A stretch of 62,458 nt of DNA, the filler included, from Basidiobolus ranarum (lineage: Eukaryota), in NCBI GenBank assembly GCA_040143965.1. It is 9 parts of 9 records of this genome, joined end to end, with 100 filler letters (N's around TTAATTAATTAA, not from the genome) between each part and the next. Parts side by side here need not be neighbours in the genome. Positions count along the whole stretch, not along the records: positions 20,897 to 27,751 come from JASJQH010001228.1; 8 more parts are not named here. One strand, given 5' to 3'. The notes under the pieces were generated by a model that saw only the letters and a list, made by a program, of their open reading frames with translations, was not told the DNA's origin and ran no database searches. The position numbers were made by a program, and so were the translations under genes. Positions within the stretch are counted from its first letter, which is position 1. Every line of letters starts with the position of its first letter. Below, piece after piece: positions 1 to 62,458 of this stretch.

Positions 1-863
1 TCGATGACGTTGCAATAAACCTTGGAGTTATCAGTGTTTCTCAAGACAATTCCTCCAGCACTGTTGCGGATGGTATTGTAGCGGATTGTAGCCTTACTAG
101 ACTTGACAGAAATGATTTCTGGATCACCGTCGCAAGCCTCAAAGAGATTGTATTGAACATAAGCACCAGATTCCGGCCCATTAGGGAAATCTTTATGCCC
201 GTTTCCAAGTGCAATAGCTTCACCACCATTGGAGGAAGCAGCCACAATGTCATGAAAGTATGAATGATCAACTTGAAAGTTTGTAGCAATAGGGACTGTC
301 TTGGAGTTTCCGTCAGAAGCCATGATAATTGGTGAGCCTTGGCCTGTCTTTGGTCCGAAATCACAACGATCAATACGAACAGAGTCTGAGCTGGCCTTGA
401 CGACAAGCCAATCATGATTTTTTCCATCGGCGGGATCTCTAATCTTGAATGATGATCTTGTAATACGACAGCTCTGGCAACCTTCAATTTCAACACGCTG
501 ACCGGAACCATTGAAGGTGAAGCCATCGAGTACTACGTACTCATTGTCTTTGAGGTTGAAATCATTGCTGAGAACTGCTTTACCAATATTCTTAGCACGG
601 ATCACAATTGGTGCATCCTGAGTACCCTTAGCATTCCGAACATCAACGATAGAACTATAGTCACCATCATTGAGAATGAAGCATGAACCAGGTGTAGCTT
701 TGCCTAACTTAGCGACAAGGTCTTTGGCGTTGGCTATTGGTAGTGTTTGAACACATGAAGGAAGTGGATCATTTAAAAGATCACTTTTGGGTAAAGCAGC
801 ATTGGCAGTAATGAAAACTGATGCTAGCACAGTACTTGCAAAAAGAGTAGATAGATGAACCAT
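1..863 (-). CDS. Secreted polysaccharide lyase family 6 (chondroitinase B/alginate lyase-like beta-helix), copy 1, 3' end cut by window/contig start
   Basis: ATG at 863 (MVHLSTLFASTVLASVF signal peptide). Reads through ILNDGDY, GTQDAPIVIRA, NGGEAIALG, CDGDPEIISVKS and GGIVLRNT, and is a clear paralog of the genes starting at 3267 and 5636. The ORF track shows only an out-of-frame shadow ORF (41..526). Confidence 0.85.
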   Translation of the reverse strand, partial: MVHLSTLFASTVLASVFITANAALPKSDLLNDPLPSCVQTLPIANAKDLVAKLGKATPGSCFILNDGDYSSIVDVRNAKGTQDAPIVIRAKNIGKAVLSNDFNLKDNEYVVLDGFTFNGSGQRVEIEGCQSCRITRSSFKIRDPADGKNHDWLVVKASSDSVRIDRCDFGPKTGQGSPIIMASDGNSKTVPIATNFQVDHSYFHDIVAASSNGGEAIALGNGHKDFPNGPESGAYVQYNLFEACDGDPEIISVKSSKATIRYNTIRNSAGGIVLRNTDNSKVYCNVI

Positions 864-1748
864 AGTGAATATGGTCTATAACAAGAGAAGTTCATCGTTT
901 TTTATATTGATTTATGACCGGAATGTAGTGCTCTCAAGTACAAAGGCATGATTGTACACATGTCTAGATGATATAATATACCGTAAAAACTTCCCCATTC
1001 AAAAACAAGGTAATTCATTAGCATTCAGAAACTTGTACAAGTACGACTATAACAAATTGGTAGATATCCGAATATCACTAACTGAAGTTCATTATCTCTT
1101 TAAAAATGACCCACAATTAGCTAGGCGCATGCTTGGCGTTAATACTATGCATTAGTGTATTTGAAACGGGGAATATCTTGTCCTGATTAATTTAGTAACC
1201 AATGTGTAACACAATTGACGAGCGACGCTTCATGGAAAGAGGCCTAAGATCTTCAAAGTAAGTGAATTATTCGGTTATAGCGTAAACTCGAACCAATGAT
1301 TTATTCACGTAATCCACCTGAGGATGCTGATACTATATACTTGAACAAGTTCGAACTTGAAAGAGCTCTATCTTCTTCAGTGCCCAGAGTTTTGTAGCTA
1401 ATTCCGATTGGAAAGATCAGCCATATGGATGGGAAAATCCAACTTAGTGTACATATTAGTGACACCTTACTATCGCTTAATATACCTTGGAAATCGGTCA
1501 ACCACTTATCAATTTAACCAAGTAATTGGAGGTCATCATTAAGTTAAGTTAATTGAAATGGACGAGCACATACAATATTGTAATGAACACAATCCACAAG
1601 CAACTAATGAATTCTAAAATTAGCGATGCTATCAATTTATTGGTGAATCTCGGTTCAACAAAAGAATTACGTAAATAGTGTGGTTCTAGCCTAAAACTTT
1701 TAGTCTGCATAAAGCATTAGGAAATATTACTGCAGGTAATGATGTAGC

Positions 1749-3267
1749 TTAAAGAGGAAAGTTTAATCCAACATCCTTGGGAGTCAATGGATTACGCTTG
1801 ACAGGGGCATTGGAAAGTTCATCAGCACCAATGTCTGGTTTTCCATCATTACGAGGTTGGCCCTGAATATCATCGTTAGTCGAAAAGATGGTTTTCACGG
1901 CAGTACTATTGACAGATGGACTTCCAGAAGTCAACAAATAGTCACTGTTCAATTTGAAATCAGCCACGGTAACAAACCCTTGAGCAGGAACATCTTTAGC
2001 ACCATTTAAGACCAAATTTCCAGAGTAAGAAGTTTTTGATTCCTTAGTCAACTTGAGAATGATATTGGAACCTCCGATTATGTTGTTAGCAAAGGTATTC
2101 TCAGATGGGAAAAGGGAGGGGTCAGTGGGATTTTCATTCCAGGACATTTCAATTGGGCCGAAAAGAGTATTATGGACCAACTCGGATTTACTGGCCGCTC
2201 TGTGGGAATCACCGCGCTTGGGACTCAACTAAAACATAATAGATGGGTAGTGAGTTTAGGGTTAGGGGCGGGATAGTTCGCCATAAAAATGACAATATAT
2301 TTACCGCAAGTGTGCGACCTTCAATATCGTAAATCAGATTATTAGAAACGATGTGACCAGTACCATGTATGCGAACGCCGGCGGAACCCTTCTTATTTTT
2401 ACCATCGATGACGTTGCAATAAACCTTGGAGTTATCAGTGTTTCTCAAGACAATTCCTCCAGCACTGTTGCGGATGGTATTGTAGCGGATTGTAGCTTTA
2501 CTAGACTTGACAGAAATGATTTCTGGGTCCCCATCACATGATTCAAAGAGATTGTATTGAACATAGGCACCAGATTCAGGCCCATTAGGAAAATCTGGAT
2601 GAGTATTTCCAAGTGCAATGGCCTCACCACCATTAGAAGAGGTAGGGATAAGGTCATGGAAGTATGAATGATCAACTTGAAAGTTCGTAGCAATAGGGTC
2701 TGTCTTGGAGGCTCCATTGGAAGCTATGATAATTGGGGAACCCTGAGCTTTCTTTGGTCCGAAATCACAACGATCAATACGAACTGAATCTGAATTGGCC
2801 TTGACGACAACCCAATCGTAATTTCCTCCATCGGTAGGATCTCTAATCTTGAATGATGATCTTGTGATGCGGCAACTCTGACAACCGACGATTTCGATTC
2901 GTTGGGACGGGCCATTGAAGGTAAAGCCGTCGAGTACTACATACGCATTATCCCTGAAACTCATTATTTGGGTGAGAACAGCCTTACCAATATTCTTAGC
3001 ACGGATAACGATTGGTGCATCCCGAGTACCCTTTGCATTCCGAATATCCCCAATAGCACTATAGTCGCCGTCATTTAGAATGAAGCATGAGCCAGGTGTA
3101 GCTTTGCCTAGTTTGGCGACAAGGTCTTTGGCGTTGGCTATTGGCAGTGTTTGTAAGCAAGGTGGAAGTGGGTCATTTAAGAGATCACTCTTTGGCAGAG
3201 CAGCATTGGCAGTGATGAAAACAGATGCGAGAACAGTACTCGCAAAAAGAGTTGATAGATGAACCAT
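1749..3267 (-). CDS. Secreted PL6 polysaccharide lyase, copy 2, 480 aa, two exons (3267-2305, 2228-1749)
   Basis: Phase-0 intron 2229-2304 (GTAAAT...TTTTAG) joins the 352-aa and 159-aa ORFs. PL6-type motifs NGGE, EIISVKS, LR, GVRIHG. C-terminal DIQGQPR...PDIGADE tail resembles bacterial beta-helix proteins. Confidence 0.85.
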
Positions 3268-4134
3268 GGTGAATATTGTTTACGAAGAGGGATGCGTGCT
3301 GCATTTTATATAGCTTATGGACATAGAATTTGTACATTTCATTCTAAGCCTATGCTTGTACACCTGATAGAAACCTCCATTCGAAAACAAATTACTGATT
3401 TGTCTCTAGAAACTAGTACAAGTACGACTGTTGTAAAAATACGAATACCAGAACTTCACTTACTAAAGCTCAACACTTGCTATAAAAACTCTATCGATTG
3501 AATGGAGATAAACTTGGGCTGGCACTTTTCCTTTGTGGATTGGAACAGCAAGGTATCCGAACCCAATTGGTATGAGTACAAGTGTGTAACATAATAAATT
3601 GAAGGTGTACAAGAGCAAGGTAAAGAGTTGAAGATCAATTTTGCACATAAAGTATTGGGCTACAATAAAATTTCAAATTGGACGGACACTACAAATTGTC
3701 CAACTCTACTTTATATGGAGTTCTTGATACTCTCAGATACAAATTGCTTTATTGTCATATCCCATAGGAAAGGATCAGCCATGGGAAAATCTAGCCGAGT
3801 CTTTTACATTGGTTATTTATTTATTTAATTGAATCGGGGGAGAGAGCCAAATTTTGTCTCCATAATTGGGTATCTATTTATCTAAAGTACCACATAGTTT
3901 CAACCACGACTATTTCGAGTTAGTAATAGATATAACTAACAGTGTGTGATGACATGACCCACAAATAAAAGATCCAAAATTAATGAATGCTAAATCAGTG
4001 ATACTATTAGTTTATTGGTATTCTAGTGAATTTCGGTTCGACAAAAGTATTACGTAAATAATGAATGCAATTTCAATGTAAGATTTTTGTTTGGTATTAA
4101 GACTAGTAAATGCCACAATGTACAATATTACGGT

Positions 4135-5636
4135 TTAAAGAGGAAAGCTTGGTCCAACATCCTCGGGAGTTAATGGATTACGCTTGATGCGTGCATTAGA
4201 GAGCTCGTCAGCACCGACGTCTGGTTTTCCATCATCACGAGGTTGACCTTGAATATCATCGCTAACCCAGAAGGTGGTAGTCACAGCGGTGCTATTGACG
4301 GATGGACTGCTGGAAGTCAACATGTAGTTACTGTTCAATTTGAAATCAGCTACGGCAGCGAAACCATTAGCGGGAACATCTTTGGCACTTTTTAAGACCA
4401 AATTTCCAGTGTAGATAGTATTTGATTCTTTGGTCATTTTGAGAAGAACATTGGTACCACCGATGATGTTGTTAGCAATTGTGTTATCGGATGGGAAAAG
4501 GGATGAGTCAGTTGGATTTTCATTCCAAGACATTTCAATTGGAGCAAAGAAAGTATTATGGACAGATTTTGACTTGTTAGCAGGCCTGTGAGTATCACCA
4601 CGCTTGGGACTCAGCTATATATAAAAAGATTAGAAACTTGTCTATCTATTTTTAAATGAACAGTATATTGTACCATGAGTGCATTTCCATCGATGTTGTA
4701 AATCAGATTGTTGGAGATACTGTGGCCGGTACCATGTAAGCGAATTCCTGTGGACCCTTTTTTGTTGTTTCCATCGATGGTGTTACCATAAACCTTGGAG
4801 TTATCAGTGTTTCTCAAGACAATGCCTCCAGCACTATTACGAATAGTATTGTAACGGAGAGTAGCGCCGCTAGACTTAACAGAAATGATTTCTGCATCGC
4901 CATCGCAGGCTTCGAAGAGATTGTATTGGACGTTGGCGCCGGATTCGGGACCATTAGGGAAATCTGGATGAGTATTTCCAAGTGCAATGGCCTCACCACC
5001 ATTAGAAGAGGTAGGGATAAGGTCATGGAAGTAAGAACGATCAATTTGCAAGTTAGTGGCAATTGGGACTGTTTTGGAGGCTCCATTAGAAGCCATAATA
5101 ATTGGAGAACCCTGAGCTTTCTTTGGTCCGAAATCACAACGATCAATACGAACCGAATCTGAGTTGGCCTTGATGACTAGCCAATCGTAATTTTTTCCAT
5201 CGGTAGGATCTCTAATCTTGAATGATGATCTTGTAATACGACAGCTCTGGCAACCTTCAATTTCAACACGCTGACCGGAACCATTGAAGGTGAAGCCGTC
5301 GAGGACTACATACGCATTGTCTCTGAATTTGAATACTTTGGTGAGAACAGCCTTACCAGTATTCTTAGCGCGGATAACAATTGGTGCAGCTTGGGTACCC
5401 TTAGCATTACGAATATCCCCAATAGCACTGTAGTCACCGTCGTTTAGAATGAAGCATGAACCAGGTGTAGCTTTCCCTAACTTAGCGACAAGATCTTTAG
5501 CATCAGATACTGGCAATGTTTGAATACAAGGTGGAAGTGGATCATCAAGGACATCACGCTCAGGCAAAGCAGCACTGCCGGTAACAAAAATGCAAGCAAG
5601 TATAGTACTAGCAAAGAGAGTAGATAGATGAACCAT
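4135..5636 (-). CDS. Secreted PL6 polysaccharide lyase, copy 3, 480 aa, two exons (5636-4674, 4614-4135)
   Basis: Intron 4615-4673 (GTACAA...ATATAG) at the same codon as in copy 2, with identical exon lengths (963+480 nt) and the same motifs. Confidence 0.85.
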
Positions 5637-6871
5637 GAAGAATGTGAATGTATTTCAATGCAAGAGGAATGCACCACTTTATATTCACAACTGAATGAAC
5701 AATACATCCTTAGGTTTCAAACACCAACAAGCGTATCGTAATTAACCGTTTAACATCCGGGGACACAAGCAACTAAGAGGATATATTTCTGTATTCAATT
5801 TCCCAACAACAAATGATGACTAGTGAAATTAAGAAAATGCACCAGTTCAAGCGCCGTACCATCCATATATATCCCATTGTATGACTTAAGTATTACTGCA
5901 ACTGTATGTTCACAGTGGATAGGAAAATTCGAGAGCAAATGGTTAGGAAGAAATGCAGTGTGATCTTATTGATCAAGCTCTGCCCAAGCCTTGCATTAAA
6001 TACTGGTTCTATTCGCAATATGCTTAATGTAACCGATGAATCCATATAAAGTTAAAGCACTATTTTTTGTTTCATATGGGCGCCAAGTTATCTGGATTAT
6101 CAGGTGTGGATCTTCGTGGCAGGCTATAGGGGGAATATATTGTGCAGTACTTCTATGAGAAAATAACCAACGATGATGAACAAGATAATCCAATAAAACT
6201 GTGGTGGTAGTGATTGTGGGGAACAAAAAGTGGCTACAGTGGTCCTAAATATTGCATGTTCAATTCATTGCGGACTTAATCCTTAACCCTAAATATGTCA
6301 TAATTAAATTACTTTGCTCAAAGTTGCATAAGTAGCCTAGGTTGATGAGGTTTCTAAACATAGATATCTACAATTACTAAGTTTGCTAAGATATAGGTGT
6401 GTAAGCTCAATAAAATGTTTTTGTGAGACTTGTTCCTACTATTACAATAGTTTAACTTTTGCTACAAGTGGTGAGATGCTACTAAGGTGCAAAGCTTGTG
6501 ACAAATTTTACCCGGTAATGTTGCACTAGACAGATATGTAGCACACTTCATTTCCAACGAATATTCTCGAATGAGGGATTGGTATTTATCCACTGTAGTG
6601 GTTGATCTTAAATTTGTGAATATCTAGAATTTAATAGTGATTACATATTGGTATGTAAAGCTCTTTATTCTTCCTCACTATATACAATAATACTAGTATA
6701 TGTAAGGTTATCTTCAGGCTATATGATTACTCGTATAGTGCTTTGATGTTAGCTACTCAAGGAGTGAAGGACCAATGACACTTCATTACCAACATTCATA
6801 TATTATTTTAATTACATATAGCGATAGCTCACTGAGTGGTTGATTTTATATATATATAGCCAACTTGAAAG

Positions 6872-6971
6872 NNNNNNNNNNNNNNNNNNNNNNNNNNNNN
6901 NNNNNNNNNNNNNNNTTAATTAATTAANNNNNNNNNNNNNNNNNNNNNNNNNNNNNNNNNNNNNNNNNNNN
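6872..6971. other. Artificial contig linker N44-TTAATTAATTAA-N44
   Basis: Stop-in-all-frames spacer, repeated identically eight times in the window. Confidence 0.98.
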
Positions 6972-7060
6972 GCTTCTAATACTCAAAGTCTACCCCCATT
7001 ATGTCAAGATCCTCCAACAGTGCTCAAATAATGCAAAAACCCATGAGCCCATTGAAAAGC
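6972..7060 (-). repeat. Fragment of unidentified dispersed repeat family 2
   Basis: AAAAACCCATGAGCCCATTGAAAAG matches ~42270 and ~55150. The reverse complement GGATCTTGACATAATGGGGG matches ~43471-43490. Confidence 0.6.
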
Positions 7061-7075
7061 TTGGGGCTCACAATC

Positions 7076-7421
7076 TGTTAAAGTATTTTGGAGCCTGTTG
7101 GAAGTGGTATGGAGAATTAGAGAAATTGGTGGTTTTCACTTATTGATATATTAAATAGAGAGTTGACATTTATAGTTTTGCTAGATGTAAGCAAAATAAT
7201 GTGTAGATTGTGTTAAGGAAGGTCCCAGGAACATATGTGCAAAGTTTGTGGCCTCTAGTGCAAGCTTGAAAAATCAATATATCTGAGAACTTTTAAGTTG
7301 GTAAAATATTCCAAGTAAATTCTGATTGAGAATGATGGATAATATCATAGTTCATTATAAGATAACTAAGTACTAAGCTATATATGACTATATAGGTGCT
7401 TAGGCAATGCTAATTTCAACA
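7076..7421 (-). mobile_element. Ty1/copia LTR followed by degenerate PBS
   Basis: Minus strand TGTTGAAATTAGCATTGCC...AATACTTTAACA, then GATTGTGAGCCCCAAG. Homologous to LTRs at 33732, 26482 and 21467. Confidence 0.85.
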
Positions 7422-7430
7422 CTCATAACC

Positions 7431-7760
7431 TGTTGAAGTATTCTGGGAGTCTGATGGAAGTGGTTTGGAGAAATAGAGAAATTGGTGGTTTTAACTTATT
7501 GATTTATTGAGTATTCAGTTGACAATTATAGTTTTGTCAACATGTAAGCTAACAAGTGTGTAAAGTGTATTAAGGAAAGTCTCAGGAACATGTGAGCAAA
7601 GTTTGGGGCTTCTAGTGCAAGTCTAAAGAACTTAAATATCTGAGAACTTTTAAGTAAATTCCTCATGGGAGTAGTAAGTGATATCTTGGTTCAATATGGG
7701 ATAGCTGAATAATAAGCATTATATGTCTATATAGGTGTTTAGGCAGTGCTAATTTCAACA
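7431..7760 (-). mobile_element. Ty1/copia LTR followed by PBS start GGTTATGAG (7430-7422)
   Basis: TGTTGAAATTAGCAC...AATACTTCAACA, TG...CA termini, same family as the adjacent LTR. Confidence 0.85.
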
Positions 7761-8493
7761 AAATTCTCATTACTTTTTGTTCAGCTCTTTAATTTCACAT
7801 CTAATTGAACAGTGGTGCCTGCAATTTTGGGACTTGATTCACAGATATGTTGACTGATTAACTTTATTGATTGTGTTATTATTACAGGAGTATTTATGGG
7901 AAAATTGAGTGATATTTGCGACAAATTTGAGAGTTCTACAAATTTGCAACTTACCTATTGGAGCAACGGTCCATAACCAACGTTTATTTTAACTTCCGGT
8001 TCCACACCTGTTTATTTTGAAACTCATGTAGAATAATAGTACCTAAGTTATGCTTCACCATGTAATTCTTGACTATGAATAAGGAAGGGCAAGGACAGTC
8101 AATAAATTAAGAATGAAAAGAATCTTTTAAGAACAATTCAGCTCTGCTCTAGAGCCACTGTTAGGCATAACAATCGAATAGTTACATTCTACGACTTTTG
8201 ATGCGATGAGGATTGCTACTGCTTGTGTAACTAAACTAACAATAATTAAAGAGAGAGGATTTCTCCAGTGAAAATATTCATTCATGTTGCCAGCTGTACA
8301 CTCTTTGTGTGGATGCTTACACATGCTCACAAGATGCACAGAGCTATTTGTTAAGGACAGCAATATTGACGCTCATTCACTGATTGATACATGAAGTCGG
8401 AATTGAGTTTTAAGCTCCATTGTTTCTAGAATAACAACGACAATCAAGTAATGTACTGATACATTATAAGTAGCAAATGGCGATGGAATGATC

Positions 8494-8606
8494 AGAGCAA
8501 ATAGGATTGGGCATACGAAAGCAATTAAAATAAACTCTGGTACTTAGAGCAAATAGGACTGGGCATACGAAGGTAATTAAAGAGAGGGGGTAATTAAAGA
8601 GAGGGT
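8494..8606. repeat. Short local direct repeats downstream of the ArfGAP gene
   Basis: AGAGCAAATAGGA(T/C)TGGGCATACGAA at 8494 and 8546 (period 52), then GGTAATTAAAGAGAGGG twice. Confidence 0.7.
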
Positions 8607-8696
8607 TATACAACTGTGCAGATTAAAACAAAATCTTCATAAATTTCACAAAACGTTGACTAAATAGATTCAAAAACAATAGAAAGCCAGCTCCAG

Positions 8697-11600
8697 TTAT
8701 TTGAACAATCGTGCAACACCCATTGTTTCTAGTTTGCTAGATAGCAATTTGCTAGGCGGGGAAACAGACACGTTATCTGTTAGCGATTGATTTTCCAGTT
8801 GAACAGAATACGTCGATGGAGATGGATTTTGATATATTTGTTTGTCTGCAGCAGAAACCCCGTTAGTGTTGGATTGACTACTTCTAGCTAGAGCATCGCG
8901 TAATATTTGTCCACATAAATCACCGGTTAGAACTGCCCAAACATATGGTGTTTTTCCATAATGATCCAGGATTTTAGGATTGCTCCCTTTGGATAATAGA
9001 TACTTCACCGCTCCAGGATTCCCTCTAATTGTAGCTGTATGTAGAAGAGTAAAGCCACTCTGCGGTACGCACTGGTTAATATCAGCTCCGTTTTGAATCA
9101 AAAACTCTGCAATTGGAAACGTAGGAAACGTCCTCTCCAAAGATTCGTTATTTACTTGGATGTTAAATTCTGTTATGGGCGCTGCTTCGTTTCGGCCTTG
9201 GTGAGTTCCTAATGGTAGGTCGGCGATAGTATGCAAGTTTAATGGTGTGGATAAAGCCAATTGCAGTGGAGTGACACCTTCATCCTCGACAGGAGTCTCC
9301 AAGAATGCGGCATACGTCATCTTCGCTGTTAGCTCTGGACAGTTTCTCAGTTTACGATAGTTCAAGTCAGCGCCAAGAGCAAACGCTCGAACAACTTCTT
9401 GGATGTCGTTACTCTCAATAGCTTTGAATAGAAGCTCAGTCGCGTAAGTTTGGAATGGATCTTCACCCGGCTGTAATAGACATGAAGTAGAAGCAGCTTT
9501 AAAAGATGACGGCTCCTGGGAAAACATAACAGAGTAATCTAGAAAGCTTCGCTCGACATATTTGGCTTTGATAAAGGCGGCTTTGACATCTCTACTATCG
9601 TTGTTGGTTGGCTTTGCTCTACCTTGTTTGTTAACGGAGTCACGAGATAGCGTAGCTTCCCATATCGAATTCGAGAGTTCATTTCCTATTTTCTTTACCA
9701 TGTCGACAAGGTCTGGTGTAAATGAATTATCCAACGTCAATGAGCGGATCTTAGAAATGTGTGTTCCCAAACTCCGATGAACCCCTGAGCATTCTAAATA
9801 TCAAATAAATCATTAGATTTCCATCCAAGCAGTTACGCAGCCATAAATGGTTACTGAAAATCGAGCTAATCCCTAAGCTAATCCCAACATTACCAGTACA
9901 TAACAAAATCTCAACATTACCAATACATAACAAAATCCCAAGATTAATCGAGCACCATTCAGGGTTTTTGGACGCACAATCGGCACAACAATGATTACTC
10001 GGGTCAGCTCTAAATATGGATATCAAACTGGATTCCTGGTACTCGTCTGAAAAATCCTCGGATTTCTTGCGTGTAGACTCATTGTCACTTGATATGGCCA
10101 ATGCCCGTAAGTCCGGAGATGAGCCAGTTCCGTTTAATTGAGACTCGATAGCATTCTTGAGTACATTGATCCAATCCGCCATATCTTCATAAGAGAGCGC
10201 TTGATAAAGCCTACGCTCCTGCAACGTTACCAACTCAAAGCAAAATCTCCTCTCAGCGTCAGGGACTTGCCTGACTGAAGAGAGCTTTAGACTTATAGAG
10301 GCTTTATGTGCGTCAGGCTTCTTTTTCCAGTTGATGATTTCTGAGAATTGTCCTTTTGAGATTACACACCAGTTGCTTTGCCACGAGCTTTCGAGATTAG
10401 GTGTTCTTTGTCGATTTGGCGAGTACAATACACCTTCCTTATGTCGCCCAGCCGATGAAACTTGCTCGGCATTGAACGCGCTCATATCACGAATACCTCC
10501 GATACGATTGGAGAGTTTGTCGCGAAAAGCAGAGGATTTGGAACGAACTAATGAGACGAAGTTACGGCTGTTTTCCGATTTTGCAGGAACATCAAGATTT
10601 TCAGATGCTCTTGGCCCAGAGATCAACTTGCCAATTTGCTCGCTTTTCTCCTCCATTAATCTCCTTTGCTCGGTGGCGATAGCAGATTGCTTATTTAAAT
10701 AACTCTCAATATCACTTAATTCCTCTTTGTACTCACCCGCGATGGAATTCGCTCTCCGAATATGATCGAAGCATTTTTGCCCAAAATTGGCAAAGCATAG
10801 CATGAGCTCCTCCTCTTTAGGTCCTTCCGTAAGCTCATGGATGTACGTGTAAAACTCAAGAATCTTTTGCTCAAACAGGCTGCGTTTATTTTCATACTTC
10901 TGATCGGAGCTGACCTGTTTGCGTGACTTGTCTCGATCATTTTTCATGGAAAGATGCTTAGCCTCGACGTGATAAAACTCGTCCGCTTCTCGCATGAATT
11001 CTTTGGTTTTGTGGTCGACTAGCTTTATGTCCTTCTCGTAGATGCGCTGTAAAGGATAGAATATCAATATACGCATCTGCTTTTGTAATACCTCGCGGTC
11101 TTTTAACATTTGATAGAAAACAGGATCAATGAATTTAAGTATCGGCTCTAGCGACTTGATCGACTTGATTGTGCCAAGCAAACTACCGCTAACTCTTATT
11201 AGCTGTTGACAAACTTCGTCGTAGGTTGCAATAGCCTTCATCAATTTCTTGATCTCGTATTTGAAGGTAGCTACCTTCTTCTCCGATTGTTGAATCTTGT
11301 ATCTCAACAGAGGAGAATCTACGATATCTATATTGAACGGCTCCGACCGCTCACGTTTGTGTGTTGAAGCCATTTTAGACGGTGAAATGGTTTCCTCTTC
11401 TTTTCCTGGTTGCGGAAGTTCTTTCTCCAACATAAATTGTTCGATCTCTTCGGAAGGAGATGTCTTTAAATCCCACTGAAAAGAGTTGATCTTTGAAGTC
11501 AACGGGGATAATCTATCAGATTTGCGCTTTTCCAAGCTAGTCTCACCAATACAACTGGACATATGAGTTCTAGAAGAATAATTGGACTCGGAGGAATCTA

Positions 11601-12420
11601 CACGCTGGAGTTGAAGTAAATTACTAGCGGAGAAAGCACCATGGGTGTCCATCCATAAATCGAAATGGAATTGTTCTTCGTAAGTGTTGGTATTGGTATC
11701 GAATATGACGAACTAAATTAGATTCATATATTAGTCGTGAAAAACTGTTATATCATGATGTTATTATTAGAGTATTACTTGAAATTCTACCTACCATGAA
11801 ATTGCCTCTAAGCCCTTTGCTAGTTGATTCATAATGTCGCGAACGACTCCATTTCCAAGTCCACTGGAATGTTGACGCAACATTAATCGGAAGGGTATCG
11901 ACGATGAATATATCTCCATGTTCATAAATCTAAACTCTCATGGACAAATCTTTGTTTAACGAACTATTGATGAAAGTTGTTGATAGTATACGAAAGAACT
12001 CATCATCACCTTATCACTCTTTGGTTCAATGTTTGTTAGTAATTTGACAGCTGCAGAAGCTGTAGGACATTGAACTAGTGCCAATATCTTGAAATCAGCC
12101 AAAGTAACTTCAAGGTTGAATTCAAATTGAACAGGTCCTTCATAGCAAGGCAACTTGAGCAAGGCTTTATCGCGAGAGATCGGGTCCTGTATAAACTCCA
12201 ATAAGTCTACTCCTTGGTTTTGCGCGTATAGGCGATTGTCATGATTTTGTAAAGTGATGAAAGGAGTTTCTGCCAAACTGGCAATAGTTACGTGGGAAAA
12301 TTTGACTAATGAAGTAGTTTTAAAGAGTGGTACAACTATCACAATATTCTAATAAAGGGTACCTCTATCTGAAAATACTTTCACTGCGCCTGAGCAGATA
12401 TGAGGCTCCGTTGAACCCAT
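8697..12420 (-). CDS. ArfGAP with BAR, PH, ArfGAP zinc finger and ankyrin repeats (ACAP/Age1/Cnt5 type); exact start uncertain
   Basis: DSPLLRYKI (BAR start), PH domain (KEGVL...ERRFCFEL...YQA...WI), CADC-x16[24 protein letters not shown] after removing intron 9794-9920, ankyrin repeats (GVTPL, GFTLLH, GKTPY). Upstream exons (EFIQDP, FQWTWKW, FVIFD...FDLW) join through introns 11930-12009 and ~11712-11793. Candidate ATG at 12420 is tentative. Confidence 0.9.
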
Positions 12421-13420
12421 GGGAAGTAGAATTCCAAGAATCAACAAACAACAAGAGATATTGTCACGAGTTTTATAATAGAGTAGTTGCTTATTCAAAA
12501 GAGATTATTAGTGGTGGCATATAATTCTAATAGAGTACAAAGATACGGAGCGGATCACGACAAGATATTAAGAAAAGATCGGTACGAAGCGCCTTTGGCT
12601 TGGGTTACAACAGTTCTTAAAATAATTCAGGCTCACGATCAATTTCAATTTATACACAATATGCATACCAATACTTGAGAATTCAGATAAACAAAGGGGC
12701 CTTTAAATGAATGTGACATGAATTCTGGAGTTCAGAGTAACCATATCTCATTGGCAACGAATTTAGACAAGACAATACCAACCAAAGACACGATCAACTT
12801 AATTATTGTACGACCGTAACTACTACCATCACTGCCACCATAACCCTAGAAATAATGACGACAATAGAAGCAACATTTGGGAAGAGAAACTAATCTGGCG
12901 GAATCACCACTTGGCAATATATCAGCCTCTCATCTGCCTTTCATCTTCACCAAATGTAACATCCGTTCAAACATGGCTAGGACATAGCTAGGGTATTGAA
13001 GAGTTGAGGCTAATTAAATGGATATGTTTAGGGTTAGACGCTTTGTAATTATCACCTTTCAATTGATTGCTTCTATAAGATGCTTGTTTCTGCTTGTTGA
13101 TCTGTTTGCTTACACATAATCTCACAGCAGTAGCATGACTGTAGTAACTCTCTCCTACTCCCACTCCCACTCTCACTCCCACAGCTAACAACATTCATCA
13201 TGTGTACGTGATGACACCATCAACTTGAAGTATTTGGACTAAATCGAGAATCAGTAACCTTGCTTAAACTTTGCTCATTTATTTAGGATTAACTGATTTA
13301 GTGTTTGTTGATTTGCTTTGAAGTGTTGGGGTACTAGTAACTGTTGCTTTTAGGGACTCAAATGAAATTCACATATTAAGGGGTTTGTAGTGTTTTGGTT
13401 TGGCTTAAACGAATATTTCA

Positions 13421-13836
13421 ATGAAGTTCAAACAAAGTACTCATTTGATATTGCTGTTTTTAAGTTTGCTCGTCATCTTGGGAACTTTGGTGTCTCAGAC
13501 CGAAGCTTGGGATGAACTTGATTACGAACTCTTCGATTTGGTAGATGCAGTCAAGAAGAGTGAGGGTAAACCAGATGCGAATTTCTACTCTTTATTAGGT
13601 GTTGAGCCTTCTGCCACCACCAACCAAATCGCCAAGGGCTTTAGAAAGAAGTCTAGATTAGTTCAGTAAGTCTCACCTTTACAATAATATTTTACTTTGC
13701 TTTCAGAATCTTACTGATCATCACTCATCATTAGTCCAGATAAGAATTCCGATCCCTCTTCTCAAGAACGTTATAGTCTACTTGGTAATATTGCATCAAG
13801 CCTTCGTAATGATACTGCCCGTGAAAGATACAATTT
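13421..13836 (+). CDS. ER-lumenal DnaJ/J-domain protein (Erj5-like), 5' part, cut by contig end
   Basis: Signal peptide, AWDELDYELFDL, NFYSLLGV...IAKGFRKKS. The HPD motif is formed across intron 13666-13734 (CA|T CCA GAT). Confidence 0.85.
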
Positions 13837-13936
13837 NNNNNNNNNNNNNNNNNNNNNNNNNNNNNNNNNNNNNNNNNNNNTTAATTAATTAANNNNNNNN
13901 NNNNNNNNNNNNNNNNNNNNNNNNNNNNNNNNNNNN
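13837..13936. other. Artificial contig linker
   Basis: N44-TTAATTAATTAA-N44. Confidence 0.98.
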
Positions 13937-14419
13937 GCCGCCGCCATCTTTAACCTCCCGGGTGCCCGAACTGCTTTCATGCGTCCACCGTACGGTCAAG
14001 CTGATGATAGAGTCAAAGCCGTTCTAAAATCAATGGGCTACCATAATTTGATGTGGAACATGGATACTTTGGATTGGGATATTGTCAACAAGAAGCAAGA
14101 TCCAATATTAATTCTCGACTCTTTCAAGAAAGCACTCACTCAAGGCACTGTCATCAATCCCAAGAAAGACCCCGGCTTTGTTTCTCTTCAACACGATTTA
14201 TACATAGATACGATTAAGAAGACCCCACAAATTGATGAATTGTTAAAACAAAACGGATTTACGTTAGTGTTGGCACATGAATGTGCAGGTCTAAAGTCAG
14301 GATATCAAGAGTTGGACAACGTCGACGCCCAAAATCACCCCGAGAATTCTGCCTCCAGCACCTCTACTCTGCCGGTACTAGGCCTTCTGTTACTTCCTTT
14401 ACTAGTCACAAATATTTAA
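13937..14419 (+). CDS. Chitin/polysaccharide deacetylase (CE4, NodB domain), 3' part, probably GPI-anchored
   Basis: CE4 motifs MRPPYG, MWNMDTLDW, SLQHD, ECAG. Ser-rich omega region then a hydrophobic C-terminus (LPVLGLLLLPLLV). Confidence 0.9.
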   Translation, partial: AAAIFNLPGARTAFMRPPYGQADDRVKAVLKSMGYHNLMWNMDTLDWDIVNKKQDPILILDSFKKALTQGTVINPKKDPGFVSLQHDLYIDTIKKTPQIDELLKQNGFTLVLAHECAGLKSGYQELDNVDAQNHPENSASSTSTLPVLGLLLLPLLVTNI

Positions 14420-15905
14420 TACATTATTATTTGATCATGCCACCAATAAATATGTATCCGTCATGGAACAGTATTCCACTAGAACGTATGGTGCACCTTC
14501 TCCGCTCCCACAGACCTTTAGTTCTCTATAAGGACACCATCTAACCTATTAATGCCAACTTGTAGTGGACTAGACACAACACTTTAGATAAGGGTTGTCT
14601 ACAGCTCGAAGATCCATTGTCTGTCTAAAACGATATACCCAATAATTTCCAGATAAAGGCAGCATTCTTGATCATATAATGAGCTAATTAGTTTCTAACT
14701 AAGGTTTGGATGTGCTGGCCATATACCTATTAGTAGACAACAGGATAATCATGAAGATTTCGATAGTGGTTTAGATTTCAAAACCTATCAACACCTTGTG
14801 AATTATGTTGCGTGTTGATGAAGGATACTACATCTGTGGAACACGATGGATCCTAATCAATCCAAGTGATTTATAGCCTGGACTAAAGCAAAGGAAAGTA
14901 TTTACAATTTAGGCTTCAAGGCGACTAAAGTAGCCAAGCAAATCATATTGCCATGAATGCACACAATATAACCAAATGAAGTCTTCAGAAATTCCGATGT
15001 ATGTGTAACTGAATGTAGCTAAATACTAGGAGTTGGCCACACGATAAGCAGTTACTTTTACTGCTTGGCTACTAACATTTGGAATGCATCCTGATGAGGC
15101 AAGTTTGATATAAGACCAAACCCCACCCCATGGAAAGGGTTTTTTAGGACAAGAAGACTCTATAACCATCAATATTTGAATCTTTAGAAAGTTTCTCCCT
15201 TCAAACACTTGGGGATACTGCCTCATCACTTGTAGCTATGTTCTATGTAAGCCGCCTAGTTCAACGTCTTCAGAAAGTCGAGTTTCCAAATGATACTTTT
15301 CATATATTCTGTCAAGGAAAATACCAAACCGCTCTTAAAATGTTGCGTTTCGAACTAACCAATCGACGGCGGAATCCTAGTACTGAATCCGAATGAAATA
15401 TTCCAGAACTTACACACTAGCTGGTAATAATCATACAGCCATCACCAATGAATTTTGTGCTGCGGGTACATAAATGATAGTACTTAATTTCTGGCATATC
15501 TTAGCTTCGCTTAGAGAAAAAGGGACCCGTCCTGACAGATTTATGCCCCAAAAACCAGGTAAAAGAAAAGGAAAGCCAAGAACCAAACACTTTTCCTCCT
15601 CATTTAACGCTGTAGGACACCCATAGTATAGGAAAGATTGTATCGTTTAGAAATCATCAACATGTCTACAAAAAGAACCAAGACGTCTAGTTTTATAGGT
15701 CACATGACTATAAATGATAGAGCTATCTAGAACATATTTCAGCATGTAAATAGCGAAGTGACGCAATCCAGCTGGAATCACACATGAGAATAATTTTCAA
15801 TTTTAGTTGATTCGGGATCCTAGAATTTTTTATTTCTGGAAGGAAATTGCTTTAAGCACAAGTTTGATTCAAGACCTCTCATACTAAAAACTTGAAATAT
15901 TCCCA

Positions 15906-16209
15906 ATGACTTCTGGAACTAAAGTAGCTGATATTATTCACAGAACCGCCGTGTTATGTTTGGCTGGTTTCACTGGTAAGACAGACGCACATAACATTCT
16001 TTCGTATAAATTCTTTGCTCATTATGTTCCTTTTAGTTTATGGAATCATTGGTAATGGTGTCATGTTGAACAGAAACATTGAACGTAAGCGTGAGAGAAC
16101 TGCTAACGCTAATGTAAGTTTGGAGTTTTCAGTAGTATTTTATTGCATTTACCTTGCTGAGTATTTTCTTTATCATTGTTAGGCACAAAATCCTAGCGGC
16201 CCCAACTAA
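15906..16209 (+). CDS. COX14: Cytochrome c oxidase assembly factor Cox14, 57 aa, three exons (15906-15975, 16037-16113, 16183-16209)
   Basis: Spliced product MTSGTKVADIIHRTAVLCLAGFTVYGIIGNGVMLNRNIERKRERTANANAQNPSGPN. D-x2-HR-x2-VL-x-L-x-G-x-T-x-Y plus a single TM helix resembles yeast/human Cox14. Both introns are GTAAG...TAG. Confidence 0.8.
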
Positions 16210-17512
16210 ACTACCTGAATCGAGCGTTGTTTAAATAGGAGACACTGCTACATTCTAAATAACACCAAAATCTACATTCTCATCTTACCAAATCCAACTA
16301 TATCCAAGCATGGTTCTTGTCAGCTTGCTATGGTTGAGCTTTTTACTGTTCACTCCTAAATCGTTATTAAACGCAGCATCTTAAATGATATTAATACTTA
16401 GTTCGCTTTTCGCTGATCTTATCAGTCATATTTGCAGCATGCATAGAAGGGATAATCTATATTAACTACTTGGCCAAAAACGAAATAGCAACAAGTACAA
16501 GCTATTAGTAATAATGAGTGGTAATCGAATGACTTCATTTGATATATCTTTCATGACAAGTTTTCCTATTCGCACGCTGTTTACTTTCACCAAGCTACAG
16601 CGTGAAAATAGACGATGAGGGGGTCTCTCGAGATTTTTTTTCATGACACTTAATTTTATGCAAGTGATGGAAGTAGCTGTAATTGAAACGCGAAGCTCTG
16701 CCAGTTCCCTGGCAAGTTTGAGCAATGCTAGAATGGCAGATGTAACTCTTGTGTCAAATTGATTGAGTATCTATAGATTCTGCCGAAGTAGAATTTTCAC
16801 AGCGTTTGTTTAAATAGAATTTTTAATCAAGCTTAATGTTAAAGTATCGTTATTGTTAGCGTGCTCCTTAATATGTGGTTTAAACACTCTTCAATAATAC
16901 ACAATAGTAAACCCACTTCTATGCATTGTTTATTCCACTCGGTGTAATTCCTGTAGAGTCTCAACGTGTGAAAAACCAACAAGTTCTTTAGCAAGTCATA
17001 TCTAAAGTAAAATTTCCATGACATGATTTGATCTTGTGAGACTTAACTCCTTTGAGGTGTGTATTGCATTACTCGAAACTTCAAAGGTAATAATCGCACA
17101 CCCTGTAAGTCACGTGATAACTCTTTGCCTCATAGGGTTCTTTGGTCCGACTATGATTCATAGGCCGGACTCACTACATGTATTTAAGTAGTGGATCCCA
17201 TGAGTCTATCTGGTCTCAGTAGGAAGTCTAGTCCTCCATCATCCATTAAGAATGTTCACAGAATTCGAATTCAATATTGGTAGGATACAGCGTGGGAATT
17301 TATAAAGAATCGACTGTGGGATTCTGGTCAAATGACAAGATATTTGAGAACTGAATTTATTGATAGAAATTTGATAGCATTTTGATTATCAAGAAGTGTC
17401 TTACATCTTAACGTTAGCACAAATTTACCTCTGCTTCTCTAACCCTTCTTTAGGCACTACTCCATACTGAAGGTTGAATATTTAAAATTATCCGCGCTCT
17501 CTTATTTATGAA

Positions 17513-19494
17513 ATGCAGGCTATTTTAAGAAACACTCGCTCGACCCTCTTCCCCAGAGCACTTACAAGGTATGGTTTTCACTGTTCGTGAGTATCTTTGG
17601 TATACTATTTAAGAAAGGATTTTCAGTCTTCACAAGGGTCCACTGTACTCTTTACAGAGCCGTTTTTTTGCGAAGGTATGGAACTCTAAGAACAATTTCT
17701 TACACTTCTCCAACTAAATTACAAATGAACAAACTCAGGTAGCTAAGGGTCCTAACTCTGTCCAAGCCGATAACAAGAAGCTTCAAATAGAGTGGGCCGA
17801 TGGCCAGACTAGTAGCTTGTACTTATATTATGATTTTCTCGAAGCTGTATTTACCCATACTAACCGGAAACCTTTTTCTCCGATAGCCACCACTACTGGC
17901 TGCGTGACCATTGCCGTTGTTCTAGTTGCTTTCACGCGATTACTAAGCAACGTCTAGTCGATACATATTTGGTGGGTAAAGTTCCTTTCGACGGCTGATG
18001 AAAGCATACTAATTATCGGCACTAGATTCCTCCAGAAATCGTTGCAAAAGATGTAAATTTGGTAGCTGACAAGGTCCAGGTTCAATGTAAGTGTATACTT
18101 TATACGCGTAAAACGACAATATAAGGGTTAGTAACCATTTTCTTCCCCCTGCATCCTCTTGATAGGGTCGCATCAGGATCATACCAGTGAGTACAGCCTT
18201 GAGTGGCTTAGAGATCATTCATACGATCCCAAACTCAAAGTTGAAACTACTTCCAGAAAGTGATACTTTTCACTAGCTTGTCATTTTTTAAACTATTTAG
18301 TAACACTTCTATGATTATTCTTATTAGGAAGGTTGTTTGGGACCGTAGCATTGCCTCCAATCCACCTATCGTTCAGTATGATGATGTAAATTTAGCCTGG
18401 TATCTTACCTCGAGTACAAGCCCCACTAACAATGCTTGCTTTGTTTTAAGATAATGAGTTCAGAAGATAGCCTTCGACAATGGCTTAACAATATCGTAAG
18501 TCAAACGTATAATACTCGTACTTATCCACTGTTGTTAACATAGAGTGAACCAACCAGGATATCTATGGGTTCTCGTTTGTCGACAACGTACCCAAAAGTA
18601 AAGAGGTAACACGCTCGCATGTATGGCTCCATCCTGAATAACTTATTGAACATTCCTTTTCAAACTCTGCATGATTGTTGTTGAATAGCGCACCGAAGAG
18701 TTAGCTCGAAAGATATGTTTCGTTCGTGAGACCCACTACGGTAAATTTCTTTTCCAACTGGCTTGATATCACTGTAAACCGAGAGATACTCAATTCTTCC
18801 GTCATTATTAGGAGGCTTCTGGGATTTCACTGCTGACCTTGCTCATGGAGACACTGCGTATACTACCTTACCGTTGAATAGCCACACTGATAACACTTAC
18901 TTTACGGATCCCTCAGGGTGATCATTTTATTACCATTTCTTGTTGATTGACATCTATATCTGACATAAATTCTGTACTAGTCTTCAGATGTTCCATCTTC
19001 TTGAGTTCGATGGTAAAGGAGGTGAATCTGTGTTTGTTGATGGGCTTAATGTGGCTCAAAAGCTTCGCGAGAGCCACCCGGATTCCTATGAATTTCTTTC
19101 CAACACACGAATCGTAACACACAGTGCTGGAGATGAGCACGTATTCATCAATCCGACACCACGAGGATATCCCATCTTGAATCACGACCCGATGACCGGA
19201 GAGCTTTATCAGATTCGGTTCAACAACGATGATCGATCCACCCTGGACTACTTGGCAGGGGAGGATGTTGAGCGATTCTACAAGGCACTAAGAAATTGGA
19301 ACGACATACTCAGACAACCACAAAGCGAATATCAGATTCAACTTGAGCCTGGCAGAGTGGTGGTATTTAACAACTGGCGAGTGCTTCACGGCAGAACAGC
19401 ATTTGTTGGTCATAGAAGACTCATCGGGTGCTATCTCAATTGGGATGACTACAACAGCAAATTGAAAGTGTTGAATAACGAAAAGAACGTCTAA
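17513..19494 (+). CDS. Trimethyllysine dioxygenase (carnitine biosynthesis, Fe/2OG dioxygenase), multi-intron
   Basis: Mitochondrial-type N-terminus MQAILRNTRS, HYWLRDHCRC..C (N-terminal Zn domain), RETHYG|GFWDFTAD, GDTAYT, HTDNTYFTDPSG|LQMFH, VDG, QIRFNNDDR, NNWRVLHGRTAF. HTDxTYF favours TMLD over BBOX. Confidence 0.9.
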
Positions 19495-20450
19495 ATGGCC
19501 ATATCGAGAGTAGTGTATCTTCTATTAGCCAAAGTGCCTTAATAAACCTGATCCCTCTCCAAACGAGGACATTCCAATATAACCAAATTGAATCAATACT
19601 TTACTAGTGGGCCATTTAATTCCCGGAATGCGATCTTCCATCCACAGTTGTCGATCCATGACCAATGCATGGATGCTGGTGGGAGGAGTAGGCTCAGGTG
19701 ATGGAAACGCTCGGATAATTGGGCTTGTTTCCATTCATCCTGACACCCACATTTGTCGCAAGCATCTGACCCGGCTGTCATCGAAAATGAGATAATTGTC
19801 AGAAACAAATTGAAATAATCGAGCAACACGCATCCTTTGTGCCTCGTTTCAACCACGATTGTTTCTCGGTCCTTGGATAGTCCGATAGATTAGTACCTTA
19901 TTATATGAGATCAGCCAAACACAACCATGTACGCAGACAATACCAGCTGGTTGAGCTTGACAGCTTTTCATTTGACGAAATCAAGAAAGACGGAGTATTT
20001 CCATTTATCTATACACGTGTTCATTAACGATGAAGCCAATTCAGCTGAAGATCCTACGATTTAGGCTCACCAACAAATTTCTTTCAAACAACCACTTAAT
20101 TACACTTTGTTAAATCAATAAATCTCCTAAATTACCCGGTTCTAGAAATTCCTACTTCGAGTTTAAGACTCTGGTAAAAGCTACTCGTATTTCTGGATAA
20201 AATTGCTTAACGAGTCTCAACTTTGAACGTCGAACGAATAGTGCTTACTCTAACGAAGGCAGGAAATAATAACCATTTCCACATCTTCTCTACTTCTTAA
20301 ATCCCCTATTTTAGCCACTAAAGCGTTCCTTTTCTTACGTAACAAAGCCTTGAATCTCTCTAGGCACAAGTATTTAACCTACAAGGCCAAAAAGTTTCCC
20401 TTTTTCCTTAATATTAACCAAAAACCCATCTCAATTACTGACTTATAAGA

Positions 20451-20796
20451 ATGCCTCTAAAAAACTCTTCTAATGTCTCGATTGATCATCCACTTGACTT
20501 TGGTACTAAATCTATCACTGATACATATACCAAAGTCGAAAAAGAGTCCGTAGATAGCACGCATAGCCATTTTACTCCTCCATCACCAACCAACTTAGTA
20601 ACTCTAGCCCCAGCTACACCAAACAATTTTTACAAAGTTGAAACTGAAAGTACATCCGACAAAGAGGTGGAGATCGAGTCACTCGAAACGAGCAATTCCA
20701 ATCTTAGTTTGCTGAACTTGGTGGAGAAAGCACAAAAATTCACTGTCACTACGAATAACTTGCCCATCTCAAAAGCTTTCCTTGAGACCCCTCAAT
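20451..20796 (+). CDS. Hypothetical Ser/Thr/Glu-rich N-terminus cut by contig end
   Basis: 115 open codons from an ATG running into the linker; no recognisable domain. Confidence 0.3.
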
Positions 20797-20896
20797 NNNN
20801 NNNNNNNNNNNNNNNNNNNNNNNNNNNNNNNNNNNNNNNNTTAATTAATTAANNNNNNNNNNNNNNNNNNNNNNNNNNNNNNNNNNNNNNNNNNNN
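20797..20896. other. Artificial contig linker
   Basis: N44-TTAATTAATTAA-N44. Confidence 0.98.
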
Positions 20897-21681
20897 TATA
20901 GCAGTTAAGTGGATTTTCAGATATTTGAATGGTACTGTGGATCTATGCTTAAAATACACAAATTCTGGACTAAACTTTGATCTGATGGGATATTCAGACG
21001 CAAATTGGGGAAGAGATATTGAAGACAGGAGATCTACAACAGGATACTTATTTCTTTGCTGTAATGGAACTATTTCTTGGAATTCAAAGAAACAACCTAC
21101 CATAGCACTTTCAACAACAGAAGCTGAATACATGGCTGCCTCTGAAGCAACAAAAGAAGCAATATGGTTAAGAAAACACTTAACAGATTTTGGTTATTCT
21201 CACAATTCACCATCTACAATATTTTAAGATATTCAAAGTTGTATCAAATTAGCTAAAAATCCCACATTTCACAATAGAAGCAAACATATAGATATTAAGC
21301 ATCACTTCATTAGAGAGACTATAGAGAATAAGTTCATTGACTTAACTTATTGTCCTACAAAAGACATGATTGCTGATATATCAACCAAACCATCAGCTAG
21401 ACAGAAATTTGAGAAATATAGACCGTTATTAGGATTAATTTATACGACTATTTAGTTGTGGGAGCATGTTGAAATTTGCATTGCCTAAACATGTATATTG
21501 TCATGTATAACTTAGTACTTAGTTATCTTATAATACACAAAGATATTAACAATTATTCTTGATTGGAATTTATTTAGAATATTGACACCAACTTAGAAGT
21601 TCTCAGATATATAGATTTTTCAAACTTGTGCTTGCAGCCCCAAACTATGCACACATGTTCCTGGGACCTTCTGTAACACAT
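20897..21681 (+). mobile_element. Ty1/copia 3' end: degenerate RNase H, polypurine tract and truncated 3' LTR (from 21467)
   Basis: GYSDANWG..EDRRSTTGY, ISWNSKKQPTIALSTTEAEYMA, SKHIDIKHHFIRE, CPTKDMIAD, with an in-frame stop at 21225-21227. GTGGGAGCA precedes TGTTGAAATT. Confidence 0.95.
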
Positions 21682-21801
21682 TTGAGACTGGATATTTGGC
21701 ATATAGAATCAGTTGTAGTCAAGTTACTGTAGCTCCAAGTTACAAATGATTGTTATTAACCAATAGTTTTCTCCACTGAGCCAATGTTTTCCATAAGAAG
21801 T

Positions 21802-21873
21802 TACCTACTGCCAGGATTGAACTGGCAACCTTCAGTTTACAAGACTGATGCACTACCACTGCGCAAAGTAGGC
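21802..21873 (-). tRNA. tRNA-Thr(TGT), possibly a pseudogene
   Basis: GCCTACT TT GCGC AGTGGTA GTGC A TCAGT CTTGTAA ACTGA AGGTT GCCAG TTCAATC CTGGC AGTAGGT A folds as a complete 72-nt cloverleaf with anticodon TGT. Position 9 is T rather than a purine and there is no clean oligo-T terminator. Confidence 0.8.
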
Positions 21874-22449
21874 TTTACCAATATGTAAATAAATGGGATT
21901 GTTCAACAAAATGCAATGGCATATTTAGACACTAAACAGTGTTCCAATTGCCTTCATATTTTATACCTACATATTTCCAAACTAAGCCTCAATCTGCATC
22001 AGGTTTCACAATTGCTACATTAATAATAATAAATAATAGTCAAATATTCAAAAATTTATATCTTAAAAACTAAATGGTCAAGCAATAACAAGTTCCAAGA
22101 GGTTAATTTCTTATTATTATTCTGTTCTAGGTATAAAGTGTACAACAAATAATACTTGGAAACAGAAGTTATCAGACATTGTAAATGGGTCATTATTCTG
22201 ATAGATAAATTCCAAATTTGTAGCTCTTTGAGATTCAGCAGGAATGATTAAGAATAAGCAGCACAAACAAAATAAAGTCAATTAGGAACTCAAATCAATA
22301 AAAAGCAGCCGGAATTGAACAATTCAGGAGCCTATCTGTTACAGGGAGACTTTTTTGTTATCATTTATCATTGATTCTTAGGACAAGTAGAGATTGGAGA
22401 AGTCCATTCAATGGATACAGCAGCAACTTTTTATCTTAGTGAGTATTGT

Positions 22450-22549
22450 ACTAGTGCCATGCCTCTAAAAGTAACTTTCTGTTGTTAGGTTGCTTTTTAC
22501 TCTTCAGAGCAAGAACTATAATCAATACAAAGATGATGGTGAATTTCAT
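22450..22549 (-). pseudogene. Leader-only relic of the Kex2-repeat peptide precursor family
   Basis: ATG AAA TTC ACC ATC ATC TTT GTA (MKFTIIFVLIIVLAL). Its upstream ~200 bp resembles that of the copy starting at 23532. Confidence 0.5.
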
Positions 22550-22829
22550 GGCCATATTGGAAAGACACTTGAGGTTGATGACACAATGGAGCAGTTTGAG
22601 AGACCATTGTTCTATTGTCTAGCTACTTGCATAGTTTGGTGGACCATATCATAGTTAAATATATATCAATGGAGAATTTGCATTACTAGGTTACAATATT
22701 TCAGAATATTATGCAATACAAACTATGATCATTCTGGTGAATATCATAAGAAATATTTCTCACAGTATGTATTCTTCACTCAGTATTTGGAGATTTGACT
22801 AGACTCATTGGAAATGATTCTTCACTCAT

Positions 22830-22890
22830 GGCAGGGCCACAGAACCATCTGCTGCACACCTCATGAAAATCTCTTTTATCTTCTACCATA
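22830..22890 (-). pseudogene. Single core-peptide relic (DKR-DFHEVCSRWFCG)
   Basis: Direct translation of the minus strand; homologous to the cores at 23185-25254. Confidence 0.65.
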
Positions 22891-23184
22891 ACCATATATA
22901 TTATGTTCCTCAATTACTTACCTACTTTACTACAGTAAGAAATTTATTAAATTATTCAAATGAATACAAAAAAGAATTCCAAATTACTACAGTTTGGTTG
23001 ATGCTATGACTCCATATCAGTAAAGAATTGGTTGTACATTGTTAGTTGCATACAGGCCATATATATAGCATGAATCTTCAGATTACTGGTGATAGAGCTG
23101 CTCACTATAGGTTAAATTAAGTGAAACACTAGACTTTTGGTACTGAAGTCAATTACTGAGAGTATCTTCATTTATTATTGATGA

Positions 23185-23532
23185 TCAGAGGTGATCATGT
23201 AGAGATATGCTTTGTTTCTTGGTGTAACTCCGGAGCCATCTGCCACATATGTCATGTAGATCTTGCTTGTTACTGATGGTATATGGTTGTTCATGTACTG
23301 TTTGCTCTTCATCTTTTACAGGGGTTGTTTTCTCAGAGTCAGCAGTGGTTGTTTCTATTTGAACAGCTGTAGAGAATTTCTTACATTTAGTATGGCCACA
23401 GAACCATCTAACACACAGATCATGAAGGTCTCTTTTATGTCCTGCCACACCTTTGAAATCCTGATTGGCAGGTATGCATTGTACTGTCAGAGTAAGAGCA
23501 GTAGAAGCTACATAGATGGTGATGAATTTGAT
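23185..23532 (-). pseudogene. Secreted Kex2-processed repeat-peptide precursor, start codon lost (ATC in place of ATG)
   Basis: Open frame (I)KFITIYVASTALTLTVQC-IPANQDFKGVAGHKR-DLHDLCVRWFCGHT-KC...NKQ-DLHDICGRWLRSYT-KK. No in-frame ATG before the upstream stop at 23581-23583. Confidence 0.75.
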
Positions 23533-24364
23533 GACAATATATATAAAGATACTTGAGGCTGTTATTCTAACAGAGTTGATTTAAAATTATCATCTTGTCA
23601 CCTGGCTATTTATATTAGGCAAAATACATGGCATTGGTGGTTCCCAGAATATATCAATCAGATTAGATGATTTCCATTTCTGGTGAATATCTCAACAATG
23701 TCTAGAGCTACCCATAGAATACACTTCTGTCCATTAGTTGCCAAGGGAGTATTTCTTAGTACAGATAGGAAGGAATGGAGCAATTGCTGGTTATTGGATT
23801 CCTGGAATATTAGGTGATACTAAACATTATCTCAAATATAGTATGAGGACAAAAAAACAGTTAACTCCACAGTTTCTAGATCAATCTATCTATATATATA
23901 GGTGATGCAAATTAGTATATCAAATTACATGAGTAAGAAATTGTTACACTTTGTGAATCAATCTACCCAGTCAAATATCCAATCACTATACACATTACCC
24001 TTACATTTCAGTTCAGAGATATCTGTGCCAGTTTGTTAGCCACACTTTCAAGCCTTAATTGACAATATTATTAGGTTCAAAAATTTAATACAACATATTG
24101 CTCACAACAGAGTGAGAGATAATTGATTTTGGAGGTATTGTTTGACAAATGATTACTAGGGTAAGCACAGATTTACTACAACCAAAATGAATAGTTGAAT
24201 AATGGGTGTAAATCCATTGACTGTGGATGCGTGAATCAATACTTGATACATCAGGGAAGTAATTGGCAGACAATCAACCATCAACAGATGCTATGCAAAA
24301 CTCAGTTTCCAAGGTTGCTGACCTTTCTAATGCAGATATGATATTGTTACAAAGAATTACACCT

Positions 24365-24705
24365 CATTTCCTGGTATACCAGTAGAACCATCTGCCACAC
24401 AGGTAGTGTAGATCTTGTTTATTGCTGGTGGTAGATGCTTTTTCTCTTATTGTTTACTCTTTAATTCAAGTAGAAGTAAGTTGCTTAGAGCCAGTAATTG
24501 TAGATTTGTCTATGCCCACTTTAAAGGCATTCTTGTGTTTAGTACAAACACAGAACCATCCACCTGCTGCACAAATCATGTAAATCCCTCTTGACTCCAG
24601 CTAATACTTTGGCATCTTGACCCAAAGGTAGGCTTTGAGCAGTAATAGTAAGAACAGTAAAGATGGTGGTTCCAAGTTGGATATAAAGACAATAAGTTTA
24701 TTATT
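24365..24705 (-). pseudogene. Kex2-repeat peptide precursor pseudogene
   Basis: ...FTVLTITAQS-LPLGQDAKVLAGVKR-DLHDLCSRW[4-nt insertion]FCVCT-KH...NKQ-DLHYLCGRWFYWYT-RK*, with two internal stops. Confidence 0.75.
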
Positions 24706-24899
24706 ACATCAGTATAGTAGACTAAAAGGTTAGAGACACCCAACATTGTATCAGTGAAGTGTTGGTAATTCAGTGTTAAATATATATTGAGTGTGAACAT
24801 AATGTTAATCCTCAGAGATACTCATTATACTTCCCAGTTGAAAGTTGTACTCCATGTAAACCTTGCTGTACCAATTATGTACTGAGAGAAATTGCTTTT

Positions 24900-25254
24900 T
24901 TTAATGACCAAAGATTATCCAGTAGAGAAGCACTTCCTCTTTTTGTATGCCCACAAAACCACCTTCCACTTATGTTGTGTAGATCCCACTTGTCACTGAT
25001 GGTAGGTTGTTTTTGATACACCGCTTTGCGTTTAATTTTAACAAAAGTAGTCTCTTTAAAGTCAGTAATTATTTTTACAATTTGAACAACTGCAGGGGCT
25101 CCTGCTTGGTATGACTGCAGAACTATCTACCACACAAGTCATGCAGACCTCCTTTATTGCCTACTACACCTTTGACATCCTGATCAGTAGGTAAGCGTTT
25201 TACAATCCGTAAAGTAAGAGAAGTTGAAACTACAAAGAAGCTAATGAACTTCAA
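24900..25254 (-). pseudogene. Kex2-repeat peptide precursor pseudogene
   Basis: (TTG)KFISFFVVSTSLTL...LPTDQDVKGVVGNKG-GLHDLCGR*FCSHT-KQ [frameshift]...DKW-DLHNISGRWFCGHT-KR. Confidence 0.75.
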
Positions 25255-26481
25255 GGCTGTATTTGATATTTCTGATTAACTTTAGAATTGAGTTGGCTGA
25301 ATACAATGATTTGGCCACCTAGCTACTTATCTGCATAGTGATTATATCTGAAGCTAAGCATATATATCAGGTAATACCCAATTGTGCCATTCTTAGAGTA
25401 TCTTGCCATACAAACTAGGCTTAATTCTATTGAACAACTTCTGGGCCAAGAGATGCACCAACACTCAAAACTGCTTTGTTTCTCTTCATGGATTTTTTCA
25501 AATAACAATATTTTTTCATTTACTTCATATTTAATGTGCTATTTGTCACACTTCTTAAGCAGAGCTCAAATGATAGTTTGTAATGTTATGAAGGTGATTG
25601 CATCAATCTTGGTGATATTATATATATATACATTCACTGCAGAGAGTCAATCTGTTTTGAGCCAAACATGATTTTAACACTAAGAGTATACATTATTAGC
25701 TATATTTCTAAACTCCACTTGATATAAGAGCTAAACTTTAAAAATATGACTACTTTAACTTTATATATAAAGAAACTACTGCTTTTCAGCTATCAATGTG
25801 CTAAAATTATCTTTAGAAGCAACTTTTCCCTCAATATCTTGAGAATTTACCTAACATTGATGAAGAAGAATATCTTGCTCTGAAATAAACCTTGAAAGAG
25901 CCAAGTTCTGCCCCCACAAATGTATGCACCAAAATGAGCTAGATTCAACAAATTATCACCAACAGCTGCACAGATGCCATAAAACCTGATTGCATGGAAT
26001 AAGGTGGCACCCAAATCTGGCAAACCTGGAGAGAAAGTTTGTGGAACTGATATTCATACTTTCACTAACAGGATTGCTGCAACTTGAATCTAAGCATCTA
26101 GCTTATACAGGCATACTTAAATCTATTCTTGACCCAATGACTATATGTACAATAGTTTATAGCTAAAGATTTGAATTGAAGTGCTAGATACAAGTAGCCA
26201 CATGGTCCCTTATCTTACTCTATCATGATAAATACAATCTACTAAACCTTTGAACATAATCCATGGTGATTCTTTTGATGCAAATAGATGTGGCTATAAA
26301 AGAAACAAAATATGTTCTCTTCAAGAGTTAGTTCTAATCTTGACATTCTTTTCACTAACATTGTGCAAATTTTGAAGATCTTTGGGCACAAAATTGTGGC
26401 AAAGTTACTTTTATACATTAATGGCTTGAAGGCAGCATATCAATTGCACATATAATGTCAAAATAGTTATCAAATTGCTAA

Positions 26482-27751
26482 TGTCAAAATGAGCTTTGCC
26501 TAAACACTTATATAGTCATATAGAGCTTAGTACTTTGCTATGTCATACTTTACTAAGATATTACCTATTATTCTCAATTGGAATATACTTGAAATATTGT
26601 TACCATCTTAGAAGTTCTCAGATTGATAGATTTCAAACTTGTGCTAGAAGTCCCAAAATTTGTGCACATGCTCCTAGGATCATCTTTAACACATTCTACA
26701 TGCTAGTTTGCTTACATCTCAACAAAATTACAAATGTCAACTTTCTACTCAATAAGTAAATAAGTAAAGACTATATTCTGGGATCTTCCTTGACACTTTC
26801 AGCATGTTAGTTTGTTTACATTGTGCCAAAACTCTAAATGTCACCTTGCTTTTCAATAAATCAAAAAGTGAAAACCACCAATTTCTCTAATTCTTCCAAC
26901 CACTTCCAACAGGCTCCCAAATACTTTGACAAGTAATGAGCCCCAAGCTTGCTCTCTCTGTAATTTCTACTTCTCAAATTTCTGGAACTTTTCCCTCTTC
27001 TGAAAAACTGAACAAAACCAATTATTAAGTTTGGGAATTTAAAATTGAAATACTGCTGCAACAAAAAGGACTTTGGGACCCTGTTGTAGGAAACAAAAGC
27101 AAGGTAACACTATCTGACACCAAAGATTTACTCCAAGTTGAAAAAGAACCAAGGGCCATTAACACAAGTTGTCTTAATGCTATAGGCCAATTGCTAATTC
27201 AATATTCAAGAGTTAAAACTGCTAAGAAGGTATAAAAAGGCTTGGAAGACACCTACCAAACACATTCTGCTGCCAACATGATGTTTCCAAGAAGACAATT
27301 CTTTAACTTAATGATGAAGCCAGGAGAAGACATTAAATCATTAATTAACAGAGTTATAAATTTAGTAGATAGAATCGGATGCATTGGAGTGCTTACCATT
27401 CAAAAAGTGTTCAAAATCTAAATCAAAATTGGCTTCCAAGCCAAAGTCTGCCGGCACAAAAGGAAAAAAGCCAGCAAGAAAAGAGGACTTAATTGATAAG
27501 CAGTCTAGTGATCCACTATCCACTTTGGAAGGCATTAACATGCTAGACACTAACTCAAGTAATGATGAAGCTTGGCAGAAATACAATATGTATGGGATGA
27601 TATGATTGTTAGGTTTCATGGAATGTTCCAAAGAACATGACTTCCATATAAGGTAACTTGGATGAACTAACACAAGATTGCCAAGAAGGGATGGCACAGC
27701 AGATATGATGTCATAATCCAATAATATAAGAGTTCCATTTGCAGTGGATCA
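26482..27751 (+). mobile_element. Ty1/copia 5' end: LTR (26482-26931, internally duplicated), PBS and degenerate gag
   Basis: LTR ends AATACTTTGACA, then AGTAATGAGCCCCAAG. Gag reads EKLNKTNY*VWEFKIEILLQQKGLWDPVVG and ANMMFPRRQFFNLMMKPGEDIKSLINRV (copia gag/UBN2-like). Confidence 0.85.
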
Positions 27752-27851
27752 NNNNNNNNNNNNNNNNNNNNNNNNNNNNNNNNNNNNNNNNNNNNTTAAT
27801 TAATTAANNNNNNNNNNNNNNNNNNNNNNNNNNNNNNNNNNNNNNNNNNNN
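27752..27851. other. Artificial contig linker
   Basis: N44-TTAATTAATTAA-N44. Confidence 0.98.
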
Positions 27852-28207
27852 AAAAATTTTGGTGATCACTGCAGAGAGGAACCCAATTTAGTAAACAATC
27901 GTTCAGTATGATTTCGACTTTCTTTCCACATATCTGTTTAACTAATTATGATTAAAATCGAAATTTTCTCCATAGTTAATTCTGTATCTCTATGTCTTTT
28001 TTTCACCACTTAATTTTTCGGACTAGTGTTTTTTTTATTTTTTTATTTTCACTCAATTCGAGTTCATTCTGCAATAGAAAACAAAACCTATAGTCTGCCA
28101 AGTCAAACTGAAGATTTTTGTCCTTCCTTCTTTGTTTGTTAATTATTTTACGTTATAGAGTTTTTTAAACACCCTTATTTAAGAGAGACTTGACCATTAG
28201 ATAGAAT

Positions 28208-30051
28208 ATGGAATACAAAAGGATAGCAGTTAAAAAGTTTCCCCGATTGCCCAATAGAAAAACTCCCGAATCACGGTACTGGAGAAAGTTCAAGGTAAGC
28301 CTCAACTCTTTGTCACAAACCCGAGTGGAGAGAAAGATGATTACTGTCTTATTTTTACGGGTTGATCAACGAACTTTTCTAAATAACTACTTCATTGTTT
28401 AGTCCCCTATTCTTATTAAAGAATATGCTTCAGTCACCTCCATCAATTTCTCTCCTGTAGCCCCTTACGATTTTGCTGTTACTTCCTCCGCTCGTGTTCA
28501 GGTATATAGCTCCAAGACACACAGTGTCAAAAAAACTATATCTCGTTTCAAGGATACCGCATATAGTGGATCTTTCAGAAATGACGGCAAGCTGATTGTG
28601 TCGGGTGACGGTACTGGACTTGTTCAGGTTGGTGATTTTTCTCCATTTAATCAAAAATTCGAGCGTATCCTGATATTTTTTCTTCAAAGGTCTTCGATGT
28701 GAACAGCCGTGCTATCCTCAGAACTTTCAGAGGTCACGAAAAGTAAGTAACTCCTTACATCATACAAGTAATTAGTACCTTGCTGACAGGGACTTTTTTT
28801 TAGCCCTGTGCATGTAGCCAAATTTTCTCCCAATAATACTCATATCCTCTCCGCTTCCGACGATAAGACCGTTCGTATTTGGGACATCCCAAGTGAAACT
28901 GCTGTGTCTGTCTTCGAAGATCATACGGTATGAATAATCCCTCTTTCGCGTCTTATGTAGAGTTTTCTCTCAAAATCCAAGCCACTAAATAACTTTCATA
29001 CCGATTATAGGATTATGTACGCGCTGGTGTTGTTAGTATGGATAACCCTAATCTTGTTTTATCTGGTTCCTACGACCGCACTGTTAAATTATGGGATTTG
29101 AGATCAAATTCTTGTGCTATTTCCATGAACCATGGCGAGCCAGTAGAGGATGTCTTGATGTTCCCTGGTGGCGGTCTTGTTGTGTCTGCCGGTGGTCCCA
29201 ATGTTAAAATATTTGACTTGTTGTCTGGTGGCCGTACTCTTCAAACACTTTCAAACCATCAAAAGACAGTTACTTCCATGTGTTTCGATGGATCTTACTC
29301 TCGACTTCTTACCGGTTCTCTCGATCATCATGTCAAAGTATATAATGTGCAAGATTATAAGGTTGTTCACAGTGTTAAATACCCCGCACCTATTCTCAGT
29401 ATTGCCTTGTCGCCTGATGATACTCACTTGGTAGCTGGTATGGCTTCTGGACTTCTTTCTGTTCGTCAAAGAGTTGTCAAGCCTCAAGAAACCTTCATGA
29501 CTCGTCGTTCAGACCAAATCAATGGTGGTACTTATCAATACTTTGTACGTGGTAAAGGATACAATCCTACACAGGATGATTTCAAGGTGGAGACCATGAA
29601 GAGAAAGAAACTGACCGATTACGACAAATATCTTAAAGCTTTCCAATACTCCAATGCATTGGATGCTGTGTTGAGTAAAAACCGAAACCCCTTGATCGTT
29701 TTCTCTCTTATTGAGGAACTTGTGCATCGTGATGGTCTTCGTAGTTCTCTTCAAGGAAGAGACGATCTTTCTTTAGAGCCAATTGTTCAATTCTTGGTCA
29801 AAAACATTGCCCATCCTAGATACACTGGACTACTTGTAGATGTAGCCAATGTCATCTTGGATATGTATAGTGTAGTACTTGGACAGTCACCACTTATTGA
29901 CGAACTATTCCAAAGCTTGAATGAAAGGGTCAAGAAGGAGATAAACTTCGAAAAAGACTTGATGAAGGTGATTGGATCATTGGACATGCTGTTCTCCAAA
30001 GCCTCCAGCAAAGCCCCCAACATGCCAGTCAGTCAGGTGAATGGACATTAG
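28208..30051 (+). CDS. UTP15: U3 snoRNA-associated protein 15 (WD40 plus UTP15 C-terminal domain), five exons
   Basis: TPESRYWRKFK|SPILIKE, PYDFAVTSSARVQIY, ISRFKDTAYSGSFRNDGKL, WD repeats, YDKYLKAFQYSNALD, ELVHRDGLRSSLQGRD. Four GT-AG introns, the first at 28295-28402. Confidence 0.95.
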
Positions 30052-30785
30052 GCGAGATACAGTAATTAGCAACATATTTACCGAATGTATCGTTCTCCAT
30101 CAGACATCTCCTTTATCATCATATATACATCCTCATCTCTCTATTTTCCCTTCTTGATTCTTTTCATTTATGTATGAAATCTCTGGCATCGAATCTGGGA
30201 TTATATTATGTATGTACTCATTCACTACATCAACTCGATGATTAGTAAATAATGAAATTGATAAATAGGAACCTTATTGGTGTAATCATTTCCTTCACTA
30301 TTAATAAAGATCCGGAACTTTAACTTATAAATATTCATACGTCATTTCTTGTAGCAAACAATTACACTTGCTATATTTTCCTTGCCCTCTTTAAAGCCGT
30401 ATACCAACGAATACATTACCTATTCCCTTGTTTAACCTTCATGAAAGAGGAGTAGCAATTGGACTTGATACTCTTTGAGATTGTTATATATACACTTGCA
30501 GAAATTCTAGAATGGGTGATTGTTTGTGCAGAAACGATGGTGCGGAGTTGTTTCAAAAAGTGGAACCAACTTGAATCACATTGAGAAGTTATGTTATAGA
30601 GGAATTATACAACATTTTTTAATTTAAAATTATCAAGAAAACTATTCGTATAACAAAGTTAAACAGAAAAGCATTAAAATGTATCGTCGTTAAGAAAAGA
30701 AAATTATATAACATATACTCGTCTTATGTGAGAGAATGTAGTCGTTTCCTTTTTTTCCAGCTGTTTTCATTTGTTCATGTTCCTT

Positions 30786-32430
30786 TTACTTACTAATCTT
30801 ATCTGCTGGTGCCTTATTGAATGGTCTACCTCCACGGCCACGACGGCCGCCTCGTTCTCCATTTTGATGATAGCCACCACGACGTTCTCCTTGGTTGTAG
30901 TTTGAACGGCCGGGTTGACGGAAGCTTTTGCGACGCTCTTCGGCATAGACATTTTGTCCGTTAATCGCGAAGGTACTTTGAGTAATGGCACTTTTGTATG
31001 CTTCGACAGTGGTGAATTCAACGAATGCACAGTTCTAAGTGATCATATTGAAATTATTCAGCAAACAGTAGATGTCTCAACAATCCCATATATATATTTA
31101 CCTTAGGAATAATAACATCAACCGCCTTAACGGGGCCAACGGAACCAAACGATTCTTTGAACATCTCTGGGGTCATACCATCTTGAACTCCTTTTACAAA
31201 CACGGATAGATTCTCATCTAGGGTGTAATGGAGGTCGAGTTATTGGTTTGATCAAATTCCTAAGATTATTTTTAATCACTTACCTTGTTTGTAACCATTG
31301 CTTCTGGTTAAAGGAATATCTTGTCTTGGGTTACGTTGAGGTTGACTAGGTTGTTGTTGAGGTTGTTGTTTCTGTTGAATAGGCTGTTGTTGTTGAGGTT
31401 GTTGAGGCTGGGGTTGAGCAGGTTGAGCCTGTTGTTGCTGTGGTTGTGGACTTTTTTGGGGAGAAGCAGTGGCACGTACATCGGCCACTTTGCTTGCCCA
31501 CTTGTCACGGCCATTAGCAGCTAAATTGGCCCAAGATTTGAATACAGGTTTGGCTTCGGCTTGAGGAGCAGACTCCTTCTTGATGGTTTGTGATTCATTC
31601 TGACTGGGAGATTCAGTTGATGGTGTTTCGGGTTCAATTGTTTCATGTTCTTGCTCAGAAACACCGTTGACTGGGTCTTGCTCAATGAGGTTTTCCTTAG
31701 TTGGTACATCAGCAACTTCAGATTGAACTGACACGACCTTCTCTTCAGGTACTGGGACTACCTCTTCAACTGGTAATGAGGTTTTAGCATCTTCAACGGA
31801 AGGGGCAATCTCCTGCTTAACTTCTGGCTCTTCCATTTGAACTGATTCGGTCAAGGAATTGTTAGAAAAGTCTTGAGTAATATCAGTTTCATAATCGAAT
31901 TCTTCATCCACTTCATCTTTAAGATATCTAAAAATATCGTTCAATACGAAGTAACCGTTGGGTTGTTCAGCCAGGAAAAAGGTTTGAGCGAATTTTTGAG
32001 AAGGACCACCCTTGTTAGACATTTCACCCAATACTTGAATGATGATACCACCATTGAGGGAAGCTTGACTGTCAACACTTGAAACCAATACTCGGCAATC
32101 GTCGAAACCAAGTTCTAGAATTTTCGAGTGGATCTCCTATATACAATGTAGATACACATATATCAAAAGAAGATTAGTTAAAGTTAACTTGAAGATCTAT
32201 AGATGCTCCACGGCGAATGCCGATCGAACCTGTTGACCGTGATATGGCTTGACTTGTTCACCTTCGGTGCCGTGAATCATGGTGGATTTTTTATTATAAA
32301 AACAGTGAAGACGAGAAGAATCTTTATTCAAAAAAGTATAATACTCTTGAACAAACATCCAACCCACTTCGTAAGACTCAATTTTCTGAGGGGTGTTGGA
32401 AGCATCAGCGCTATTAGTAGTAGCAGTCAT
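30786..32430 (-). CDS. G3BP/Bre5/Nxt3-like protein (NTF2 domain, acidic/QP linker, RRM, RGG)
   Basis: VGWMFVQEYYTFLN, KFAQTFFLAEQPNGYFVLNDIFRYL, KSWANLA, SVFVKGV, CAFVEF, RGR tail. Stop at 30788-30786; three introns. Confidence 0.93.
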
Positions 32431-33731
32431 TTCCTATTGAGAAGAAATACACCCAGATATAAGATAGCCCCATATATTTTTTATTATTAGTTCCATGTAC
32501 ACACGAAGAGTATTTAAGAAAACTAATAACTCAAGTTAGGATAGTTACCTAGTATCTAAAACTGAGAAAACACAAGAATTTACTTGAAACGAAGAGTAAA
32601 GCTCAAATCACTCAGCCCAATAATAATAAATAGAGTGATAAAAACCCTGCGACAGGGATATGAAATGGGTAAGGGGTAGGAGATGATAAAACAGCCATTC
32701 TGAGCAACGATGAACCAACCTCAACGTTGCACAAGCTACCCAATAGCATTGAAAAAAATTTGATCAATAAGATGCGAGATTTCGGATGTTATTTGTCCAA
32801 CCCGCAGTCGCTTTTTTTTTTTCCGATAATACTAATTGTTTAAAATCGTAATCCGCAGAATTCCACCAGTGATGCAGTCTTGCGTAGATCCTGTACGATC
32901 TTGACAACATTGCTTCCATTATTGTTGAGGAAGTGAAGTGGATGTGACAAGGAGAATCAGCCTTGAATTGGTGTCGGAAAAAATCCCAGGTAAGATAAGA
33001 CGAGCGAAAGGAAAATAAGCACCGGGATTAGGGCTTAGAGCACATCCTGATTGTAAGTGCCTGTCCAAAGCTCCAAGATACATTGCATTGTATCATAGAA
33101 TGTTCTGGAAGTTCACTGGAGTATTACTACAGCGAGTGTACTGCTCACGTACAACATCAATGGGGGTTGTCTGAGCCGTGATGGCACAAGTATATGTTTG
33201 CATGGCGTAACCAGACATGTCCTCGCTCAACGTTATATGGAATAGTTAAAATTGATCGTATGGTGAATGCCAACTCTTCGCGCTAGACGATCATTGAGCG
33301 GTTAGCTATGAGGATCTTCGGACTGGAGAGTCAAAAGATCCATTCGTTAGTAAAAACCGATCATATGTCGACAACACATCAAATTTATATGGATTCTATT
33401 GGAGTAGCTCAACCAGCAGTGCAGCCACCCAAAAGAAGCGTCTTTTTAGGTTTTAGAGTGTAGTTTATGGATTCTGCTAATTTTCGCGATAAACAATTTT
33501 CCGAACCAAAGAAATTATTTCACGAACTGTAAGTGATTCAAAGATATGAAACCTTTTATTATTATTTACAGCACTTGCTTGGTTATTCTAAAATATTACT
33601 GCAAGTCATTTACTGGTAATACTATCATGCATACACAATTCTACCGGTCCATACCTCACCCACAATCAGTACATCCTGCAAAGAACATTCTCCAATATTG
33701 GTTTTTCATAACGGTCTTCGGAATCACTACC

Positions 33732-34060
33732 TGTTGAAATTAGCATTGCCTAAACACCTATATAGTCATATATAGCTTAATACTTAGTTATCTTATATTG
33801 AACTAAGATATTATCCATTATTCTCAAGAGGAATTTACTTAGAAGTTCTCAGATATATAGACTTTTCAAACTTGTGCTAGAAGCCTCAAACTTTGCACAT
33901 ATGTTCCTTGGACCTTTCTTAACACATTCTACACATTAGTTAGTTTACATCTTGACAAAACTATAAATGTCAACTTTCCACCAATAAATCAATAAGTGAA
34001 GAACCACCAATTCCTCTAATTCTCCAAACCACTTCCAACAGGCTCTCAAATACTTTAACA
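33732..34060 (+). mobile_element. Ty1/copia solo LTR (329 bp)
   Basis: TGTTGAAATTAGCATTGCC...AAATACTTTAACA with no PBS after it. Flanks CTACC/CCTCC are only a partial TSD match. Confidence 0.85.
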
Positions 34061-34237
34061 CCTCCAACAAGAACAGAACAAAAGTTGAGCTTAAATAAGT
34101 ACTCTAATTTCATTTCCAATTACCATTGTGTGAACTCTTAAAAGCAATAGCAAAGGAAGCACTGTGTATAAACTATGCACAAAAATAGCTAATTCTGAGA
34201 ATTAAAAATCAAATGTTAGTATTCAGTGCACACTGAT

Positions 34238-34705
34238 TATTGAAATTGGCATTGCCTCAGCACCTATATAGTCATATGTAGCTTAGCATTCAGTTATTCA
34301 ATAATGCACCAAGATATCACCCATTATTCTCAAGAGAAGTTTACTTAGAATATTGACACCAATTAGAGGTTCTCAGATATAAAGATGCTTCAAGCTTGTG
34401 CTGAAAGACCCAAACTTTGCCCATATGCTCCTGGGAACTTCCTTAACACAGTCTACATGTTAGTTTATTTATATCTTGAAAATCTATAAATGTCAACTTT
34501 CTTCTACATAAACCAATAAGTAAAAACCAATTGTTCTATTTCTCCAAATTGTTGAAATTAGCATTGCCTAAACACCTATATAGTCATATATAGTTTAGTA
34601 CTTAGTTATCTTATAATTCACTAAGATATTATCAATTATTCTCAATCAGAATTTACTTAGAATATTTTTACCAACTTAGAAGTTCTCAGATATATAGATT
34701 TTTCA
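34238..34705 (+). mobile_element. Two abutting copia LTRs: a diverged one (34238-34549) interrupted near its end by another (34550 to contig end)
   Basis: TATTGAAATTGGCATTGCC...TTCTCCAAAT directly followed by TGTTGAAATTAGCATTGCC. Confidence 0.8.
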
Positions 34706-34805
34706 NNNNNNNNNNNNNNNNNNNNNNNNNNNNNNNNNNNNNNNNNNNNTTAATTAATTAANNNNNNNNNNNNNNNNNNNNNNNNNNNNNNNNNNNNNNN
34801 NNNNN
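34706..34805. other. Artificial contig linker
   Basis: N44-TTAATTAATTAA-N44. Confidence 0.98.
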
Positions 34806-35008
34806 AGTAGCATATGCAGGATCTAAAAGCCCCCACTTGGCAGGACCATCCGTACCTTCGTACTAGAAGAAAAAGTTAAAAACTGCGGCAGTAAACTCAA
34901 GGTACAAATACTTACCCCCCAATGGGCATGATTTGAATCGGATTCAGCATTTATACTGAACGCGAGTTGGAGAGAGAGCAGTGTGAAAGCAGAGAATTTA
35001 AATAGCAT
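34806..35008 (-). CDS. Secreted alpha-class carbonic anhydrase, N-terminal part, cut by contig start
   Basis: Signal peptide, then HAHWG|YEGTDGPAKWGLLDPAYAT after removing intron 34863-34915 (GTAAGT...CTAG). HWGY-x3-GP-x2-W-like motif is the typical alpha-CA N-terminus. Confidence 0.8.
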
Positions 35009-37683
35009 CTTGAGCGGTTATTTAGAGAGATAGTTGACAGTAAGCAAGCACTGTAGCTTCTCTTTATATGTTTCGAGAGATGAGATTTCCTTTGACGACT
35101 ACAACTATTCAACGCTATTTCTATATTTGGATATATTTCTTTAAATTCGAGAAAAGGAAATTTCCCGACCTGTATAAATAGGCTTGATTACCATATTGGA
35201 TCAAGAGGTTTGAATTCGTTTGTCAGTAATGCATAGGATAGAAGGATCATTTGTAAACGCCAGTGAGACGCGAGTTTTCTTTTCAAAAATGGAAATGTAG
35301 TCGCGAACAACTTCGAGTTAACCAGAGAAGATTGGGCAATACTAAAGACTGCACTAATTTAACTAAATTGATCGATGGAGAAATCCAATTGAAGAAAGTC
35401 GAAGATCCTTGGCCATCAAAACGCTTCAGGTCCAGACTTTCAAAATGGAACATTATCCCACTATTTAACATGTCTTCCAAAGCATACCTTGGAGACAAAA
35501 TACTCACCCTATAGATGGTAAAGGAGAGCTAATATTGAGTTCCAAAGTAAATTAATGGATTATTCCAACTAATACACCGCGAAAACCAACCTTTTCGACG
35601 ATAATCAATTTTCTATTTCTAAAAATGGCTATTTACAAGCGTACCTACAATAAGCCTATCTTACTTCATCCTCCTTGCTACATGGGGATCAACTTGCAGT
35701 TGTGTATCAAACAGGATAGAACCCGATTCTAAAGATCTGTAACTGGCTAATACGAAATCCTGATTGAGTCCAATGATCCACTGTCATGGTGTCAGCAATA
35801 GTCTGATTGTAGTAATCTGATTGGAGAAGGTTTGTAGCGTCTAAGTACGAAGTAGGAATTAATGGTTCTCGATTGTATCTCCTAATATAGAATGTGCTCC
35901 AGTAACGTGCCATGTGACCATTCAGAGCATTCAATGCATGACAAGCAACCTTAGCCCTAAGTTATTGCTATGGACTTCTCATCATGTCTGACCCGTCCGA
36001 AACTCCATATATTTACACTTTGAATAGGATAGTTGAGTTCTCTCCCTATCATATCAGAGTGATCCCGTTAAGAGTCAGGCTATTACTTATACTAGGCAAC
36101 TATATAAATACATAGATCGAGAAGTGGCTCTCTACACCTTCCTCAAGTTTGCAATCATGCTGGAAAATAATTCAAGAAGATCCATTAATAATTAATTCGG
36201 CTCACAAAGGCAAAAGCATAAAAGCTTGTCCTAGTAGCTTAGGATTTGCATTATACCCTTTGGAGCTAATATCTAGCTTCGAAAACACCTTTTTTATTTT
36301 ATATCATTCTAGCTTTCTGTTCTATAGTTCATATGATGCATCCTGATTCTCTGCCTCTATGCTTGTCGCCTTTCCTACTCAAAAATACCTTTATGGATTC
36401 AGAAATTGATTATATTGCGAAGTAAATTAAGAGTAGGTATGATCCCATTCTATAAGAATTTGTTAAGAATTATTGTCGTAAATGGCACTTTTTTGTTGCT
36501 AACTTCAACTTCCGAGAAAACCTTAACTCTAGACCTGGTAAGTCAAAGTAAGTAGCCTCCTGGCAGTACCCTTCCGGTGATTGCGTCAAGTCTCAGTCTT
36601 GCAATCATAATTCTTCCAAAGCCCAAAAACTTTGATTCCCCATATATTGCTCATCAAAGTCTAAATTAATGTGGGACAATTATTGACTAATGCCCACAAC
36701 TAAGCAGTGCAAGAATTTCACTTTGAAGTACTAAATGTCCACAAAGATCGAGTATATGATACCGTCAGAATGAAAGGTCAGATTATTGTTCAAGAATACA
36801 GTTACTATCAATCGCGATAGAAAAGTTCACTTACAATAGTAACAGTTGGTCGTAAGTTAGCTTGTGATATTTTGGGGTCTTCTCAGTACTATTGCGCTGG
36901 CGCCTAGAGTACCCCTATCCCATTCTGTTACAGTTCGAAATATAGAGATGCAACCTCTATTTCCACCTGTCAAGGCGATTATATCATAGAGTTCCATTGG
37001 GGGTTTTTTGTATCTCCTGTAATTACCTTGATAACTTTCTTTTAACAAGTAATAGCTTAATAAATATAACGTCAACTATATTGTTTATCGGCTTGAACTG
37101 GCAGTTAAATCTACGCTTTCAGAGTCGATATAATTACTAATGGCTTCATGCTGCCCGAGTAAGAAGAAGTACTTCTAATAAGATATGTTTGTAACGCATT
37201 AACACATGTATATTGTACTGTTGATAGCCACTTAGTGGATAGTGCTATCTTCTATACTAGTTCTAATCATATTTGAAATACCACAATGCCATGATTACCC
37301 GCTACAGTTTATTCCTAGTCCGCTCATAGTACTCATAAAAATAATCAAGACAATGGTTTATGTTTGGTATATTTACCTAACCGCTAAACCTACCACTGCA
37401 CTTGCACTAGTAGCCTACATGTAGCTATTTTTACCCAGTGATATTCGTTCCCAGTTCATTCTACCCATTTAAAATTCGTATACTCGCCCATGCTAATAAA
37501 TCTTGAGCATGTCTTAATTAAGCCTGAATCATAATTTGACTGTAACAGAGTGTCAGTACAGGACCTCTTGGGGATAGGTTGGCTTTCTCTCTTGTATATC
37601 AATATAATGAGATTTTCAATGGTACAAAAAAGGTTATTTATTTGGTATAAGCAGAGAAGGGTTGCTAAGAGTAGTTCAACCTG

Positions 37684-37875
37684 TTAGTTGCAAGCACTCC
37701 ACATACAGCATTTATTTCCATCTGAGCCACATCCATACCACTGACAGCAGCCACGAGCTTCGATATTACCACTGCTGCTACTAACTTCAGCTTCCGCTGG
37801 AACTGGATTAGCCTCAACGGTCAAGATAGCCACAGCAAATGCAGTTAGGAGAAGAGTGGTGATCGAGAGTTTCAT
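37684..37875 (-). CDS. Small secreted cysteine-rich prepropeptide, type A copy 1 (predicted mature GCCQWYGCGSDGNKCCMWSACN)
   Basis: 63 aa: 22-aa signal, 19-aa pro-region ending IEAR, 22-aa six-Cys peptide. TATATA-like tract ~60 bp upstream. Three near-identical paralogs on the contig. Confidence 0.9.
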   Translation of the reverse strand: MKLSITTLLLTAFAVAILTVEANPVPAEAEVSSSSGNIEARGCCQWYGCGSDGNKCCMWSACN

Positions 37876-38740
37876 TGTACCAACGGTAGAAGTGGAGACG
37901 AGATAATTTTAACGAATATGAGACCGACCCGACCATATATATAACTTTCGAGGGTGGCTACCTTTTTTTAGATTGTGGTTTTATGAGTGCTGTGTCGTGA
38001 GAAGAATTCCTAGTTTGCAGCAACTAATGTGGCTTTCTTCTCACTACAGCAACCTGAAGAAAGTTAATATGCGAGGAGCTGGTTGGCGGCTCAAGGAAGT
38101 GAATAGTAATATTCTCGACACTGTGAGTAAACGATATCTCACATTTCATTGAATAGTACACTTCAGGCTTCATGCTAATGGTGTGATTTAATTGATGCAG
38201 TACACAAGCAGCGTTTCACGCTTAATCTCACCAAGTTCACAGTAACATACATGATTGGTGAATGGAAGTTAATGGTAACAATGGCTTAATTTCAGATTGT
38301 GCGAGTAAATAATATCCCACATTACATAGAATAGTATTGGTTCAAATCAACAGATGATAATGCAGACTACACAAGCGTAGGTAACAACGATTTACTTTTG
38401 AATTCTACAGTTAACGTGGCACTACCTCTCAGTCATTGCCATCTACTGGTTGCCATATACTGTTTGCCAAGGGACTGAGTAAATGCAAATACAGATATGG
38501 GTCGTGTGTGAATATCAGTATTACTTCCTCAATGCTTGATTATCTAGGATTTTGGTTCTGAACAATCATTCCTGGAGCGATTCTGGTATTCTCAGTAATG
38601 ATTGACGGTATTTATCGGTATGCCAGAAAGTTGACTGCAAGCCTTATTTTAGGATCCAACAACTCAATCAAAAGGTCATATGCGCACAGATGCTATTTGA
38701 TACAAAATTGTTTATTCATTCAATAGAGTACCTCAATCTC

Positions 38741-38785
38741 TTAGGTACAAGCACTTCACATACAGCATTTACTACCAATGAGCCA
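38741..38785 (-). pseudogene. Relic 3' end of an additional type A peptide gene
   Basis: Minus strand GGT AGT AAA TGC TGT ATG TGA AGT GCT TGT ACC TAA = GSKCCM*SACT*, versus GNKCCMWSACN*. Confidence 0.7.
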
Positions 38786-39056
38786 AACGGTGTAACTTTG
38801 GACAATTTAAGACTTGATGTGTGGCTTTGGTAGCCAAATCTAACAAGAGGATTCACCCAATCATTTTATAACTAGGTGTATCAAATTAATGACGGTCTTC
38901 TATCTTGCTCTATTTAGTACTTCATTAGCATTACCTCTTACTTTCTCTGCGCACATACGAATAAAATCTGCGACATTTTGTACTTGGATTAGTTATGAGT
39001 TTATTCATTTGGGATTAGCAGAGAGAAACGCGACTCTGTAAATTTTCACTCATTGG

Positions 39057-39245
39057 TTAGCAGATACCCCATGAGCAGCATTTATTTCCATCTGAGCCAC
39101 ATCCGTACCACTGACAGCAGCCACGAGCTTCGATATTACCACTGCTGCTACTAACTTCAGCTTCTGCTGGAACTGGATTAGCCTCAGCGGTCAAGGTAAC
39201 CATAGCGAATGCAGTTAAAAGGAGAGCGGCGACGGAAAGTTTCAT
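39057..39245 (-). CDS. Small secreted cysteine-rich prepropeptide, type B copy 1 (predicted mature GCCQWYGCGSDGNKCCSWGIC)
   Basis: True start is probably ATG 39245 (MKLSVAALLL), by alignment with paralogs; 62 aa. TATAAAA on the minus strand at ~39314-39320. Confidence 0.9.
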   Translation of the reverse strand: MKLSVAALLLTAFAMVTLTAEANPVPAEAEVSSSSGNIEARGCCQWYGCGSDGNKCCSWGIC

Positions 39246-39317
39246 TTTTCGAAAAGCAGAGATAGATAGAGAATAGGTGCTTATGATGTATTTAGAACGT
39301 ATCAAACCCGACCTTTT

Positions 39318-39439
39318 ATAGAAACTGTAAATGCGGCAGTACAGCGTTAAGCTTTGTCGGATACGATGTTACCGTGATAGAAACTGTAAATACAGCAATA
39401 CAGCGTTAGGCTTTGTTGGATATTGTGCTACCGTGATAG
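39318..39439. repeat. 59-bp tandem duplication immediately upstream of the type B1 TATA box
   Basis: ATAGAAACTGTAAAT...TACAGCGTTA...TACCGTG at 39318 and 39377. Confidence 0.85.
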
Positions 39440-40133
39440 CTACCATGGGGAAATCCTCACTCAAATTCACGAAGTTGACGATTTAGGGCATTTGAAAGTT
39501 CACTGCCTGGATTTTGGTAATTGAAGTATGCAGTAAATAACATCGCTTTCTTCACGCTATAGCCAAAGTAGCCAGGACAGCAACAACATCCCACGTGATA
39601 TAGAGTAACCGTAACCTTAATAGGCGTAAGTTACATTCATACATGTATCCGCACCCAATCTCATCTTCTCATAGTCCAATTTGGCACTTCAGCGGTTACC
39701 AGAAATGTTGTATTGGTCATATATAGATTCAATCTACCAGATTTGTTCTCTCGGACTTCTTGAGGTTCTTTGGCACACTCACCCTAACAGAACAATCATT
39801 TAAATATCTCAATGAGCACCGAACTCGCATGACATCTTAGACCCAATAATGTGTTTAAGGATGCGGTGTTTGAGGGAGAGGTCATATTCAGTGCGAAAAA
39901 GGCCTCACTAAAAGTAGGCGTACAGCGTTCTATATTATATAAGTTGCCTATATAGCAAATACAAATGATATCTAATGATTTATTCATAAAGAGAGGAGCA
40001 GTGCGAAATATATTCATGTTGCTCTCGGTGGATTATAACACCAATAGCCACATTTACACAAGTGACTTTTGGTACAAAAATGGTTATTTATTTCATATAA
40101 GCAGAGAAGGATTGCTTCGAATAATTCAATCTT

Positions 40134-40325
40134 TCAGTTGCAAGCACTCCACATGCAGCATTTATTTCCATCTGAGCCACATCCGTACCACTGACAGCAA
40201 CCACGAGCTTCGATAGTGCCACTGCTGCTACTAACTTCTGCTTCTGCTGGAACTGGATTAGCTTCAGCAGTCAAGGTAACCATAGCGAGTGCAGTTAAAA
40301 GGAGAGCGGCGACGGAAAGCTTCAT
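40134..40325 (-). CDS. Small secreted cysteine-rich prepropeptide, type A copy 2
   Basis: 63 aa; mature peptide identical to copy A1; TATAAAAA ~70 bp upstream. Confidence 0.9.
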   Translation of the reverse strand: MKLSVAALLLTALAMVTLTAEANPVPAEAEVSSSSGTIEARGCCQWYGCGSDGNKCCMWSACN

Positions 40326-41526
40326 TTTTTCAAAAAGCAGAGATAGACAAAGAATAGATGTTTATGTTGAATTTACCAGCATCTGCTACCAAATCTTTTA
40401 TAGAAAATGTGGATACTACTACACGGTTTTATTGGATGCTGTACTACCATAAAACGATTTTATGATTGAGGTTGTCTGGGCGCTGTGCCATGAGAAGAAT
40501 TCATTTCGTTGACAATTCAGGAAAGTGGAGTCATCAACTGGTTTTTGGTATTTCAAGTATGCAATAACTAACATAACTTTCTTCCCACTGTAGTAAACTG
40601 TGATAGTTGATGGTGTTAGTTAGTGAAAGAAAGTCAATAACACTTTAACGTTAAGATGCTGTGAGAAAGTAATGTCACACGTCACAGAATTACTTGTCTC
40701 ATATAAGCTGGTGTGGGCGTGGATTACAATGATATACGTGAACTCTGGTCGATTTCGTAGTTAGTGTAACTTTTTACTTCTGCCATTACCAAGAAACTCG
40801 TTCTGGTTCTAAAGATATTCCGTAGATATGGATCATGCGAAAATACTAGCATTATTGCACACAAGAATAGTAGCATCACTATACACAATAATTGTCACAG
40901 GCCCTTATTCAAGTATCTAGTATTATTAAAATTAGAATTCAAATTTCTCTCATTCGCTTTGAGTGTAAGTCAATGATGCTCTCTCTATACAAATATGTTA
41001 CTGATTCTAAAATATCATGCTTCAAGCAGGAATAACGACCATTATCACCTGTTTGATTGGGCTTGATGGACTGCAGTCATTAACACATTCATTACTAGTT
41101 CTGTATCCATGAAGATAGGTGTGAGGCATACCATACTTAGATAGCACTCTTCAAATGATTTTAGTCGATTATAGCGTTACCACATGCACACAAATGCTTC
41201 GTGATACAAAATTGTTCATTCATTCAATACAAGAAATCTTGCTACCAATGAGCTAAAGAGTGTAACTTTGGACAATTTGAGACTTGATGTGTGGTTTTGG
41301 AAGCCAAATCTAATAAAAATATTCACCCAGTCATTTTATAACTAGGTGTATCAAATTAATGACGGTATTTTATCTTGTTCTATTTAGTACTTCACTAGCA
41401 TTGCCTCTTACTTTCCTTGCGCACATATTAATAAAATCAGCGACGTCTTGTACTTGGATTAGTTATGAGTTTATTCATTTGGGATTAGCAGAGAGAAACT
41501 CGACTTTGAAAACTTTCATTCATTGT

Positions 41527-41653
41527 TTAGCAGATACCCCACGAGCAGCATTTATTTCCATCTGAGCCACATCCGTACCACTGACAGCAGCCACGAGCTT
41601 CGATATTACCACTGCTGCTACTAACTTCAGCTTCTGCTGGAACTGGATTAGCC
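41527..41653 (-). CDS. Small secreted cysteine-rich prepropeptide, type B copy 2, 5' end cut by contig end
   Basis: Reads ANPVPAEAEVSSSSGNIEARGCCQWYGCGSDGNKCCSWGIC*; absent from the ORF track. Confidence 0.88.
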
Positions 41654-41753
41654 NNNNNNNNNNNNNNNNNNNNNNNNNNNNNNNNNNNNNNNNNNNNTTA
41701 ATTAATTAANNNNNNNNNNNNNNNNNNNNNNNNNNNNNNNNNNNNNNNNNNNN
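41654..41753. other. Artificial contig linker
   Basis: N44-TTAATTAATTAA-N44. Confidence 0.98.
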
Positions 41754-42019
41754 CACCAAAAAGTATAAATGCTTTATTTCTGGACAATAAATAATTATCT
41801 CACAAAGCTATTCACAACTCCACTTTTCTAAAGTTCCTCCAAACAGCCCATATTTTCCCAATAGAATTACCATAGCAAGCTAAGTGTTGATGTAATTATA
41901 AGCAATTGAATATTCTTGTTCTTTTTCTTGATTTGTAAAATATTATGAGATAGCAATAGATAAAATTCTTCCTACTTATTATGTGCAAGATATGATTAGA
42001 ATATTTCCAACACTACAAC

Positions 42020-43510
42020 AGTCAATCCCAAATGGATTAAAATTGTGATGGTTTACCTACAATAACAATCCGCAAATTTCTGTCAGGGGATTACCCCATG
42101 GCTAAAATGATAATACTGCTTATCTTGATCTATCTCACCAAGAAGTCTGTCTTGCAGCTTTCCTAGAAATACCACCAGATTACCACACATACAAATTAGT
42201 CCAAATTATAGAGGTACTTACTCTATGCCCATGGATTGGGTTTTGTGCTTTTATGGTGCTCAAACAATGAAAAACCCATGAGCACATTGAAAAGAGCCCT
42301 TTGTTGGAAGGTTAATATACTCCCTAACAGAAATTTGAGGATTGTTATTGTAGGAGAACCATGACAATTTTAATCCATTTGGGATTGACTGTTTAGTTAC
42401 CTTCATAAAATCATCAAGTTAGATTTGATTTTAATCAACATTTTCAGTTTCAGGCGTGAAACTTCAAGATCTTGCAAAATAGTTGCATATGATTGGCTAC
42501 AATCTCAGTGAACTATGGATCAATGCATATGCAAAAAATGTAACTCAAACTTTACACATTTACCACTTGAATGCTAATATGTCACCTTTGAAATTCCTAG
42601 TTTCTTTGATATTCTCTTGAATATTATTATAGAGTTCTTTGTACCTAAGGTTTACCTCATATCCAGCATAAGTTTGTATCAATATCTCCATCAAAGCCCA
42701 CCATTGTATTAATGTTGCTGAATCGACATTCTTCCAGTTATCTGGTGAACACCCTGTGATATTATGCCACTCTGTATCAAGTTCTTCCCAGATATCTGCA
42801 TGGTCAACACCAGACTGAATGTTAATAGTGTCACACTACAAGGACATATGAAAATAGAAAAGTGCTTGAGGAGTATTTTCAAAAGTATGAAGGGAAAAAT
42901 GGAGTGCAAGTATGCAGAAAGTGGCTTCAGAAGAAGAACATTCAAGTTGATATTCAGTCTGGTGTTGACCATGCAGATATCTGAGAAGAACTTAATTAAG
43001 AGTGGCACAATATCACAGGATATCCACCAGATAGCTGGAAGAATGTTGATTCAACAACATTAGTACAATGGTGGGCTTTGATGGAGATATTGATATAAAC
43101 TCATGTTGGATATGAGCTAAACCTTGGGTATGAAGAACTTTATAAAAATATTCAAGTGAATATATCAAAGAAACTTGGAATTTCAAAGGTGACATATTAG
43201 CATTCAAGTTATAAATGTGTAAAATTTGAGTTATGTTTTTTGTGGATGTGTTGATCTATAGTTCTCTGAGATTGTAGCCAATCATATGCTACTATCTTGC
43301 AAGATCTTGAAATTTCACTCCTGAAACTGAAAAAATTGATTAAAATCAAATCTAACTTGATAATTTTATGACATTAAGTAAATGATCAATCCAAAATGGA
43401 CTAAAATTGTGATGGTGTTCCTACAATAACAATCCTAAAATTTCTATTAGAGTAGCTGCTACCATGTTAGAGGATCTTGACAAAATGGGGGTCAACTTTG
43501 TATATTGGAG
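42020..43510. repeat. Unidentified repeat family 2 arranged as a long imperfect inverted repeat (arms ~42326-42825 and ~42950-43450) plus a short extra inverted copy at ~42020-42086
   Basis: GATATCTGCATGGTCAACACCAGACTGAAT (42791-42820) is the reverse complement of ATTCAGTCTGGTGTTGACCATGCAGATATC (42952-42981), and homology continues outwards for ~500 bp. 42121-42322 also matches ~54998-55201. Confidence 0.9.
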
Positions 43511-43759
43511 GCAACTTATGATAGTGTTTTTTGGATACTTTGTTCTTAAGAGTATATGGTGACTTATATAGCAGAGAAGCAAATCAATTGTTTGAAATAT
43601 TCAGGAGTTTGTGTGACAAGACATAATAGACAAGTGGGGATAATAAGACATACTTGGAATATAGATATACAGATATTCCTATTTAGAATACGGGGGTCAT
43701 TGATATGTTGCTTTCTGTTTCTGATATATGTATCATAACTAAAATTAACTAAGATGTAG

Positions 43760-44113
43760 AATAAAAATCAATTATCCAACAGTCTCCCAAGGCTTTCCAT
43801 ACCTTCTTGGCAGTTTTGGCTCTTGAACATTGATTTAGCAGTTTGTCTTTGATATGAAGACTAATTGTACTGTAGGCACTGTGTTATTTTTTAACCTAGC
43901 GTAGAACTTGGTTTCAAACAGTTTTGCATTGCTCTTTTCACTTACAACAATGTCTAAGGTCCTTTTTCTTGCAGCAGCATGGCCATTTTAATTTTCCAAA
44001 CTTGATAATTGATTCCATACAATTTTTCAGAAGAGGGAAAAGGTTCCAGAAGTTTGAAAAGTAGACATTACATTGAGTGCAAACTTGGAGCTCATAACCT
44101 GTTAAAGTATTTG
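43760..44113 (-). mobile_element. Ty1/copia relic: LTR terminus, PBS GGTTATGAGC and degenerate gag
   Basis: Minus strand AAATACTTTAACA-GGTTATGAGCTCCAAG, then EKLYGINYQVWKIKMAMLLQEKG; homologous to 26920-27260. Confidence 0.8.
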
Positions 44114-45239
44114 GCCCAAATGCGCAAGAAAACTAAGGTAGTACTTTGATATATATATTTATAGCTGCATAAGTGACTAGTCAAAATGAGATGTTTTAAT
44201 TCTTACTTAGTCAGAGATCTTTACGATATTGACAAGCGGCATATATCAAAGCATTTTTGACTTATAAATCCTTCCTAACTTCATAGGCATATGGTGAAAA
44301 TAACATAAAGTATTCATTCAAGATGTTTCCCTTGAGGCATCAAACACTTCGCGTGCGCCAAAACAACTCTATGCGTGGTGATTAATTTCTTATTAAGAGT
44401 TGACTTTTAGACTGTCATTGGTATCACCAACCTACGAGGACCAACTGAATAAATGAATGCAGATGTTCACAAGAGTTAGATGGGTACCCGATGCAAGATG
44501 ATGGAAGTATTCCGGGATTGGAGGAAAATGGGGGGAGTCTTAGTGAAGCAAGCTTAAAAGCGTAATGCACTATGTAAAATGTATGTGGTTAGGATTAACT
44601 TGATTATTATGCCATGATATTTGAAGTAGTACAACGATGGCTAGTGTTGGGTGCGATGGGATTCACCCTTCGATGTGTTAGCAATGGCAATGTTCAGATG
44701 GTACTGAGAGCTCAAACATGACTAGTAATGGCTACCAGTCTTTGACTTCCAAATCACACAAATATCTTAGTGACCATGTAATCCCGATACACTCGGAAAC
44801 TACTACGTATTGGCGTACATGATTTCTGTGCTCCTTGTCTCGCAACACTTCCAATACGAATCCAAGTTCCCCATACCAACCAATTTCACATAAAAGATCC
44901 ATCACGTAAGCTCGGTCTATAGAGTGTCACTAAGACAACTTCAATGCTAATCGACAATTCACAGGGATTCCACCTTAATTCTTGAATAGGTTAAATCCTT
45001 GGTTCAATTTTATATGCTCATAAAAGAAACATAATATAACACCGGTTTCGAAGTTTGTTCATTGGTCTCAATTGTACAAATTAGATTACCTCATCACCCC
45101 ACCCCACCTCACCTTACAGAGCTCTAAACTTAATGGTTAAGAAATGAGTATACGCTCTTCTCCACTTCGCACATATAGCTATCTTGAAGTGAATGAATTT
45201 ATTGATTACCATAATCGGATTGGTGCAGATATTACTTTC

Positions 45240-45262
45240 ATATATATATATATATATATATA
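45240..45262. repeat. (TA)n microsatellite
   Basis: About 11 perfect TA units. Confidence 0.9.
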
Positions 45263-45609
45263 GTGTCAATTAGAAGGAATGTTTCAGGGACGCCTTGGCT
45301 TGACTATGCCACATGTAATTTGCACGTGGATTCCAAGGATAAATCATCTGTTTCAGCTGAGGCCAGTATCGATTTAAAATGACTTGTTTAATGAATACAC
45401 ATATATACAAATAGAAAGAAAGCACTAGCGCACAGCTAGAGTAGCAAAGAAGAGATGGAAGAAAAGCTAGATATATATCATAGAAGTGTGGAGATGCTTT
45501 AGTAGATTTAATAACCGTGGTCATAATACTGTCTGCGTCCTAAACAAATCAATAGTCGAATAAAAGACAGTTGGCCATAACATCTCGAAAGACTAGCTTG
45601 CAAATATGA

Positions 45610-46061
45610 CTAACCTTGGGTTGCTTTCAGATAATGCATTCTCTCGTAAGCGTTGGACATTACCCGACGTTTAGTACGATGGATTCTCTCATTATCACTC
45701 TCGCTTTCAGTATCACTCTCGTCAGAATCAGACTCTCCGAAAGCTCTGGGCTTAGAGTAGATGCAACAGACTGAAAAAGTATTTAATGAATATCTCCCAA
45801 AAGAATAGTTAAAGAGTGCTACATACTTTTGCTTTTCTTTTTTCCAAGACCTTCATTATCCACCACGCTCTCATCCCATCGTACTCTACGGTTGGGTTCT
45901 GTTGAGCCCTCTAGTCGTATGGTGCCAGTGAACTGCTCCTCGTTGTCAGAGGTAAGGGGTGTAATGTCTTGCGAAGACGTTGCGTCAATAGTCACTGATG
46001 CTGTACCAGCTAGTCTAGAGTTTCTTGCCAGAAGGTTGGAAACGGTCTGCTGGTTGGACAT
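45610..46061 (-). CDS. YPI1: Protein phosphatase 1 regulator Ypi1 / inhibitor-3, two exons
   Basis: RRVRW (RVxW) DESVVDNEGLGKKKSK|ICCIYSKPRAFGESDSDES...NAYER; intron GTATGT...TTTCAG at ~45771-45826. Confidence 0.93.
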
Positions 46062-47194
46062 TTGATTCCCTTTGTTTTTCCAAGAAGGCAGAGCGTAATC
46101 TTTGATTAAATACTACTAATAAATTGAAAGGTATGTGGATAAATTGGATAAACGGACACATGGGAGCTTTGAGTCATTTTATAGCAGTTTCGAATTGATC
46201 TGTACATGTTGTCTACAATCAGGATACCCTCTCACATGAAAACGGTAATTCGTTTTAAACTAAATAATCCATGTAACACCAAAGGTTTGAGTGAATAAAT
46301 GCCGTAAACGTTGATGATACTGTAAGAAAAATATACTATGGTGAGTAATGCTTTCGATCAAAACTCCTGGCTTTTCAAATGGAACCAACGGTGCTCGGAG
46401 ATACCAATACCCCGAAACAAGTTGCAGCTTCCTATTTCAGCATCGGTTCTCCTCAGCCTGAGTGTATACATCTTGCAGAGTCAGAAACATGGATTTCCCA
46501 CTGATTGATGATGCTAGCGCCGAATTACCGAGACTCCGTGCACAAGCACAATCGCGGATTCTATAGCAATAGCCTCAGAAATTCCCGTTATAGATGAGAC
46601 CTTCTCTTATTTGTGGCTCACAAGCACTGTTGTGTTTACCCAAACCAATGAATACTAATCTAATTTTGCTACACTCGAGAGATTCCGGTGCTTGGCGGAT
46701 GTCCCTTTGTGGTGTTTATATAAAGTCAATGCCACCAAGTGGAATGCGCTAATACTATTATATCACATAATTGTTCCACAAGCCGAGCATCCCTAGCACC
46801 AAGGTAGTACCAAACTTTGCGACGTAGTCATCCAATGACTCTATACATATTGCTATATTTGACCCAGTCTCTCAAAGGCCTTCCGTCAAACGGCTCCGGG
46901 TCCAAGATAAGGCTCAACCTATGCTTGAATTATCTATGGATCGAAAGGAAGTTCGGGTCCCTTGGTTGGATTGGTTATGGTTATACTCACGTATATCTGT
47001 GATGATGACAACTATAATATAGACGACCTGGTGTAGATAGCATTGGCCCGCATAGGTAGTATACATCTCTTAATATACGCCCAATTCGTCTAATAATAAT
47101 ATCACGTGACCGGGTTATTTCCAATCACCCAGAAAATTTATTTCATAGGTCAAATAAGTAGTCGTCATTGAACAAAACAAGTAAGCATATAGGA

Positions 47195-48593
47195 TTAGGT
47201 CTCTAAATCATTGGGTGAAGGATCTTCTTTTGAGGAAGCATGAGAATTCAAAGAAGATGCATCCGAAAGACTCAACTCCTGCACGCTGGCTTCCTTCGAT
47301 GCTTCTAGGTGATTCTCTTCAACAGAAAGATCTTCTAGTGAGGCGGTAAGTTCATCCGACTTTGCTGGGTCTTCATTTTCCTGAGATTGTATCGTTGGTT
47401 GTTGTGTCTCGTGTTCAATCTTTTTCCGTTCTCGTAGATACTTGATCACGGACCTTAGTCGGTCCCTGGATTTTAGTAGATCAACCTTTACGTTAACGGC
47501 AACGGCAACGAGAACAGTCATATTAGGTGAGTATAAATCTAAATCATAGAGAAAACAATTGAAGTGAGCGACCGCTTACCTTTAGGATGTGTACACCGTA
47601 CATACTGGTGACTAGTAGCTCATTCAACCCGTCTAAATCCAGATCTATGTCTCCAATGTGGTAGATCGGATATGCAAAAGCCCTTTTCCATACCAGTTTG
47701 AAGGCAAGTCTATCGATGAGCCTAACGTCTAGAATGAAAATGTCAATGTCATCTGTAGATCGAATAAAGAGCTGCCATTCAAGTTCGACTTACCATACTT
47801 GTAGACCAGAAGTTGCTGTCCGTACGTCCCAAGAACAATCTCTTGTTGACCATCGAAATCTACATCCCCAACGTGTACACAGAGAACACTGTCAAAATCA
47901 CCACATTTCTCCAAAGAACAGGATTTGGTTAGCCCATACGTATCAATAGCCCTGTTATAATGCAAAGGTGAGTTGAGGCGTCGGACAGAGTAATGAAATC
48001 AGCACGCTATCTACTCATATATACACGCATATTCAACCGCACAGGCAACCAAAAGATTGATTTTCGCATCTGTAGATAGTAATGGATACATATGTTAGGA
48101 GGTAATTCAAGAGTCTGCTGGCAGGGTTGTTGTTTCGTACCGGGGGTCGGATGTGAACTAGTGGTAAACGGAATTGCCGATATGACCGGACTGTATAATC
48201 GCTTTTGAAAGGATTGGGATGACCCGTCTTGACAAATAACCAAGTTATTAGTATACACCAACCTCTTAAGGGCAGCTGAGTGCTTTGCTTATCGTACCAG
48301 GTTCGTATATAGTCACGTATAGGTGGCCATCTTGGCAGCCAACAACTAAGATCTTCTTCCCTTGTATGTGGTGGATTTTGATGTAAAGTATACTGAAGAG
48401 AGTGAGAAAAGTGTGGAAGCAATATCCATTTTAGAATCTATAAAAGCCAATGCCATACTTGATGGGCTCACTACTCAGAGAGGAGAGTTCGGCAGCATGC
48501 TCAATGGATATTTCCTCAAATCTATCTTTTTTATCATTCTAACATTTGGTAAACTTGAGTTTATGCTTATCTGCTTCCTCAGCTGTATGTTAC
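47195..48593 (-). CDS. KPTN: Kaptin (KICSTOR subunit) homolog, 3' part, multi-exon
   Basis: DSVLCVHVGDVDFDGQQEIVLGTYGQQLLVYKY|...FKLVWKRAFAYPIYHIGDIDLDLDGLNELVVTSMYGVHILK|VDLLKSRDRL parallels the human kaptin C-terminus as recalled (DSVLC..[25 protein letters not shown]...WQRSF...[22 protein letters not shown]). Confidence 0.85.
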
Positions 48594-48693
48594 NNNNNNN
48601 NNNNNNNNNNNNNNNNNNNNNNNNNNNNNNNNNNNNNTTAATTAATTAANNNNNNNNNNNNNNNNNNNNNNNNNNNNNNNNNNNNNNNNNNNN
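48594..48693. other. Artificial contig linker
   Basis: N44-TTAATTAATTAA-N44. Confidence 0.98.
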
Positions 48694-49206
48694 GTAAACA
48701 TCCACACCTGCACCGGCATTCTCCGGGCAATTATATGGCCCACTAGGGCTTCTAGCCCTTTGAGAGACTCTTGGTAAGCCCCAACTAGGTGGGCTATTTT
48801 GGGAACCAGAAATGGTGAAAATTTGCTCAGCCTCCACGTACTCAACATCGGCATTTCCTTTAAGATCCCTAACCAATGATTCACTGAGTACACCAGCATA
48901 GGCGTTGAAACTTTCTAGGGAGAATCGACTCCTGAGTTCATTTTTAAGAGTATTATTTCCACTTCGACCACGATTGTACTGATCTAACTTGGTCTTGAGA
49001 AGTTGGTCAACTTTCAAAATGATAGATGTTAGTGCCTGGATTGGAATTTAATCCATGTTTCATGGAATACCTTTATTCGCATCGGCCGTATTTTTAATCT
49101 TGACAATGTAGCGATTGGCAACCTCCGGTACTTGAGCTTCAGAGAGTGGAATAGCAAGAACAATGGCGACCAAAGATCCCAGGGCAAAGGTACGAATACT
49201 GACCAT
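48694..49206 (-). CDS. Secreted subtilisin-like (proteinase K-type, S8A) protease, prepro region and start of catalytic domain, cut by contig start
   Basis: Signal MVSIRTFALGSLVAIVLA, I9 prodomain (NRYIVKIK...FNAYAG...DVEYVEAEQ), then QNSPPSWGLPRVSQR...AGAGVDVY. One short intron at ~49020-49070. Confidence 0.92.
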
Positions 49207-50134
49207 GATGAAGTAAGAGTTTCTTGTGGAAGTTGGTGGGCTGACTCTGTTTATTTATAGTAGCCACATCTCTGAGGATATGCTCAATATTAAAGTACGT
49301 CCCCACTACAGATGTACACATAGCAATATGACCGAGCTGCTTCGTGAGAAATAGGTTCAAAGCAACTGGTTGACTTTTTTAATTCATACATATAAGGTGA
49401 GTTGGGACCTAGTTTAACAGATTTAAGCTTACATACCAGATTTCAGGATTTCAGTGTTTACGGAAAGTGATCAGCATTACTCCATCAATAGGATCCAAGC
49501 AATGTGATGTCAACGAGATGTGGGTAAATAGAGTTGATTGAATCAATTCTCACGCAAACTGCGGTCATTTACATTTTGTTATTAACGTAAGGAAACTCTG
49601 GATTTAACTCAATTACACTTCATCGTTCTTGTTAGCCACTCAGTATATACCTCGTAATAGAACCTTGCAAGGATATATCTAGAAGAAAATTAACTCTAAA
49701 GCACTCTTAATATAGCCTCTATTCAGCACTCACCAAGGACAATAGGTTGAGCTCACTTTTATTAGTAGTATCGCGCTTTCTTTCACGAGGATACCCCTGC
49801 CATGGTAAGTGTAGTTTCTCGGATGTTGTCTCCACTAGTGCTTCCAGCCACTTCTGTCTTTACTGGTGTTCTCTGTATCACGGTCTATATCTGGTATTGT
49901 GAATAACTAATTGCTGAGTACCTAGGTTGATTGGCAAAGAAATATAAATATATATCCACTATACATTTCCGCAACATCGTCATGTACAAACATATGCTTA
50001 ATTATACTCTGCTCTAGCAGTATTGAGTCATTTATTAATAAAGTCACGGCATTCGCGGGGTACCTCTCTGAGTGTTAACACTGTTATTAGATCGAATCTA
50101 TTGTATGATTTTTAGACCATCGCATTCTGGCTCT

Positions 50135-51309
50135 CTAGCTGTAAATCAAATCTAGTGGAGAAGCACCCACCACTGGCCCAATTAACTTCTCCATAAACGC
50201 CTTATCTTTTTCGACTTTGGTTCGCTTTTCCATATACTTGAGAAAACCAACAGGATCAGTATTCTTGATGTTCCAAATAGCCTTCGTCCCAGCAGGTGGA
50301 GGCACATCAGTTCGTTGAGACCATGATATAGACATGAAATTTTTCTGAAAATCGTAGGAACCAGCCAGCATATAGCTTAGCGGTAGCTGGATGTTTGGCT
50401 TTTTTGAAGATAGCCCCCATTTGAGTCCATGACTGGAAGAATGTTTTTTTCGGGACAATGGTTGTAAGCGCATCTCCTGCTTGTGAATTCAGTGATCCCA
50501 TGGTGTTGAAAGTTGCAGTAGAAGTACCATTAGTGGTGTAGAAAGCTGGTGTGTATGTTCCACGAACTGCCTGTGGCTTTTGGGCAAGGAAGTGTTTGAA
50601 CCAGTCCAGACCGTTTTGCTTGATCAGTCGCATGAATTGATAAAGAACTGAATCATCATCATGAGGGTAGGTGTATATGATTTTACCATCTTTTAACTCT
50701 GGCTTCAATAGGCCTTTGAGACTTTGGAACCGTGGCGCTGACAAGATTTGTGAAGAAGTAAATATTGGTGGTCCAGTAGTAGCCTTCCTTATTTTTGCAA
50801 GGGCCGTAAATATGGTTAAAGCCAATGGGTTTATATCTAATTTGGAGACAGTTAGTTGATGATATACATTGTGAATTCTTCGAAGATAAAGATTACTTCA
50901 TTAAAACTCCTTCAGACTTCTAACGAGGGAAGTTTTGGACGGTCTGTAAGTGAGTCATGTCTGGCTCCGACGCGTCGCCTCCTAAGGCAAGCTGCTTGTC
51001 AATCAATTCATCGTAGTATTTGCTAAGATTCACTGTAATATTGAGCTTTGTTCCTGGAAATTTCTTTTCAAATGCCTCAACCATACTAGCAGCAGCATTT
51101 GGCATATCACCTCCGGCAAAGACATTTACCTGTCCTCCTTCTTTAAGCGCTGCCTTGTAGAGTTTATGTAGCTCAAACTCCTCTTTCTTGACATACCATG
51201 GAACGGACGGAGCAGTCACCTTGGTATTACAAGCGGAAGTAGCAGTTACCTGCATCAATGGAAACATAGCCACGGTGGTGATAAGGGTAACAAGAGACAA
51301 ACGAAGCAT
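50135..51309 (-). pseudogene. Bacterial-type periplasmic/ABC solute-binding protein (PBP2 fold) with signal peptide, disrupted
   Basis: LYKAALKEGG, FAGGD, FEKKFPG, LSKY, HLQTVQNFPR*K, YKPIG, TYPHDDDSVLYQF, AKHPATAKLY, RTDVPPPAG. In-frame TAG at 50920-50922, an intron at ~50838-50896, and frameshifts at ~50700 and ~50357. Confidence 0.8.
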
Positions 51310-52017
51310 GTTTAGAGGACAAGTGAGCTTCAAGTGGTGAATATAGAAAGTGAGAGGAGACTCTATGGTTTTATAGAAATTCCAAAAACCACTATTTCGG
51401 TTTACTTCTTTTGTTCACGATGAAAACAGTAATACACTCAGAAAATACTTTCCAAGTCCATTACAAAAGCAGACACTTGGATAATAACGCTAAATATGTC
51501 AATTAGATGCATATCTCTGTCTGCAATTCAAACAGAGTGAAGGGTTTTTCCGGTGACTCTAATGATTTGAGCCGTACTCTCTAAGCTAGAAAGACATTTG
51601 GAAAATACTCTCAATACGGCATAACAAACTCATATCGTAGTTCTTGGAGAATAATTCTATAATAGTAGTTCTTAGATAATGGTTCACGGATAATAGCCCT
51701 ACAAAAGAAGTATTGCATGCATGAAAGCCTACATCCCATAATAAGGAAAATAGTTTTAGTTGAAATAATTTGAATGTACGGTGACTAACAAAGTATTTGT
51801 GATGATTGGACTAAGATAATCAGGATTAATTTGGCATTCATATTAATTGATTGGCGGGATTACTTTTTGGCTAAACTTCAGGTTGGGAGCATTAGGTTAC
51901 TCATTAATTATCTTTCTCTGGCCTTATATTATTGAGAGACTTGTTTCACTAAATTTGAAACGTTATATGACATTCAATTTATTTTAGATACCCACAGGCA
52001 ATTCAAATATTAAGTTA

Positions 52018-52380
52018 TTATTGTTGACTATGTCTGCCAGTCTCATATTTGTTATCGTGCTCATCTCCCATATTTCCAAACCTAACGAAACGAGGATAAT
52101 CTTGTTGCACATGTCTACCGGCGAGGCCTCTCTCATATTTGTTGTCTTGTTTTTCCTCCTTATATTGGTGACCATAATGGGAGCGAGAGTAGTTTTGTTG
52201 TCCTCATCTGCCCGTCAAGCCTCTCTTGTATTCATTATCTTGCTCCTCTTCATATTGACAACTATAGTTGAAATGTTGGTAGCTTTGTTGGTCACGTCTG
52301 CCCGTGAAACCTGTCTTATATTCACTATCTTACTCGCCTTCCTCAAATTAGCAACCATAGGTGGAACTTCTGGCTACATC
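52018..52380 (-). pseudogene. Degenerate tandem-repeat hydrophilic protein (~4 units of 87-90 bp)
   Basis: One minus-strand frame reads YGC*FEEGE*DSEYKTGFTGRRDQQSY / YSCQYEEEQDNEYKRGLTGR*GQQNY / YGHQYKEEKQDNKYERGLAGRHVQQDY / GDEHDNKYETGRHSQQ*. Confidence 0.65.
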
Positions 52381-54029
52381 TTATACAGAAATCTCCACTA
52401 TATTCTTTCCCACTTGGAAATGAAAACAAACTTTTATAGGACATAATGAAAGAGAGATGTTGTTGTGCAAGCAGGTAAATGTCAACACTAATCATTATAC
52501 TCCAGGTTATATACATATATACATATTATGAAAAAGAAGCTTATTTAACAATTCTTATCTGAGCCAGAATAACTTGCGAGTACTTAAACTATCATTCAAT
52601 TACAATTTACCTGGTATGATTAAAATATCTTGATTTAACGGTAAATATAGGTTTATTTTTAAGAAAGTAGTAAGTATTCTTCTGTCAAACCCGAAATAGA
52701 TAAACGTTGGTAGAGCTCCAAGTTGAATGTTGTCATCTTAATTAACGAGCTTTGTTTAGCTTTACCTAAGATTTTTGAACAGTTGAACCTGCAATGCGGT
52801 AAAGCTTTTCATCATACTAGTGATGACTGCGTAAATTAAGAGTAACATGCTAATAGCGGCACTGGGGCTATCTTGTGATACTATATAGATAGTGCTGTCA
52901 CAACTTTAATGCTGTAAGATATGAGGGTTCAAACTATATTATTGGTGGGAATGTCTCTTCCATTTTTCACAAGATATGATGGTAACCGTAATTTTGCTTA
53001 GTTTGTGCCTAGAGGCATACATATGAGTGTCGGAGAAGGATGGTTTACGTAATCCGCGTAGCTTTTCGATGGCCAAGATATCGTAATTTGTATCAAACAA
53101 TGAGAATCAGCTTGAGCAATAGTGCATACATATAGAGTATCATATATTTCAAGTGCAAATCTGAAAGCTGTGTAAATATATTATAGAAGGAATGCTGACA
53201 TTGCTACAACGGTTTAATGAAGGATTCTGTTTTATAGTATATAGTACAGCTAATGTGCTTTCAATGATGTACAAAGCTACTACACCGCTTCTGTATATAA
53301 CAAATAGAGCACAACACAAAGTGCGAAAAAAACGTCTTTTAGCATCTTGGACTTCATAGTGCCTCAGGTTGATATTCAGCATCAGCTGGCTGGTTGATTT
53401 ATAAAACCTACTTTGCATATCTTGGTCCTAATAGTGTCACACTATTGAACTTGTAAGTACAGTTGATCAGCTTTTCAACACGCTTCGATATTCGTTACTA
53501 ACATTGGATTAGAATAGCCATTCTTACAGTTAGAGTCTGTGGAGCATCGATGATTCATTCCGGTTGATAGCAATAATTGGAGCTATGGAGGAATCTACTG
53601 AGGAATACGGTCGCAAGCAGGTGGTGATGCAAGGTTGAGAAAATAAAATCAAAGCGCAGTCATAACATACTACTTCCAACGGTTTCAACCTCACTGCGCA
53701 ATGCCAATGTTACATAAATTCATATTAATATTATTGGCCTTGGAAAATTGTTACGTCGTTATAAAAACTTTAATTTTATTGATTTTATTCCCTTTGAATA
53801 TAGTTTATTTACTGAATAGATTAATGATGAACACTGCTAGTACCTGGAGATTCATTCTGAGTTCAATTCATGCAATATTCACGATTACCAATTCTGTAAA
53901 TTTAAGTCTAAGCAAAGACAACATTCTTGCGGGAAACAACAGTACTAGGAATATTCAGGAAATATCTGACATTTGCGATTCCCGAAGATGGTTTCTAGCA
54001 CAGCAAAGATATTATCTTCGTTGTAAGAA

Positions 54030-54290
54030 ATAGCAAATTGGCAGAGAAATCTAGACCTTTGTTAGGATTAGTTTATATGACTATTTAGTTGAGGGAGAAT
54101 GTTCAAAGTAGTATAGCCTAAACACATATATAGTCATATATAGCTCAGTATTTAGTTATTTAATACTTCACCAAGAAATCACTCACTATACTTCATTGGA
54201 ATGTACTTCAAATATTCTTACCAGCTTAGATATTCCCAGATATATAGATTTTTCACACTTGACCTAGAAGTCCAAACTTTGCACATATAA
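54030..54290 (+). mobile_element. Ty1/copia 3' end relic: end of pol, PPT GAGGGAGAA (54091-54099), truncated LTR from 54100
   Basis: TAGACCTTTGTTAGGATTAGTTTATATGACTATTTAGTTGAGGGAGAATGTT matches ~21419-21470. Confidence 0.85.
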
Positions 54291-55201
54291 AGTTGTTAAA
54301 GCACTTTGGGAACTTCTTATAAGTGGATTGGAGAAACAGGGCCCTAACAAAAATAAATTCAATTTGATCTGGATTGGTTCCACCCTTCTGGATTGCAATA
54401 CCATCAGAGAGCCATCACAATATTGGTGGCTTGCACTCTGGCAGGGATTTTGATGGCATGACAGCAGTTTCTTGATGGTATTTTGATGATATTCATACAT
54501 GTTAAAATATTGATCCTCATATTTGGCATACATTATTTAATTTCTGGAAATTTTTGCAAAAATCTAATTTGTGAATGGCAAATGACTGGGTTTATTGGTG
54601 TAGGAATTCAAATTAATATGCATGCCTCTGTTTAGATATTTTAGGCTTTGTATTCCAGCCATAATGAGAATCAAAAAATACAAGAATCTTGTTGTGCTTA
54701 GTCTCTACATATGCCCATACTTGGCTGATCAGACAAAACTCAACAACATCAATATGCTTTACCAGCAAACTAATGGTGGAATAAGTACTAAACATCTGAC
54801 ATTTTGAATAGCATTGACACTTGACAAATAGCTGAATCTTGTTACTGTTCACAACGGGAATAAGCTCTTGGTTTTGGCAAATTTCCATAAAGAATTCAGC
54901 CAAAATGTTCCCAACTTGCAGTCAACAAATGTCTTGCCACAAGTAGATGCATCATTGCCTGAATAGATTACCCCAAGGCTGATACAAGAATGCTGCATAT
55001 CTTGATCTATCTCACCAAGAAGTCTGTCTGGCAGCTTTCCTAGAAATACCATCAGATTATTACACAAACAAAATAGTTCAAATTGTAGAGGTTCTTACTC
55101 TGTGTCCATGGATTTGGTTTTGCTGCTGTTATTGTGCTTGTAGAATTCAAAAACCCATGAGCACATTGAAAAGAGCCCTTTGTTGGAAGGTTAATATACT
55201 C
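54290..55201 (-). repeat. Unidentified repeat family 2, degenerate
   Basis: 54998-55201 aligns with 42121-42322; CpG-poor. Extension down to 54290 is inferred from composition only. Confidence 0.55.
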
Positions 55202-55528
55202 TGGAGTCTCCTCAACCATTGTATTACATCCATCACTGTTTTGTTAATACATTGTTAGTCAGATTAGCATATGGTAATACTGATGATTTCACACCAAGCA
55301 TTTTTTCACCACAGGTGCACTTCATTGGGCACTCCCAGAATGTATAGCAAGGGCATATAATCTCTAAGCATTGTGAAAGATGGAGCAGGGATTGTATTGA
55401 ATACCAGCATAGATTCAGTGTATCTTTTTTAAACCTGTAATAAAGTTTTTCATATCCTATTACAAATTTTTTGCACAGTTGCTGTATCTGCCTCAGATCT
55501 AAAAATGCGAGTGATGCTATAAGAATAT

Positions 55529-55628
55529 NNNNNNNNNNNNNNNNNNNNNNNNNNNNNNNNNNNNNNNNNNNNTTAATTAATTAANNNNNNNNNNNNNNNN
55601 NNNNNNNNNNNNNNNNNNNNNNNNNNNN
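55529..55628. other. Artificial contig linker
   Basis: N44-TTAATTAATTAA-N44. Confidence 0.98.
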
Positions 55629-58600
55629 AATGCGAAATGAAATCAGTAATGGTAATTGTAGTGTTGATAGTAAACATCTATACACTGCTTATAGAACCCT
55701 CGTGAGTTAATCCTTTGGACACAGGAGGACTGTAAATACAGCTTTAAAACTATCCATCTTTGATTCAAGGCTAGTTACATGCTCATCTAGTATTATTAAA
55801 GTGGATTAGGTGAGTGCTTTCCCAAGACCTTTGGTGGTAATATAATATTGACTATGATCTCAATGTGCGAGGAATTGGTATAAGAATGCATCAGGGGAAC
55901 GATAATAACATCTGTTGGCTTAAGAGCTCAATGACATGTTTGATAACCAACGCTTCAGTTTGGGAATTTTTACTACAGAGTCCCAGAGGATTTCCCTCCA
56001 GAAACCTGTTATTCCCCATTGCTGACTGTTGTTACCTACCTTCAATAATTATTTAATAATGCAGTGTGCATTCTTCAACCTCGCACCTATGTCAAGGGTG
56101 GCAATAAAGAAAGATTGTTAAAAAAAATACCATAACATATAATGCCGAAATAGATCCGAAAAAGTTCAATAATGGATTGTATATTACCAGCAAGATCACA
56201 CAAACAGGTATTCTATGGCTAATATTCAGGGATAAAATGTAAAATCACTATAACGATGGTGCTGTTAGGTCCAATCTTTGAAACAGTTACGATACGGCAC
56301 TATTAACACCCTTCAACTACACATTTATATAAGTTAATAGTGATCTTCTTCCCAGAACTATTCATCAAAAAACCCAAGCGCCAAGCGAGTCATTCCGTGT
56401 AGTGCGTAAATGTTGGAGTGACTACGAGTATGGAGAAATGGAGGATCTGAGGCATTATTGGCTGTCAAACAGATTTGCTTGAGGAGAATTTTGGGGTGCC
56501 TTGCTGGGTATATTGCAACTGTATGGTTCCTGACAGTGTAAGCACATTATCCGTTCTTGATACGATCTGTCCATAAGAGATGTACTCAGTAGACCCTTGG
56601 AATGAAAAGTAGTGCAGCTTGATGCTTCTGAAAATGGTTTTTGGACTCTCTCTTGCTTTGAAAAGATAACAATTCAACGTGGAACTGACCAAGTCCAGTA
56701 CTCATCATATTTGGATGCTGCCCAAAAGAAAAGCAGTTCGCTGCGTTTCCATTCAGAGGCCACGTAGTTTATGTAGAATCTATAAAGCTAATTGATGTTC
56801 CGGAAGTACAGATCCAAGAATATCATTTCTCATTGTAACAAAACACAGAATCTTGAGTCAGCCAATAAAAACCTGCCCTACTTAAAACTCCTCAGAATTT
56901 CTATGTATAGGTGCAAATGTAGGAGTCATTTTCTTGATAGTTCACACACTAAGAAATTTCGTTGGTTGCATATTGGTACTACGAATTGCATTCATTCCAT
57001 GTAGTACAAACCATTGCTATCACTTCTATACAGGCTGGGTTCGAACGAAGAGTACAGGCTAGCAGGTGTGACTACTACAATATTCATCATACTTCTAAGA
57101 TTACATTCATTAATCAAGCTCTGAGATATATTGTGATAATGAATAAGTATTGAGGTGACCGTTGCAGAAATGAGTATCAACGCATGAATCATGATAAATG
57201 GATTTCAATGGGATTTTAAAGATTGACCTAGAGCGCACGAGAGATATGAAGCATAACTAATTGCATTAATTTCGACAATCCGTGCTCCAAAAACTACCCG
57301 CTGTGTTGCTTAGCTTACTGAAGTAAATGGATTGACAATGTGGTAAGTAACCTTTCTAAATGTTTCTGTGACAATCCAATGTCTGCATAATGCTACATAC
57401 TTTCCACGAAGGAGGCGATATATTCAGATCGGACGGAGATTGAAAGACATCGCTGAACCAACGAAAGAAGAACTTGGCTCTATGTTGTACATCTAATGCC
57501 GCAAATTAGGTATACAGTGTCTCATGTACATCAGATATTGTGGAAGGGTTAGCACCAGAACTGCGGGGCTTCTGCGATATGGCTATGTTCTAAGGGTCGA
57601 TTGGACGAAACTCTGTGTCTGAACATAAATGCATATCATAAAAGCCGTGAAGTGAAATAGAAGAGCTTTTTGTCGTTTATAGCTGCTGCCCCATTATACG
57701 GAGCTAGAGACGAGGCTTTTTTGGTAATTGTTGTGGTTCTCTTAATACTATTACTTCAGAAGTAGCTAAAAAAGGCAAAATTACGAGCGAAATCATAAGC
57801 CCTATATGGTTTTCTGCTATATATATCAAGTGATCTATTTCCGACCAAGAGGCTAGGAGTAAGCCAGCACCATTGATAATTCCCTTTCCTCTTTAACCTC
57901 ATCGACTGCCTAATATATTTCTGTACAACATTATCTACAATGTATTGCTAAACCTTACGACCAAATGTGAGCAGTTTCTATATATACATACGTACGTTGG
58001 AAACAGACTAAGCAAAAGAATCCAAAGCGTTTTAAACTGTGTATTTGAATATAGACACGGAAAAAGAAAATAATTAAGAGCTGCTCGGAACTAATCCGAA
58101 ACTTGCCTGCGTTTGGAGTTGAAGTCACTACAGCTTTGAAGTGGCAGATCACGCCAGCTGACCTAAGTGCAAGTGACCTTTCTGAGTACATGATAACTTC
58201 ATCACCTATACCGTCTGGAGCATTTACAAAGATTCGGCCGTTCATCGTGGCCAATGGCAGTGTGCACGAGGCTTCTAGTATCAGTGACGTTGCGTTGTTT
58301 AAACATCAATCTGAAAGATGAATAGTTCCGAACTTCTTTGTTTTGTAACAAGATATCAGCAGGCTTGGCCTGGTAACAGATGTGTCTCAGTCATCGTTAT
58401 ATGGATGTACCTTAAATTATCTCGAAACATTTAATAAAACCACTCGGACGAATTAAAAAATCCCATCCGGAAGAATCTGGTTGCTGCGAAGTCGCGTATA
58501 GCTAGTATCAAGCTTTGTCTGGAATCTTTTGAAGCCATGGTGTGCCACGGGGGCCTATGATAGCAAGACTTTACTAGCATTGGGTATCGACAGAGCCACA

Positions 58601-59543
58601 GCTTGTAAGCTAAGCATTGCTTGAAACTGGCAATTAAGACCTTTCGCAGTTACCACAATATAGCATGAGGAGTACTCTTCCCTGTATTTGCATCTTGTAC
58701 ATCCTCCAAAATCATTCGTTGTTGTTGCCTATTTATGCAATGTTTACCTCGCTCCATAATCTTCCGATGGTGGCCTGTTCTAGAATAGATCTTATTTATG
58801 GTGAAGCCAATGGGCTACAACAATATCACCAATATTGAGGTCACAAACTGTAATTTCTTTTTTGGGCCCTTGGATTGATTTTAGGGCATTTCGAATGATG
58901 GCAATGTCGTTTTCAATTTCGATGGATTGGATCCCATCAGGTCAATGAAACACCCGAGAGTTTAATCGCGAATAATGCTTAATCCACCCTTGAGTCCATC
59001 ATTATGTGCGCTACAATCTAACTTAAATGACAATAATTCTTTCTCCTAATTTAGAATAACCGAATTTGTGAACATAGCTCCTCCATATTCGATATATTAG
59101 GTCAGTTGTAAATTTCTTAGATTTTGAACTCTTAACTAGGATCATAGCTGGAGCATGAAAAATATCCTGGTATTCAAATAACATAGTTCAGATAGATGCG
59201 GTTCAGTTTACTTTGCTGCACAGCTAGCTACTTCACTGTTCTTATCTTTCTCACCCACATATACCTTGCTAGCAAAAAATTGGCTTCTGACTTCTTTTCT
59301 CTGAAGCTAGTCAACAAAGTGAACTGTCTTTTTACGGCGGATGCAACTTGTTAGTTAACACATTTTCTACTTCCCTCATTGAAACTTACATCTTGCTTAT
59401 TTGGCTTCCTTTTAAGCGTGGTGAAGTGGACACATTGTTTTGTCCTCCAAGTTCCTTATCTGTTCTATCCATTTATTGGTGATTCTTAGTTACTCACATA
59501 TCATCTGTGAAGTACTAAGTAGCCGTATTCCCTCATAAAAATA

Positions 59544-62458
59544 ATGACTCAAAACAGCAAAGACGACACTTTGCTTTCTAAGTCTGCTCCTTCACCCAAA
59601 TTTATGGAAACCGTTTTTGGTGCGTCATTTTTCAAAGCTACAGACAGGGAAGAGACCAAAACACCTGTTTGGCAGGAGGGTAGTGGAGAAAGCAAGCAAG
59701 ATGAAACTGCTGGTTCCAAAATCAGCCCCTCAACAGCATTAAACATTTTACCAGTTTCTCAAAATGAAGTGGTTAGTAAAAAGCAAAGACCACGCTCCAA
59801 GTCAATGCAAAGATGGACTTCTTACAGTACCTGTAAACCCTATACTCAAACCAATGGAAGTGGAATTCGAATCAATACTCCTAAAATTTTTGATCTTTAC
59901 CCCGACTCACTTCCTTACATTCAAGCTCACCCAGAACAACTTTGCAGGAGCCTTGATTTCGAGTCGAATAACTTGGCTCATAAGCCTTCTAAACAAATAC
60001 TAAAATCGAACATACCCCAAAGCTCTACTTTGACAGCTGCTTTGAATGCTGCTAGTTCACTTTCAGAGCTTGACAGTTCTTCAAAACATAGCCTTGAAAA
60101 GTATAAGCATGATATGACAACAGCTACAAAACAATCCTTGAGCAGTTTAAGTGCCAACACCTTGGCATCATCTACTTCTCCTACAACTACAGTCTCTTCC
60201 AAGAAAAATAAGAAAAATCTGACTCTAGAAACCCTTCACACAAGGGGTATCTCAGACGCCCCTAATTTGTCATCAGCTTGTTCCTTTACCGATTCAACAT
60301 CTTCTTGCACTAGCTCTGCATCCGGAAGATTGCCTACATCACCTTTCGTCTCGCCTCCATTTTATAAAAATTCCTTTGATCCTGACCTATCTTTATCACC
60401 ATCCAAGCTTTCAAATTCTTCTAAGCCAGTTCCAGTACCTAGATCCAAGAATCTTAGTGACGACCCTTATAATAGTCACAAGACTCTAGAATCCAGCACT
60501 TTTTCAAAAACTCACATCAAACGCTCCTCAACACCATCTTCACTCCGGAAGGTTCTTAATATTGATATTGATGATGCCGAGACCGATACTAGCCAAGGTA
60601 AGCTGACTGAATCATACGCCAAATGTTCTTGACCCTTTTTATTACCTATATTATACCCAGTATTTAATTTTCTTCGTCTGTTTTACTGACTTTTCAGAGA
60701 TAGTTCTCAAGCAAAATCATTCCAACACTCAATCATATTCCCTTTACTTTCTCTCAGGGCACAAATACATTACACCCCCAGGCAGAAGATCCAGATACAG
60801 TAACGGAACCCTTGGTACTGATTCTTCAGCTCATTCTGAGTTTGATGACGACGAATGCGAAAGTAATTCTTCAGATTTATCCCCTGCTTTCTCTGGAAAC
60901 CACTCCCGAAAAGCAAGTTTGAATACAGAATCCACATCTGGGACACCTGAAGGAAGCGTTTCTGCCCTAGGTCTAATCGACGAAAGATTTTCATCATCAC
61001 GAGTCAAACAAAGTATTCATGATGAGTTAAAACTAGCAAAAACGAAGGGAGATTTACAGATTAAGCAACTCTTGGAGCAACTTTACCAAAAGTTCGACGG
61101 TATTGTCGATGAGAAGCAAAATATGAATTTATCAAATGATTCTATACCTCTGGATGTTATTCCTGAATGCTCTTCTCGACAACACAAGCCCCCGAAGGAA
61201 TTCTCAAGACCAAAGAGTTGGCCTCCTGCTGCCCTGAGTGAGTTTTGTCTACAATCTATTTATCTCCTTACAATGTTGAACCAAATGCTAAATACCCAAT
61301 TTTACATTTCAAAACAGCATCATCGCATGTCACGTTGCTTACTCGTATAGAGTCTTTAGCTAGGCAAATCTTAGATGTAGGGATCGAGGATTTAGACCAA
61401 AAAGGCAAAGCTACAGAAATCATGGCAGAGTTACAACAACTTCTAGATGAACAGAAGGCTTTGGCTGTTGGGAATATCTTAGTCGAAGACTTTTTGGCAA
61501 GTCTAGTCTGGATTTTTGCTCCTTGCGCTCGTCTAGTTGGAGATTTGGTAAGATAGTGATGATTTCATTTGTATTATTGGACAAGTACTTACAAATAGTA
61601 AATTTGTAGCAAAAAATTAAAGAAGAACGGGTTGTCTTCGATACAAGTGATTTAATTAGGGTTGAAACACCAACGATTCTGGAATTTACCTCTCCGTTTC
61701 GCCCTACCTCTCCCTTAAGAAATGAGTGTTCACAAAATACATCTCCAGAGCTTGCGTTATCTCGGCCTTTATTCACTCCTCCTATTCTCAATACTATTCC
61801 TGCTAGCCCTATACAAAATAAGTCGCAAAGTCTTCCACCTAGTCCTATAAAAGCTCTCCAATCACCGGTCGCAACGATTTCTCCACTCTCAGAGTCAACC
61901 AATTTATCCCGAACTCCTAGCAAAAATATGAAGTTGCAACCAATGTCGGCCGAGAGTGGTGTTGCTTCGAAATTACTGAATTCGAGGATTGCAGGCTCCC
62001 CACCATTTTTGGAAAAAAGAAGGGTTTCCGAGGGAGCCATTCAAATGCGTTCAACCAGTCTTATTCAGCAGGCTGCCATGGATGACAGTATCGTCCATAC
62101 GCGTGCCGGCTCAGATATTGATCAAGTTTTTCTCAATGGCAATCTAGAGAAGGAACTGATGTTACGTAGGGGAAACCTCGAGCGGACTCCTACAAAACCG
62201 AAGGAACACCGAAAGGCAAGTATTACCTCAATTTAATTTTCAAGACTTGTATACTAATTCGAAGACTGAATAATCTAGAGTGGAAGACAAGTAATTAACT
62301 TTTTCAAGTCATTGAAATTAACAATGTCGAGTGGAACAAATTCTTTTTCCACACCTTTTGATACTCCCCCACAAACCCCTACTCGTACAGGTGGCACCTC
62401 GAGTGAAAATACTGCATATAGACCTCGACTGGATCGCGAGCAGTCTCGTAAATCGTAG
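59544..62458 (+). CDS. Large multi-exon Ser-rich protein, probably N-terminal half of an IRE/Rim15/MAST-type AGC kinase; runs off the window
   Basis: Long S/P-rich exons separated by GT-AG introns. Helical block IHDELKLAKTKGDLQIKQLL...LLTRIESLARQIL...EIMAELQQLLDEQ...FLASLVWIFAPCARL resembles the N-terminal helical domain of IRE-type kinases. No kinase domain is visible. Confidence 0.55.

Follow-up and report, generated by a model that had tools for sequence, protein, structure and literature searches.

A decayed tandem array from a Basidiobolus family of putative Kex2-processed repeat-peptide precursors

A five-unit pseudogene array

The window, the whole 62,458-nucleotide stretch of Basidiobolus ranarum DNA analysed here (filler included), carries seven copies of a 14-residue core motif between positions 22830 and 25149, all on the minus strand, and a six-frame motif scan found none elsewhere in the window. 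These are exactly the seven cores that an earlier note on this DNA had claimed; the core pattern occurred with a mean of 0.015 and a maximum of 1 in 200 mononucleotide shuffles of the window. Searches with tblastn and blastn resolved five tandem units, A to E, bearing out the proposed layout of three two-core precursors and two relics. The features are listed below in the order of the minus strand, ending with a tRNA gene that flanks the array.

24875..25254, minus strand: unit A, two-core pseudogene (motif scan, tblastn)
25108-25149, minus strand: unit A core 1, with an in-frame TAG inside and KG, not KR, before it
24944-24985, minus strand: unit A core 2, first Cys replaced by Ser
24364..24676, minus strand: unit B, two-core pseudogene, start codon gone
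24541-24586, minus strand: unit B core 1, disrupted by a 4-nt insertion at 24556-24559; motif-scan match at 24545-24586
24373-24414, minus strand: unit B core 2, second Cys replaced by Tyr
23185..23532, minus strand: unit C, the best-preserved copy, an open frame of 115 codons
23389-23430, minus strand: unit C core 1, KR before and KC after
23221-23262, minus strand: unit C core 2, KQ before, second Cys lost
22776..22898, minus strand: unit D, relic with a single core, signal-peptide region decayed past recognition
22830-22871, minus strand: unit D core, KR before
22451..22577, minus strand: unit E, relic with a signal-peptide-like stretch, then a stop, and no core
21802..21873, minus strand: tRNA-Thr(TGT) gene, context outside the family

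All five units are pseudogenes, and the array would yield no product. Unit A begins with TTG in place of ATG (25252-25254) and is frameshifted near 25093-25099, the spacer of unit B contains two stops, and unit C has ATC in place of ATG (23530-23532), with no in-frame ATG upstream; unit E retains an ATG at 22547-22549. Lost start codons, stops, frameshifts and missing Cys or KR residues thus confirm the earlier judgement that every copy here is inactivated.

At the DNA level (blastn), identity to unit C was 68.7% over 380 nt for unit A, 66% over 294 nt for unit B, 80% over 54 nt for unit D and 75% over 95 nt for unit E. No relic units were detected by tblastn or blastn between B and C, or outside A and E. 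The similarity of unit A extends about 33 nt beyond its stop and then ends. Duplication of the upstream regions, also suggested earlier, is weakly borne out, as blastn similarity stops about 29 nt 5' of the unit E start.

Intact relatives and the origin of the array

Intact relatives with an ATG, a signal peptide (by heuristic) and KR-flanked cores, which the earlier note had proposed to seek elsewhere, do exist. Protein searches and a cluster look-up identified 27 annotated relatives, all from Basidiobolus: 22 from B. ranarum and 5 from B. meristosporus. A profile search of 1.84 billion representative proteins gave seven matches, six of them real and one a spurious bacterial repeat protein, while the same approach on 5.8 billion proteins gave 25 matches, every one from Basidiobolus; the cluster look-up added two further relatives beyond the profile searches. 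Judged by these searches, the family is confined to the genus Basidiobolus. The relatives are mostly arranged as tandem clusters, and B. ranarum has at least 22 annotated genes with 43 cores. Several B. meristosporus gene models resemble fusions or fragments of tandem single-core genes, so family copy numbers depend on automatic annotation.

Intact members are about 116-136 aa long. Their signal peptide is followed by a short pro-region with D-K-R at its end, the 14-residue core and a dibasic site; next come a spacer that is variable and acidic, about 26-46 aa in length and likewise closed by D-K-R, then a second core, K/R-K-R and a short tail. Two cores are present in 23 of the 27 members and one core in 4. 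Each of the 24 complete N-termini reads M-K/R, then a hydrophobic core, with small residues at -3/-1; signal peptides were assigned on these 24 by this hydrophobicity and -3/-1 heuristic only.

The cores are the best-conserved part of the family. KR directly precedes every one of the 50 cores found across the 27 relatives, and a dibasic KR, KK, RK or RR follows 48. Thirty cores are exactly DLHDLCGRWFCGHT, letter for letter the ancestral core that had been reconstructed from the damaged copies in the window. Both Cys are kept in 49/50 cores, as are Asp1 (49/50) and His3 (49/50); the ring Arg is variable, being Arg or Gly, with Gly in many members. Across 153 pairs drawn from 18 two-core B. ranarum proteins, mean identity was 0.95 and 0.97 for the two cores, against 0.52 over the signal and pro-region together, 0.44 over the spacer and 0.45 over the tail. 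Better conservation of cores than of spacers, as the earlier note had it, is therefore strong in the intact family and weak in the window, where the first cores of units A, B and C show 5-6 synonymous and 3-4 non-synonymous codon differences, compared with 4-6 and 13-18 in the pre-regions and 5-6 and 20-22 in the spacers. Moderate conservation is also seen in the tail and, within the spacer, over the EQ..T.SDKR stretch, so that function may extend beyond the core.

In a tree built from 128 columns, with 3/20 inner branches strongly supported, unit A was sister to K7432_013233 (support 93/87) and unit B to K7432_013234 (96/89), which are consecutive intact B. ranarum genes. Unit C, with 64-65% identity to B. 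ranarum proteins, lay nearest by path to K7432_013235, its placement being without resolution in the tree. Because units A and B group with consecutive intact genes, the window array probably represents a decayed counterpart, orthologous or homeologous, of K7432_013232-013236, an intact cluster of B. ranarum. End branches were 0.44-0.68 for the window units versus 0.07-0.18. Set beside its intact counterpart cluster, the dead array would be a small-scale case, found in nature, of birth-and-death turnover among peptide-gene arrays.

Proposed processing and precursor class

We read the window as holding a decayed five-pseudogene tandem array of a Basidiobolus-specific family of small secreted precursors of the Kex2-processed repeat protein (KEP) kind, at a probability of about 0.75. 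A KEP family giving a disulfide-looped 14-mer is the most likely interpretation of the precursor sequences. The precursor would enter the ER and later meet a Golgi kexin cutting after every KR, and a Kex1-type carboxypeptidase would trim the trailing basic residues. Each two-core precursor would release two copies of DLHDLCGRWFCGHT, in which the two Cys (Cys6-Cys11) would most likely close a six-residue disulfide ring; the calculated mass of the oxidised 14-mer is about 1658 Da, the average masses being about 1659.8 reduced and about 1657.8 with one disulfide. The new N-terminus after cleavage would read X-X-His. The Kex2, Kex1 and Ste13 processing route is established for alpha-factor-type precursors (PMC6339444), and peptides derived from KEPs were detected by mass spectrometry in Agaricomycetes (PMC9769878). 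The many tandem genes and cores of B. ranarum (at least 22 genes, mostly in tandem) suggest that both the peptide and its dose are under selection.

Published definitions of KEPs fit the family to different extents. Le Marquer et al. 2019 define KEPs by cleavage at KR/RR into four or more fragments with a repeated motif among them (PMC6339444), and typical members give, in silico, a pro-region, core, spacer, core and tail. A signal peptide, also part of that definition, was found by the heuristic in 24/24 relatives with complete N-termini, and the start codons are lost in window units A-C. Umemura 2020 asks for three or more tandem repeats, each of 8 aa or longer, lying between Kex2 sites (PMC7329392); family members have two cores or one. 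Two B. meristosporus proteins, ORX98272.1 and ORX98273.1, are nevertheless entered, undescribed, as KEP type 468 in Table S2 of that survey, whose pipeline required a SignalP-4.1 signal peptide for listed members (PMC7329392). ORX98273.1 is a family member recovered in our searches. The family is thus not wholly new, two of its B. meristosporus members having been tabulated previously as KEP type 468, and this entry supports the KEP architecture that the earlier note had recognised. With the KEPs of both surveys the family shares a signal peptide, near-identical repeats between KR or other dibasic sites, and no DUF3328 nearby; it differs from KEPs in the sense of Umemura in having mostly two cores per gene, dose coming from many tandem genes. 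The literature text searched gave no description of the family, the core or the B. ranarum family size, and Basidiobolus and the core motif were absent from four supplementary files of Le Marquer et al. 2019.

No fold is predicted for family members. AlphaFold2 models of 21 sequences had a mean pLDDT of 50, values above 56 being confined to the signal and tail helices, and a pTM of 0.21; an ESM Atlas model had a pLDDT of 0.49 and a pTM of 0.14. The ESM Atlas returned nothing at 0.9 or above, and structural matches were all at or below TM 0.35. When 25 residues around core 1 were searched against PDB sequences, no match was significant: the best, at E-values of 0.6-0.7, were to a C2H2 zinc finger and to the knob domain of a bovine antibody, which carries a similar string, C-G-R-W-x-C-G-H. 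Pfam scans of five members gave no family assignment and no transposon domain. In 4/5 of the scanned proteins zf-RING_13 matched only 10-22-residue stretches over C-x4-C-x-H, with one member reaching 27.1 bits (cut-off 25) as a sum over two stretches and three falling below. A RING-like zinc finger was accordingly rejected, these being short partial matches and not a full-length profile match above the gathering score.

Members could instead be uncut, effector-like small secreted repeat proteins with four cysteines, in which the KR pairs are incidental. The four Cys of a two-core protein could form pairs across the repeats, AlphaFold2 predicts a helical C-terminal tail at modest confidence, and processing in the family is a prediction from sequence. 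Incidental pairs, however, would hardly stand before 50/50 cores, with a dibasic site after 48/50; conservation collapses beyond the cores, single-core members occur, and neither a fold nor packing of core against core is predicted by AlphaFold2 or the ESM Atlas model, so we consider this reading quite improbable. The cores could also be substrates of tailoring enzymes, adding for example a Trp or Cys cross-link beyond a plain disulfide, which would make the products strict RiPPs, dikaritin-like or of a new class. The KEP architecture is common to ustiloxin-type precursors (PMC7329392), and the invariant Trp, Phe, Cys and His suit cross-link chemistry, but the short, Tyr-rich motifs typical of dikaritins are missing from the cores, no match to DUF3328/UstYa, tyrosinase or P450 was found in the 75 frames scanned of the 116 in the window of at least 75 aa, and the Umemura table gives no DUF3328 near ORX98272.1 and ORX98273.1 (PMC7329392). 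With no DUF3328 gene found nearby in either set, the dikaritin part of the earlier comparison is unsupported, and tailoring of this kind seems unlikely, although unlinked enzymes might act on the cores.

At the locus itself, the open frame of unit C and its one good KR-preceded core might suggest that this copy at least still functions, through non-AUG initiation or if the lesions are assembly errors. Against this, most lesions in the window are not homopolymer indels but substitutions, in start codons (ATC, TTG or CTT for ATG), in cysteines (Ser, Arg or Tyr for Cys) and in dibasic sites (KG, KQ or KW for KR), core 2 has lost a Cys and its KR, core 1 has no trailing dibasic site, and the end branches of the window units are long; we hold a functional unit C to be very unlikely. 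A transposon-derived motif or a chance pattern has next to no probability. The tRNA gene adjoins the array, as does what we take, by resemblance, to be a copia-like relic, and on one metagenome contig (L003) about nine residues of a LINE-type reverse-transcriptase frame are identical to the core's C-terminal half together with KR. That match, however, was picked out with a search pattern derived from the motif and has nothing else in common with the family, a set of short secreted proteins that lack transposon domains, and seven occurrences stand against a shuffle mean of 0.015. Transposon origin, which the earlier note had named as an alternative that would undo its proposal, is rejected, this stretch of a reverse-transcriptase motif on a single contig being the sole overlap. 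The metagenome pattern scan as a whole gave 45 matches at 6 loci and no family member; five loci hold one common unrelated frame containing K-R-D-L-H-D-L-C-G-R and were set aside as pattern-selected chance matches.

Candidate roles of the 14-mer

Basidiobolus inhabits the guts of vertebrates and can also cause human infection. To our knowledge, zygomycete-grade fungi have hardly been explored for peptide signals or peptide natural products. Le Marquer et al. describe what KEPs do in early-diverging fungi as still to be elucidated (PMC6339444). For the peptide proposed here, we tentatively favour an extracellular ligand or signal that the fungus itself, or its neighbours, would sense. A metal-binding (copper) peptide is a weaker possibility, a peptide aimed at competitors or the animal host is somewhat less likely again, and some other role has a small chance.

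The alpha-factor precursors of S. cerevisiae, MF-alpha1 and MF-alpha2, share with the family a signal peptide and a pro-region as well as KR-delimited, Trp-containing 12-14-mer repeats. MF-alpha2 carries two repeats, and two-cysteine alpha-type pheromones occur in Dothideomycetes, Xylona and Trichosporon (PMC6339444). A language-model feature search ranked an MF_alpha cluster fourth (0.79), a lead only. The alpha-factor cores, however, have no similarity to the Basidiobolus cores, the Pfam profiles MF_alpha and MF_alpha_N gave no match at E up to 10 in the five members scanned, and no Ste13-type X-Ala/X-Pro dipeptides follow KR, the cores starting with Asp-Leu in 49/50 cases and Asn-Leu in one. 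We know of no receptor or mating link for the Basidiobolus peptide. Urotensin II, with which the earlier note compared the ring, shares the C-x4-C spacing and aromatic residues within the ring, a likeness of ring size alone; oxytocin and vasopressin also have six-residue disulfide rings. An Arg-Trp-Phe pharmacophore as in melanocortin/agouti peptides was considered and dropped, the ring Arg being Gly in many members, and any Arg-centred pharmacophore is unlikely because this position varies between Arg and Gly.

A different comparison is offered by ATCUN peptides, defined by an H2N-X-X-His terminus (PMC7701195), which include the Cu/Ni-binding N-termini of serum albumin and hepcidin-25 (PMC7701195, PMC6121404). 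In 49/50 cores of the Basidiobolus family the third residue after KR is His, and if kexin cuts after KR the core would begin Asp-Leu-His, with His3 behind a free amine. Hepcidin is a convertase-released, cysteine-containing peptide, as the core likewise would be. The likeness to ATCUN peptides is a pattern match alone, without homology, and an ATCUN role does not account for the invariant ring. A KEP-derived Cu(II)/Ni(II) ATCUN peptide, acting in metal capture or in copper-dependent antagonism in the animal gut, is a doubtful but possible candidate; a literature search on ATCUN and Kex2 found no KEP of this copper-binding kind in print.

With a nearly invariant 14-mer in at least 43 copies in B. 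ranarum, a predictable mass, a probable disulfide ring and the copper-binding N-terminal pattern, the family is a clean target, directly testable by peptidomics and with synthetic peptide. For an ATCUN peptide, more than 40 genomic core copies would lead to one looped 14-mer in which a second His, two Asp and the ring back the site, and both a copper-binding and a copper-activated form can be envisaged.

Units and lesions of the array

Seven cores (the 14-residue repeat peptide with two cysteines), all on the minus strand, were found at 22830–25149 and none elsewhere, using a minus-strand reading of 22000–25800 and a six-frame pattern scan of the window. They are exactly the seven listed in the earlier note; across 200 shuffles the pattern was matched a mean of 0.015 times (maximum 1). 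Using tblastn with relatives and blastn with unit C, we delimited five tandem units, three with two cores (A, B and C) and two relics (D and E).

Units of the array (tblastn/blastn)
25254–24875, minus: unit A
24676–24364, minus: unit B
23532–23185, minus: unit C
22898–22776, minus: unit D
22577–22451, minus: unit E

Successive first cores are 563, 1156 and 559 nt apart. The surroundings are AT-rich and gene-poor (GC 0.32–0.35), and a tRNA-Thr(TGT) gene (21802–21873, minus) adjoins the array.

No unit is intact (0/5). Unit A has TTG at the position of its relatives' ATG, KG in place of KR before core 1, a TAG within that core and a frameshift near 25093–25099; in core 2, Ser replaces the first Cys. 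In unit B the start codon is absent, core 1 contains a 4-nt insertion, the spacer has two stops and the second Cys of core 2 is Tyr. Unit C keeps a 115-codon open frame but starts with ATC, without an upstream in-frame ATG; its core 1 lacks the trailing dibasic site, and core 2 is preceded by KQ and has lost one Cys. Unit D is a lone core without a leader, and unit E a leader with an ATG and no core. As the majority of these lesions are substitutions, assembly error is an unlikely source of them.

The window contains 16 runs of 44 N, paired (first pair 6872–6915 and 6928–6971) and spaced by ~6.94 kb, which break several frames, for example at 13837–13936 and 20797–20896; they have more the look of withheld sequence than of gaps in an assembly. 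One frame interrupted in this way (20898–21227, plus) lies beside the array, with the tRNA gene between; we take it to resemble a Ty1/copia polyprotein near its C-terminus, and it had no Pfam match at E ≤ 0.001.

Intact relatives and conservation of the core

A word-indexed search with unit C returned two intact B. ranarum proteins of 128–129 aa (65% identity). With a profile made from this pair, a search of 1.84 billion cluster representatives of any length (E ≤ 0.001) recovered seven proteins, six of them genuine and all from Basidiobolus; the seventh, a bacterial repeat protein, was spurious. A wider profile, searched against 5.8 billion proteins (length range 26–238 aa), gave 25, again only from Basidiobolus, B. 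ranarum contributing 21 and B. meristosporus 4; with two extra cluster members the set comprises 27 (22 and 5, respectively). Relatives with intact KR-flanked cores, which the earlier note had proposed seeking, thus exist. By locus tag and contig they form tandem groups of six genes (7,692-bp contig), five (6,667-bp contig), three, two and two. A JGI metagenome scan yielded no family members. In one metagenome contig (L003, 1297–1548), a LINE-type reverse-transcriptase frame matches the C-terminal half of the core, with KR, residue for residue over ~9 positions; this frame, chosen by the pattern search itself and otherwise unlike the family, was rejected. Within the data searched, the family is restricted to the genus Basidiobolus; since annotation easily overlooks short genes, its absence elsewhere is unproven.

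The 27 proteins hold 50 cores, every one preceded by KR (50/50) and 48 followed by a dibasic site (KR 28, KK 11, RK 8 and RR 1). Thirty read exactly DLHDLCGRWFCGHT, the very sequence that the earlier note had reconstructed from the dead copies, and six have the B. meristosporus form (Phe5, Gly8 and Val14). Both Cys, Asp1 and His3 are each kept in 49 of the 50; C-G-x-W-F-C, Leu2, His3, Asp4, Gly12 and His13 are nearly fixed, with the ring Arg exchangeable for Gly. All 24 complete N-termini are signal-peptide-like by a simple heuristic. Some B. meristosporus gene models are fragments or have two leader-like segments, and the unit there may be a single-core gene in tandem, fused by the annotator.

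Three B. ranarum proteins (P0005, P0011 and P0018) form a sub-group with a Gly8 core variant and a longer tail, at whose extreme C-terminus lies a third, truncated ring motif without a preceding KR. These tails suggest that the ring may be the minimal conserved element.

AlphaFold2 (21-sequence alignment) gave a mean pLDDT of 50 and pTM of 0.21, without packing between the two cores and with only the signal and C-terminal helices above ~56; the ESM Atlas model was equally poor. This predicted lack of structure is weak evidence that a pro-peptide would be a better fit than a folded four-cysteine protein.

Pairwise comparison of 18 B. ranarum proteins with two cores (153 pairs) gave mean identities of 0.95 for core 1 and 0.97 for core 2, against 0.52 for the signal peptide plus pro-region, 0.44 for the spacer and 0.45 for the tail. 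The mature peptide is conserved across the family, while leader and spacers vary freely. Arms-race toxins have the reverse pattern, and that of this family suggests that the peptide's target or its chemistry is fixed.

Origin of the array

Units A, B and C differ from one another by 5–6 synonymous and 3–4 non-synonymous codons in the first cores (14 codons), by 4–6 and 13–18 in the pre-regions, and by 5–6 and 20–22 in the spacers; core–core synonymous divergence was saturated in 12 of 21 pairs. Small as this sample is, it says that the units are old rather than recent duplicates, with cores under peptide selection before their death.

A maximum-likelihood tree was built from 23 rows: 20 family proteins, each 110 aa or longer, and the three two-core units A, B and C, translated across every break with an X in its place (P0005, P0011, P0012 and the four short proteins were left out). 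Unit B was sister to K7432_013234 (support 96/89) and unit A to K7432_013233 (93/87); unit C had no resolved position, its shortest path being to K7432_013235. These three annotated B. ranarum genes are consecutive in a five-gene cluster, in an order matching A, B and C, and the window units have long terminal branches. We therefore read the array as probably the counterpart, orthologous or homeologous, of this intact cluster in a decayed state. A UTP15 exon in the window (29011–30051) shares 95% identity with its B. ranarum counterpart (next best match, 70%), which places the window in Basidiobolus and this locus near, yet not identical to, the B. ranarum assembly compared.

Known systems, possible role and other genes

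By the criteria of Le Marquer (PMC6339444) for Kex2-processed repeat proteins (KEPs), the family fits the class, whereas the definition in Umemura 2020 (PMC7329392) calls for three repeats, which the family lacks. Even so, Table S2 of that survey lists ORX98273.1, a family member here, with ORX98272.1 as KEP type 468, its entries bearing neither a DUF3328 neighbour nor a pheromone label; B. meristosporus is given as the strain richest in KEPs (43). In the literature searched, this was the only work joining Basidiobolus and Kex2, and no paper printed the core or its sub-strings. Titles and abstract openings among the matches listed for Basidiobolus and pheromones held nothing suggestive of the family. 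A dikaritin-type system is not supported: the scan, which covered 75 of the window's 116 frames of 75 aa or more, gave no match to DUF3328, its (UstYa) partner gene. Five family proteins compared with Pfam at E up to 10 are not, by sequence, of the alpha-factor family. It is well supported that this KEP family is real, uncharacterised and previously touched by one survey table; the window locus is a dead copy of it.

Kexin cleaves after KR, Kex1 removes the basic residues and the repeats are freed via the secretory pathway (PMC6339444); mushroom KEP peptides have been detected by mass spectrometry (PMC9769878). Each precursor would accordingly be expected to yield two 14-mers, oxidised to a Cys6–Cys11 ring and with a net charge of about −1 at pH 7. 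The cut after KR would also leave an X-X-His N-terminus, the ATCUN copper/nickel-binding pattern as defined in PMC7701195. We favour a role as ligand or signal (probability about 0.45) over the alternatives: metal binding seems unlikely, and antagonism or host interaction somewhat unlikelier still.

Elsewhere in the window, 39057–39245 (minus) has the look of a further gene for a small secreted peptide (62 aa): its start resembles a signal peptide, its pro-region is rich in Ala, Glu and Pro, and six Cys lie in a C-terminal stretch of 21 residues. Its match to Pfam Conotoxin is weak (18.3 bits; cut-off 25.1), and an identical sequence is in the ESM Atlas, with no informative neighbour there. 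At 3–5654 (minus) lie three tandem paralogues of a secreted right-handed beta-helix lyase, apparently of two exons each, the first truncated by the window end; the copy at 2209–3279 matches Pfam Chondroitinas_B (E 5.6e-34).
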